Part shown: positions 1 through 64,000 of the stretch, piece after piece | Numbering within the stretch: the stretch's first letter is position 1 | Layout of the letters: the number at the start of each line of letters is the position of its first letter | Source: Eledone cirrhosa | Taxonomy: Eukaryota | Assembly (NCBI GenBank): GCA_964016885.1 | Contig: OZ024740.1 | Location: 373,364,001-373,428,000, forward strand | Direction: 5' to 3' | DNA length: 64,000 nucleotides | The notes under the pieces: generated by a model | Told to the model about the DNA's origin: nothing | Databases searched by the model: none | What the model saw: only the letters and a program-made list of their open reading frames with translations | Translations under genes and position numbers: made by a program

Positions 1-794
1 AGGGCTGATACCCCCCCCCCCAAATCACACACTTTCCGAATAAGTTAGGGGACACCCTAGCTTACATATGTAGATGTATCTGTTTTCTTTTATTTTCCTC
101 ATTGTCTTCTACCCCTGTATCATCCTATCACTTCCTTCCACCCCTAATCTCATCCTCGTCTGCTTTTCCCCTTTCGCCTACTCCCATGCAGCCCATTGGG
201 CCTCTGTAGCATCAGTTTCCCAACCCCTGTAATTTTAAGATAGAATTGGCCGAATACGTTTTACTAACTACTTATAGCAAACGTGTTAAACCCCTTTAAT
301 TTTGTATCAGTTTTGGTACAACTCAATTTCTACAAGTTTTTTTCTATTTTCAACTTATTAAGCTGTAATTGTAAGATAGCATTGTGATTTATTTATTCAT
401 TTCTCACTATCTAATTGTATATATGTTTTATTTATTTCTATTATATTTTATTGTCTCCTACTCTCATTCGATTTACCTAATTCTATAACCTCCCTCCTCC
501 ACTTCGTACACTATCCTTAGAATCTGCTGTATACATATCTCTTTCAACGCTTGACCGCTCCACTCACTCCCCTATTGTTCTACAGGCAAGTTCACCCACA
601 CCTAGCTCCCACCAAATGATATGATAGACTTATATGTGTTTACAACAAATGTTAACCAATCCTCTTGACAACTACAATCTTCCCATATAAGGAAGTACCC
701 CCTTGACATGTTCGGCTATTGATTCACCAGGCTAAACATTCTAATTTAGTCCAGAAATAGCCGTTAAAACGGCTTGAGCGCTACCATCGGGGTA
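1..794 (+). mobile_element. 3' end (UTR/pseudo-LTR) of a probable Penelope-like element, ending in a decayed hammerhead motif just before a (TA)n tract
   Basis: Pyrimidine-rich UTR-like sequence. 696-794 folds as an HHR: stem I TACCCC/GGGGTA, stem II CGGCTATT/AATAGCCG, decayed cores CTTGACA and AAAAC. 752-792 is homologous to 9250-9290, and 1-45 resembles 39412-39460. Confidence 0.45.
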
Positions 795-805
795 ATACTT
801 TTTTC

Positions 806-817
806 TATATACATATA

Positions 818-863
<46 letters not shown>

Positions 864-879
864 TTATATATACATACAT

Positions 880-916
<37 letters not shown>

Positions 917-918
917 TA

Positions 919-983
<65 letters not shown>
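806..983. repeat. Compound (TA)n/(TACA)n/(CA)n/(CT)n microsatellite, representative of many in the window (e.g. 5000-5172, 8480-8555, 9385-9632, 11075-11147, 11632-11826, 36120-36547, 41116-41223, 54630-54770, 59381-59464, 62806-63100)
   Basis: Directly visible dinucleotide and tetranucleotide runs. They explain the YI/CV/HT-repeat ORFs in the ORF track. Confidence 0.97.
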
Positions 984-985
<2 letters not shown>

Positions 986-992
986 CTTGACA

Positions 993-2107
993 ATATGAGA
1001 GGTGAGTCAGATCGGATGGTATTTCACTGCAAGGGACGTGTTTCTCTCTTTGTAAACTGGGACAACAGACAAGGACAGGCAGTTTTCAGGAATATAGACA
1101 GCATCCACAGATTAGCAAGTGGTGATGCAATTTGGTTTCGACACACCTTCAAGACAAAAGCAGGAAACCTATCGGGGCTTACTGCCGAGTAGTGTTTAAT
1201 TTCGTTTATTGCCGCTAATATATCAAGGGTACCAAACACTATGTGCGATAGTGTGTTGGGGATTAACATCACTGATACAGCCCAAATCGGTCATATCAGG
1301 ATTGCTGAAATTAGATTAGTACTGTTTCTGAATTATCTCACCCACGGATTTGGCATTATCTTGGAGAGTGTCATTTTCATCAATTAGAGGGTCAACAGTG
1401 GAGGTAGTGACGTTGTGTATTTTTGTCAATGAACAGAATAATTTGGGGCTAAGTTTGATTTTACAATGGCCCAATTCTCCACAGCTGTTCTTTGGTGATT
1501 GATGATGGTCTTAATGCATTGTTGGAGGTTATATTTTTGTATTTGACCATTGGAATAGCCATCGAATTTGTGTGTTGCTGTTGGCAGTATTTTAGTTTGT
1601 TAAGGTTTTTTGTTTGTTCTTTTTACTTTTCTGATAATAGTTTTTTTTTCCCTATTTTGGGGGATTCTGCATTTAGCTTTGTTCACAGGTTTTGGTGGGG
1701 TGTGTTGTGTATATATGTTTGTACAGTGTCTACAAAGATTTGGCAATATGTGTTGATATTGGTGGAAATGTGTGCGTGTATAAAAGACCAGTCAATATGT
1801 GATAGCTCGTTCATGATTGTATCCTAGTTGACATTATAGAGATCCATATGATCAAATGGACGGACAGGATAGAGGTAACAAGGTATCTCAGGTTACAGAG
1901 AACCATGTCATGGTCTCAATGAAGGGTTTCTTCCACTGTAATATTATGTATAGCGTTAGTGTAATTCCTAAACACTAGGTTCAAAATGTTATGCTGATAT
2001 ATTGTTGGTGCAAGGACACTTTGGGACAAGAACATCTTATTCATAAAGTCGAGAATTGATTCTACTGCTTCTTTGTCAGCGGTTGAGGTGGGAGTGTCTG
2101 CTTTCAA
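993..2107 (-). mobile_element. Degraded CR1-group (CR1/L2/Crack-like) LINE ORF2 fragment, from the end of the APE endonuclease to the start of RT
   Basis: Minus-strand peptides QSVLAPTI..HNILNLVF (cf. QxVxEPTR..NILDLVF), AVSPDRFPAFVLKVCRNQIASPLANLW (cf. GPDGFPAILLK..LAxPL..LW) and KYHPI*LTSHI (cf. NYRPISLTS). Stops and frameshifts present. Confidence 0.75.
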
Positions 2108-2144
2108 ACTGTTTGTAGACCAATCAACGCAGGGTAGATTAACG

Positions 2145-2190
<46 letters not shown>

Positions 2191-3032
2191 GATTGCGTGT
2201 GCGTGTGTGTGTACATACATATGACCTCGTGTTAATTGTATTTTTCTGAATAACATTCTATCGAATATATATATGCATATATATAGAGTGATATGTGTGC
2301 GTGTGTGCGCGTGTATGTATGTACGTGTGTGTGTGCATGTGTGAGAGTGTGTGTGTGTGTACATGCGTGTATTTCATTTTTTTTTTACTGAATAATAAAT
2401 TATTTAACCACTGACCATTGATACCTGGAAATCATGAAGCTCCTTTCGCACACCTTCTACATATATGTGACACAATCCGATTTATTACGTAGTTTTTACT
2501 ATCTTATCCTTCTTAACTATTATACCATTGATGCTTCCCACCTCTTCGATATCTCGCTGATGGAGTATGTGTGTCAATATATTCCATTTTATTATGAGAG
2601 GTTATTCGTTTTATTCCTCTTAATATCATTTATTTATGATGAAGCTCTCTTCCATATCGATGAATTCTTACTAATTGTTTAGTAATCTAAAATACTCCTC
2701 TCTTATAACACTTTCCTAAAAGAAGAAACCATTCTTGCCTTACCACACAAAGGTTTAGTCTCCACAATAGATTGTAGAACTAAATATATTTTATTCTATT
2801 CATTTTATTTATCGGGACATATGTTAAATCAATTTCTGTACAAATTTGAACATCCGCAAGTTCATTAGATACAGAGATAATACTCTAAATACTTGGCAAT
2901 GCTGACGAAAACTTGTCCCTAGGTGATTAGAGAAGTGAGTGTATATTGAAGGAGACATGGTTGTTATTTATAGCAAGTTACCGTCAATGTAGAATCTCCC
3001 CATTGAACATATTTAGAGTAACATGTATGTTT

Positions 3033-3416
3033 AATAATTGTTTCTATTTTTGGCACAAGGCCAGCAATTATCACAGTGCATTACTGGTGCTTTATTTTAT
3101 CGAACCCGAAAGGATGAAAAGCAAAGTTAACCTGAGCGAGATTTGAACTTAGACCATACAGGGCCGTAACTCTATGCTGCTATGCATGGCATCTAACACT
3201 CTAACAATACTGGCAACTCACCGCCCTTGTGTATGTTAAATAATTGTTTCTACTTTTGGCACAAGGCCAGCAATAACCCAGTGCATTACTGGTACTTTAT
3301 TTTATCGACGACGTAAGGATGAAAGGCAAAATCAACCTCGGCGGGATTTGAATTCAGATCGTTAACGGACATAACTATGCTGGAAAGCATGGCGTCCGAC
3401 CCACTACCGATCCTGC
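3033..3416 (-). mobile_element. Two adjacent copies of a tRNA-derived SINE (about 3033-3227 and 3238-3416)
   Basis: Both match the 190-bp consensus seen at 21785 and 52602. TGTATGTT(T/A)AATAATT flanks the first copy as a probable TSD. Confidence 0.9.
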
Positions 3417-3498
3417 GAGAGCAGTTATACTTACATCTATGATTGTGTTAGACATGTACCCTAATTTCATTCGGGGAACATTAATACGAAACGGTTCC

Positions 3499-3530
<32 letters not shown>

Positions 3531-3561
3531 TCACACACAAACACGCACACACACATACACG

Positions 3562-3608
<47 letters not shown>

Positions 3609-3663
3609 GAATGTGTGGATATGACTTTTTAACATTGGTAGATATAATTTAGTTGTAGAAGTG

Positions 3664-4860
3664 TCATTTCAATAAGTATCCTCCACGAACAATATTTGCT
3701 GTTCGTCTGTGGGACCAGGCCGACAGGATGGAGAATGCATTGCCCCGGACAACGACGAGGGAGACGCGCTGAAACGGCCACTCCATCTCATAGGCATGCA
3801 CATGCCGCCCGCATGTGCAAGCCCGATAGAATTGAGTAGCGATGTGGTCCGGGGGCCAAGAACGCCGGAAGTCTCCACCAAAAACATATCCGGCAGAGGC
3901 CAATACATGGACAGTTTGCCCACTTCCGCAAGGCGGGCAGCAGAGTCTGGGCTGTTGGCCGAATACACCACGTTGTCACTTGAATAGGAGTCATGCTGCC
4001 TGACAGTTTGCACTCTGGCTGGGCCTCAGGGACACAGCAATGCGCCAAAGTTTGCTCTCTAGATGAGTGCCAGTCGTGATTGAGGGAACTGCGTTCAGCA
4101 AGGACCACTTTGGGTTTGGGAGGCTGAGCCAAAACATGCCAGCCGATAGTGGTTAAACTGGCACCCTAGCCCGTCTAGATAAGTTGAACTTTTACTAACG
4201 GGAGTGTGGGATATACGTTGACAGATTGGAGGCTCAGCTGGTTCCATACCGTATAGGCTGCCTCACGTTCCACGATCACAGAAAGTTCGGTTGTGTTAAA
4301 GAGAACCCTGTTGATGAAGATATGGCAAGAGGTCACCGACTGAAGAGGAGCAGGCAGGGCAAGTTGGAAAGGAGACTGAAGATCGAGGTCGCAACATTTG
4401 AGGTATAAGGTGGCCTGATGCATTCCAGTGTTGGATGCAAGTGTTGATATTTGCGAAGAGACATGCGGAAGGTTTATAAGAGATTCGGTATGGCAAAGCA
4501 GTTCTGCCAAAGAAAGAGTACGATGGACGTCAGTCAGGCTCAGCCCACTCTTCTAACTGGCAATATCAGAACCTAGGGCTTGATCAAATGACAGGAGGGA
4601 GGATTGGTGACACGAAGATATGGACCAGTCCCTTGAGGTAAACTTCAGCTGAAGTAGTGATGATCGAACGTCCAGTTCAGAACGCCTCGAAGGTCTCTGC
4701 GTCGTATTTGACTTTAATCTCCTCCAACTTGATGAATTGATCTCGAGACCGCTACTCGCCAGAATGAGAATGGCAGATTGCAGGTGCTGTCAGTCGGTAT
4801 CTCTGAGGGCCCGCTTATCGTGTCATCATCCAGGAACGAGACGTTGATGATTTCACCGAA
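3664..4860 (-). mobile_element. Degraded CRE-clade non-LTR retrotransposon (RT to restriction-like endonuclease), internally deleted
   Basis: Minus-strand FLDDDTISG (cf. YLDDGTLGG), NCFAIPNLL, QLALPA, SAARLAEVGKLSMY..FLVETSGVLGP (cf. AA..AE..K..KY..FAVETLGPWG) and WPFQRVSLVVVRGNAFSIL (cf. LFQRLSLAVQRGNAASIL). Confidence 0.72.
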
Positions 4861-4998
4861 ATGAGACAGTGATATGATATTAAAAATACTTCCTTTGCGC
4901 ATAAATTGTGTAACCACTATAATCAATGAATTATCTTACATATTTAAATGTAGTCCCTTTCTTATCCCAACGAACACCTCTCCCCTCCCCCTCTATGC

Positions 4999-5033
<35 letters not shown>

Positions 5034-5035
5034 GC

Positions 5036-5066
<31 letters not shown>

Positions 5067-5095
5067 AGAGAGAGAATGTTGCTGAATAGATACAA

Positions 5096-5175
<80 letters not shown>

Positions 5176-5259
5176 GAATTAATCGGAATCTCGAGGACTG
5201 TTTGTGTAAACGCATACATATTTAAATACCTAAATATGAAAATATGTCTTAATTACGTA

Positions 5260-5424
5260 TCATTCCGGAAGCGAAATAGGAAAAAGAGAATTCATTTCGT
5301 GTTTACATATATAAACGTGTGTTTGCTGATAGCTTCTGTTAAAACATGTTGACTTTTTGAACAGATATGAACTATACATCAACTGTTTAATGCATTCATT
5401 GTAAAATGATGAACCCAAATAATT
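5260..5424 (-). CDS. Candidate exon 4 of an unidentified host gene or pseudogene (NYLGSSFYNECIKQLMYSSYLFKK...)
   Basis: Acceptor tttacag| in phase 0, matching the upstream candidate exon. Open frame to TGA at 5260, or to a donor GTAAAC after 5307. Confidence 0.3.
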   Translation of the reverse strand, partial: NYLGSSFYNECIKQLMYSSYLFKKSTCFNRSYQQTHVYICKHEMNSLFPISLPE

Positions 5425-5492
5425 CTGTAAATACTCAGTTCGCAATGGATATTTCATAATAATATTTAATGAAATTTGTTTCTGATAAGTAT

Positions 5493-5650
5493 GCGGTAGA
5501 TTGGCAGTATATGTAGAGTGTCGGGCACCATGCTGCGCAGCGTATAGTTACGTCAGTACAAATCCCGCCGAGGTTAGCTTTGCCTTTCCTCCTTACTTTC
5601 CCCTCCTCCATATTGCTAGCCTCGTTCCAATAGTAGAAACTATTATTATT
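5493..5650 (+). mobile_element. Degenerate SINE copy
   Basis: GGCAGTATATGTAG head, AAATCCCGCCGAGGTTAGCTTTGCCTTTC core and GTAGAAACTATTATT tail. Confidence 0.8.
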
Positions 5651-5726
5651 AATAATTATTATAATTATTCTGGTATACCGTGTGTTTTCAAAATACAATA
5701 GTATAAAATCATTTTGGTATTTGTAC

Positions 5727-5871
5727 CTTGAGAGCATTTTCTATTATGCTTGTGTTTTTGCCTTGTAATTCAGCCTTAATCAATATTTCTAAATATCATT
5801 CGCTTCACCACAAATATTTCGCTTTACCAAGTATTCAAAGAAAAATTCAATAGCACTCTCAGTAACAATGG
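5727..5871 (-). CDS. Candidate exon 3 (IVTESAIEFFFEYLVKRNICGEANDI[L]EILIKAELQGKNTSIIENALK), requiring one extra base at 5791-5793
   Basis: Acceptor gcttatatag| and donor AAG|GTACAA. Reads through if the A3 run at 5791-5793 is A4. Confidence 0.35.
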
Positions 5872-6321
5872 CTATATAAGCACAAAAGATTGACATCCGT
5901 TTGAGAAGACAAAATATTATTACTAATCATAATTGTTTATCAAAAATATTGTGAAGTAAGCTTAAAGAGAATAATATAAGTCAAATACTAACTGATTTAA
6001 TATATAATTGTCATGACTATATACGCAAAGTAGCTTCCCCACCAATATAAAGTTTCTGTTATAAAAAATAAAAAACAAAAAACAAAGAAAAGAAATAATA
6101 TATCATTAACCAAAATAAAAGAAAAAGTGATACAATATATAATAATAATATTTGTAATATGTCCGATGAAACAATACTGAACCTATGCTCACTAAGCTTT
6201 ACATTCAATTATATATACTCAAATTTAATGATGCTGAAAGAGTTTATTCCATTTAGATTTATTTGCTATATATTAAAAATATTTCTATGAAACAAAAGGT
6301 ATTCTACTGTCTAAAAGTTAC

Positions 6322-6417
6322 CTCTTTTATTTGAAATAGTTGTGTCACATGACGCAATAACAAAATCAATTTTTTTTTTATGGCCATAAGGTTTGCATGT
6401 ACACTAGCTGCATTTAT
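6322..6417 (-). CDS. Candidate exon 2 (INAASVHANLMAIKKK...)
   Basis: Strong acceptor cttttattttcag| and donor GAG|GTAACT. 96 nt, open, and contains a 10-nt homopolymer. Confidence 0.45.
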
Positions 6418-6844
6418 CTGAAAATAAAAGCGCCAGGAGTATATTTTAGTATACCACTATTTCCAATAATAGCATCACATTTATTATATCAGCGCTAACT
6501 AATTAATTATTATGCTGTTTTGATATCAACAATATTACTGATATCAATGTTTTTTGCTAGTAAAACGACGACACATTGCTAAATATTTTGATTTTAATAC
6601 AGCTAAGTGCATCTTGCAACAGAATATATAATTGTAACTAAAATATGAATAATAACTAAATGAAATTTTCTACCGTATCAAATTGTGACAAGATTCCTTT
6701 ACAGGTCTTTCTATTGAGTGACTTAAAATATGAGCTTTACTGATTATTTCAAATTGTAATCTACCTACGTGATTATAACAGTCATTTTGCAGTACATCTT
6801 TTATAATATTTTTATGACCTGATACAATCATTATTTCTGCTCAC

Positions 6845-6984
6845 ATCACTATACTCTTCTGGAAAGTAATCTAAGGTTTCTTGGCGGTAATTGAATTTGA
6901 TTCTCTCGATAGATTCAATCTTATTAACATTGATGTGCAGTCCATCTACTAATGCATAATATTTCTCTGATTTATGGTTGCTAA
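6845..6984 (-). CDS. Candidate exon 1 (SNHKSEKYYALVDGLHINVNKIESIERIKFNYRQETLDYFPEEYSD)
   Basis: Acceptor ttgttctag| and donor GAT|GTGAGC. 140 nt open frame with protein-like composition, ending in phase 0 compatible with 6322-6417. Confidence 0.4.
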
Positions 6985-7185
6985 CTAGAACAATTTATAT
7001 TGGTAACTAGAACAATTGAATATGTATTGGTTTCTATGATATTGATTGAGCATACGCAATCTGTATATTACATATGCCCACTTAACTGAGGACAATATAA
7101 ACGGACTGTTTCTTGTTAACGCAGATAAAGGACTTTACAAAATCCTTTATGTTGATATAAATTAATTGAGTAATATATGTTAGTT

Positions 7186-7312
7186 ATAATTGTCTCTACT
7201 TTAGGCACAAGGTTAACTTTGTCTTTCATCCTTACGGGGTCGATAAAATAAAGTACCAGTAATGCACTGGGCAATAGCTGGCCTTGTGCCAAAAGAAGAA
7301 ACAGTTATTATT
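7186..7312 (+). mobile_element. 5'-truncated SINE preceded by a short inverted copy of its own 3' end
   Basis: ATAATTGTCTCTACTTTAGGCACAAGG (reverse-orientation tail) is joined to forward TTAACTTTGTCTTTCATCC...GAAACAGTTAT. Confidence 0.8.
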
Positions 7313-8262
7313 ATAAAATCCGTTTTTACGGTGGCTATTAAAAAAAAAAAATCATGTGCGTGTCACGTGAAGATAAAATTAACAATGTGAATCAGATTCT
7401 CTAAAATTATATCTACCAATGTGTTTGAGCAATTTATTAACATCTGTGTTTCGCTTTTGGTTTATTTTTACATCGGCAAGACAAGGTTTTGCAGAATGTA
7501 AAATAAATAAATGATGTGTTTAATAACGTGTTTACTCCGACTTACATTATATACAGATTTAAATAAGAATATCAATGAAATACACCACCAAATGATGTTT
7601 ATCATGCGTAACGATTCAAAACCGGGGTAGTTTGACACATCAATAGCCAGCCTTCTTAATAGCAACTTTGAAATGTGATATGATAAATCTGCTGCATATT
7701 TACACTGATGCTTGTGTAATTACTAGAGACAAGCTACTTTAAATAGTAAATGTTAATTTGACGGTGTCATAGACATTGAACAGATTAATTTGTTTTGTGA
7801 TAAATACAAGCTATGCGTCCATAGCATTTAGATACAATCGATACGTTTTAACCAACATATAATATAATAGCTGTAAAATATATAGAGAAGCAACAATAAT
7901 TTATGATGTGGTTTACTGATTCAAAATCGACGTTGCGAGGAATTCTCTTTATGAATTGGCTACATTCCTTTCAGTACGACACGTGTCAGACTAGCCTTTA
8001 CTTACGGTTTATGTTTCAGCTTGAATAGTACATATATTTCGAATGTATTTTCGATAAGAATAGATATTAGTATAAAGAAGATTATGCAGTTTAGATTAAC
8101 AGATAATGAATTACTAAAACAGTAAAAATCGAATAGAATCGCTAATGTAAAATGCAATAGGAAAACTGACTGGAAAGGCTAATTATTTATTCGTAGTATA
8201 TTCCAAATTATAAAACTCGTATTCGAACATATTTAATTTTCTCATATTATTATTATTATTTA

Positions 8263-8372
8263 TAATTGTTTCTACTTTTGGCACAAGACGAGCAATTATC
8301 CAATATATTACTGGTACTTTATTTTATCGACCCCGTAAAGATGAAAGGCAAAGTTAACCTCGGCGGTATTGA
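8263..8372 (-). mobile_element. Truncated SINE copy
   Basis: Matches the 3' half of the SINE consensus. Confidence 0.85.
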
Positions 8373-8482
8373 TTATTCTTTATAATGACGCATATAAATA
8401 CACACACAAACACACACACACGCGCATATATATATATATATGCGGGTGTGTGTGTGTGTTTGTGTGTGTATTTACATATGTA

Positions 8483-8555
<73 letters not shown>

Positions 8556-8557
<2 letters not shown>

Positions 8558-9166
8558 TGGCTGCCAACTCGTTTTCGAGTACGGCCACTACTTTATATCC
8601 ATGCAGAAGAACCCCTACCGATGCGCTGAACGAATGTGACTTTTTAGTCCAGCCAGCGACTTGAAAACTCTGGTACAAACACTACACTTGTGACAATTAT
8701 TGACACATAGTGCTGGGCCCATGGTACCATGTGATGACAAGTGCAGAGAGATCTCCAGATATAAAGCAATGCCTGTGCCATGAAGTTTTTATAGTGAGCA
8801 AAGGCACTGCACAAAGCCAGTCCCACTCTCTTAACCAAGATGATATTTACCAAAAAGAAGAACAAGTCAACATCATTGGATACCATCAGGGTTGCAGGTA
8901 TTATATCAGAGTTTTCCTTCTCCTAGAATTCTGCCTTGAGAAAGGCTAAGGGGTCATCTCTCCCGGTGATTTTGGATGGCCATTGACTCTTAAGAGCTCC
9001 TTTGCCCTTTGACAGGTTTTGTTTTTAGTCCTGCAGGATGTCCAAAGTCAACCTCCTCACCAAGAAACCTTGGTGGGGTTGCCAGTTTAGTCGCCAACGA
9101 CCCGACCATGAGACAGGTTGTACTGGGATACATGTTACCAGTAGCACCAACTGGTGACCTGACCTT
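8556..9166 (-). mobile_element. 611-bp non-coding RTE-derived short element, copy 1 (RTE-like 5' UTR, 3' hairpin, (TA)n tail)
   Basis: Near-identical second copy at 10451-11061 with the same ends. The minus strand has CTAGGAGAAGGAAAACTCTGATATAA, a motif I recall from RTE 5' UTRs. Terminal hairpin GTGGCTG..CTCG/CGAG..CGGCCAC. Confidence 0.6.
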
Positions 9167-9178
9167 ATATATACATAC

Positions 9179-9306
9179 ATAGGAACGAGTAGAACCCCGA
9201 CGGCTGAGCTCAAGCCGTTTCGGCGGCTAATTCTGGACGGAATTCTGGGCAGAATTAGCCGTCGAAACGGCTTGAGCTCAGCCGTCGGCGTCCTACTCGT
9301 TCTTAT
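9179..9306. repeat. Near-perfect 128-bp fold-back made of the 3' half of a hammerhead motif
   Basis: Arms of about 58 bp. Right arm reads GACGG..CCGTC GAAA CGGCT-TGAGCTC-AGCCG TC (stem II, GAAA, 6-bp stem III, GUC). Confidence 0.85.
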
Positions 9307-9443
9307 TAGACACTCTACTACCCTAAGTATTGAGTACTTTGGTGCGTTATGGTCCACCTGGTTCCTTACCACATTTCCTTCGTTATATATATATATATGT
9401 ATTATGTATGTACATATATATAATTTAGGTATATATACGTATG

Positions 9444-9474
<31 letters not shown>

Positions 9475-9488
9475 GTATATATATATAC

Positions 9489-9575
<87 letters not shown>

Positions 9576-9595
9576 TGTATATATGTATAGATATA

Positions 9596-9634
<39 letters not shown>

Positions 9635-9723
9635 TCGTATAAAAATGTAAGTCCAAAGAATCATTAGATAAACTATATACACCATTTCCTCTCCCAATCA
9701 GTATACATTATATATATATACAT

Positions 9724-9913
9724 GGCGGTGGATTGGCAGTATCAGTAGATGGTGGGACATCATGCTTTGCAGCAAAAAGTTACGGCTCTTTATGATCTGA
9801 GTTCAAATCCCGCCGAGGTTAACTTTGCTTTTCATCCATACGAGGTCGATAAAATAAAGTAGCAGTAATGTACTGGGTATTTGCTGGCCTTGTGCCAAAA
9901 GTAGAAACAGTTA
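9724..9913 (+). mobile_element. Full-length tRNA-derived SINE
   Basis: A-box-like TGGCAGTATCAGTAG and B box GAGTTCAAATCC. Confidence 0.92.
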
Positions 9914-10061
9914 TATATATATATATATATATACAGATAAATCTACCAATCAATGGTAGAGTCTAAACCGTATGAAGTACCCAATCTAATCCGTATGTAG
10001 ATGTCGTGAAGCGAAGTTTAAAATACAAAATGTTCATTGGATACAGCGTCAAAATAGAAAC

Positions 10062-10430
10062 ATTAAAACAATGAAGTTAAACACAAAACGGTTTTATTCA
10101 TAGTAAAACTCATTATTTTCGATCGTTTCTTCGGGGTTAGTTTCCCGTATGTCCATTCAATTATTGATCTATCTGAGATATTACAAAATATCATAGTATG
10201 AAAAAATACATACGTTTACACTACCCGCCGTCTTCAGAAAAAGTGATTTCTGAAGACGGCGGGTAGTGAAAACGTATGTATTTTTTCTTACTATGATATA
10301 TTGTAATATTTTATATAGATCAATAATTCAATGCAAATACGGGGAACTACCCCCCCCCCCCATAAACGATCGTAAAATAATGAGTTTTATTATGAATTAA
10401 CCGTTTTTTGTTTAATTTCATTCTTTTAAT
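10062..10430. repeat. About 370-bp fold-back (arms about 180 bp) centred just 5' of a CTGAAGA...GAAA hammerhead-like core
   Basis: Example of the arm pairing: CACTACCCGCCGTCTTCAGAAA / TTTCTGAAGACGGCGGGTAGTG. CTGAAGA lies at 10250-10256. Confidence 0.9.
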
Positions 10431-10450
10431 ATTGATATATATATATATAT

Positions 10451-11061
10451 GGTGGCTGCCAACTCGTTTTCGAGTACGGCCACTACTTTATATCCATGTA
10501 GGAGAACCCCCACCGATGCGCTGAACGAGTGTGACTTCTTAGTCCAGCCAGCGACTTGAAAACTCTGGTACAAAGACTACACTTGTGACAATTATTGACA
10601 CATAGTGCTGGGCCCATGGTACCATATGACGACAAGTGCAGAGAGATCTCCAGATATAAAGCAATGCCTGTGCCGTGAAGCTTTTATAGTGAGCAAAGGC
10701 ACTGCACAAAGCCAGTCCCACTCTCTTAACCAAGATGATATTTACCAAAAAGAAGAACAAGTCAACATCATTGCATACCATCAGAGTTGCAGGTGTTATA
10801 TCAGAGTTTTCCTTCTCCTAGAAGTCTGCCTTGACAAAGGCTAAGGGGTCATCTCTCCCGGTGATTTTGGATGGCCATTGACTCTTAAGAGCTCCTTTGC
10901 CCTTTGACAGGTTTTGTTTTTTATTCTTGCAGGATGTCCAAAGTCACCCTCCTCACCAAGAAACCTTGGTGGGGTTGCCAGTTTAGTCGCCAACGACTCG
11001 ACCATGAGTCAGGTTGTACTGGGATACATGTTAACAGTTGCACCAACTGGTGACCTGACAT
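10451..11061 (-). mobile_element. 611-bp RTE-derived short element, copy 2
   Basis: Colinear with 8556-9166 apart from scattered substitutions. (TA)n on both sides. Confidence 0.6.
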
Positions 11062-11069
11062 ACTATATA

Positions 11070-11150
<81 letters not shown>

Positions 11151-11224
11151 TGGCGTGCTTAAAGCGTCCGTAAGCGGTAGGCCGTTTGAGCACTCGATGC
11201 TCTTCTAGAGCAGAGTATCATATC

Positions 11225-11629
11225 ACATAAGAAACGGAGAATCAGTGGTGCGACGAATAAAATGTATTAGACATATTAGAATCGTTTATTTGGCGACCAG
11301 CTCGAGGCACGATCGATGCAGTGATAGAACCTGACTCTGAAATCGCAAGATCCTCAGATACGTCACGTTTCTACGAAGCAGAGTTTCCAAATGTCCAGTT
11401 ACACCCGCGGCAGCTTAAAAAGCTTTTAAAATGCCGAGTGAAGGGCGCGGGTGTAACTGGACATTTGGAAACTTTGGTTCGTAGAAACGTGACGTATCGG
11501 ATGATCTTGCTATTTCAGAGTCAGGTTCTATCACTGCATAGATCGTGCCTCGAGCTGGTCGCCAGAGAAACGATTGTAATATGTTAAATAAATGTTATTC
11601 GTCGCACCACTGATTCTCCGTTTCTTATG

Positions 11630-11630
<1 letters not shown>
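11225..11630. repeat. About 405-bp fold-back (arms 11225-11409 and 11446-11630), each arm carrying a differently damaged hammerhead
   Basis: Arms are reverse complements by eye. Right arm 11491-11585: stem I GACGTAT/ATATGTT, core CGGATGA, stem II TCTTGC/GCCAGA, GAAA, stem III AC..GT, GUA. Left arm (minus strand) has intact CTGAGGA but TAAA. Confidence 0.9.
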
Positions 11631-11683
<53 letters not shown>

Positions 11684-11687
11684 TTGT

Positions 11688-11726
<39 letters not shown>

Positions 11727-11760
11727 TGCGTGCGTGCGTGTGTGTGTGCGTGTGTGTGTA

Positions 11761-11830
<70 letters not shown>

Positions 11831-13947
11831 CGCGTTACTTGGTAATATAACCTCAGTATTCGATTAGAACGGAATTATACAAATATTAGGCAATAATTGT
11901 TACACAGTCTCAGAAAATATTAAGAGGAAAATTAGTTTCTGTTTAAGCCAAGATAACGCAATATTTAATAAACACCAATTCCACTATATTTACGCTGGCG
12001 ATGTGACTGATCATACAATTCAGAGACTTCCATCTCATAAATAAAAACAATCTCTTGCTATATCGCTATGCACGATTTTTCCTAATTGTCCAAAGGTGAA
12101 ATGATACTGTTAGGCTAGTTACAAAAGTATTTTTAGTAAAACGGTTTCATGTAAAATCACTAGCAGATTTGCTCTTATTTAATTTAGTGGTTGGTCTCTC
12201 ACCAAAACCCCGAGTGAATTTGTTTTGGTTGACTATATTATCCTCTGATGAGTTTTATTATTTAGTGACGTAGTCAGTATTCCTAATCAATTAAACTCTA
12301 TTAAAGCAATCTCATGATTACATTACAGAATATGTACACCATCGATTAATAACAGCGTTTTAGTAATGCATCTAAGTATACCTAATTATCTTCTCTTCAA
12401 TGTTTATGAAATAAATATTGGCTTTTTAAAATACAGATGTTCTTTGACACTGAAAAACAAGTTTTTTGAGTGCCATATCATCCACTCAAGGAATTCAGAA
12501 TGTTCACAGCGTCTGGCTTTATGCAATCTCAGTAAAATTATATATCTTAGGTTAGAAGTTACACATTTTAGAATGATAACAATAATTAGACAAATGAAGA
12601 CGCTGAGTAATATTTTTCCCTAAAAGCATTACTAAACAAAATCTAAACAGTATATAATTCTATGTATTAAATTCAAATCGACTGCTTTGGGAAAAAGTAC
12701 TAGTAGTGCTGTTTGCAGAAGTTTCTGTTTTTCGTTCATGCAATAAACATTTAGACTACATTGTAATAAGATAAAGATGCAGTATTGATAACACTAAAGA
12801 AAAATAAATTCGACAGACGCGACTGAAAAAACATTAGACAGAGACGACGGAAAAGGGACTAATTATAAGCTTACAACCTGATACGTTGCTATAAGATGAG
12901 GTCTCCACTAATAAATGTCACTGAACTTTTCATAAATGCTAATACGTTTAGAACTAAGGTTTATTTTACCTATAGTTATAGTTAATTTGAGGGTTATGCT
13001 TTCATATGTTAGTAATTAGTAGCATACGATTGATTTTTTTAAAATTCGTGAGTGTTTGAACTAAAGAAATTTCAGAAAGGAAATTTTCTGATTGTGCGAT
13101 AATCGACCGTCATAGTTTTCCATCCATTTCCCTTCGTCTCGCTCTGTATTTCCCTTTATATATATATATCGAGAGAGAGAGAGATAAAGGTGTACGCATA
13201 TATACATACATGAACACTCGTACACGCTTTCTTTCATTATATATATATATATATTATATATATATATATGTGTGTGTGTGTACATGAAGAAAAGGAAGCG
13301 TCTATGTGTGTATGTATGTGTGTGTGTGTATGTGTGTGTGTTATATGTGTGCGTGCATGTGTGCTTGTCTGACTTTCTCTGGCTGTATTTGTATGTTTAG
13401 TGTATGCGTGAATGAAGTATTTCTCACACAAATTTCAAACCATGGTACATGAACGATAACAGCAGCAATACACCAACAACAATAGCAAAAACAATAGTAA
13501 AATCATCTTTATTGAAATCGATACCAACAAAGAATTCTCTTCACATATTTTCCATTACCTATTATTATATAGTCTAGAAGTGAGGCAATAAATCTCCTGA
13601 ATACTCCTTTGTGGAGCATAGATATAAACACTATAACATCATAAAAGAGATAAGCTAAAGTTAGTATGCTATTTACTGACGGGAAATGTAATGTAAGGTA
13701 TACATTTTTGATAAACATACAATATTACCCTTTCTCTTAAATGTAACCACTAGTTACATGACATGATTTTATCTCAACATGGGCAGAAAAAGTGGGATCG
13801 ATAAGAATGTGTTCTAGTCTGCATTGACCTTCCTCTAAGAAAGCAAACGTACTCTCAGTTGAAGTGATTAGTGGTTTCTAGTTATTTATGTTGTATGCCG
13901 AATCTCTCAAATCTCATTGATTATATCTAATTTGCATAATGTATCAT

Positions 13948-14008
13948 ATAATTGTTTCTACTATTGGCACAAGGCCAGAAATTACCCAGTACATTACTGG
14001 TACTTTAA
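13948..14008 (-). mobile_element. SINE 3' fragment
   Basis: TTGTTTCTACTATTGGCACAAGGCCAG...TACTGGTACTTT. Confidence 0.8.
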
Positions 14009-16272
14009 TAATGAAAGTCGATTAGTTATTTAATAAGGGAATACATTTCATATTTTCATAGTATAATGTGTAATGCAAGACTTACTAATTTACTACGTAG
14101 CAACAAACGAGGATTGTCTCGATGAATTTCTAATCTACACCGTTTTTCATTGAAGAGGGAATGCTTATTACATCCGCAGGAAAATACTGATAGATAATAG
14201 CTATTTCGGCACATCGAAGCTCAGGAAAGTTGAAGAGGTTCATGTAATTTGCATAGAAGTGCACGTGCTGACAATGTGGTTTATCAATTAATTAAAAATA
14301 CAATACACATCATTTTGAATAATTAATTTTGGGTAATGAGAATTATTTTTTAATATTTAATTTTCTATATTAATAATTAATTAAACAAATAATTAGGATA
14401 TTAATTAATTTGCTACCTACAGAGACTGAAAGAAATGAAGAATTATACCTGCCAAATGAGGAATATTTCAGATGCTATATTGTCAAAGCATATTGCATTA
14501 TGTCATTTAAACGATATACTCTACTTCAACGATAATATCAGAAATTAAATGAACAACGTTTCAGACTTATTTATAGTTTGAATTCTGTTAACTTTTCTCA
14601 TAAATATTATTCATTATATCATAATTTTATACTTTGTTGATCGCATCAAAAATGTACCGTTGGATTCAAGGGTTTGGATCGAATATATACACTGGGGTGC
14701 CTTTGTTAATCACTTTGTTAGTTTTGAAATGCTTCTTTATTATCGAACATAAATAACGCAACTTAGGCAATAAGACAATTGCAAAATGCTCGAATACCGA
14801 ATTATGTGAACGCCTATGCGTAAGTGTATATGTGTAGGTGTACGTATATACATCTGTATGCGTGATAAGTGTACCCCTTGTTAGTCGTCACATTATACCA
14901 AATACACTTGCATAGACGACGCCACATGCTCAAAACATTTCTTAATATGATGAAACATTTGATCTCAAATTCGACTCAGGAACTCCTTAAATATGCATTT
15001 ATGCTCCATATCGTATCTAGTGACAGGTATAATGAGTTTCAGTTAGTGCCAGGTTTAGAAATCAGTTCCCTTGAAAGTGCATTAGAAGAACACTTCGGAA
15101 TTCTGCCATTTTGTCAATAACTTTCATGTAATCTATGAGACCCAATCTAAACAGCATAACATTGTAGACTTTTACCTCTGTCTGCTGTTCGTTGTATACA
15201 AAGGAACATTAACTGTTAAGCTCATTATCTATTTTTACGAGAAGAATTAAATGTAACAGTAATGCAGCCTTTCATAAAATTGTATTCTATTAATTACAAG
15301 AGGTTGTTTTAAGGAAGATTGTTGTGCTTTAGTAATATATTTCACAGTTTCACCTAAAGCTGGCAGTTCGTTGCATTTTCAATTAAATCAATTGTGGTTA
15401 TATTTCACTAGCTACAAAAGTATAAAATGTGACAAGCAAATTATTTCAATGTTCCATTTAAAATATGTTTCATAAGATTTTAATTGTGCTTACGATCGCT
15501 TATTAGGGTTACTACACATCATATTACAATGAAATTTCATAAATAACGATGTCATTGAAGCGTTGCAGTTTTCTATTAAAGGGGATGAATGGGATTTGTG
15601 TTTAAAACAAAAATGAAAATGTCAAGAAGAACTGGATTGGTGAAAACTAACATCCTCTCATTAAACACAAAATGATCCACATACATGAGAAAACATTACA
15701 TGCTAATGGCTTAACAGAAGTAATATTAATGTTCTTGTTCACGGTTATGAATAGAATAGTATTTCGTCCCCATGGATATAGATACAGGAATATATTTCAC
15801 CTTAATATTACAAAAAAAAAACAAGAAAAAAAACAAAAAAACAACAGAATTTCTGCACATTCTAAACCTGTACATCCTGAAAAGCATTAGTAACAACATG
15901 ACTATAAGTTACCTCTCTTTTCTTTCCCAGTGTTACAATAAGAAATGTGGATAGAAAGAGAAAAGGAATTAAGTTTAAAACGGAAATAGGAGAAAGCAAA
16001 ATGAAACAACCCGTTATTGATTTTAGCTTTGGTTTTAAAATTGAAGCTAATTAAATTTAGTATTCTTTTGAATTTATTGCAACTTTTAGCAAGAGAGTGG
16101 TGTTATCTAACAGGCCGTTTAGCTTGCTGCAGGAAAAAAAATGAGGACACTGCACTGTCATAATCTGGTAGTTGTCAATAGAAATAAAAATGCCGATTAA
16201 TCAAGGAATGAGAAGAAATACATGAAAGATATCACAAGACATGCGCTGCTGACAAAGAAACGTTATATTATA

Positions 16273-16462
16273 AGGTGGTGGATTGGCAGTATCGGTAGAG
16301 GGTCGGACGCCATGTTTGCAGCAGAGTTACGTCCCTTTACGAACCGAGTTTAAATCCCGCCGAGGTTAACTTTGCCTTTCATCCTTACAGGGTCCATAAA
16401 ATAAAGTACCAGTAACGTACTGGGTACTTGTTTGCCTTGTGCCATAGGTAGAAACAGTTATA
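16273..16462 (+). mobile_element. Full-length SINE
   Basis: Matches the consensus, with A and B boxes. Confidence 0.9.
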
Positions 16463-16466
16463 TTAT

Positions 16467-17378
16467 AAGAAGGCAAGAAAGGGAGAAAATTAACAGATAC
16501 CAGGATTTAAAGTAGTGGTTAAAAAGGATTTGGGGCTGTCATGAGATCAAGGTCGTCCCAATTGTCATAGGAGCATTAGATGTTGCCTCATAGAGTTTTC
16601 AAGGATGGTTAAAGAACATATCGGTAGAGGGTCGGACGCCAAGCTTTGCAACAAAGAGTTACAGCCCTTTATGGTCTGTGTTTAAATCCCACCGACGTTA
16701 ACTTTGCCTTTCATCCTTACGAGGTCGATAAAATAAAGTACCAGTAATACACTGGGATAATTCCTGGCCTTGTGCCAAAAGTAGAAACAATTATTAGTCC
16801 AGCCCCGTCTTTTCGAACACTTCAAAAGGCATGCTTGCTGGGAACAGCAAGAACTCTCCAATAATCCTGAATATCTCTTCCACAAGAGGAGTGATGTCGA
16901 TAGACTCTACTTAAAGAGATATGATGGTGGAATTGGTCTTATCAGCATAGAGGATGGTGTTCAGATGGAGAATAAAATTAATCTGCACACATATGTGTAT
17001 GAGAGTAGGGAATCAATGCTCAAAGTTGTAGTGAAGGAGAAGAAAATAGACTAGGGGATTAGCAAGGAGGAAATAACAAAAGAAATAGAGCAACCTACAT
17101 GAAACATCCCGTCATATCACCTTCTTTAAGTAAATGGAATTCAGAGATCCACAGACATGGAGCTGGTTAAAAAGAGGAGATCTTTAAAAAGTTGCAGAAT
17201 GATGGTAATGGCTGCACAAGACAAGGCCTGGAACATTTCAAAATGCATGCTTGCTGGGAACAGCAAGAAACATGCGATACGTCCTGAATATTTGAAGCAG
17301 TAGGTAGCGGCTTGATATTCATTTGAACAAATTTCCTGTTAAATAACGTCAATGACTGAATAACGATAATAATAATAA
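16467..17378 (+). mobile_element. Two degraded R4/Dong family-A fragments (16467-16877, interrupted by a SINE at about 16620-16795; 16878-17378, internally deleted, ending in (TAA)n)
   Basis: Nucleotide homology to 24250-25300 (EREKINRYQDL.., FHKRSDVDRLYL.., KACLLGTAR). Confidence 0.85.
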
Positions 17379-17565
17379 CTGTTTCTACTTTAGCTTCAAG
17401 GCCAGCAAATGCTCAGTACATTACTGGTACTTTATTTTATCGACCCCGTAAGGATGAAAGGCAAAGTTAACCTCGACGGGATTTGAACTCTAACCGTAAA
17501 TGGACGTAACTATGCTAGAAAGCATGGCGTCCAACCCTCTAGCGATACTGCCAAGTCACCGCCCT
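17376..17565 (-). mobile_element. Full-length SINE with an approximately 19-bp TSD
   Basis: TAACGATA(A/G)TAATAATAAC on both sides. Confidence 0.9.
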
Positions 17566-17619
17566 AACGATAGTAATAATAACATTAATATCATTATCAT
17601 TATTATTATCTTTATTCTT

Positions 17620-18370
17620 TGAGACTTCCTTTGAACTCACCCACTTCTTTCGCAAACCTGACGACAGAGGCCGAATTTGATAATACACATTTACAACCAA
17701 TTTTGAGCATTACATTATTTTCTGTGTCTATTTTAGAGATATCTTTCCATGTATCCGCTCCAAATATTTTTCAGTACCTAGCGGCTATCATTGTTATTGT
17801 ATAGGCCTTAAAATGCAACATTTTTTTAAATTTCATTAGATAGATCTTTATATTTTATTGAGTTTCGGAACTCCTTGGATATGTTGCGATCTGATTGAAT
17901 GCTTATGTCAATCAAAAAACAGGTTTCCTCTTTAAGGTCCTTTACAATGATATAAGGCGTGTTGCCCTTAATTGTTATGTCATTATTCACAGGGAAATGC
18001 CAGAGGTTTGTCACAATATAGCATCCTGTTACTGCATCTGGGTGTTGGTTTTACAATTTTCCTTCCGTTTCCATACTATAAAAATTGCACATTACTCAGT
18101 GTAAGTATTTCCCCACTCTACCATGTCGCGATTTATATTCCTGCGGAGCAGTCTGAAACCCAATAACCTATGGTCTCAGTAGTTTCATAAAAGAATTGAC
18201 ATATTTGGTCAAGTCCATTTCTGATCACATTGGTTTGAAATTTGCGACTGGAAGACACTAGTTTGTGCAGCCAAAATGAAGCCCTAACTTCGGCTTGATG
18301 CCCATAAATCTGTAGCCCATGATGGGTGAGGGCTTGGTCTACATTGGAGCTTTTGCTGCAGAGAACAGGC
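17620..18370 (-). mobile_element. Degraded R4/Dong-type 3' fragment (RLE domain)
   Basis: NLWHFPVNNDITIKGNTPYIIVKDLKEETCFLIDISIQSDRNISKEF..KYKDL (cf. LWDFxIQTD...RPDIV...CxLIDxSxP..KYxDL). Abuts an ATT-rich tract. Confidence 0.8.
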
Positions 18371-18559
18371 TGCCCCTGTAGTGGCTTTTGCTCCTATTTA
18401 GCATCTATCATATCTGTAAAACACATATATGATGGAGCCATACCACGAAACATCAAGGATGTTGTCTTGTACAGCAGTGCAGGTGATGACCGGAGTCATG
18501 CCGTGACCATTACTTGCTCATTTAAGAAAATAAACAAAATAAAACCCCCACAGCTTGCA

Positions 18560-19400
18560 TCGTGAACGTCAGATACACCCACATAATCATTAAACAGCAA
18601 GAATGATAAAAACAACAGCATCAATGGCAACGTCATCTATGAAAAACAGGACCAACAAGTACAATGTGAACAATGACAACACGACCAAAAATTACAATGT
18701 GAACATTAACACAACTAGCAACTACAACAATAACCACAACCCCTCCAGCAACAACATCAGCAACAGTAAGGTGACCAGTTACAGCATCAGCAACTGCAAC
18801 AAGGACAACTAGAAGAACAATTTCACTGCTGCTGCAGTAAAAAAAAAACAAAAAAGAAATGACATGCATTAGCATGGACCTCATTCAAAAAGGTAATATT
18901 TTGACCCCAGCATGCACGTTCATTAAACAAGAGCAAACATGGGTAACCTTAACACTCCTGGCAGATGCCATAAACGTGGTGATTTTTTAGATGTATTTCA
19001 GTGCAGATTCACGAAGCGATATTCACACCGAAATCCAAAGTTGTTGCTGCGCTGAAATGCATCAGAGGTGACACCGAGTACATAGTGAGTGGCAGACAAT
19101 ACGGCACCATCTCGGTGCTGTTTAAATCAGAAGCCCTCGCTGTAAAACACTGGGTGACCCCATGGAAAACCAGCAAAGTCATTATGTACCCTCCCACATG
19201 GGAAGAAGAACAGCAAAAGATCGCAATCCCAGGATAACCTAGGACTAGACTTGTGATGTCTATTTGACTGCGTGATTGTGGTTGGGACAAAGTTCACCAG
19301 AACAGCCAGGGAAGTGGTCCAGTATTGACTTGGAGTAACTATTAGGACTTCAAAGGTGTTCTCAAATAAAATACCACCAACTCGATCTGCAAAATCCCCC
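18560..19400 (+). mobile_element. Possible degraded LINE ORF1 fragment preceded by AAC-rich low-complexity sequence
   Basis: VVAALKCIRGDTEYIVSGRQYGTISVLFKSEALA resembles an RRM-like ORF1 segment. Recollection only. Confidence 0.25.
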
Positions 19401-21784
19401 TGAAGTTATGTAGCACGGCACCTTTCTCTTCACTACCCAGTCAACACGTTATAATAAAGTATGTTTGGTGTTGTCCTGCAAGAAAAGTCGCTGGCTGAAC
19501 GACCTCAGGTCATTAGATATCGATGTGACTGGCGTCAAAATAGCCTGATTAATATTACTTAGTAGCAGCTGTAGTGGCTTTTTTCGGTTTCTGGGCTTTT
19601 AGGTTTCCATCAATGAACTCCTATTGCTTTAATATATCCAATTATTATAATACAAATAATATAATGGTTTCAACTTGCATAATTGTTAGATGGGGCCGAT
19701 GGTATCATGATTTTTGATAATTATTATTTATGAAATATATAATATAGTTTTCTGCAGAATGTGTGACTGAAGGCGTGTATAGTTTGCAAATATCTGTGAG
19801 AGTAGGCAGAAATAAATAGCTATATAAATAAAGACATGAATGATGGAATACATTCGACAATGTACAGAAGTGTATTAAGATATAAAGTTAAAGTCAAAAT
19901 GTCTAGAATAAAATCCATGCTGTAGATTTTAATTACTGTCAGATTCATGAATACAAATATGTAATCCATTGTGTAAAAATGTTTTGTGGTTGACGCTGGT
20001 ACATAAATAATATTTAGAGAGGCCGGATTTTGTAAATTGTAATGCAGGATTTATTGTCAAAAGTATATGCTATAAGTGATACGTAGTATGCATGTTATAG
20101 GTAGGATTAACTTGTGCAATAAATTTAGGCAGTTTGTGTTATTTACATTTTATCAACGTTATGAATGTTGGGATAAAAGATGTACAGAAACTGGAAAATG
20201 TTTTTATTTGCCTTAATTAAACACGATCTCTGTTGATTTAATTCTAGACTCACCGTACTACATGAATGACGCGCCCATCGTCCAAAATAGGTCTATTGAC
20301 CAGTTTTCAAGTACGTTCGGTGAGGCATGTGTATGCTACATACAATTGTAAGTATCTATAGTTACGCCAGTATTGACTACTGCGTAACAGAAATACGTTA
20401 TTATCCATCATTGTGTTCCTCGCTGGAGTAAGGGCAGAAAATGTTTGACATAGTCACTACTTTAAAACTGTTAGCGTATGTTCTTCTAAATGTTTTTAAA
20501 AAAACATACGGTATATTGCCAAATATACTATACATACATTTATGTATACGTCGCTATTTCAGAGCACCAATCCTAATATATATATATATATTGTTATGCT
20601 TTGGGAGGGTCATGTTGCCAATAAGAAACACACGCACCAGCTGCGTTCACTTCAATTTATTATAACTTAAATTAATAAATTTATAAATTTATAAATTTTC
20701 GGTTGGTTGGTTGGTTCCACAACCAGACGATTGTTCATATATTGTCAAAGTTCTTTCGTCACACATTATGTAACCACTTCAGTGACTGGGGATTCTTTTG
20801 TTTGTTTTGGTGCTCTCCTTTGTTCTGTCCTACGCCATCTTGTTTTAGCAGTACAATGTTATCCCATATGAATTTCCATATATATTGCATTAAGAACATG
20901 TTTGGTTGATCGTAACATTTCCTCTTAGTTTGATTTTGAGAATAGAGTTCAAAATCATTCAACGAGGTGTTTTGAATTTCAAATTTAACAAGGGCAACTG
21001 ATGAAAGCTGCTTCCTATTTACAATAGGAAAACTTAATGAGATTGATGTACTCGTATGAATCTAGCGGGACAAATTTGATTTCTAGGTTTAATAACCACA
21101 ATTATCCAATTGGATATGCTTAACTTAGAATTGCAGCAAGATTTAAATCTGCGAACATTACTTCTCTGTAAGGTTGCAATAGAATGGTATAGGTCTATAA
21201 AGAGAATGCAAGTTCGGACGGACCAAAACCTTTCCGTATAGCTTACATAAATGTGCTAGTGTTGACAGCGCGTATGTGTAGTTGTTAACTAATGCAACAT
21301 AGCGTCTTTGGTTAATAACTTCGTATTTAACGAGTACATTGTAAAATTAATTGTATTTGAGGACGTGACTATTGCAAGTAAGGTTAATATGCTTTCTTTG
21401 CGTGTTAAAAGAGAGATATTATAGTTAGTATAATCGTCAAAGCAAAATTCATCTGTTTATTTAAGGTACTATTGTCATCATCACCAAAAGTAACAACAAT
21501 AAAATGAAATAAAATTATAGATGATATGACTTCATGTTTTTGCAACCTAGACATGGAGACGCATAAGAATAAATACATGCATGAGAAATGTTAACCATCT
21601 GTAATTTATATTCCTTATTTCCCTATCCAGAAAAAGGGAACATACATATCTAGAAATCGTCAAGGTTGGAGTTAATAAATCTGCATTTCCAACCAACCCG
21701 TGATGAACTTCACGAAACATAACAACACTATAAAAAATCGTTTCTGTATTTGTTTTGCAAGAGATTATTATTTAAATGTTCAAG

Positions 21785-21970
21785 GGCGGTGAATTGGCAG
21801 TATCGGTAGAGAGTCAGACTCCATGCTTTGAAGCATAGAGTTACGTCCCTTGATGATCTGAGTTCAAATCCCGCCGAGGTTAACTTTGCCTTTCATCCTT
21901 ACGGTGTCGATAAAATAAAGTACCAGTATTACACTGGGCAATTGCTGGCCTTGTGCTAAATGTAGAAACA
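21785..21970 (+). mobile_element. Full-length SINE with a perfect 18-bp TSD
   Basis: ATTATTTAAATGTTCAAG at 21767-21784 and 21971-21988. A box TGGCAGTATCGGTAG and B box GAGTTCAAATCC. Confidence 0.95.
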
Positions 21971-23852
21971 ATTATTTAAATGTTCAAGTTTGGCATGCTG
22001 GTATAAGGCTGACTAGGGCTTCTCCGTCTTGATTTCTCGGCACTCATTCGTCATGTTTTCTGCTATGCTGCTGGATGTCTCTCCTACACATGTCGTTGTC
22101 TAGTTTCTTCGATAAATCCCATTATACCTCGTCGTATAGACTGCATTCCTAATTTTGAAGTTTATCGCTGTGCTCATATTACACACTATACAATTTCTAT
22201 TGGTACAGCATGAGTAAGTTATGTTGATCTAATTTTCTCCTAAATATTTACACAAAATCGCTTCTAGGAGTAATGTCGAATACAACTGAACTCTGGTATT
22301 TTTAGTCTTCATACCAAAGTTGTCAATCCTTATCTTCTTCTTAGTCGTGATACACTATTTCTGATTTATAGCGGGTAAATCCCAATCGTGTCGTTTTCCA
22401 TGATGGTTTTAAATTTTGCTATGGTAAGTTTGTATACTAACGTTATATTTGAAGCACTGCATGTGGCGGATGAAGATATAATCGTCCCTGTTCATCTGTT
22501 GATCACACATGCATGACACGTTCTTCCTCACCTTTAGTTAGCTATCAAACAATTAATATTTGTTTTAAATAAGATCGTTAAGATAAGATCATTTAAATAA
22601 GATTCGGTGGATCAGGTAATTGTGTGCTGTGCGTTTGTTTGGGCTGTCTTTCTTCCATGCAAGCTAGAGATCTGTGTCTAATATTGGTAATATATAGTTA
22701 GGATGCTTAGTTGGGTAGTCTCTCCTCACGTTAATACACTGGTGGAAGAGGTTGGCTATTTGCTGGAGGATTTCCATGGTGTTACATTCTAGTTCAGGTT
22801 TCTCTCTTGTGCGGTGTTTTGTACAGCTATAATAATATCATCTGGACAGTGAGAGTACATGTTTATGGTTACGGAGCTCTCTACTAAACGTTCATTTAGT
22901 CTTCAGTTCTACTATACCATAAACAGGTTAGCCACACCACTAGCAACGTTGACGCCGATGGCCACCCTCTCATCGTATAGTTTGTTATAGTGATTAAAAC
23001 TGATTATATATCATACGTTTCGCAGCCACAAAGAAGTAGTAATCGAATCAGCTTCTCTAACTGTTCCATTATAATCTTCTATGTAACGATTTGTTCTGCC
23101 AAACCTGCTCCACTACTTCAACATGCAACCTTTTAACATGCATCATCCCATGATCAATTTGAATATTACCCAGAAGGATTTCAGAAAACTGGGATGGAAC
23201 AAAATGAAAATGGACACTGTTCTTTCTATTTCAACTCCACAGCTATCATTTATATTTTTTTTATTCTAACTAAATTACAAAACCAAATTCCCAATGACAT
23301 GAAAAATTATGTTAAATAATATAATGTATTGCAAAAGCATTTTTGGATTCAGATCACGTAGGCTACATATTTTATATTTTATGATGTTCACCGCCCACAC
23401 TTAACATGATTACTATCAGCACTCATTAACAATATTACAATTGCTTACTATAAAATGTTTACAAACCTTTGTATTATTTATTTTAATTCTGCAGTAAAAT
23501 CGATTTTCTCAAAGCCAAATTATGGTTGTATCAATCAGTTGCAAATATCAATGATTTCATTAATTAGAAAGGATGCCGATCTCAGAATCGCTTCGGATAG
23601 CGTTTCGTTTCATGTTTTATATTTTCGTTATTTTTTAAATATTTATTAATCATGTTGTTTATTCGGAAATTATTATTTGTTTTCTAATTTCCTTTTCCAT
23701 GACGCCATTAGCTGCACTAAAAAGTAAATGGCATCGATTGCATGTATTTTCTACTGCACAATGTCTGTTTCGATCACTGTAATTTTGTTGTATTCACCAC
23801 TAGCATTACTCCGGCATTTCTATTGTTGTTATTATTATTATTATTATTATTA

Positions 23853-24195
23853 TCCCAGCATTTTGTTGAAAGATGGGTGAGAGAAGCAAGAATGGCCCGA
23901 GTGAATGGGCCGACTCTGAGTATATATCTGTAAACTAAAGGTGGAAAACTGGGAGAGGGCACTTGCCTTGGTGGTCAGGGTCATTGTGGCTTTTTACTGG
24001 GCTTTCTCCACAAATGTCCCTCCGAAGTCTCCCCCCTATTGGGGAATTTTTCATTGTTATTTTCATTGTTATTTTTGTTACATCCTCTGTTTTTGTTTTT
24101 TTACACGCAGAAATGCCCATTTGTACCGTCCTGCATTGTCCTGCACTGTCCTTAATGTCTACTTTATGTAAACCCTTGTGGTTAATAAAGAAATC
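23853..24195 (+). mobile_element. 3' end of an L1/Tx1-like LINE between (TTA)n tracts
   Basis: C-terminal peptide FVERWVREARMARVNGPTLSIYL*, T-rich 3' UTR, and AATAAA just before the repeat. Confidence 0.45.
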
Positions 24196-24247
24196 ATTAT
24201 TATTATTATTACTATTATTATTATTATTATTATTATTATTGTTATTA

Positions 24248-25975
24248 CTCTTTGAGGCTCAGTCATTGATGTTAGTTAACTGGAAAGTTTGTTGAAATGA
24301 ATATCAGGCCACTACCTGCAGGCTCAGATATTCAGGACGTATCGGAGGGTTCTTGCTGTTCCCAGCAAGCATGCTTTTTGAAGCGTTCCAAAAAGCGTGA
24401 AGGGGCCAATTTTCTTTAACCATCCCTGGAAACTTTTTGAGATAGTCCCTAGTGCGCCCATGACAATCGGGATCACTTTGACTTCATAGCAGTTCCAAAT
24501 CCTTTTTACCTCCCACTTTAAATCCTGGTATCCGTTAATTTTCTCCCTCTCCTTCTCTTGAACTCTCGTGTCGAATGGGCAGGCCACATCCACAATCAGG
24601 CACGGTCTTTTTTCTTTGTCCACAACCACCAAGTCAGGTCTATTGTGTTCCAGTTTCTTGTCCGTCTGTATCCTAAAATCCCACAGCACCTTCACCTGAT
24701 CGTTTTCTATCACCGCCTCTGGCTTATGTTCATACGATTTCTCAGAATGTGGTAAATTGTTTACTTTGCATAGGTGCCAGTGGATCACCCTGCTCATCAC
24801 ATCATGTCTCCAGCCCTTATAGTGAGTCTGGACTAGGGTTTACACTCGGATACAATGTGAGCCACAGTCTCCTCTCTCTCTCTCCACAGATCCTGCACAG
24901 TGGGCTAGCCTCCTCCTTGTAAATATGGTGTTTCAACCACTTCATTTTGAGGGCCTGCTCCTGCGCAGCCATTAACATTCCTTCTGTAGGCTTTTTAAGG
25001 TCTCCTCTTTTCAACCAGTTCCATGTCTGTGGATCTTTAAATTTAGTTTTCTCAAAGAAGGTACTATGAAGGGATTTTTCCTGAAGGCTGCTCTTTCTCC
25101 TTGATGTTATTTCCTCCTTGGACATCCCCTGGCCTATTGTCCCCTCCTTCAGTACAGTTCTGAGCATTGGCTCCTTACTATCAGTCACGTATTTGTGTAG
25201 GTTGTTTTTCTCCATCTGAACACAGTCCTCTATGCTGATAAGACCTCTTCCACCTTCAGATCTCCTCAAGTAGAGTCTATCGACATCACTCCTCTTGTGG
25301 AACATGTCGTAGATAGTCAATAGCTTCCTAGTCTTCCTATCCATTTCTTTTTGTTCAGCAACATTCCATCTCAGAATTCCCGCACTGTACCTAATAATAG
25401 ACACTGCTCGGGAATTTACTGCACTTTTGGCATTACTACTGTTCAGATGTGACTTTAATACGTTCCTTACTCTCCGAATGTATTCAGTTCTTATCAATTC
25501 CTTCATCTTTTTTGTTCTTGATGTCATCAGCCTCCAGAACGCCCAAATACTTGTATCCTTCTTCAGAGTCAATTTCCTTTATCGTTTCACCTGTTGGTAC
25601 CTGGATTACGTTACTTCTGCTCAACTTACCCCTCTTCATCACAATTACTCCACACTTACTAATACCAAATTGCATACATATATCATTGCTGAAAATACGG
25701 ACAGTGTCAACAAGCACATCCAACTCCTCACTCCTCCCGAAGAGCTTAAGATCGTCCATGAAGAGGAGGTGATTGATGGTAAGCCCTCCCTTTCCCAACC
25801 TGTATCCTGCTCTCACTTTTCGCAGTACACTGGTCAGGGTCATCAGGGCAAGGACAAACAACAGAGGGGTCAGACTATCTCCCTGGAAGATACCTCTCTT
25901 GATCTTCACGCTTCCCAAGGATTCTCCAGTTGATGTTAACTCTGTTTCCCAGGACTTCATACTTTTGCCCAACAA
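24248..25975 (-). mobile_element. 5'-truncated R4/Dong-clade retrotransposon, family A (RT C-terminal half, CCHC knuckle, RLE), frameshifted
   Basis: GIFQGDSLTPLLF, NHLLFMDDLKLF, YKYLG, CRICGE..AHI..C, RHD, RPDLVV..IVDVACP..EK..YQDL. (TAA)n at both ends. Confidence 0.93.
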
Positions 25976-25999
25976 CTATTATTATTATTATTATTATGC

Positions 26000-28900
26000 A
26001 TTTATCTTGTTTTATGTTCATACGAGTTATCACCAAGTCACAACCAGTGACCTCAAGAGACAACAAGGTCCGCCATGTTCAAGAAGGAACATACATACTC
26101 ACACATGCATCTTTAGTGTTTAGACTCGTGATGTACTTCTATTGTAGAATCTTCCTTAGTATATGGGCAGTTTCCATTAGTACAATCTTTTGTATTATCT
26201 CCTATACGCGGGTTTCCAGGGATTTGCGATAAGTAATCATTAGACCCCTTAGGTATTATTCCCAGAGCGCCTACAACCACTGGTATTGTTTTAGTTCTCA
26301 ATTTCCACATTTTTCCAATTTCTATCTCCAGGTCCTTATACTTGCTCAATTTTTCAAATGTTTTTATAGATACATTCTTGTCTATTGGAACAGACATATC
26401 AATTAGCAGGCATACCCTCTTTTTAAAGTCCTTCAATATTATATCAGGTCTATTTGCATCTATTTTTTGGTGTGTTTGGATGCTAAAGTTCCACAAGATT
26501 GAGATGTGATCTTTTTCAAGTATGGGAGGAGGCTGATGCTCCCACCAATTCTTTTGATGGGGCAGGTCAAAATGCTTACACATTATCCAATGTATGTATT
26601 GTGCAGCTCTGTCATGCACATTGAAATTATATGGTCAATGGTTTCTGGTTGTTTTTTACATACACGGCATAATGGGATGCATCCATTTTTTATTATGTTG
26701 GCTTGGTAATTTTTTGTTGGCAGACACTGATCTTGTGCTGATATAATCAGTCCTTCAGTCTCCGATTTCAGTCCAGAGGATGCCAACCACTGATGGGTTA
26801 AAGTTTTATCAACATCAGGATTGTTAGCTCCTTCTGGGTATTTTCCATACAGAGGCTTTTCTTGCCATTTCTTAGCCAGTTTCTGTAGCAGTTCTTTCTT
26901 TGCAGTTGCTTTTACCTGCTTTGCTTTTTCTGTGTTTTCCATTTCTGTGTTTTCCATTTCTGTATTTTCCATTTCAGCAGTAAATGAAATGTGCAGTCCA
27001 TTATTGTATCTCTGTGCATCTTTTGTAATGGAGTATGATCTTTTGATGCTTTCGTGTTTCAAAACGAGTTTGATCATCCAATCATGTGATTCCCTTAGAT
27101 ATGTAGATAATCCAATTGTTGCAGTTTTCAACGCAATGTCTAACTGGATTAACCCACGTCCTCCTTCTTTCCTAGGGAGATATATTCTATATGTATCTGC
27201 CTTAGGGTGAGGCATTCTGTGCATGGTTAAGCATTTTCTAATTTTTGTATCGAGTCTACGGATATCTGTGCTTGATCAGTTGATGATATTGTAACTGTAG
27301 GTTACTACTGGTATGGCAAGCGTGTTTATGGCTTCGATCCTATTCCTTGCATTCAATTCCGTTCTTAAGATTGCTCTTACTCTGCGGTAACATTCCTTCC
27401 TTATCCTTTCCCTCATTGTCGAGTGCTTGATTTCGTCTCCTTCACAAACACCTAGATATTTTCCTGTTGATCAAGTTCTCTTATCACATTCCCTCGATCA
27501 AGATTAATGTCTGAACTTTTCAGCAGCTTTCCTCTGGTGACCGTTGCTTTGGCGCATTTAACCAGTCCAAACTCCATTTTAATGTCATCACTGAACTGCT
27601 CCACAGTGGATAATAGCCCTTGCAATTGTTCATCATTTTTTTGCAAATAGTTTCAGGTCATCCATGTAGAACAAGTGATTAATGGTTTTGTCATAGACTT
27701 TATATCCATGTTTTGTTTCATTGAGCATTTTACTTAATGGGATAAGTGCGATGCAGAATAAAAGCGGTGATAAAGAGTCACCCTGAAAACTTCCACAATT
27801 AATATTAACTTCTCCAGCTTCCAGTGGTTTTTTTTCACTATTCAAAAGGAGTGTCGTTTTCCATGTCTTCATACTGAATGACAAAAACCTCCTGACAACG
27901 GGGGATATTTTGAAAATCTCTAAACATTTTTCAATCCAACTGTGTGGCAAACTATCGAATGCTTTTTTATAATCTATCCAAGCAATCGATAGATTTTTGT
28001 GTCTATTATGACAATCTTCCAGTATCATTTTGTTAACCAGAAGCTGATCCTTACAGCCATATTGAGCCTCGTTTACACCCTTTCTGCTCAATGGGAAATA
28101 GGTCATTTGTTATCAGGTGGTCATATGCGTATTCAGTTAGGACTGATGTAAAAATTTTATACATTGTGGTCAAGCAAGTTATCGGTCTGTAATTTTGGGG
28201 AAGCAGGAATGTAATGCCGTTAACTAGCCATGATGGTATCTTTTCTGGCTCCTTAACTATTTCATTGTAAAGTTGGGCTAACAGCTGATGAGACTCTGTG
28301 AAGGCATTTATCCAAAAGTTTTGTATTTTGTCTTTTCCTGGGGATTTCCGTTTTCTGGTTTTTCTTAGAGCCAAGCGCAACTGTTCAACTGTTATATTTT
28401 CCCATATTTGTTCGTCAAGGTGAGCTGTATCTTTCATTTGTCTGTCTATCCATGGGGCATGTATGTTATGAACTTTTTCTTCGGCCCAGATCTTTTCCCA
28501 GAATTCTTGCACTTCCTCCTTTGGTGGTATTGATTTAGCAGTTATTGTTGACTTACCAATTTTTCTGTAGAAGTTTCTTTGGTTGTTTTTGAACATATTA
28601 TTGTCCTTATAGAATCTAGATTGTTTTTCAAAGCGCCTTATACGAGCAGCTTTGGCCGATACTTTTTGCTTGATTATTTCTATCAGCATGTCTATGTCAC
28701 ATGTTGATTTTATACTGTACTTTTTTTTCAATTTTCTAAGTTTAGTTTGTTTAACATGTTCACCTACTTTATAGTTTGTTAAAATTTCTATGTCAGATCG
28801 GAGAAGGTTTATTTGGCGATTGATGTTCTCTTGCCAAGTAGATTTCTTGTGGGAATTCCTTTGTTTTTTCATCTTCACTCCACATAAGTGAGTCGTGACT

Positions 28901-29930
28901 TTAGCCGATGCATAATAGAGATGATTTAAATCAGTAATGTTTAGTTTGTTTGTGATGAAGATGTTTTTGATAATTATGTTAGTCTTGTGTATTATCTTTT
29001 GGTTCTGTTTGGAGTTCTGGATCTTAGGGAGGGTGTCTCGTTGCCCCATGTCAGATTCTTTCATTTTCATCCATTCGATTATAATTTCATCCTTCAAGTT
29101 GGCAAGTTCATTCTCATTCATTTCTTTATCATTTACGATCTCATTATTTTCATTTGGAGTTTCATCTTGGGCATGCACTCCCTCCACTTTTTCGATCCTT
29201 TCTTTAATTTGTTCTGTTGCCAGTGATTCCGCCCCAACCCAGGGGTTCGAAGTGTTACTGTTTACCTCATTTTCACTGACACATGTTTCATTTTCCCTTC
29301 GATGACTTTGTGATAATAGCTTCATCTGATCAATTTCTATATCAGTTAGTAACTTTTGTCTTACAATATTTCTTCGTATATTGGCTAGTTTGTTACTGTC
29401 AATATAACCTCTGTTTTCGGGATGTTTCTTTTTCCAGTTGATATATGTCTGTTCTGTATTCAATGTATTTGATGGGTAGTACATGGCAGTGTAGAAAGCC
29501 TCAAGGACTTTTTTATTATCTTCCCTTGACCATTTTTCTCTCTTTTTCTTTGGATTTATTGGTGGTGAGCATGGAGGGCCAACATTAGGAGTATTCCGGT
29601 TATGGGAGGTCTCCAGCTCCGAAGTGATGGGAAGGTTTGAACCATTAGCTGATTTTTCGACCCCAGTCTGGTTCCTCCCTGAGGGACGCGGTCCTTTTTT
29701 ACCCGGGTGACGGCCGATCCGGTATGAGATTTTATCATTAGACATTTACTTTATTTTGTCGCGTTTTATCCTTATCCGCCAAGGGGTAATCATTTCGTGT
29801 TACCACTTCTAGAACGAGTGTCAACCAAGACTAGAGGGGTGGTTGTCCCCTAGAGACACGGCTATTCCCCGCCGGCCGCCATCCCGGTATTTCTTGGTCA
29901 CGGGGCTTTCTTTTTGTTGTTTGTTTTTAA
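26000..29930 (-). mobile_element. Near full-length R4/Dong-clade retrotransposon, family B; single ORF 29745 to about 26113, broken by several frameshifts
   Basis: N-terminal REKWSREDNKKVLEAFY...NKLANIRRNI (R4-type), KSPGKDKIQNFW, NYRPITCL, EQKGC, WIDYKKAFDS, FQGDSLSPLLF, FYMDDLKLF, CRVCKKQPETIDHI, RPDII..LIDMSVP..KYKDL. GC-rich 5' UTR at 29750-29910. Confidence 0.95.
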
Positions 29931-30530
29931 ATTGTTATTATCATGAGTGGTTCCTTAATGTGAGCATTGCGTGGCTTAAGAATGAAATTATTAATAATTG
30001 TCTCCACTCCAGGCACAAGGCCAGCAATCATCCAGTGCATTACAATAATATAATATACTTTTTGCTGTAGTTGCCTGTTATTGTTGTTGGCTATGTCGGT
30101 GGTGGTGCCGGGGCTTTTTATATTGTTGGTGAGGAAGGTGTGAGCCAGCAGTCCCATAGTTGTTGATTTTGACGTTTGGCCGGTGGCCAGGTCACTAAGT
30201 CAATCTATTTATATCTTTTGCTAGCCTCTCCCTTGTCTAGTGATACCGCCACCTTCCCCTTTCTCTCTCAAGTTAACAGGGGAATAGTGGTGGTAGCAAT
30301 GAAGGAGTGGTGGCGGCGGCGATGGGATAGTGGTAGCAAGATGATGGATGGGGTGGTGGCGTTGTGGTTACTGGGTTTTATGATATGTAGTATCTATGAG
30401 TTTGTGTTCGTATGTTTAATATATATTGTGTTGACATATTCCCGTAAAATTGGAATTAAACATTTTGTTAAAATTTGAGACAATAATAATATTAATTATT
30501 ATTATCATGCCGGGATTGATGGTGGTGGTG

Positions 30531-30638
30531 GTGAAATTGCCGTTATCTGGCTGTTATATTTAGTGTGATGGGATAGGCGGTGTATCAAGTTTCTGGTGTT
30601 GGTGAAATTGCTGTTATTTGGCTGTTCTATATAGTGTA
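30531..30638 (+). repeat. Short diverged direct repeat (about 40 bp, twice)
   Basis: GGTGAAATTGCCGTTATCTGGCTGTTATATTTAGTGT versus GGTGAAATTGCTGTTATTTGGCTGTTCTATATAGTGT. Confidence 0.7.
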
Positions 30639-30918
30639 GACAGAGGGTGTCTTCTTCCATTTATAACCATTTTCTTTTTTTGAGTAAAAAATATATAATA
30701 CAAAATTGAATATTTGAGCAATATAACAATATAATATGGATCCGAAATTTTATGGGACTTCATTCGGTGGTTTATGCAACATTTTTACTAAGAATTGTTA
30801 TTTCACAATTGATTTAAATATGTTAAAAATCAAAAACTTACGGGAGCGATTTCATGACCTTCTATCACCTCGTGCGTCTTCTTCCCTTATTATTATTATT
30901 ATTATTGTTATTGTTATT

Positions 30919-31426
30919 CCTTGAATCTTAGTCATTGATGTTGGTTAACTGGAAAGTCCGTTGGATTGAATATCAAGCCACTACCTGCTGCCTCAGATAT
31001 TCAGGACGTATCGGAGGGTTCTTGCTGTTCCAAGCAAGCATGCCTTTTGAAGCGTTCCAAAAAGCGTGAAGGGGCCGATTTTCTTTAACCATCCCTGGAA
31101 ACTTTTGGAGATAGTCCCCAGTGCGCCTATGACAATCGGGATCACTTTGACTTCATGGCAGTTCCAAATCCTTTTCACCTCCCACTTTAGGTCCTGGTAT
31201 CGGTTAATGTTCTCCCTCTCCTTCTCTTGCACTCTCGTGTCGAACGGGCAGGCCACATCCACAATCAGACACGATCTTTTTTCTTTGTCCACAACCACCA
31301 GGTCAGGTCTATTGTGTTCCAGTTTTTTGTCCGTCTGTATCCTAAAATCCCACAGCACCTTCACCTGATTATTCTCCATCACCGCCTCTGGCCTATGCTC
31401 ATACCATTTCTCAGAATGTGGTAAAT
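30919..31426 (-). mobile_element. Heavily 5'-truncated R4/Dong family-A copy (RLE and 3' UTR) inside (TAA)n
   Basis: Almost identical peptide to 24324-24757. Flanked by TTA repeats on both sides. Confidence 0.93.
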
Positions 31427-31447
31427 TATTATTATCATTATTATTAC

Positions 31448-31481
<34 letters not shown>

Positions 31482-31961
31482 TTTCTTGTTGTTGTTGTTG
31501 TTGTTGGCATACAACCGCATCTCAATTAGAACCCTGCGATTAGTGGTGGTTTGTTTAAACGTATTTTTCTCAGCAACATAGATAATTGATGGTATTTCGT
31601 GAAGAGATTGAGGAAGAAAATAACAATGTCTCCTGTAGAAATATATACATCCATGGACAGAAACACGCACAGAAAATATTCGTAGGTTCAAATTATCTCT
31701 ATACAATATTTACAGATGCATATAGTTAGTAAAATCAATTATATTATCTATTGGCTATACATTTGTTTAATAGATAGATGCCCATTTAAAGACGGAAATG
31801 AATACAGAACATAATGTATGAGATGCGAATTTGCTCCTTGGACATGTCACAAACCAGATACAACGTGGTTGGTTTTCCCAAAACTACATTGACAATGGTC
31901 TTCGTGGGCATAACAGTGAGTATGAGTTTCTGAATTGCTTCCAGTTATATAACCCAATAGG

Positions 31962-32018
31962 TTGATAGACAAGGTAGCGGGCTTGATAGACAAGGTAGCG
32001 ACCTTGTCTATCAAGCCC
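31962..32018. repeat. Small direct-plus-inverted duplication
   Basis: TTGATAGACAAGGTAGCG twice, followed by ACCTTGTCTATCAAGCCCG (reverse complement). Confidence 0.85.
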
Positions 32019-32049
32019 GGTGCTTCAACCTTAGATAAGTGACGGCATT

Positions 32050-32765
32050 CATGCAACAGATATTTTAATTTTTATTTCAATATCGAAGTGTTTTGACATT
32101 TTTCAAATATCTTAAACATTACATTGAAATCAGCAGGTATTGGCATGGCTATCATGCAGCTCGCTTTCTTTTTTATTCTTTTTTAGAATATCTTCACTAT
32201 TAGGTTCCATTGCTTATTCAGTGTGCATTGTGAAATCCCACAGTATTATAACATTATCAATTTTGGTTTTTTCTTGTTATATTTAATTATTTTTCCAATT
32301 GATACTTCTGTAATATTTGTATTCGCATAGTTATAACGTGTCGCTGGTAAATATTAGTTGATCCAGTTTTGTAGTATTTGTGGTGCAGAATCTGCACTTC
32401 TAATATATTTGCCTGGTTATTTTTGTGTGGCAAGGTTCTGGTCTTGTGCAGCCAGTATGAACACATATGATTCGGCTTTCAGTCCTGATGTACCCGCTCA
32501 CCGATGTTTGGTTAAACATCAGGTCGCATGATTCGAATCAAATATTGATAATGTAGAGGTTCATTATACTATATTGTTTTCATATATTCAATGATTGCTT
32601 TCTTTGCTTTCATTTTTGTTGTCTTTGCTGCACTGGTTCATGTTAGAGGAGTCTGGTGTGCATCAACTTTGTTTAAATTTATATTCATTTCATATTTGGT
32701 GATTTGTTCATCAGAATAAAATGTTTTGTTTGAATCTTGTTTTCGTTACTGCCTGCATCATCAAC
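32050..32765 (-). mobile_element. Old R4/Dong-type relic
   Basis: GTSGLKAESYVFILAAQDQNLAT (cf. SSGLKSETEGLIISAQDQ in the 26-kb copy). Confidence 0.7.
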
Positions 32766-32769
32766 ATAT

Positions 32770-32960
32770 AATTGCTTCCAATTTTGGCACAAGGCCCGCA
32801 ATTTGAATAGGAGGAGAAATCGATTAATTCGACCCCAGTGGGTTTTGGTATATTATTTTATCGACACATAACCTCATCGAAATTTGAACTCGGAACCGAC
32901 CAAATCCTGCAAAACATTTTATCCAACGCTCGCAATATTCTGCCAAACCACCTCACTCAC
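32770..32960 (-). mobile_element. Older or different subfamily of the tRNA-derived SINE
   Basis: GGCACAAGGCC..GCAATTT..TCGACCCCAGTG..GGTA..ATTTTATCGAC..GAAATTTGAACTC. Confidence 0.7.
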
Positions 32961-32999
32961 ATCAGCAATAATATGCATAATAATGATAATAATCATCTC

Positions 33000-33530
33000 A
33001 AATACAGCATGTGCAATGAGAAGGGTGAGCACGTAACATCCATTTTAAACGTCTGTAGCTATTTGGCACGAACGTTATATAAGTGCATAGAGCACTTGGC
33101 TGAGACATCATACATTAATGACGGTACAAAATGAGTGGCATATGTCACCAACACAATCAGAGAGTGCTATTAAAAATGACTAGAGCAAGATGCTTTGGAA
33201 ATTCGCTATTTGGGCAAACTACTGAATACATGCTATATCTGACAGTTATAAAAGGCAAAGTGTCAAAAAAATATATAAGTGTCATAGCACAAACGAATTT
33301 GAACTGCAAGGAGGAGGAGAATATTTTAAATTACCCGGTTCTTGCTAATGAGATGCGTAGTTTGCGACATGTCTCACAAGTATGAACTCTATTGTTCATA
33401 CGATTACAAACAGAATATAAATTTCCTGATAGACTTAAGAGTAGCAACACATATAGCATTGATCCAAAATCAGGGTTACTGGATACTGCAAAAATTATCA
33501 GAAACCGTTTTCCAATAAAGAATCTAGTTG
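33000..33530 (+). mobile_element. Old R4/Dong-type 3' relic
   Basis: CNEKGEHVTSILNVCSYLARTLYK (zinc-knuckle region). The 3' end, across a frameshift, resembles QKACLLGTARIIR. Confidence 0.6.
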
Positions 33531-34739
33531 TGACTCAACCTTAAGGAAAACATTCCAATTTATTTATGCTTTTCATATTCCTCGACTAATGTTAACAGAA
33601 ATCAGCATTTATAAATCAATATTCTAAAATATAATTTGTTTGTGAAGCAAAATATTGGTGATATTTGCCGTAGGTGCTTTATCCGCTAGATATTAGGGAT
33701 TTGATATAACGATATAAAGACATGAGTCAAATTTTACCTAATTAATGATATCTCAAAGAAATTGTTTCTCACCTTCGTGGTTTCTGTGAACAGAAATCAT
33801 ATGCATTAGGGGCGACACGATTTGTGCTCTTCTCAAACGTCGTATTGGATCTACATGTCATTCCTAGTATTCTAGTTTTTTGTCTATACATCTTGTGTAT
33901 ATACATCTGTATTAGTTGTGTATGTGTTTATGGTCATTGTCCTTACTGATGAGGATGAGAGTTACAAGTTAGAGAGTAAAAGATTTGAATTGTTAGTTAA
34001 TTGAAGCCAATATGCCGAGGAATGAATGTAGATTGAGTGATATCTTCAAGGACTATGTAAATAGTATCACTCAAATGATTACACCTTATTGTATGTTACA
34101 TACATAGAGTTAATGTGTAGTTAAAGGATCCACTCGTATAATTGTTGATTTATATTCAAAATAGAAATGAATTATCAGTAATCATTATTGGAAAATAAAT
34201 AATTGACACACGTTAAGGATATTTATAGCATGATATGTAGTTGAGCTGCAAAAGCAACGATATAATGTTAATGATATGTACTAACTGCACTAATGGAAAC
34301 TGATCCTGATGTCTTGATTTTGGAAAATATATAAGTAAACTGATAAAAATACTTACAGCTGAAATATTTTTATACTATGACATTGGGTAAAATTGATAAA
34401 TATAATATCATAGAAAAAGAACAAGAATGTTGCTTCCCACCACTGATGAACATTTCAAATGTTAATGTAAAACAAGAAAATTCAATAACAAGTAACTTAT
34501 CATCGTTTTCCCTATGTCTATATGGGTAAATAATGTCTGCACAGTATAGTGATACCTTAATATAAACAAGGTATGTATATAGAGGGTTACTCAATTCTAT
34601 GAGAGCATTGGCATGAATTCTGTAAAAGAGGCATTGGCAATGGCATTATAATATTATTTGAGATTTATTGGCATGAATAATCTTGAGACTCGTCTCAGCC
34701 CAAATACGCAATGAATCTGCAGTTAGTATCGTCGACTGC

Positions 34740-35660
34740 TGTAATGGAATGTTAGTATGTCCCAATCGCTCTTAAAATAGGTTGGACATTGTGCAAATTT
34801 CAGAGGGTGTATAATGTTACGGAGGAGTTGATTGACCTCCCACTCGACAAAGGCCCATAGTGGTTCAACGGATTAATGTCAGTCAAACTAGGACGCTATA
34901 TGTTGTAGGTGGCGTGATCATGGAGTTTATACCTCATCCATTCGTAGGTTGGTTTGGCCTTATGGGGTGGTGAAACACTTTTTGGTAGGTTACGGATATT
35001 CGTTGTACACATTCTCCATCCAAAGCTTGACAACCTCACCAATAACTCTTTATAGTATTTAGCCCTGACCCTTAAGCCCCGAATAAAGACGTGAGAAGGA
35101 ATGACATCTTCCTTGTTGCTTACGACTCCCAGAACCATGAGAGTTACCGAGAACATTGTCTACATAGCCGTTGAATTGATTTTAGCGTCTCTGAATAAAT
35201 CTGTCATTCGTTCGTTTCACATTGTTGTCCAGATCAAATTCTTTCTCATCAGAGAAAAAGCAAAACAATCAAGGTTTTCGGATTTTCAACTTGCTCAACA
35301 TAAGTGTTGTGCTAATCAGGCGGCTATCCTTTATTTTTCCAGACATGAATTTTCCTTTCCGCATCAAGCATAATTTGTATCCGAAGGTCCTACCGAACGA
35401 TTTTCCCATGCTGAGACTTGAAACCTTGAGCAATAGCGCTAAGTCATTTTCTGGGGTTCATATTGGATATTTTCTGTACTTTATATACTTAATTGGGTGC
35501 TCGTACGTTTTATGAAGCTTGGCGGACGTTTCACGTTTGATTAATGCTGCAGAAACACGAGAGAGGCTTCCAGCTCTGCGCGAATATCTAGAATATATGT
35601 CCGTGCAGGTTTCAGAAAGCCAATAATCTCTAAATACAATAGTTTGCCTTTTAGTCAAAG
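34740..35660 (-). mobile_element. Degraded Tc1/mariner-superfamily transposase
   Basis: LMVLGVVSNKEDVIPSHVFIRGLRVRAKYYKELL (cf. VMVxGVVS..G.VMPPHFF..GLRVNA..Y.EVL) and SLTDINPLNH (cf. SPDLNPLDY). TIRs not identified. Confidence 0.75.
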
Positions 35661-36115
35661 ATTATATCATGCTGATTCATTTGAGCTGTGAGCTAGATTT
35701 CTATGATTTATTTGAAAAGAAATGATAAGTAGTTTAACTTAAAGAAAATATAAACTTATTAAAAGTTATCGCCAAATAAAATGTTATGTATGTATATATA
35801 TATATACGATATATTAACAAATGGAAACTATATTTATAAAACCATATTTATTTCATTATACATATTTCAAGGACACCAAGTCAAATTATGGTGCGCCTTC
35901 ATCAGATAAAATATAATATAGATCAGTGTTATAAATAAATATTGACATACCCTTAAAGAATGCGACCATTTCTGTTGGAAGCTCCCGGATAGTATATATA
36001 TATATATATATATTCTAGTCGATCGACTTTCGTCAAATCGGACCGAGGAAACTATGTTTCCGTTGGTCTTTCCAATTGCTAATACTATCTATCGGTCGCA
36101 ACTCCAGGTAGAAGG

Positions 36116-36250
<135 letters not shown>

Positions 36251-36288
36251 ACATATATATATACATATATATATACATATATATATAC

Positions 36289-36364
<76 letters not shown>

Positions 36365-36472
36365 GTGTGTGTGTGCCTATATATATATATATATATATAT
36401 ATAATATGTATGTATACGTACATACATATATGTATACATACGTAGAGTAGTATGTATATATATACATACATG

Positions 36473-36545
<73 letters not shown>

Positions 36546-36551
<6 letters not shown>

Positions 36552-37383
36552 GTATCGGTTTACCGAACATTCATTATAATGTCCGGTTTGTTTGTAAACA
36601 AACAAACAGCCCGAATTACGCCGTACAGTGTTTCAACACTGAGACAGGAAACTAGTACTTCGTTCCTGTGTCAGTATTGAACAAAAAGGTGACGTGGTTG
36701 CCTAAACACTGTACAGCGTAATTCGGGATGTTTGTTTACAAACAAACCGAACATTATAATAAATTTTCGGTAAACCGATACGTGCATACATATATATGTG
36801 TGCAGTATGTATATATATACATACTACTGTACGTCTGTATACATATATGTATGTACGTATACATACATACTTACATTTAAGTAACTGCCGTACTAAGAGT
36901 GAGAAATGAAATTTCGTTTCATCTTATTCCATTTATCTATCTTTTCGGTGCGCCCAGCCGACTAAACTCTCTCGATATGCAAATTATTCTGCTCAGCCGT
37001 TAATATGCATAAGGAAATTATATACTTTCAGACGTTCAACCATCTGGCAGGAGGGTATACGATGCTGACGATAGCTAATAAGCTTGAAACTAGTACATCG
37101 TTCCTGTGTCAGTGTTGAACAAAAAGGTGACGTGGTGGCCTAAACACTGTACGGCGTAATTAGGGTTGTTTGTTTGTTTACAAACAAACCGAACATTATA
37201 ATAAATTTTCGGTAAACCGATACGTGCATAGATATATATCTGTGTATGTATGTATATATATACATACTACTGTACGTCTGTATACATATATGTATGTACG
37301 TATAAATGCATACATACTTACATTTAAGTAACTGCCGTACTAACATTGAGAAATGACATTTCGTTTCATCTTATTCCATTTAT
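36546..37383 (+). mobile_element. Retrozyme-like non-coding element: inverted 5' segment (36546-36647) plus 1.7 tandem copies of a 438-nt unit (36648-37085, 37086-37383), set in (TA)n
   Basis: GAAACTAGTAC(T/A)TCGTTCCTGTGTCAG starts both units, which are colinear for about 295 nt. The upstream segment is the reverse complement of unit sequence. Confidence 0.8.
37059..37101 (+). ncRNA. Minimal type-I hammerhead ribozyme with intact core; predicted cleavage after 37095
   Basis: Stem I ACGATG/CATCGT, CTGACGA, stem II T-AGCT-AATA-AGCT-T, GAAA, palindromic stem III ACTAGT, GUA triplet. Confidence 0.85.
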
Positions 37384-37393
37384 ATATATATAC

Positions 37394-39814
37394 ATAATCA
37401 ATACTTGAGGGCGGCCGACAGAGGTAGAAGCTGCTAAATTGTCGGTCGCCCTCTTGTCTCTGATTTTCAGCACCATGTATTTTATCTGTTATATTTTGAA
37501 TTACCTGAGGATGTCCCCGGATTCATACTGAACCCGGTCATTGAAATGATCATAGTTTAATAAACCTTTCAAGGATTAACACCAATCCAGCCTCCTGTTA
37601 TTTTATAATAATTAACACGTACACGCACAACCAACAACACAAAGGAAGACGGGTGAGTTGCATTATGTTAAGTGCTCTCCATAATATTACATCGATGTTG
37701 ACCATACGGAATGACCAATTCTATTCCAGTGGTGAACCAACAAACCTAAATAACTAATGCTCCAGAAATGTCGAGCGGTTTCAGATGTAATAATGAACAG
37801 CGGCACTGACTCCAGTGTACAGCTATCGCCAGCATCGAACTAACTAATCTACACACCATTCGGATTTTGGCTGCTGTGAGCTTTATCTACCGCCCACCTA
37901 GTCTCATGCTGCTTCTATATTGGGAATATTCAGACCCTGACAGTCCTCATTGATTCCTCTACATAATTCTACGTATTCTAATATAACGTGCATTGTATTT
38001 ACTGAATTATCTATCCTATACTTCAGGGCATTGTTGAATATTAAGACTCGAACATACACCAGGTATTACTTGATACCATTCCTTCTCTTCCATCCCCTAT
38101 ATCTATATGTATAACATTGTATTATCTAAATGCCCCTCGATCAATCTTATATTTCCCCTGTGTTTTGATTTCCTCGATATGTTCTTATATGCTTCCGTTT
38201 TACTCCATGCATCACCACCCTAGTTATGACTGCATTTTATTTATGTATTTTAATTTATCTATTTTCCTTTTTATTCATGTATTTTCTTATTATTCCTTTT
38301 ACTTATGTATTTACTTACTCGCTCTATTCTCAGTACATACCTACCACTGTGCTCATTAGCACACAACCCTAGAATATTACTCTCTGTATCCTTATTTCTG
38401 TTTATCTTTATTCACTTCCATACCCACCCTAGAACCACACTACTATAACCCGGAATAAATGGGGACTAAATATAGTATATCAGCGCATTTTATCGCCTTT
38501 TACGACTTTAAACCTCACATCACGTGTGTGAATAAATAATAATCGTTTGGTAACACCCGATGATCCGACGGATGTGGGGAATTTCCCGACTGCACGTCAG
38601 GCGCACGGGTAGTTCAGCCTTCCTTGAGTACTTGGAAAAATAAATTTCCCCTTCTTTCGATAAACGAAATTACTCGGAACGGCTGCTTCAACCCGGGGCC
38701 ATGTCGGACTTGGGACTCGCCGCGCCGGCGGCATTGACCGCCAAATATTACCTTTAATTTCTAGGCTTAGTCATAACTATTAGCTGTATCATGCCTCTTC
38801 CTACTAACACTTAACTAAATCCCATTCCTGTGTGAGCTAATAGCAACCGTTTGGTATATACGATGACCAGCCGGCGCTGGGGGAATTCCCCCTAACACAC
38901 ACAACGTCGAAGACAGTTACATTCCTGGAGTGCTCGGAAAAATTAATTTCCATTTCTTTCGCTAGACGATATTTCTCGGAACGGCTGGCATGCGGGTGGG
39001 TTGGCTGGCGATAGGGTCGCAGTCGTCGGTGGTTATTGACCGCTAAGCAAGGGCGTAATATTTACTCTACATACTATCTTGAACATTTATCGTGACTATA
39101 TATATTACACTTAAACTTTTTCATAAAACCTCCTTCTTTAAATGGTCACTTTCTCTCTATGTCACTTACACACACATCTCTCTTTCTCACTCTGTCTGTC
39201 AATCTTTTTTTACTCTCTCTGTCACTCTCTATTTCTCTCTCATTTACACACACACCTTCCCTTTTTTTAATCTCTATATATGTCTTTGTTGAAGATATTT
39301 GTTCTTTGGAAAAATATTTTTCGCAGCAATTTCGAGCACACATGACCAGCCTGATTGACGCATGACCTCAACGCTGACTTTTCCATCTGACAGGATGGTA
39401 GTAGCACATTATAGGCTTGACCCCCCCCCCCCCAAACACACACCAGATGGTCATAAGTAGACTTAATAATCAACACTTGAGGGCGGCCGTCAGAGGTGGA
39501 AGCTGCTATATTGTCGATTGCCCTCTTGTCTCTGATTTTCAGCACAATATATTTTATCTGTTATATTTTGAATTGCCTGATAATGTCACCGGATTCATAC
39601 TGAACCCGGTCATTGAAATGATCATAGTATAATAAACCTTTCAATGATCTACACCAGTCCAGCCTCCTGTTATTTTATAATAATTAACTCCGTACTTGCA
39701 CCACCAACCACACAAAGGAAGACGGGTGAGTTGCATTACGTTGAGTGCTCTCCATAATCATCGAGGTCGACCATACGGAATGACCTGTTCTATCCAGTGA
39801 TGAACCAACAAACC

Positions 39815-39820
<6 letters not shown>
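37394..39820 (+). mobile_element. 2.4-kb non-coding element bounded by about 355-bp direct repeats (37394-37752 and 39466-39820), each with a hammerhead motif; (TA)n on both sides
   Basis: The repeats are colinear. HHR at 37502-37557 (CTGAGGA, stem II ..CCGG/CCGG.., GAAA, palindromic ATGATCAT, AUA) and at about 39575-39629 (core CTGATAA). No recognisable protein inside. Confidence 0.7.
38541..39048 (+). repeat. Two diverged copies (38541-38745 and 38845-39048) of an approximately 200-nt GC-rich structured motif
   Basis: Shared order of blocks with compensatory pairing (TCCGAC/GTCGGA versus CCAGCC/GGCTGG). Confidence 0.75.
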
Positions 39821-39859
<39 letters not shown>

Positions 39860-39915
39860 GTGAGTTTTTTTTTACAAAATGAAAAATAACGGAGGTGTCC
39901 TACACGAGTGAAAGT

Positions 39916-40108
39916 ATAAAGAAAAAGAGATGAAATCGAAAATGCAACTGGAGTCTTATTTTTTTATGTGAGAAAAACCACAGACCTTCCATCTCAACTC
40001 AGCTTTTGAAAAGCAGAAGAAATGCGAAACCGGTAAAGGAACCAAATAAATATATATATTTAAAAAAAAAATAAGACTCCAGTTGCATTTTCGATTTCAT
40101 CTCTTTTC

Positions 40109-40114
<6 letters not shown>
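39916..40114. repeat. Inverted repeat (arms about 50 bp) enclosing a decayed minimal hammerhead at 40003-40038
   Basis: AAGAGATGAAATCGAAAATGCAACTGGAGTCTTATTTTTTT and its reverse complement. Spacer reads CTT TTGAAAA GCA..TGC GAAA CCGGTA AAG. Confidence 0.8.
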
Positions 40115-40152
<38 letters not shown>

Positions 40153-40174
40153 TTACACACACACACACACACAG

Positions 40175-40238
<64 letters not shown>

Positions 40239-41113
40239 TAAGATATAAGCATTCAAGCTTTATTCATACGTGCATGTTACAGTCAATAATGTGTTGCGGT
40301 ACTTTTCTTTTTGGTAGCGATAATATGATTTTTAATTTGTCTGTATAAATGTATTGAGGTTTCTATACTCAATAGATAAGGAGATTGATATCTACTTTAA
40401 AAGGACATTCTAATGAACCAGAAAATTTCGAAACGTTTATAGCTATGGACTAACCTTGCGAAACTGTGGGACCATCTGAGAGGGAAACTGTTCGCAGATC
40501 AACAGTATTTTAGAAATGTGTAAACTACGAAAAATCTGTTAATTGATGTCATAATCACAAAATAAGTTCTGATAACATAAAATATCAACCACCTGAAAAC
40601 ACCAAATATTTAACATGTATAAATAATCTGAAAAATGTGCGAATTGATATACTGTGAAACTTTCCTAAGACCTAATTGTGGAAATAGATAACCAAATCTT
40701 TCAGAGTCACAGACGCACGTGTTCAAAATAAGGATCATTACGAAGGTTTTTTTTTATGATTCCTAACTTATTCTTCTCAAAGTAACTAGAAACCCTCTAT
40801 CGAACAAGGTGATTTATAGGGTGAATTGGTCAAATAATCCACAAATCAATCGCAACGACTTTCTCAAATTCAGAACAAAAGTAACACAAACATTAAGAAA
40901 CACCACTTAATGATGAATATTTAATATATCTCCCCGACGAAGTAGATATATAACTTTTATGTGGATTCAAGGGTATGAGAAAATATAGTCGGTGCATTCA
41001 ATTATTATGCAACATGCCTTTACTGGGAGCATTCGGGCATGGTTTCCAAGAATTATGGATTACGTTTGCCTGACATCGTGGATTTGTTTAATTTAAACTT
41101 AAGGTAATTGTCG

Positions 41114-41209
<96 letters not shown>

Positions 41210-41769
41210 CACACACACACACATACATATGTATGTAATTGTACGCGTACAGATATCCGAGGAGATAATTAACTTTGCAAATACATAATTATTTACACTG
41301 AAAGGCCTTAGCAACTTCATGTTATTATGTTTGACAACTTCTTCATTTTGGTTTAAATTTTAGATACAAGAATAAATATAAACGATTTGCATATTAATGG
41401 AAATGCTCAGAGGAAATTACCTTACCTACATCCGATAATATCTATATTGTCATTGTACAACTAGTTTGTCAGCTACAGACACTGCATGTATTTAACATTC
41501 CCAATGCCATACCTGCCAAATATCCATGTTGCATATTAGCTGACATTAATGTGCTTTGCAATTCCTCGTAGATGGCATTTCAATACACTACAATATTTCA
41601 CCATACCAAGCATATTTATAATCGCACATAACTTAGATAGCCAATAATCGTATTTTATTACTTTTATCCCATTATATAAGTCCACTCTTTTAACACAAAT
41701 AACTTTCCTTTTTTTTTGTATCGTTTTCCAATACATTGTGTACACAAATCAATCAAACAATCTGGTTCC

Positions 41770-42067
41770 CGCAACTGGTGCAGCTAGTCGTTGGGGTGCA
41801 ATTCTACACGCTTCAGCAGCAAGCTGTCGGCATTGGTCTCTACGACATTTTTTTAGACAAGGAGTGTTTCCTCTCTGCCAGCGTAATTTGTAACTTGCTG
41901 CCTGACAAACATGTTTGCTTGTGATCCGTGTATGGAGGAGTAGTAAAATTCTGATTCACTTGTGCTCGAACGAATGGAGTCTTCGTTCCATGCCAGCTGT
42001 GTGAGTTCATCTCTCGCATCCGTACATCACCGATGGCCAGCATTACAGTATCTGGAGTGGCATGGAC
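41770..42067 (-). mobile_element. RTE-type LINE relic (post-RT region)
   Basis: VMYGCER*THTAGMERRLHSFEHK (cf. LLYGCETWTL...ERRLxxFExKC). Confidence 0.55.
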
Positions 42068-42094
42068 AAATCTTTAAAATATTTTATTTTCAGA

Positions 42095-42610
42095 TCTGAT
42101 ACATTAAACGTCCTAGGACTTAATATCACAGTCGCCACGAACCTTACTAGCACAGGTTTTCTTGACATCAAGTTGGGCCTATCAACAGTTACATATAAAA
42201 CTATCATAAACCGTATGAGAGGCTACTGTATGTAAACAGCGGAATCTGTCCGCTAGCTAAAGGGTTTAAAAGTCTAGTGCCCAACATTAGCCGCAGAATC
42301 TCGAACTCATCATCCAGCAGAGAATTATTTGATAAAGCACTCTGAGACGGTTGATTGACGGAACAGAACAAATGTATGTGTAATAGACGCCCACCTAGAA
42401 ATAGAAATAGTTAAAGAAAACTAATCTGGCTTGCACCTCCTATTTTGCTAAATATAATGACTAATTTAGGTAAGAAATACATAGACGTTATTGATAAGCA
42501 CTTTACCCTAAAAGAGAGACACTGTAAAATCCTCCATCGTTATTTAGTGAGAGTAACCTATTATTGCGCGCCATAAATGTCATCCAAGATCACTGCGAAC
42601 AAGAAGGAGT
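42095..42610 (+). mobile_element. Degraded Penelope-like RT thumb/linker fragment, same type as the 61-kb element
   Basis: LGLNITVATNLTSTGFLDIKL, HKPYERLLYVNS, KLIWLAPP..TNLGKKYIDVIDKHF. Confidence 0.75.
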
Positions 42611-45092
42611 ACTGCAGGACATTACATGGAAGTGCTCGAAAAACCCACGCTATAAACAATACGGAAGGAAACGATGCCCGATCTGAATCAAGAAGACATC
42701 TAGGATGTTGCCGGTTTTAAACCCACTGCAAACATACATGAAATACAAGACAGATAATTTTAGATAGTGTTTGCATCACAAGGGCTACCCTTATCCATCT
42801 GGAAGCCCACACTGCCAGATGCCTTTTCTGCAGACCTGCTAAATATTCCATGACACCAATCGTCTCTGTTACCTTTCAACGGATGCATCACAGCCTCACT
42901 AAATAATAGTCTGTTAAAAAAAATATTATTACAATATCACATTGCAACCTAACGATCAACTTTAAAATTAACGTTTTATATATTCAGAGTTTTAGTATTG
43001 AGGAATTATTATAGAAGGATTAAATAATTAAACATATTTTAAATATTTTATCTTATCACGTATAAATATTAGTGCCAATATGTCAGACAATATCTATTTT
43101 AAAAGTTCTCTACACGGTGCGTTTTGTATTAAATAAGAACGATATTTCCAAAGTTTGGTTAAATACCTTTTTGTGAAGCATTTAGTTTAACACGTCGTAC
43201 AATTGTAATCTTATATAATATAGTAATCAAAATTAATTACATAATAACTACTTTATTATAATGTGCACTTATGGCTCTAGAGGAAAGTTTCTAGCTATGT
43301 TTCCAATTTGGTGGTATTAGTCCTACTTTATCTGATGCTATGATATATTTGTCATCCTTGATCACCATTACACCATATGAATCCCATAATATCTCTAGAT
43401 GTCAACGAATGAATGCCAACAAATATGAAGAAATTCCAGTGCCTTGGGAGAATCGCAAATACATAGGACAAAACATATTTTGGTAATTGGTAACCACCAT
43501 TATGTTTCAGAATTTAAGTATCACTTTCTTCCATTGACTGGAATCATTTAAGAAAATGAAATAACAAAACATTGCATGGGTAACGAAGTAACGACTATAT
43601 CGAGATTGTAATATAAATGAATTAAAACATAAAACAAAATATGAGTTGGAGCAAATGCATACTAAAATAGAGCTAGCTATTAATCTACGATAAAATGATC
43701 AGCGGGTACAAGGCAACGAATACGTATATCAAATAGTTATGTATATGGAAAATGCTGTTATAACCATAGATATTCAGTTTTCATGCTTTTATGAAAGCCG
43801 CTTATATCTAAAATCACTGTGAATAAACAGTATTAGAAATATGACATAAGAAAGCATATAGATTCTAAGAATATAACAGCTTAAATAAATTTATTCTTAT
43901 GCATTCAGTATTTATCGATATTTGAAACCTTTCATGACAGGTCTACTGTTTCACAGAAAACATTACAGAGAAAGGATAATATTTCCTGATGTGTTGGAAA
44001 CCTTTGACAATCTAATAGTTATATAATTTGGATATATCAAATGTAATCGATGGGGATCAAAATTGCTGGATGAAAATAAAACCTCAGAAAATGACGAAGC
44101 ACGAAATAACCCAAAATATTAAGATAAATGTTATGAATGAAACATATTTCAAAAGCAACAACATCTATAATGTTAGAAGTAAATTACGAAATGCGTATGG
44201 CACAGGGTATTTAATAGATATGTGTAAACCGAGATGTTTCTAGTAAAGTGATCATCACATATTGATAGATATGCAATATAAACGAAACAAAAATAATAAT
44301 ATATAATTGTTCAAACACGTTCAATTTTACATGGAAACTTGTTTATATTTTTAGTTTTCCGAATTATTTATGTGCTCTTTAGGCAGGTTCGATAAACTTC
44401 ATTTCTGACTCCATTGAATATCTAAGAAATTAATAGAATAATTACAAAAGAAATAAAAAAGAATACAAATAAGAAAGTATAAGACATTCTTTGAAGACGT
44501 GGAAAAAGGAAAAAAAAAGTATATGTGGAATATCTTGTCACTTTCACTTTATATGGAATATAAAATAGAAATCGAGCTAGAAAAAAATCATCAACTTAAA
44601 AAAAAATACCAATGGAGAAGATTCACTTGTCGGATCAGATTTGGTAGGTTTGTTAAGTGAAAATAAACATGCTGTAGAAAACATAAAGTAAGAAACAAAC
44701 ATAAACGACACACATATGTATATGTGTATGTGCATGTGCGTGTATATGTTAGTGTGTGCGTGTGTGTGTATGTGACTTTTGCCGAGACATATATAGCCAC
44801 AGTAAACTCTATACATACTACTTTATATTCTTGATAAACAATAACTATATTAATTAAATTATATCCCCTTAATTTAAATCTTAATTTAATTTGTACACTA
44901 CAAACACCTCCTTTACAGTAATCTCTTTCCACACATCACCGTTATAGACACATAGCAATGCGGGCAAATAAGCTAATGAGTTGGGGAAAGTACACTACTA
45001 CTAGAGTGGCCACTGCCTGATAAGGAGGAGGAGAGGTTAGATATTTACAGACATTGTCTTCAGGGATTTACAGACATTGTCTTGTTAAATTA

Positions 45093-47037
45093 CACCGTGT
45101 AAGAAAAAAATGTGTTTCTCTCTTCCTGGCTTGTAATCACTTTTTTGCATTGCTTAGGTCCCAAATAAATAAAACAAAGTGCTATTAAACACTTACAACT
45201 TTGGGCTTGTAAAGATTTTAAGCTATTCCCTAGAATTATTTGTAAGCTGGATGTAAGTTTAATTTGCTATGTTAAATGATGTTTTTAAATATGTTTCAGG
45301 TTAAATTAAAATTATAAAATAAAGAAAATTATAAAATTGCAATAAAGTATAACATTTTTAACAAGTGGATTAAGGAGATTTATTGCTACTGGATTTTCGG
45401 ACCCTGAATAAAGGGTATGTTGTTTGTTAAGCCCGAATTTTCATTAGTATGATTACTGTTCTTTTATATTATTTGAATATTTCCCTTTCCAATTTTTATT
45501 TTGTATTGCATATCAAATTTATTTTCCAAGACAAGTATTCTGATGAAGAGGAGGGGAGGGATGCTGAGGACTTGGATTACATGCCTGAGGTACCACAAAA
45601 AGTTCCTCACTTCCCAAACCCAAAAGAAGTAAATGACTTGGTCAGGTATATGGTTCTGACCAAGTCCAATGCAGAGCTATTCGTCTCGAGGATGAACCAG
45701 TGGACTTGGTCAAGGAGGAGGTGCAGGGGTCAAGTCAGAGAAGTCGACACGAACCTTTCTCAGGCTTTTACACTCTTAGGGATGGTCTCTGCTTCTGCCA
45801 TGACGTGCCTGGACTGTTTGACGTTATTGGGGTGCCGTTTGCGCCCAAGGAGTGGCGGCTATTTATAGACAGCTCCACCATAAGTTTGGAGGTTGTTCTC
45901 CTCCACAATGGAAACAAGTTCCCGACACTGCCCCTAGCTCATTCAGTCTGTCTGAAGGAAGATTACTACAGTGTGGAAATCCTCTTGGAAGCTCTGCAAT
46001 TCAATCAGTACAATTGGGAAATCATTGGAGACTTCAAGATGGTGGCTTTCCTGCTTGGATACCACGGACACTTTATCAAATTCCAATGCTTCCTCTGACT
46101 TTGTGACAGCAGGGCGACCTCTGACCACTACAAAAGAAAGAACTGGGAGCGGCGAACAGAATTTGTAGTTGCGACCTGGAACGTCATGTGGGAGCCACTG
46201 GTTGATCCCACGATTGTGCTCATGCCGCCACTGCACATTAAGTTGGGGTTGATGAAGCAGTTTGTGAAGGCTCTCAACCAAGAATCAGCCGCTTTTAAGT
46301 ACCTTCTTGAGTTCTTCCCCAAGTTTTCTGAGGCCAAAATCAAAGGTGGATTTTTGTTGAACCTGAGATAAAGAAGGTGTTTGAGTCTACCGACTTCTCC
46401 AATAAGCTCAATATGATTGACAGAACAGCATCGAACTGTTCCAAGGCAGTTGTTAAGGGGTTTCTGGGCAACTACAGAGCTGAAAACTACCAGCAACTGG
46501 TGCAGGATCTGACAAAGGCTTTTTGCGCCTTGGGATGCAGGATGTCGCCATATGCTGGACGCTCACCTGGAAAAATTCAAGGACAATATGGGCACCTTCT
46601 CAGGAGAACAAGGCGAACAATTCCACGAAGATTTGAAAGAGATAGAGCGGAGGTACCAGGGCCACTACAATGAAAACATGATGGCGGACTATATCTGGGG
46701 GCTCTTACGGGAATGTGACCTGGACTGCAACCGCAAATCCAGGAAATCCATTCATTTCTGACGTGTATAAGTTGCTTTATAAGTGTTTTACTTGTTTGCT
46801 TTTGATAAGCTTGTGTAATAAAATATATATATACTCTGTTGATTTGATTATATGAACTGATAATCTTTTAAAAAATGTGTTTTTTTCTTGAAAAATATGA
46901 ACATTTCGAAATATCAAACTCCTGACCACAAATCTAAACTTCTTATTCAATAATAGTTTTTTTAAAAGTAATAATGGGATATAACAAACCAGGCAATAAC
47001 ACCTAGAACCGCGGAACAAAGAATATGTTACACAGTG
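45093..47037 (+). mobile_element. Chapaev3-type (CMC superfamily) DNA transposon with both termini; transposase (about 45530-46761) frameshifted and apparently lacking its N-terminus
   Basis: Termini CACCGTGTAA...TTACACAGTG. TTA TSD at 45090-45092 and 47038-47040. Motifs EWRLFIDSS..VLLHNGN, GDFKMV, PPLHIKLGLMKQFVKAL, FLGN, EQGEQFHED, RYQG..MMADYIW. Confidence 0.85.
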
Positions 47038-47333
47038 TTATTTATATCCAGCGGAAGTGGTGCAAGATGGGAGACTAACGAAAACGTCCGCCCCATTGAT
47101 TGAGATGGGTTAAAATCAAACAGGGGCCGGCCCGCTTAATGCCAACAAGCTACACGCCGGCTGCTTGTATCAAGTGAACTTTAAATGTGTTTGTTTAAAT
47201 ATCCATCGCTATTTAAGGAACTCGGGCTGGTAGATTTTATGTATAATAGATAAATAAGTAAACTTATACGAAACAATGATATTTGCATTAACATTCACCG
47301 ATTAGTGTAGTGAATTGCACACCCATGTTCTGG

Positions 47334-47384
<51 letters not shown>

Positions 47385-47429
47385 ATATATATAATAATAA
47401 TAAAATGTGGAGAGGAGGCACACGAGTTA

Positions 47430-50400
47430 GGATATATATATATGTATATGAAAACAGGGAGAAAGAGCCGATTATGAGGAAGAAAAATATATGTTTATCC
47501 TTTTTCGTTTCTCTCTCTCTTTTTTCTGGGTTAGAAACTGATTAAAACGAAATGTTTTACTTTGTGTGAAGTGTTAAGGTATTAGTTGATTTATTTATTA
47601 TTTAACAATGGCATTTAATTATCTATTTATATATTTAATTATTGTCTATTACGGGTTTCAGCATTTATATGCATTATCAAATGATAGTGAAATGTATTAA
47701 TGTGGTGTGGCACATATTAAACAGAAGGTGCAGAAAGAATAATGTTATATACAAACAAGGTTTAAGAAGTGAAAAGAAAAAAGAAAAAGGAAAAAAAAAA
47801 CACGTGCATAATGTGTAACGTAAAAAGTCAATGTGGAAGAAAAAATAATGTTATTTACAAGCACAGTCATTGAAGTTAAGCAGTTCAAAATGTGTTAATA
47901 TCGCAAGAGTGCTTAGTTGGACCATGGTTCCGTGAAGGAGGCAAATAGTGGACTGTGGTTTGATATTATTTCCGTTTTTAGAGAGTTAATATGCAGGAGG
48001 AAGCAATTCTTGCTGGGTGATATTTAATTTATTTAAGAAAAAGGATTAGGTTGGGTGTGAGGGAGGTCACTTTTGTAAATGTTTGATGGTTTGTTGCAGT
48101 TTTAGATTGGTCCAATTTTTAGCGCATTGAGTGTGGTTGAAATGTATTAATGAAATGTGTTTCCTTATTGGTACGTTGGTTGAAAGTAGCGTTGTCTATG
48201 AATTTGTAAATGGGGAAAATTTTAAAGTTTGGATGTTTTGTTGAGAGCACAATTGGAGATATGTTCACTAATTGCGATCTTTCTGTATTCCTGTATTTTA
48301 ATTTGTGATTTATGGACGGTCATACGTTGACGGAGGCTGTTTTTTGTCTGTCCTGTGTAGTGCTCTTGACAACCTGAGCAGGTCAAAACATATATAAGGT
48401 TTTCAGATGCACATGTAAAGTTGTGTTTAACTGTGAAACGTTGCCTTGTTTAAAATGGAATGTTGAACCTCCTATTAAATTTATGCATATGCAACAGGTA
48501 GGCCTTCCGCATTTTGTTACTGCAGGGTTCACTGTGAGGGTTTGTTGGATTTTGGCTGTGTGAGGATGATTTTTATGGATTTAGTTTGACTTTTGCTCTT
48601 TATGATGTTGTGTGTTTGGAGGATATTGTTCATTCTTGGGTCTCATTTTAGTAAAGGAATGTTCTGGAGGATGGTGTTGAATGCCTCATTGTTAAGGAGA
48701 TTGTGTGTGGGGATGTATGGTAGAGTTTTTTGTTGTGGTTCCCTCCTGGGTTTGGGGTGTCTGAGTTCCTGGATGTCTAGTTTTAGGGCACGTTGGAATC
48801 CATTGGTGATTAGGGATGGTGGGTAGTTTCTGCTGATAAGTGTGTTTTTTAATTATTCTACTCGTGTGTAGCATGTGTATTTATCTGAAACTATTGTGTA
48901 GATCCTTCTGGCTAGGTTATAAGGAATTGCCATTTGGTGTGTCTAGGGTGGCACGAGTTGAATGGAAGGTATTGTTTGGAGTCTGTGGGTTTGTAGTATA
49001 TGTCTGTTTTTATATTGTTGCTTGTTTTCTTGATGAGGATGTCGAGGAAAGGGAGTTGTTCATGGCTGTAATCCATTGCGAATTGTAAGTTAGTGTTGAG
49101 TCTATTCAGAAGGGTTTTGAAATCAAACAGTCTATCTATACTTTCATGCCAGCGGATGAATCAATCGTCCAGATATCTTTTCTATGTGTTGGTAGAAGTG
49201 GTTGCGCTATTTGTCTAGAACTTTGCGGTAGAGAATGGTTTCCAAATATCCCATGACAAGGGTGGCGTATGAGGGGGGCCACCTTCGTGCCCATGGCAGT
49301 CCCAGATTTCTGTCTGTAGTATTTGGAATTGAATTCGAAGAAATTGTTTTCCAAGATGAATTTGAGTCCCCCCATCATAAATTCTTTAGGGATAAGCTGT
49401 GGAAGTTCACCAGGGAAATTTTCCATGTATTGCCTCTATACCTAGGTTGTGTGGGATAATGGAATATAAATTGATGACATCAAATGTTACTAGTAGGGTG
49501 TGTTCATTATTAAGTGTTGTTGGGAGGTGGTTGAGCACGTCAAGATCGTCCCTTATAAAGCTTTTTATATGTTTTAGGAAAGGTTTAAGCAGAATAACTA
49601 GGAAGTTGCTTAGGCGGTGGGTTTAACATGTGGTTCCTTCTATTATGGGTCTTAATTTAAGGTCATCAGGAGGGGCTATATTGATGTAAACGTCTGTGGC
49701 TTGCGTGCAGGCCCTGCCTATTACTTCGGTTTTGTGTGTCTTGGGGATACCGTAGAAGAGGCTGGTTCTGCTTTTGAAATTGGTGAGTAGTTGTATTCCT
49801 TGTCTGTAAGGCCTTCTTTGTAAAGGGTTGTTAGGGATTTTAGGTTTCTCATTATTTTCTGTTGTGTGTAGTGTTGTGCCTTTTCATAACATGTTTGGTT
49901 TTCTAGAGTTGAGAGTACTAGAGCTGTGTAATAATCTGTCTCCATAAGGACTACTGCACTCCCTTTATCTGCCTCTTTGATTGTTAAGGTTTTGTCGTTT
50001 TTTAGACTGTTAAGACCATTCCACTCTTTTTTGCTTAGGTTTGTTTTATGTTTAAGTCTATGCAGGTGGTGGTATGGGTAATTAGTAATGTGTTCGCAGA
50101 ATTGATCGAGGGATTTATTCTTGCCTTTTGGTGTGGTGTAGTTGCTTCTATATCTGGATATTGAGTCATCCTCATTGTATTTGGTGTATCGTTGTTCGCT
50201 GAGTCTTAGTTTTCTAAATAATTCTGCAATATCTTCCTTCATTTCGGGGTAGTTTGGTTGTTGGGAAGTTGGTGTATATTTTAGACCTTTGGAGAGTATG
50301 TTGATTTGGTCTGTTGGTAATTCTTTGGAGATTAAATTGACAATTTTTATTGCATTGTGTGTCTCCTGTGTATTTTGTGTTATCTTGTAATCCCGTGTCT

Positions 50401-51648
50401 GTGTGCTCTGTCTAAAAAATGATTACGGAAGTTGTGATAGCTGTTGAAGTATGGATGTCTCTTATAGTTGTATTGGCTCCTGCTGTTGTTGTAAGATGGT
50501 GTGTAGCTGTTGTGGTTGTTCAGTTTATGTTGTATCGTGTGGTTGTATTGAGCCCTGCTGATGACGTTGTAGGGTGTGTAGGTTTGATGGACGCGTTTAT
50601 AGGGTGTGAAGTTGTGGTGGTTGTTGAAGTTGGGTTGCATCGTGTGGTTGTGTTGAACACTGCTGCTGTTGTAGGGTGTGTAGACTTGGTGCTAGTTGTA
50701 GTAGGGTTGTCTTGCGTGTTCATATTGAGTCCTGCTGTTGCTGTTATATGGTGTTTAGCTATGGTGGTTGTTGTGGTTAGGGTGCCTGGTGTGGTTGTAT
50801 TGTCCCTTTCTGGTGGTGTTGTAGTAGGTTGTGGTTAGTGGTTTCCTTATAGCTGGTATGTGGTTGTGAGGTCCTGTGTGACATGTGTTGTAGTTGTGTA
50901 TTTTGGGTTCTATGCTGGAAGTAATGATGGTTGTGGGTTTGTTGTGTGGTGATGTTAGGGGTGTTGTAAGTGTGGGAGGTTGTATGGTTCCTCCTGGTAG
51001 GGGAGAGTTGTATCGTCTATCTTATAGCTGATGTTTCTCTATTACTATATTTGTTGCTTGGGAGGTCGTGTGGTAGTTGTGTGGAGGGTGTAGGAGGTAG
51101 GGGCGAGGTGATGCCTTATTTTGTTGGTATATGGGGAGGTATAGTGTTTTTGTTGTTGTTGGTTGTTGTGTGTTGTTTGGGTGTTGATTGAGTTTTCTTG
51201 TTATTATGGTTTTAATGAAGGGGTTCTTTGATGTGTGTTCTTTTTGGAAAAGTGTTTCATAGTTAGAGAACAAGGTTTCGTTTATTTCCCAGCGTTGAAG
51301 GGATTTTAATTCTTCCTTATTACAGTCCTCTAACCATAATTTTGAAATATTTACTTGGGTGGTGTCTTTGGTTATATTGATAATTGCTCATCGTCGATTG
51401 ATTTGATCCTATCTTCATTTGCTTGGGCTCTCAATTTAGGGAGTTCAATTTCGGTTTTTATTTTATCAAGTTCTATTCTTTCCCTGAGGTGTCTTTGTGT
51501 CTCTGGTTCGTTTGGGATGGATTTAATTTGTAGTTTCCGGGGGATGATTAATGGGGAAGAGTTAATCCATGTCTCATAGACATCCGCTTTGTTATTGTTT
51601 TGTAACATCTTCCAAAAGGAGAATTTCCTGTTATTAAGAGATGTGTAC

Positions 51649-51651
<3 letters not shown>
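47430..51651 (-). mobile_element. Near full-length Penelope-like element, Neptune-like (long low-complexity N-terminus, RT, Cys-rich linker, C-terminal GIY-YIG endonuclease), disrupted
   Basis: IKEADKGSAVVLM, ILENNFFEFNSKYYRQKSGTAMGTKVAP, linker KCGRPTCCIC, NLIYVLTCSGCQEHYTGQT..LRQRMTVH. (TA)n at both ends. Decayed HHR in the 3' UTR at 47641-47685. Confidence 0.9.
50420..50900 (-). repeat. Diverged tandem repeats (about 50/100-bp periodicity) within the PLE N-terminal region
   Basis: Recurring GTGTGGTTGTATTG and CCTGCTGTTG...GTAGGGTGTGTAG blocks encoding N/H/T/Y-rich peptide. Confidence 0.7.
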
Positions 51652-51685
<34 letters not shown>

Positions 51686-51899
51686 GAAAAGGTTGTAAGA
51701 AGAGCTTTCTATTTATTGTATAGAGCTGTTTAATTACGTAATAAACAACACGATATAATTATCCCATTACCAAAGCTTTCAAGAACTAAACGATGCTTAC
51801 AGGCATATCCAGCCCGCCCGTCAAATGAAATAGTTATATATGTATAATGCGATGAAATATCAATGATGGTTGGCAAATCACTGATGAAGGACTAATTTT

Positions 51900-51935
<36 letters not shown>

Positions 51936-51941
<6 letters not shown>

Positions 51942-52036
51942 ATTCTACGGGACTATAACTCTTTCATTCTTTAGAAATCATCAGGAATGATGATATCTAA
52001 AGAATGAAACAGTCCTAGTCCTGAAGAATCTCATCT
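51936..52036. repeat. About 100-bp fold-back centred immediately 5' of a hammerhead-like core
   Basis: Minus arm CTGATGA T-TTCT-AA-AGAA-T GAAA. Plus arm ATGATGA TATCTAAAGAAT GAAACAGTC. Confidence 0.7.
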
Positions 52037-52601
52037 ATATTACAACCTTTATACTTTGCTATGTATGGAGTACCCTACTTACTGTGGTTACCTCCGATTC
52101 AACCCGGAATAACTTACCTATATGTATATCCAGGGAGTTTAACTTGGAGTTACTGTAGGTTCACTCGGGTGAGCACTCGATGTTTAGGTTCACTTCAGTG
52201 TCGACGTGTAGTGATATACAGAGTGTATTATAGTTAAATAAGATAACAAGGACAATTGGTTACTCCATCATTGCGTTTATTGTTTGTTGAAGCGCGGTTC
52301 GCTACTGATCAGTTCAAGTATCGATCTGACCGGTCTCTGTTATCCGCGGCTCGTCAGACCCCTTGTATATATATATATATTTATATGACTTTGTGTGTAT
52401 ATTCTATTTGTGTGTATGTATATATATACATACTTGTATCTTTTTTATGCGTGCGTGGGCGTGTATGTGAATATACGCATATTTGTAGGAGTATATATGA
52501 GCCAGTGTGTGTATGTGTGTGTGCACAAGCACCCACTGTAGGGAAATGACCTTTTTTGTGTGTGTATATATATATATATATATCATTATCTATAAAAGGC
52601 A

Positions 52602-52792
52602 GTGAATTGGGCTGTGAATTGGCAGTATCGGTAGAGGGTTGGGCGCCATACTTTCTAGCATAGTTACGTCCCTTTACAGTCTGAGTTCAAATCCCGCCGA
52701 GGTTAACTTTGCCTTTCATCCTTACGGGGTCGATAAAATAAAGTACCCGTAATGTACTGGTAATTGCTGGCCTTGTGCCTAAAGTAGAAACA
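52602..52792 (+). mobile_element. SINE with a perfect 17-bp TSD
   Basis: ATTATCTATAAAAGGCA at 52585-52601 and 52793-52809. B box GAGTTCAAATCC. Confidence 0.95.
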
Positions 52793-53092
52793 ATTATCTA
52801 TAAAAGGCATATTGTTGTTGTTGTTGTGTGCATGTTCCATGTTTATACATTTGCATAATTTCAAACCGATTCGACTCAACGTCTGTAAGAATGTTGTAAA
52901 TGGCTGAACTTAGTCGAATAACTATTTATTTCATTCCATTATGGAAATAATCGATAAAACTAAATACATGACGCTTTAAGCCCTCTAATATAATCAGAAC
53001 ACCTCTGTCTACTCCCCTTAAAATCCGATAAAACTACATACATGCTTACAAACTTCCTTTAGGAACGCCGAAGACAGTGAGGGGGAGAGTGA

Positions 53093-53137
<45 letters not shown>

Positions 53138-53343
53138 TTTGTTTTTAGTGTGGAACGGTCAAACATATATTTACTTAAATGACTAAGAGAACTTATTACA
53201 TTTCATGCGAAACAACAATTATTCCAAAGCAACAGATACATTTATTCAACAATAAAAAAAAATAGTGATAAATCTTTTTTAAAACCTCTCAACGAAGGTG
53301 GAAGAAAGAAGTATCAGTTTATTTACTATACAATAATAATATA

Positions 53344-53616
53344 CTCTATGAGGGCACTAAACCTGCTAGAATCAGCAGCTAACTCTCCCCCATATCACAC
53401 CCCTCCCTACTGTCTTAAATTTAGAAAACATATCATCTATGTGGTCACTAAATCTGCTGTAAACAGAAGCTAACTCTGCCCCATATCACACCACTCCCTA
53501 CTGTCTTAAATTTAGAAAACAAATATTCTCTATGAGGTCACTAAACCTGCTAGAAACAGCAGCTAACTCTCCTCCATATCACACCCCTCCTTACTGTCTT
53601 AAATTCAGAAAACACA
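53344..53616 (+). repeat. Three tandem copies of an approximately 92-bp unit
   Basis: TCTATG..CACTAAA.CTGCT..CAGC.GCTAACTCT..CCATATCACACC.CTCC.TACTGTCTTAAATT.AGAAAACA, starting at 53344, 53435 and 53529. Confidence 0.9.
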
Positions 53617-53910
53617 TTAGACAACCATGCAGAACAACTCCATCGCAGCTCTGTTATTCGGCTGGCATCGTCTACGCGCGTGTTGCGCAAGTACTGCGAA
53701 ACAATAAATTTCAACAATGTTTGCATTTAGATAATATCCATAGGCGAAACTACAGTTGTCACTACTGGCACAGCTCCTGCTTCGGCAGTCCAGGTGTGCA
53801 ATTCATTCACCCAGTGCTTGGCAGACAAAAAAAGTGCTGCCATAAAATGTGTGGTGCAACCTAAGTTTGGTAACTTACTGACCCGGAGAAACGCCGGGCT
53901 TTAATGCTAG
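53617..53910 (+). mobile_element. Helitron 3' terminus (short non-autonomous copy; 5' end not located)
   Basis: Hairpin CCCGG-AGAAACG-CCGGG at 53882-53898, 8-nt spacer, CTAG at 53907-53910, then T. Confidence 0.65.
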
Positions 53911-53971
<61 letters not shown>

Positions 53972-54641
53972 GAGCGACTGTGTATCTGTGTCTGTATATA
54001 TGGGTACGCGTGTGTATGTTGTTGTGCATGGGGAAGAATAAAGGTGGGTGTCTATGTATATGCCTGTACGTGTTTGTGTGTACGGGTATATATTCGCGGA
54101 TGCATGTGTGTGCGCCTGTGCGTGCGTGTGTGTGTGTTGATGTATGTGGCCATGGAGGCATGCGTCTGTATATGCGTTCGTCTATAGGCCTATATGTTTA
54201 TATGCTCCCCTTAAGAGTGTGCGTACGGCGGGAGTCTATGCGTGCGACTGCCGTTATATATGGTTTTTGTGCGTGTGTGTGTGTGTGTGTATGTGTGTGT
54301 GAGTGCGGGCGTGGACGTGTGAACTACCAAACACAACGGTAATTCATTGACGTGTGGCGAACAAGCAGCTGATGATCAGCTGAATTGATACCTGTGGTGA
54401 AAATTATGATGACGTGGAAAACCAGCACCCAATGACAGGACGTGTGAAGAGGATGGAGGTTTTGAAGGTAACAACACCCCAGCGGAAGAATTACTAGATG
54501 TTTCCGTCGAACCTACGGGTCCAGAATCAGACAGATCCCCACAATGATCCTGTCTCGACCTGTCCGCCGGCGAAACAATTGTAGTACACAATAAATTGAC
54601 TTCAGATGCATCACTGACTTTTTGATTTATATTATATATCT

Positions 54642-54672
<31 letters not shown>

Positions 54673-54682
54673 TATATATAAA

Positions 54683-54764
<82 letters not shown>

Positions 54765-55849
54765 TATATAAACATAGAGAGAGAGGGAACAGAGAGAGAG
54801 AGGAGATATATAGATAGAAACAGAGAGAGAGAAAGAGAGGGGAGCATATATATATGTGTGTTTTCGTTCGTGTTAAACGAGGAAACTTAAACAAAAGTCT
54901 GAAAAAGATGGGTAATTAGTTCATTGGTCTACGATCGATTCAGAGAGTTGATTGATCATGTTAGATCAATATATCGACAAGATGTTAATGCTTAAGTCGT
55001 TACATGTTTCTTGTAACAAAATCCCTGAACACTCCCAACATCTTCCACAAAAGCAATGAACTATTATTTCATTTGCTACATATATAAGATGGATGGAATA
55101 TTCACGTATGGTGTATCAATCGGGGATGAAATAGATAGACAAAACTGCGTAAATTATTTAGGAAGAAAGACGGGTGGGAGTAGTAAACACATAATTGTGT
55201 GTGAAATATAATACGGACAGCATGTATACATATACACCGCATCCAAACACTCTACCCAGAAAGTCATAAATAAGAATGATTAGCTGTGTGTTTAGGTATA
55301 CGGCCAAATGTAGGTAGACGGATGGACAAATGAATTTGTTTTTAGAGGACTTCTTTGCGATAATTAACATTTATTATATCTAAATTTTGAACCGGCCTTT
55401 ATTAACAATGTCCTAATCAATCACGCCGAATCTTAGTAGCTTTATGAGATTAAATAATAAACCCGTCTGGTTGTATAACAACAAATGAATCCGGGCAGGT
55501 ATCGATATCCACTATAGAACATCTAACCAATCATATTACCAACATTCTATTCTGAGCAGAGCTGCGCCCAACCATTCTGGTGGATCGAACATCATACGTG
55601 TCAATCCAACACACCATTCTCCTATTTTGAATACCAGCCCGAATGCAGATACAAGGGATGGCCACAGGCCATGGACGCACTACAACTGCAAGAACTTAAG
55701 AAATATCATTTAAAAGGAACATATATGTTTAATAAAATCATTTACTAATGTAACAACATTTGGGGATATATAAATATGTGGACAACATATATGCTTATCT
55801 GTAGTCGGAATCAAGCTTAACTCCAAAGTCCGCCAAGGGCGCTTACTCT

Positions 55850-56305
55850 AAATTCTCCAGTACATTATTTACGTGAGCATGATAGATATGTGCAGCCGGT
55901 TGGGAAGTGGTATCATGACTAGCGGGTGTCAAACCAGTCGCTTTGTATTTGCAGACGACATGGTGTTACTTAATTCGACAAAAGTTGATCTCGGACTTGC
56001 ACTCGATAGGTTTGATGTCAAGTGATGCTTGGCTGGAATGAAAATCAATGCTACGAACACTGAGGCAATCGTCTTCTCAAGGGAGCCTACACAGTGCAAT
56101 GTGCATGAAAATGGAGTTCCACTGAAGCAGGCAGAGACGTTCAAGTATCTCGGGGACATGATCACGAGTTATGGGAGACAGAAGGCTGAATTAAGTGCAA
56201 ACATTGCAGGAGATGGTTCAGTAATACGCCAGGTTCAGCGTTCAGTAATCAGAAGAAAGTTGTATTGTAAGGCATAAAAGTCAAACTCGCTATTTCCAAT
56301 TCTCT
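55850..56305 (+). mobile_element. RTE-type LINE RT fragment
   Basis: FVFADDMVLL..DL..ALDRF..AGMKINATNTEAIVF..GVPLKQAETFKYLG. Confidence 0.8.
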
Positions 56306-58395
56306 ATTTGATACTGAAGTAGAGTTTAAATATTCATTGATTAAGGCTAAGTTGTGATCTTCTTACTTTGGTATTTCACATCCGAGTGCGCAGGTGAAAC
56401 TCCAGATTAACATGGCTCAATGCTTAGTCAAAATAAATGTATGTATACTTTTCGGTATTCAGTGTTGATAACTGCAAGCAATCGAATTACTATGCTGTCA
56501 TTAGACATAAGTACTCTAAGTCGTAGGTACCATAAGTTGTATCAGGTGGCGTATCAATATTAGGAAAAGGAGGAGAGACTGTAGGGCATTGGTTGAACAA
56601 GAAAAGATCAAATAACCGTTTGTAACTTAGGAGGATTTTGCAGATGGAATACAATGAACATATGCTTCTTTATTTCTTACGAGATATCAATCGACGTTTA
56701 TTGTGTGAGTTAATTCGATACAATCGAATGATCATGTACGTGTATGCGCAAATATACATTTACTATTCTCCGGCTCAATTGTATATATTTTCTCCTTTTC
56801 TACTCCTAATTTAATACGTTATGTATATTGAAAATTGCGGCTGATTATTTGTCCACTTTTCAACGTAGGTAGAAATTATAGCAGATTCATCTTCATGAAT
56901 ACGCATACATATGGTTAATGAAGTCAATGCATTTTCACAAAATTAATTCAATGCAAGTATCACAGAAGTGTAATTTTCTTCACAGATTTCAAGAAGTAAA
57001 GTGAAACATTTAGAATAGAACATAAACATTCTAATTATGATTAATCTTTTCTACTGCAATGCGCATATGGATTTTACTTCACGTGTTTAAAGATATATTG
57101 TGCGATAATATAACTCTTTCATGTACAATGGCTAATCAGTTGTAGTTATCATAAGTCTTTCGAGCAAACTTATTTCATACTCTGCAGTAATTGAAATCTT
57201 TGTGGGCAATATTCGCTTTACAAAACCGTTCCATCTAGCTGATATATAATATTAGTTACTCACGTCTAGCTGCAGTGTATGTTACTTAGATGTAATTTTC
57301 TCCGACTAAATTTAGATCTACGTATTTGTGCTTATTAAGTTGCTGAAGCGAAAATTCCCGATGACATTATAAGTTATTCCTCTAAAATCTAATGTCAAAT
57401 ACAGAACTATTGGTTTATTGAACGTCAATGAAATAAAGAACAGAAAGTTGATTTCCACGGAACAGATTTCAAACGTCATTAGAACGTTGTAACATATTCA
57501 TGTCGGGAAAAATTAACATTCTTGCAATATCGCCCACATTGTTCGTTAATACGCACCAGAAAAAAAGAAACAAAAATAGTATGTGTTTCATTTGATAAGT
57601 ACTAGCCTGCTATTAGTTCTAGAAGTGGAAACACAGATGGTTTATCATTGGGTCGTGTGCAAATTGTGGTTGAATGTGTGTGTAAATCTGCAAATCAGAA
57701 AAATGAACGGAATATATCAATCCGTTCAAACAATGTAGATTCTAGAAAGTATGTAACAATGATTAGGATAGTGGTTGGAATTAGCATTTGTTAATTAACG
57801 TGGCAGGGAAGATTAAAGTCTATACCAGATTGACGTTAATATCATGACGATATATAAAGAGATTATCTCTCGTAGGGGCGTAGAAATTAACTCAAACTTA
57901 TAATCATCTACAGTCAACTATACACATGTTTATACACACAACCCTAATGTACACACACACACATACAACACAGAGCAGCACAAACACACACACACATATA
58001 TATATATATGCGTGTGTGTGTGTGTGTACAATGTACATTTATATATATATTGAATATACGTTTGCTTAAAGATAACAGCTTCAAGGAGTATAGTTTTTAT
58101 TAGGAAGAATAGACAAATATGTTAGCCATATAAGCTCGTATACATGGAAACCTGTAGGCTTTCCTCAGCAAGAGATAAGATCAAATGGAACATATAATGC
58201 TCAGTATTTAAACTTTGAGCTTGTTAATTACAGGGTATCAATATGAGTTAGTAACTCTGTATTTTATAAGTTCGGTGTACTAAGGTGATTATTTCTAGCA
58301 TATCCACTCACACCACTTCTAACGGCAAACCCACGAGGTGACATATTCATTAATGTGGTGTGTAGTTACATGTGTTTGTTCCATTTGATCTTATA

Positions 58396-58478
58396 TCTCG
58401 CTGAGGAAAGCGTAGGGATTTTCTGTTATAAACACAATTTTCAGGGCGAAACAGATTAAATCACTAATCTGTTCGAGA
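58396..58478 (+). ncRNA. Type-I hammerhead ribozyme with a full 8-bp stem III; predicted cleavage after 58473
   Basis: Stem I TCTCG/CGAGA, CTGAGGA, stem II GC..GC after a 2-nt AA insertion, GAAA, stem III ACAGATTA/TAATCTGT, GUU triplet. An inverted partial copy lies at 58158-58192. Confidence 0.75.
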
Positions 58479-58588
58479 GATGAAATAGTTATTGATACGG
58501 TCTGTATATATATATTATATATATACGTATGCTTCAGTGGTATTTATACCCTCACAATTTTAGACGCACAATTTACTGTGTTTATTTC

Positions 58589-58642
<54 letters not shown>

Positions 58643-59219
58643 CATATGTGTGAGTGTGTGTGTGTGTGTCTATGTGTGTGTGTTTATAAATATATGTGGG
58701 TGTGTGTGTGTGTGTGAGAAAAACAATTACATGCAAAGACAGTATAAAAGAAGTCGTAGACTAATGTTCTCTTAGGTGGTTCGTAGAGACGTTCTCTGGC
58801 AATGAACGCAAAAAAACGAAGATAATACGGCATATATGGAGCGTGTTGAATAATTGTACGCAAAGACAAAAATGGTATAGCTGAAGTCGTAGACTAAAAT
58901 TCTAACTAGGAAACCGAATGATTCTCCGATTCAGAGTTAAGAATAAAGTAAATAAAATACAATACAGAGGTAATTGAAATGAAATAAATACATACACGCG
59001 TCCAAAGAGATACATACACAAGCATACGCGAAAACACTCGCCATAGATATACAAAACCACGCAAATATAAATATGTGTGTGTGTGTGTGTGCGGGTATAC
59101 AAATAAAAAACAATTAAATACACGTATATAAATGAATAAATACCTGTATAACAAACGCACACACATACCTACATGTAAATACACAATCTAACGACTGCGT
59201 TTACAGATTGACTTTGTTT

Positions 59220-59270
59220 GTTTCAGAGGATCCCGTTAAGGGTGTGAAAGCAGCGATTCTTTGCTTAAAC
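59220..59270 (+). ncRNA. Hammerhead motif with one core substitution (CAGAGGA)
   Basis: Stem I GTTT/AAAC, stem II CCC/GGG, GAAA, stem III AGCA/TGCT, CUU triplet. Upstream of (TA)n. Confidence 0.5.
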
Positions 59271-59376
59271 TTTAATGTTATTTTAATAAATATTTGCTCT
59301 ACGGTTCTTAAATATTTAATATATATTCATCCTTATCGAGCCCTCTTTGGATTTTAGTCTTCAAATTTATTATTAT

Positions 59377-59465
<89 letters not shown>

Positions 59466-59467
<2 letters not shown>

Positions 59468-59915
59468 AATAAGGAGAAATAGTCGTTTATGTTTTTTTTA
59501 CTTTAAATTTTGCTCTTTTTTCTGGGTTAGAAAATGTTTAAAACAAAATATTTTACTACATGTGAAGTGTTGATGTATTAGTTAATTTATTTATTAATTA
59601 ACAATGGCATTTATTTATTTATTTATATATTTAGTAATTGTCTATTACCGATTTCAGCTCTTTATGCACTATCAAACAATTTGTATTTGTATAAAATGTT
59701 GGTGATATTGGACATGTTAAGGGAATGGGGAAGAAAGAATAATGTTATTTACAAACAAGGTTTTTGAAGTTAAAAGAAAAAAGAAAAAAAAGAGGGTAAT
59801 GTGGAATATGATAAGGTAATGGGAAAGAAAAAATAATATTATTTACAGGCATAGTTCTTGATGATAAGCAGTTCAAAATGTGTTATTATGGCAAGCGTGC
59901 TCAGTTGATCCATGA
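59466..59915 (-). mobile_element. Solo 3' UTR/pLTR of the Neptune-like PLE family, abutting (TA)n
   Basis: Colinear with 47460-47930. Decayed HHR at 59637-59680. Confidence 0.85.
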
Positions 59916-61140
59916 TGCATCGCTGGAGTACATTTGTCTTCCACTCCATATAACTAAGTTATAAAATATGAAAGTTTCATGAGTTAAACATAATATTATT
60001 GAATATGTAAGTAATCACTATTTAAATATCTAAAATACTTCTGCAATATTATAACATAATCATTATCATCTTTCTATCCACCTCCTTCCCTACTCTTCAT
60101 CATTATCATCATAATCAGCATCATCCCCATCATCATGATAATGACGCTCTCAGGTTACTATACATAATTGTTGACATTTCACATCATATATTTAAAGGAA
60201 TTGAATAATAATTATTCGAAAGCAAATATCTACTGAATACTTCCATGCTTCTCCTTTGGTTTAACCAATTCACTGATTAAATTCTGTTCATGATATATTA
60301 CATATATATGCGCATAACATTGCTTCAACGTTCAAACATAATTACGAGAAGATAGTTGTATTATATAGGTAATTCAATCACCATCTTATTTTACGGTAAT
60401 TCGTTAATTACAAACTCATGCTGAGAAAAACATAATACACCGATACTATACACTCTCTGGCTTAATATGCTTCCATAACATTTTCTGAAACAAAATATGC
60501 ACTAAATGTATATTAAACAGGAAATGTAATTAGATATATTCTATACCATTTCTATAGAGTATAGGGAATATATTTTTGAGACACGAAGAAAATAATTCTG
60601 AATTGCATCTAACACCTGTCTGATTCATATATATGATTGTTGTGTTCACCTTCTTTAAAGCTTCACGTTGGTTGCTAAGTGATTATACTATCATTAACCA
60701 CGCTCGTCAATATAATTAATTGTTATGTTATATTAAATCATTTTTCAAATATAAATGTTCTTTTAAATTATTTGCATAGCCATAATTTCCACTCTACCTG
60801 CCTGATTTCATTTCCAACTCTGCCTCCTTTACCCCGCGTGCATTCATCCGTGAGCGGGTGAATGAATAGGTAACAGAGATATCTGACAAGCTAAATGAGG
60901 TTGGGTGCAAAAATATTTTCGGTTCGATATTTTGTTGCTTCTCAAAACCTAAACATATATAACACGTTTTTTTAGTTTAGAGATTGCGACGATATTCACA
61001 GTTAATTGTATTTTTTCCGGTTAGCCAAATATAGAATGTGAGACTAGTTGAATATATAAAGCTTCATGCTGATCACACATCCCATAATGCTTTGTCACTA
61101 CACATAACGTTTATTCATGCACACACAAAAAAAACACTCA

Positions 61141-61194
<54 letters not shown>

Positions 61195-61196
<2 letters not shown>

Positions 61197-62625
61197 ATAA
61201 CCGATGCTGAGCAAGATGTTTATTCTCTATGCCTGTAAGACCTTCCTATACCACGATCGATCTTACTGGATCAACAAGAAGTCTCTGACCCCATTTGACA
61301 TCAGCATGGGAGCGAGTGACTCGGCTGAAATTAGCGACCTAGTGGGCCTGTACATTTTACATCACCTGAAGAACCTCTTTTCTGGCCTAAGCGGAGGTTT
61401 ATACCGAGACGACGGCCTCTTCGCCCTGCACAAGGTTAACCCCAGAACCACCGATGGGTTTCGGAGAAACATAAGCTCGTTCTTCCGTAATCTAGCATTT
61501 AGTATAACTTTAGAATCAAATATGACTAGGGCCAAATTTTAGATGTCACTCTCGACCTAGATACTTCCTTATATTACCCGTACCACAAACCTAATGAGTG
61601 CCTTAGATATATTAATGTTAATTCTAACCACCTCAAAAACATCACTGATAACTTAGTAAAAAGCGTCTCTATTAGAATCTCTGGCCTCTCTGCCAATGAA
61701 GATATATTTAACGCCTCTGCCTCCTACTACAATGACGCCCTCGCCCGCAGCGGATTTAAAGAAAAGATAACCTACCTAGAAACCACCGCAAACCCGCATA
61801 GGAGGAAAAGGCATAGGCAGATAAGCTGGTACAACCGTCCCTTCAATATAGAGGTCTCTACACTTACAGCTAGGATTTTCTTCACTTTGCTGAACACACA
61901 CTTCCCCATACAACATAGGTACTACACAATCTTTAATAAGAACACAATAAGACTCTCCTACTCCACTACACAAAACCTAGCTAAGAATATGGCCAATCAC
62001 AATTCTAAACAATTAAATAAGCCAAAAACCTCCAAACCCAACCCCCGGACTGGGGCCTGGTGTAATTGCCTAAATAAGGAAGTCTTCCCACTTTAAAACA
62101 AATGCCTGACAAATGATATCGTATACAAATGCGATGTCAACTCAAGCACCGAATGATTGCAACAACAAAAAGACTTACATCGGCTTGACTTCCAATAAAT
62201 TAAAAACCCGGTGATATGCCCATACCCACTCCTTCAAGAGACCGGACAAATCAAATCAGACAACACTCGCCTCCTATGTTTGGGACCTCAAAAGGAATTC
62301 CACCCACTTTACGCTTAAATGGAAAATAGTCCAGAAAAACGCGCTCATACAACGGAGAACACAAATGCTGCGAACTTTGTATCTCAGAGAGCTACGAAAT
62401 TTTATTTGCCAGGGGCCCGCTACTGAACAAACTTTCTGAGCACTTCCCGAACTGCATGCACAAAAACTTTACAACTTTCAAATACCTTAAGCCAATGATA
62501 ATGCCCGCTTGCTAAAAACGACTTCTTTTTTATTTTTATTTTAAACGCCAGCCGACAAAATAGCCTCTCTACCTCCTTACCACCCAACTGACCCCTCCTA
62601 AACCTGAAACACGGCAATATGTTTA
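61195..62625 (+). mobile_element. 5'-truncated Penelope-like element (probably Nematis-type RT and GIY-YIG), disrupted, starting at a (TA)n tract
   Basis: FDISMGASDSAEISDLVGLYIL..GLYRDDGL, LDVTLDL..YHKPN..YINVNSNH, ISWYN, IFNKNTIRLSYS, CNC..FPL..CLTNDIVYKC, YIGLT. Confidence 0.88.
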
Positions 62626-62802
62626 TGTAAGTACCTCTTAACTATTTGCATTTTCTGCCTGTAGCGCTGTTCTTATGTGTCTGTGTATATGCGTATATTT
62701 ATGAGTACAAGTTTTTTTTATGTATTTGTAAAAGTGGCCATTCGTTTGTATGCATTTCGCTCTGTGTACGTGCGTTCATATGTACCTGCATATGGGCATG
62801 TT

Positions 62803-62852
<50 letters not shown>

Positions 62853-63299
62853 CATGTGTGCATATATATATATATATATATGTGTGTGTCTGTATATGTA
62901 TATATTTATATTTATATGTATATATATATATATATATATCTATATATGTGTATATATGTATATATGTGGGTATGTGTATGTATGTGTATGTATGTGTGTA
63001 TGAATATATATATATATATATATATATTTATATCTATCTATCTATCTATATATATATATTTGTATATATATGTATACATGTCTATATATGTGTATATATA
63101 AATCTCTATATTTGATAATCTCCCAAAAGGTTGAAATGCAATTTAGGCAATATAAGGCTGCGCTTTCTAGCAACCAGCCCACTCGCCGTAAGGCACCAAT
63201 CACATTCTTTCTGACTTGACCACTGCCACGTCGCAGTTTTTAGGTTTTTAGCATTCGTTTCTGGCGGGGATCATTTAAGAAAAATCTTCGTCCAATTGA

Positions 63300-63364
63300 G
63301 TTTGTTTCCTGATGAGTTCGAAGCTCGAAAATCTATCCTTGCTAGGATATTTGCGAAAACGAAC
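63300..63364 (+). ncRNA. Hammerhead-like motif, probably in the pLTR of the 61-kb PLE
   Basis: Stem I GTTTGTTTC/GAAAACGAAC, intact CTGATGA and GAAA, stem III ATCCT/AGGAT. Stem II and the cleavage junction are imperfect. Confidence 0.5.
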
Positions 63365-63677
63365 GAAACCATAAAGGGTAGAAACGTAATCCTGGTATGT
63401 GTATATGCATTTTTTCTTCTAACTTTAATTGTATACCTAATTGTGTATGGTTGACGATATATTTTATCGATTTCCACGTGGTATTGAAATGGTGGGTAAA
63501 TATTCTATAGCTGTTGATGGGGGATAGATGGCTGTCGTTTATATATCTATTATTTTTTATAGGTGCCTTTTAATATTATAGTCTGGTTTAAATTGTTTTT
63601 TTTGTGTGGTTGACTATGCTAATTGGGAGGGAAAATGGAGTATATATCTTATCAAATGATTATATGGACATAATTTG

Positions 63678-63781
<104 letters not shown>

Positions 63782-64000
63782 GTTTGTATATGTATAATAA
63801 AGCCAAAACAATGCAGGTATGGACATAGAATAAAGAATGCAGATGCAAAAGATATTGTTGACAATTAGTCTTTTACCTTAGATTTTATAGAAACAGGTGT
63901 GCTTCTATAAAAAAAACCCGCCACCAGGGTCCTGTTCGTACATTTTAGATCGGCTCTCCCACCCGGCGCTAAGTTCGGATACATAAGGAACGAAATAACA

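What the first reader, a model, noticed from the sequence alone, without database searches (positions are those of the whole stretch)
38541..39048. Duplicated 200-nt multibranch structure with compensatory base changes
Seen: two strongly diverged copies keep the same pairings. These are a long-range stem TCCGAC/GTCGGA versus CCAGCC/GGCTGG right after a conserved CGATGA, a GGGGAATT(T)CCC hairpin, nested CAGCC/GGCTG (CAGTT/GGCTG), TTCC/GGAA, GAG/CTC, GGAAA/TTTCC and TCG/CGA, and a terminal GGCGG-CATTGA-CCGCC versus GGTGG-TTATTGA-CCGCT hairpin. Covariation suggests selection on structure. It matches no RNA family I recognise. It could be a cis-acting RNA element of the enclosing retroelement, a hammerhead derivative with a very large stem II (copy 2 has CGATA GGGTC after the stem), or a palindromic DNA element.
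Basis: partly seen in the sequence, partly recalled or inferred. Interest (0 to 1): 0.7.

Follow-up and report, generated by a model that had tools for sequence, protein, structure and literature searches.

The report
Re-doubled RNA rods in Penelope parasite
A non-coding jumping element in this animal genome carries two 200-letter stretches predicted to fold into long RNA rods with a nearly unchanging branched tip that matches no catalogued RNA family; the pair appears to have been rebuilt by duplication at least three times, so it is likely a docking site that helps the element's RNA reach the copying enzyme it borrows.

Summary
Both units lie inside an ORF-less Penelope-like retroelement with hammerhead-bearing terminal repeats; a strict pattern for their tip finds 1,101 genomic matches (control 0). 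Across seven family-level units only 47-81% identical, the sense strand is predicted to form one ~200-nt rod topped by a three-way junction of almost invariant sequence. Support is at helix level: consensus-fold z -7.8, and native arm pairing ranks first of 5,040 arm swaps. No single pair reached significance in my tree-corrected covariation test. Trees indicate three separate tandem duplications (D1/D2, B1/B2, H1/H2), the last in a very young family. Best reading: a cis-acting docking site for a slowly evolving host factor that delivers the RNA to a borrowed reverse transcriptase, as Alu does; untested. No autonomous partner, no RNA data and no homolog outside this genome were found. The scan reported the same element before at another place in this genome (e1-10309240).

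The parts
37394..39819 (+). ORF-less Penelope-like element: one 2,072-nt repeat unit plus a second terminal repeat, sitting in (TA)n
   Evidence: 1,475 first-look candidates for the unit-1 query, 40 scored; longest stop-free frame in the family majority 97 aa
37394..37751 (+). 5' pseudo-LTR (direct repeat)
   Evidence: 90% identical to 39466-39820
37407..37453 (+). Hairpin just upstream of the hammerhead (second copy 39479-39525); its stem changes but stays paired in families B, D, F, H
   Evidence: read by eye
37505..37554 (+). Type I hammerhead core with one-pair helix III and palindromic loop; core intact in this copy
   Evidence: helix I, helix II and loop 3 change in concert in family D; cleavage untested
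38544..38746 (+). Unit 1: predicted ~200-nt rod with Y-shaped tip
   Evidence: model R2 98 bits
38620..38679 (+). Unit 1 tip: closing helix with 2-nt bulge, hairpin 1 (38634-38649), hairpin 2 (38655-38669)
38848..39048 (+). Unit 2: same predicted rod, more decayed in this copy
   Evidence: model R2 78 bits
38922..38981 (+). Unit 2 tip: hairpin 1 (38936-38951), hairpin 2 (38957-38971)
39466..39819 (+). 3' pseudo-LTR; its hammerhead (39577-39626) has a core substitution in this copy; ends directly in (TA)n

Best explanation
Each unit is predicted to fold, on the element's sense RNA, into a long rod that holds up a three-way junction, and that junction is likely a docking site for a slowly evolving host RNA-binding factor that would help this non-coding RNA reach the reverse transcriptase it borrows from an autonomous Penelope-like element. 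Shown by sequence comparison: the units belong to an ORF-less element with hammerhead pseudo-LTRs, their arms diverged to 52-55% identity while native arms still pair best, the tip sequence barely changes, and the two-unit state arose repeatedly. Inferred: the structure acts at the RNA stage in the master copies, two tips work better than one, and the binder is a host factor. Untested: folding, expression, binding and any effect on mobility.
For: Host element: direct terminal repeats with hammerhead, 5'-truncated copies with inverted 5' pieces, (TA)n targets, no ORF, matching features described for Penelope-like elements (PMC8557442, PMC4209133). Structure: seven family-level units 47-81% identical share the fold; consensus energy -63.0 against -34.2 +/- 3.7 for 200 column shuffles, none as low, SCI 0.86, reverse strand -41.6. 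Native 5'/3' arm pairing ranks 1 of 5,040 permutations, and arms mutated at random to 45% give -35 +/- 7 against -52 (D2) and -63 (F). The + strand has the better z in 7 of 7 families, with 73 G-U pairs against 27 on the - strand. On 35 raw copies the named structure has 78% of cells paired against 38-50% for slid registers (structure derived from the same families, so biased). Hairpin 2 changes sequence but stays paired in D2, E and F. Tip identity is 0.79 against 0.55 and 0.52 for the arms; GAGTGCTY is exact in 11 of 14 unit types. Position-2 units are rejected as one clade (p-AU 1e-3 to 1e-45), and H1/H2 are sisters at 100/99. The tip stayed constant while the 3' part of the pseudo-LTR diverged to 70-88% between families, which fits a host partner better than a fast-evolving transposon protein (inference).
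Against: No single pair was significant in my tree-corrected G-test (best E 1.2 among 73 proposed pairs, 157 copies). Default RNAalifold on 35 raw copies gave only 3 pairs, none of them in the model. G-U against A-C counts in columns defined by Watson-Crick pairs alone were not significant (13 vs 9; 22 vs 16). Single family-level folds have z of only -1.4 to -2.0 in 5 of 7 cases. The tip helices are invariant, so they give no covariation evidence. Families E and F carry one complete unit, and the predicted tips of C1 and G1 are eroded, so two intact tips are not essential. No binding partner or host ancestor of the motif was identified.
Confidence: 0.45

Rival explanations
1. The junction binds the borrowed reverse transcriptase directly, as a second high-affinity site working like the CR4/5 junction of telomerase RNA; two copies would suit a dimeric enzyme.
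For: Penelope-like RTs are the closest relatives of TERT, and CR4/5 is a three-way junction with a short 3' hairpin (PMC4993307 passages). The Anolis Poseidon protein is predicted to be a dimer (PMC11167929). Duplication recurred.
Against: In the one Penelope-like element tested in vitro, the minimal RNA lies just downstream of the hammerhead, which here corresponds to the conserved pseudo-LTR end, 600-1,100 nt from the rods. Model R2 found no credible match (best 12 bits) in 50 GIY-YIG loci. The invariant A between P6 and P6.1 has no counterpart.
Confidence: 0.25
2. The tip is an RNA-RNA pairing signal: its self-complementary 8-mer would let two units or two molecules pair, helping the dimer-type hammerheads or a two-template reaction.
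For: The 18-nt core self-duplexes at -13 to -17 kcal/mol in 8 of 10 families. Its two common variants (G/A at position 11, C/T at position 14) both keep the self-pairing. Hammerheads of this type may act as dimers (PMC4209133).
Against: In the favoured fold five of the eight bases are already paired. The predicted two-molecule folds used this 8-mer in only 2 of 10 families. The resemblance could come from an old local duplication.
Confidence: 0.1
3. The units act as DNA (an enhancer-like cluster or a fold-back element), or are passengers whose pairing is renewed by inverted-repeat correction or A-to-I editing rather than selection.
For: Pair-level covariation is not significant. The strict G-U/A-C test is not significant. 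Family D arms show a mild A>G excess (50 vs 32 per 1,000, p 0.014, 1 of 8 tests).
Against: Folding is strand-asymmetric in 7 of 7 families and rich in G-U pairs. Hairpin-1 loop length varies with stem extension. There is no A>G excess in family A (p 0.83). The units were not seen outside the element (60 of 60).
Confidence: 0.1
4. The unit is a ribozyme or an IRES-like ribosome-binding module.
For: An invariant junction with a bulged closing helix is typical of tertiary-structured RNAs (general knowledge).
Against: No hammerhead core in 14 unit types. No Rfam match over the units beyond chance level. No ORF follows the units in families A and D, and family H has only low-complexity stop-free frames.
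Confidence: 0.1

Closest known systems
Non-autonomous Penelope-like elements (e.g. MRC1 of the Chlamys clade; PMC8557442, passages read) and hammerhead pseudo-LTRs (PMC4209133, first part read)
   Same: Pseudo-LTR direct repeats, partial tandems, inverted 5'-truncated pieces, (TA)n targets, type I hammerhead with tiny helix III and palindromic loop, no ORF.
   Different: Carries one or two internal 200-nt conserved RNA structures; I found none described for these elements in the searches listed in the report. The autonomous partner and clade are unknown.
Metazoan non-LTR retrozymes (PMC7229834, passages read; bioRxiv 10.64898/2026.07.22.740005, first part read)
   Same: Non-coding, type I hammerhead at each repeat boundary, proposed to be moved by Penelope-like elements.
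   Different: The monomer is 2.1-2.9 kb rather than about 300 nt, copies are dispersed and truncated rather than in tandem arrays, and circular RNA was not examined.
Alu SINE and its SRP9/14-binding domain (recalled, no call)
   Same: Functional analogy only: a non-coding parasite with a duplicated structured domain thought to use a host factor to reach the borrowed RT.
   Different: No sequence or Rfam similarity to SRP RNA; a different retroelement class; binder unknown.
Telomerase RNA CR4/5 three-way junction (PMC4993307, passages read)
   Same: Three-way junction on a long stem with a short 3' hairpin, often with a 5-nt loop, in an RNA copied by a TERT-related enzyme.
   Different: The 3' hairpin is the variable part here (loop 3-5 nt), the joint between the hairpins is pyrimidine-rich without an invariant A, and no Rfam telomerase match was found.

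Membership tests
Non-autonomous Penelope-like element (host element) | Direct pseudo-LTRs from partial tandem repeats | tested here: met
   37394-37752 and 39466-39820, 90% identical; full tandem junctions in family H
Non-autonomous Penelope-like element (host element) | Type I hammerhead in the pseudo-LTR | tested here: met
   Core, helices and palindromic loop in the family majority, with concerted changes in family D; cleavage not tested
Non-autonomous Penelope-like element (host element) | Inverted 5'-truncated pieces and (TA)n targets | tested here: met
Non-autonomous Penelope-like element (host element) | No RT/endonuclease ORF | tested here: met
   Stop-free frames under 100 aa in families A and D, only low-complexity frames up to 137 aa in H
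Non-autonomous Penelope-like element (host element) | 3' end shared with an autonomous partner | tested here: inconclusive
   No linked pseudo-LTR in 50 of 150 listed GIY-YIG matches examined; one nearby copy (L200) is a separate insertion
Hammerhead ribozyme (the units) | CUGANGA and GAAA core around helix II | tested here: not met
   0 of 14 unit types have CUGANGA
MITE or palindromic DNA element | Independent insertions outside a host element | tested here: not met
   60 of 60 pattern-found loci match the rest of the element
MITE or palindromic DNA element | Strand-symmetric Watson-Crick inverted repeats | tested here: not met
   + strand better in 7 of 7 families, 73 vs 27 G-U pairs; a stricter column test was not significant
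Telomerase RNA CR4/5 | Conserved P6.1 (4-bp stem, 5-nt loop) | tested here: inconclusive
   Hairpin 2 has 3-5 bp and a 3-5-nt loop and is not sequence-conserved
Telomerase RNA CR4/5 | Invariant A between P6 and P6.1 | tested here: not met
   The joint is pyrimidine-rich, with A only in some families
Telomerase RNA CR4/5 | Binding by a TERT-like RT | not testable with these tools
   Needs a binding assay and the partner protein
Any Rfam 15 family (IRES, SRP, SECIS, snRNA, ribozymes) | Covariance-model match | tested here: not met
   0 matches at gathering score in the window; at E up to 10 only one 31-nt chance hit on the - strand of unit 1; none over the units in 4 relatives at E up to 1
Metazoan non-LTR retrozyme | Short (~300 nt) tandem monomers | tested here: not met
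   Monomers of 2,072 nt (A) and about 2,850-2,900 nt (H)
Metazoan non-LTR retrozyme | Circular RNA in cells | not testable with these tools
   No run on record as RNA was listed

The most novel reading that the evidence does not exclude
A new class of structured RNA, a 200-nt rod with an invariant three-way-junction tip, lets a non-coding Penelope-like parasite hijack a conserved host factor or dock a telomerase-like reverse transcriptase, and selection for two docking sites rebuilt the tandem pair at least three times, a convergent parallel to the dimeric Alu.
Probability: 0.35. Interest if true: 0.8.

Novelty: new variant of a known kind. Interest (0 to 1): 0.55.

Why it matters
How Penelope-like elements pick, protect and move their RNA is largely unknown; only one has been studied in vitro. 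A non-coding parasite keeps only what it needs in cis, so a 60-nt junction held constant through long divergence and repeatedly doubled points to a step in the cycle that has not been described. Family H is very young (copies 92-99% identical), so near-intact templates exist for probing, pull-down and mobility tests. The result would bear on how non-autonomous elements overcome cis preference and on RNA recognition by telomerase-related enzymes.

Tried and rejected
Rfam: nothing over the units. Pattern scans outside the genome: 5 viral and 15 metagenome matches, best 20.5 bits with model R2 against 52-98 for true units and without the conserved context, judged chance; 0 in prokaryotic genomes. 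Other animal genomes could not be searched, so the taxonomic range is open. Autonomous partner: 50 GIY-YIG loci and 20 loci with variant pseudo-LTR motifs gave no link; the RT ORFs beside L180 and L200 belong to separate insertions. Sequencing runs: no RNA holder listed; the three contig sets laid on the element say nothing on expression. Model R1, built from the default consensus, had only 8 pairs and was not used. SECIS reading of the ATGA at the unit base: the motif is not conserved and sits in an ordinary helix. A two-hairpin alternative of the tip lies 1-3 kcal/mol above the best tip fold in the 7 of 10 families where it was found, with probability at most 0.17. The lower mutation count in the tip among copies was not used, because loci were picked by similarity to it. 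A resemblance to dicistrovirus, HCV-like and CTE motifs was recalled only and was not supported by Rfam or by cross-family conservation. A full-text search for five 13-nt tip motifs gave one unrelated paper.

Full report
Observation. The two units are at 38544-38746 and 38848-39048. Copy 1 folds better than all 200 shuffles (z -3.4); copy 2 does not (z -1.2). The reverse strands give -2.6 and -0.4. Rfam has no match at gathering score in the window and only chance-level hits nearby.

Context. The window lies in a 3.0-Gb genome, and the unit is a high-copy repeat (1,475 candidates, 40 scored). The 30 loci fetched define an element at 37394-39819 with 90%-identical direct terminal repeats 2,072 nt apart. 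Many copies are 5'-truncated with an inverted piece and end in (TA)n. The family majority has no stop-free frame over 97 aa, and it has a type I hammerhead in each terminal repeat. In family D, helix I, helix II and the palindromic loop change in concert. These are features described for Penelope-like elements (PMC8557442, passages; PMC4209133, part 1 of 4). The animal group is not established; a cephalopod is my guess from a recalled resemblance.

Families. A strict tip pattern matches 1,101 places, against 0 for the reversed control. A long-loop variant adds 37 places. From these and DNA searches I distinguished families A (the window's), B, C, G, D, E, F and H. Of 174 extracted units, 169 were kept after dropping 5 with microsatellite flanks. 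All 60 pattern-found loci tested, some overlapping, match the element outside the units, and 53 have the terminal repeat within 1.5 kb.

Structure. Seven family-level rows (majorities of 6-44 copies; F is a single copy) are 47-81% identical and align almost without gaps. Their consensus is one rod of about 60 pairs, from a basal GTTTGG/CCAAAC-type stem to a three-way junction. The junction has a closing helix with a 2-nt bulge and two short hairpins. The consensus energy is -63.0, against -34.2 +/- 3.7 for 200 conservation-preserving column shuffles (none as low) and -41.6 for the reverse strand. In an arm-swap test the native pairing of 5' and 3' arms ranked 1 of 5,040, with a mean advantage of 11 kcal/mol, largest in D2 and F. 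Random decay of B arms to 45% gave -35 +/- 7. The + strand beat the - strand in 7 of 7 families. On 35 real copies the named structure had 78% of cells paired against 38-50% for slid registers; that structure came from the same families, so the count leans towards it. Hairpin 2 keeps its pairing through different sequences in D2, E and F. Family H, found later and not used to derive the model, folds the same way.

Results against. My own tree-corrected G-test on 157 copies (families only, singleton clusters and duplicates dropped) found no significant pair; proposed pairs scored higher than others only as a group (p 0.004, not phylogeny-corrected). Default RNAalifold on 35 decayed copies gave 3 pairs outside the model. 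G-U against A-C counts in Watson-Crick-defined columns were not significant. I read this as few independent lineages and sliding registers, but pair-level proof is missing.

History. The tip is far more conserved than the arms (0.79 vs 0.55 and 0.52). Trees place unit 1 of A, C, G and B in one group and unit 2 in another, together apart from D1 and D2. The two units of H are sisters derived from the G1 type, and no A2-type unit was detected in eight H loci. Position-2 units are rejected as one clade in three tests (groups named by position, after I had seen the trees). This implies at least three tandem duplications. E and F have one complete unit followed by what looks by eye like the start of a second. 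Spacing between units ranges from about 280 to 510 nt. H copies are 92-99% identical.

Mechanism. A non-coding element keeps what its master copies need in cis. In the one Penelope-like element studied in vitro, the minimal template lies just downstream of the hammerhead (PMC11167929, parts 1-2 of 4). Here that region is the pseudo-LTR end, which is conserved but drifts to 70-88% between families. The tip stays nearly fixed 600-1,100 nt upstream. I therefore favour a docking site for a host factor that helps the RNA reach the borrowed enzyme (0.45) over direct RT binding (0.25), RNA-RNA pairing through the self-complementary 8-mer (0.1), a DNA-level or passenger role (0.1) and a ribozyme or IRES (0.1). 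None of these steps is shown. The Alu comparison is recalled, not taken from a call.

Comparison and novelty. The host element is a new member of a known kind, and no partner was found in 50 GIY-YIG loci. The internal RNA matches no Rfam family, fails the hammerhead and MITE tests, and lacks the invariant A of telomerase CR4/5 (PMC4993307, passages). Six literature searches showed no description of such a structure; I saw only listings for most hits. I also read passages of PMC7229834 and PMC13282606, and part 1 of 5 of bioRxiv 10.64898/2026.07.22.740005. No supplements were read. It is not independent support, and I saw it after forming my reading. The short note does not mention the repeated re-duplication, the arm-swap test or the negative pair-level test.

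Verdict. A real, uncatalogued, conserved RNA structure inside a known kind of non-autonomous retroelement, so far from one genome only; function inferred. Interest 0.55.

Noticed in passing
window 39857-40217: A second small element with an inverted piece. It resembles the 3' end of a Neptune-type ORF family (L200:5250-5470, L079) and has hammerhead-like core words in reversed order; it may be the scrambled hammerhead that other notes of this scan describe.
   Followed up: no
window 36452-36940 and 37040-37387: Direct and inverted copies of another repeat, with a hammerhead-like core near 37065-37100; probably a different Penelope-like pseudo-LTR remnant in the same (TA)n hot spot.
   Followed up: no
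window 24324-29745 (-): Decayed non-LTR retrotransposon; 2 of 22 frames scanned hit Pfam RVT_1. Unrelated to the finding.
   Followed up: partly
L215-L252 (family H): Very young relative (1,015 candidates; 92-99% identity; monomer about 2,850-2,900 nt) with a diverged pseudo-LTR 3' end and full tandem junctions; possibly still active.
   Followed up: partly
L180:1761-3554 (-): 597-aa RT plus endonuclease-like frame with its own hammerhead, perhaps of the Hydra clade (by eye), next to another hammerhead-bearing non-coding repeat.
   Followed up: partly
L185:2100-4350: A family E unit interrupted by an insertion whose frames look like a hAT transposase (by eye).
   Followed up: no
L041:1274-1956: A two-unit family B fragment beside an LTR-retrotransposon-like pol region, with no pseudo-LTR in view.
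   Followed up: partly
L091-L120 (family D arms): Mild A>G excess in the rod arms (p 0.014, 1 of 8 tests), not seen in family A; could be a trace of A-to-I editing of the RNA intermediate.
   Followed up: partly
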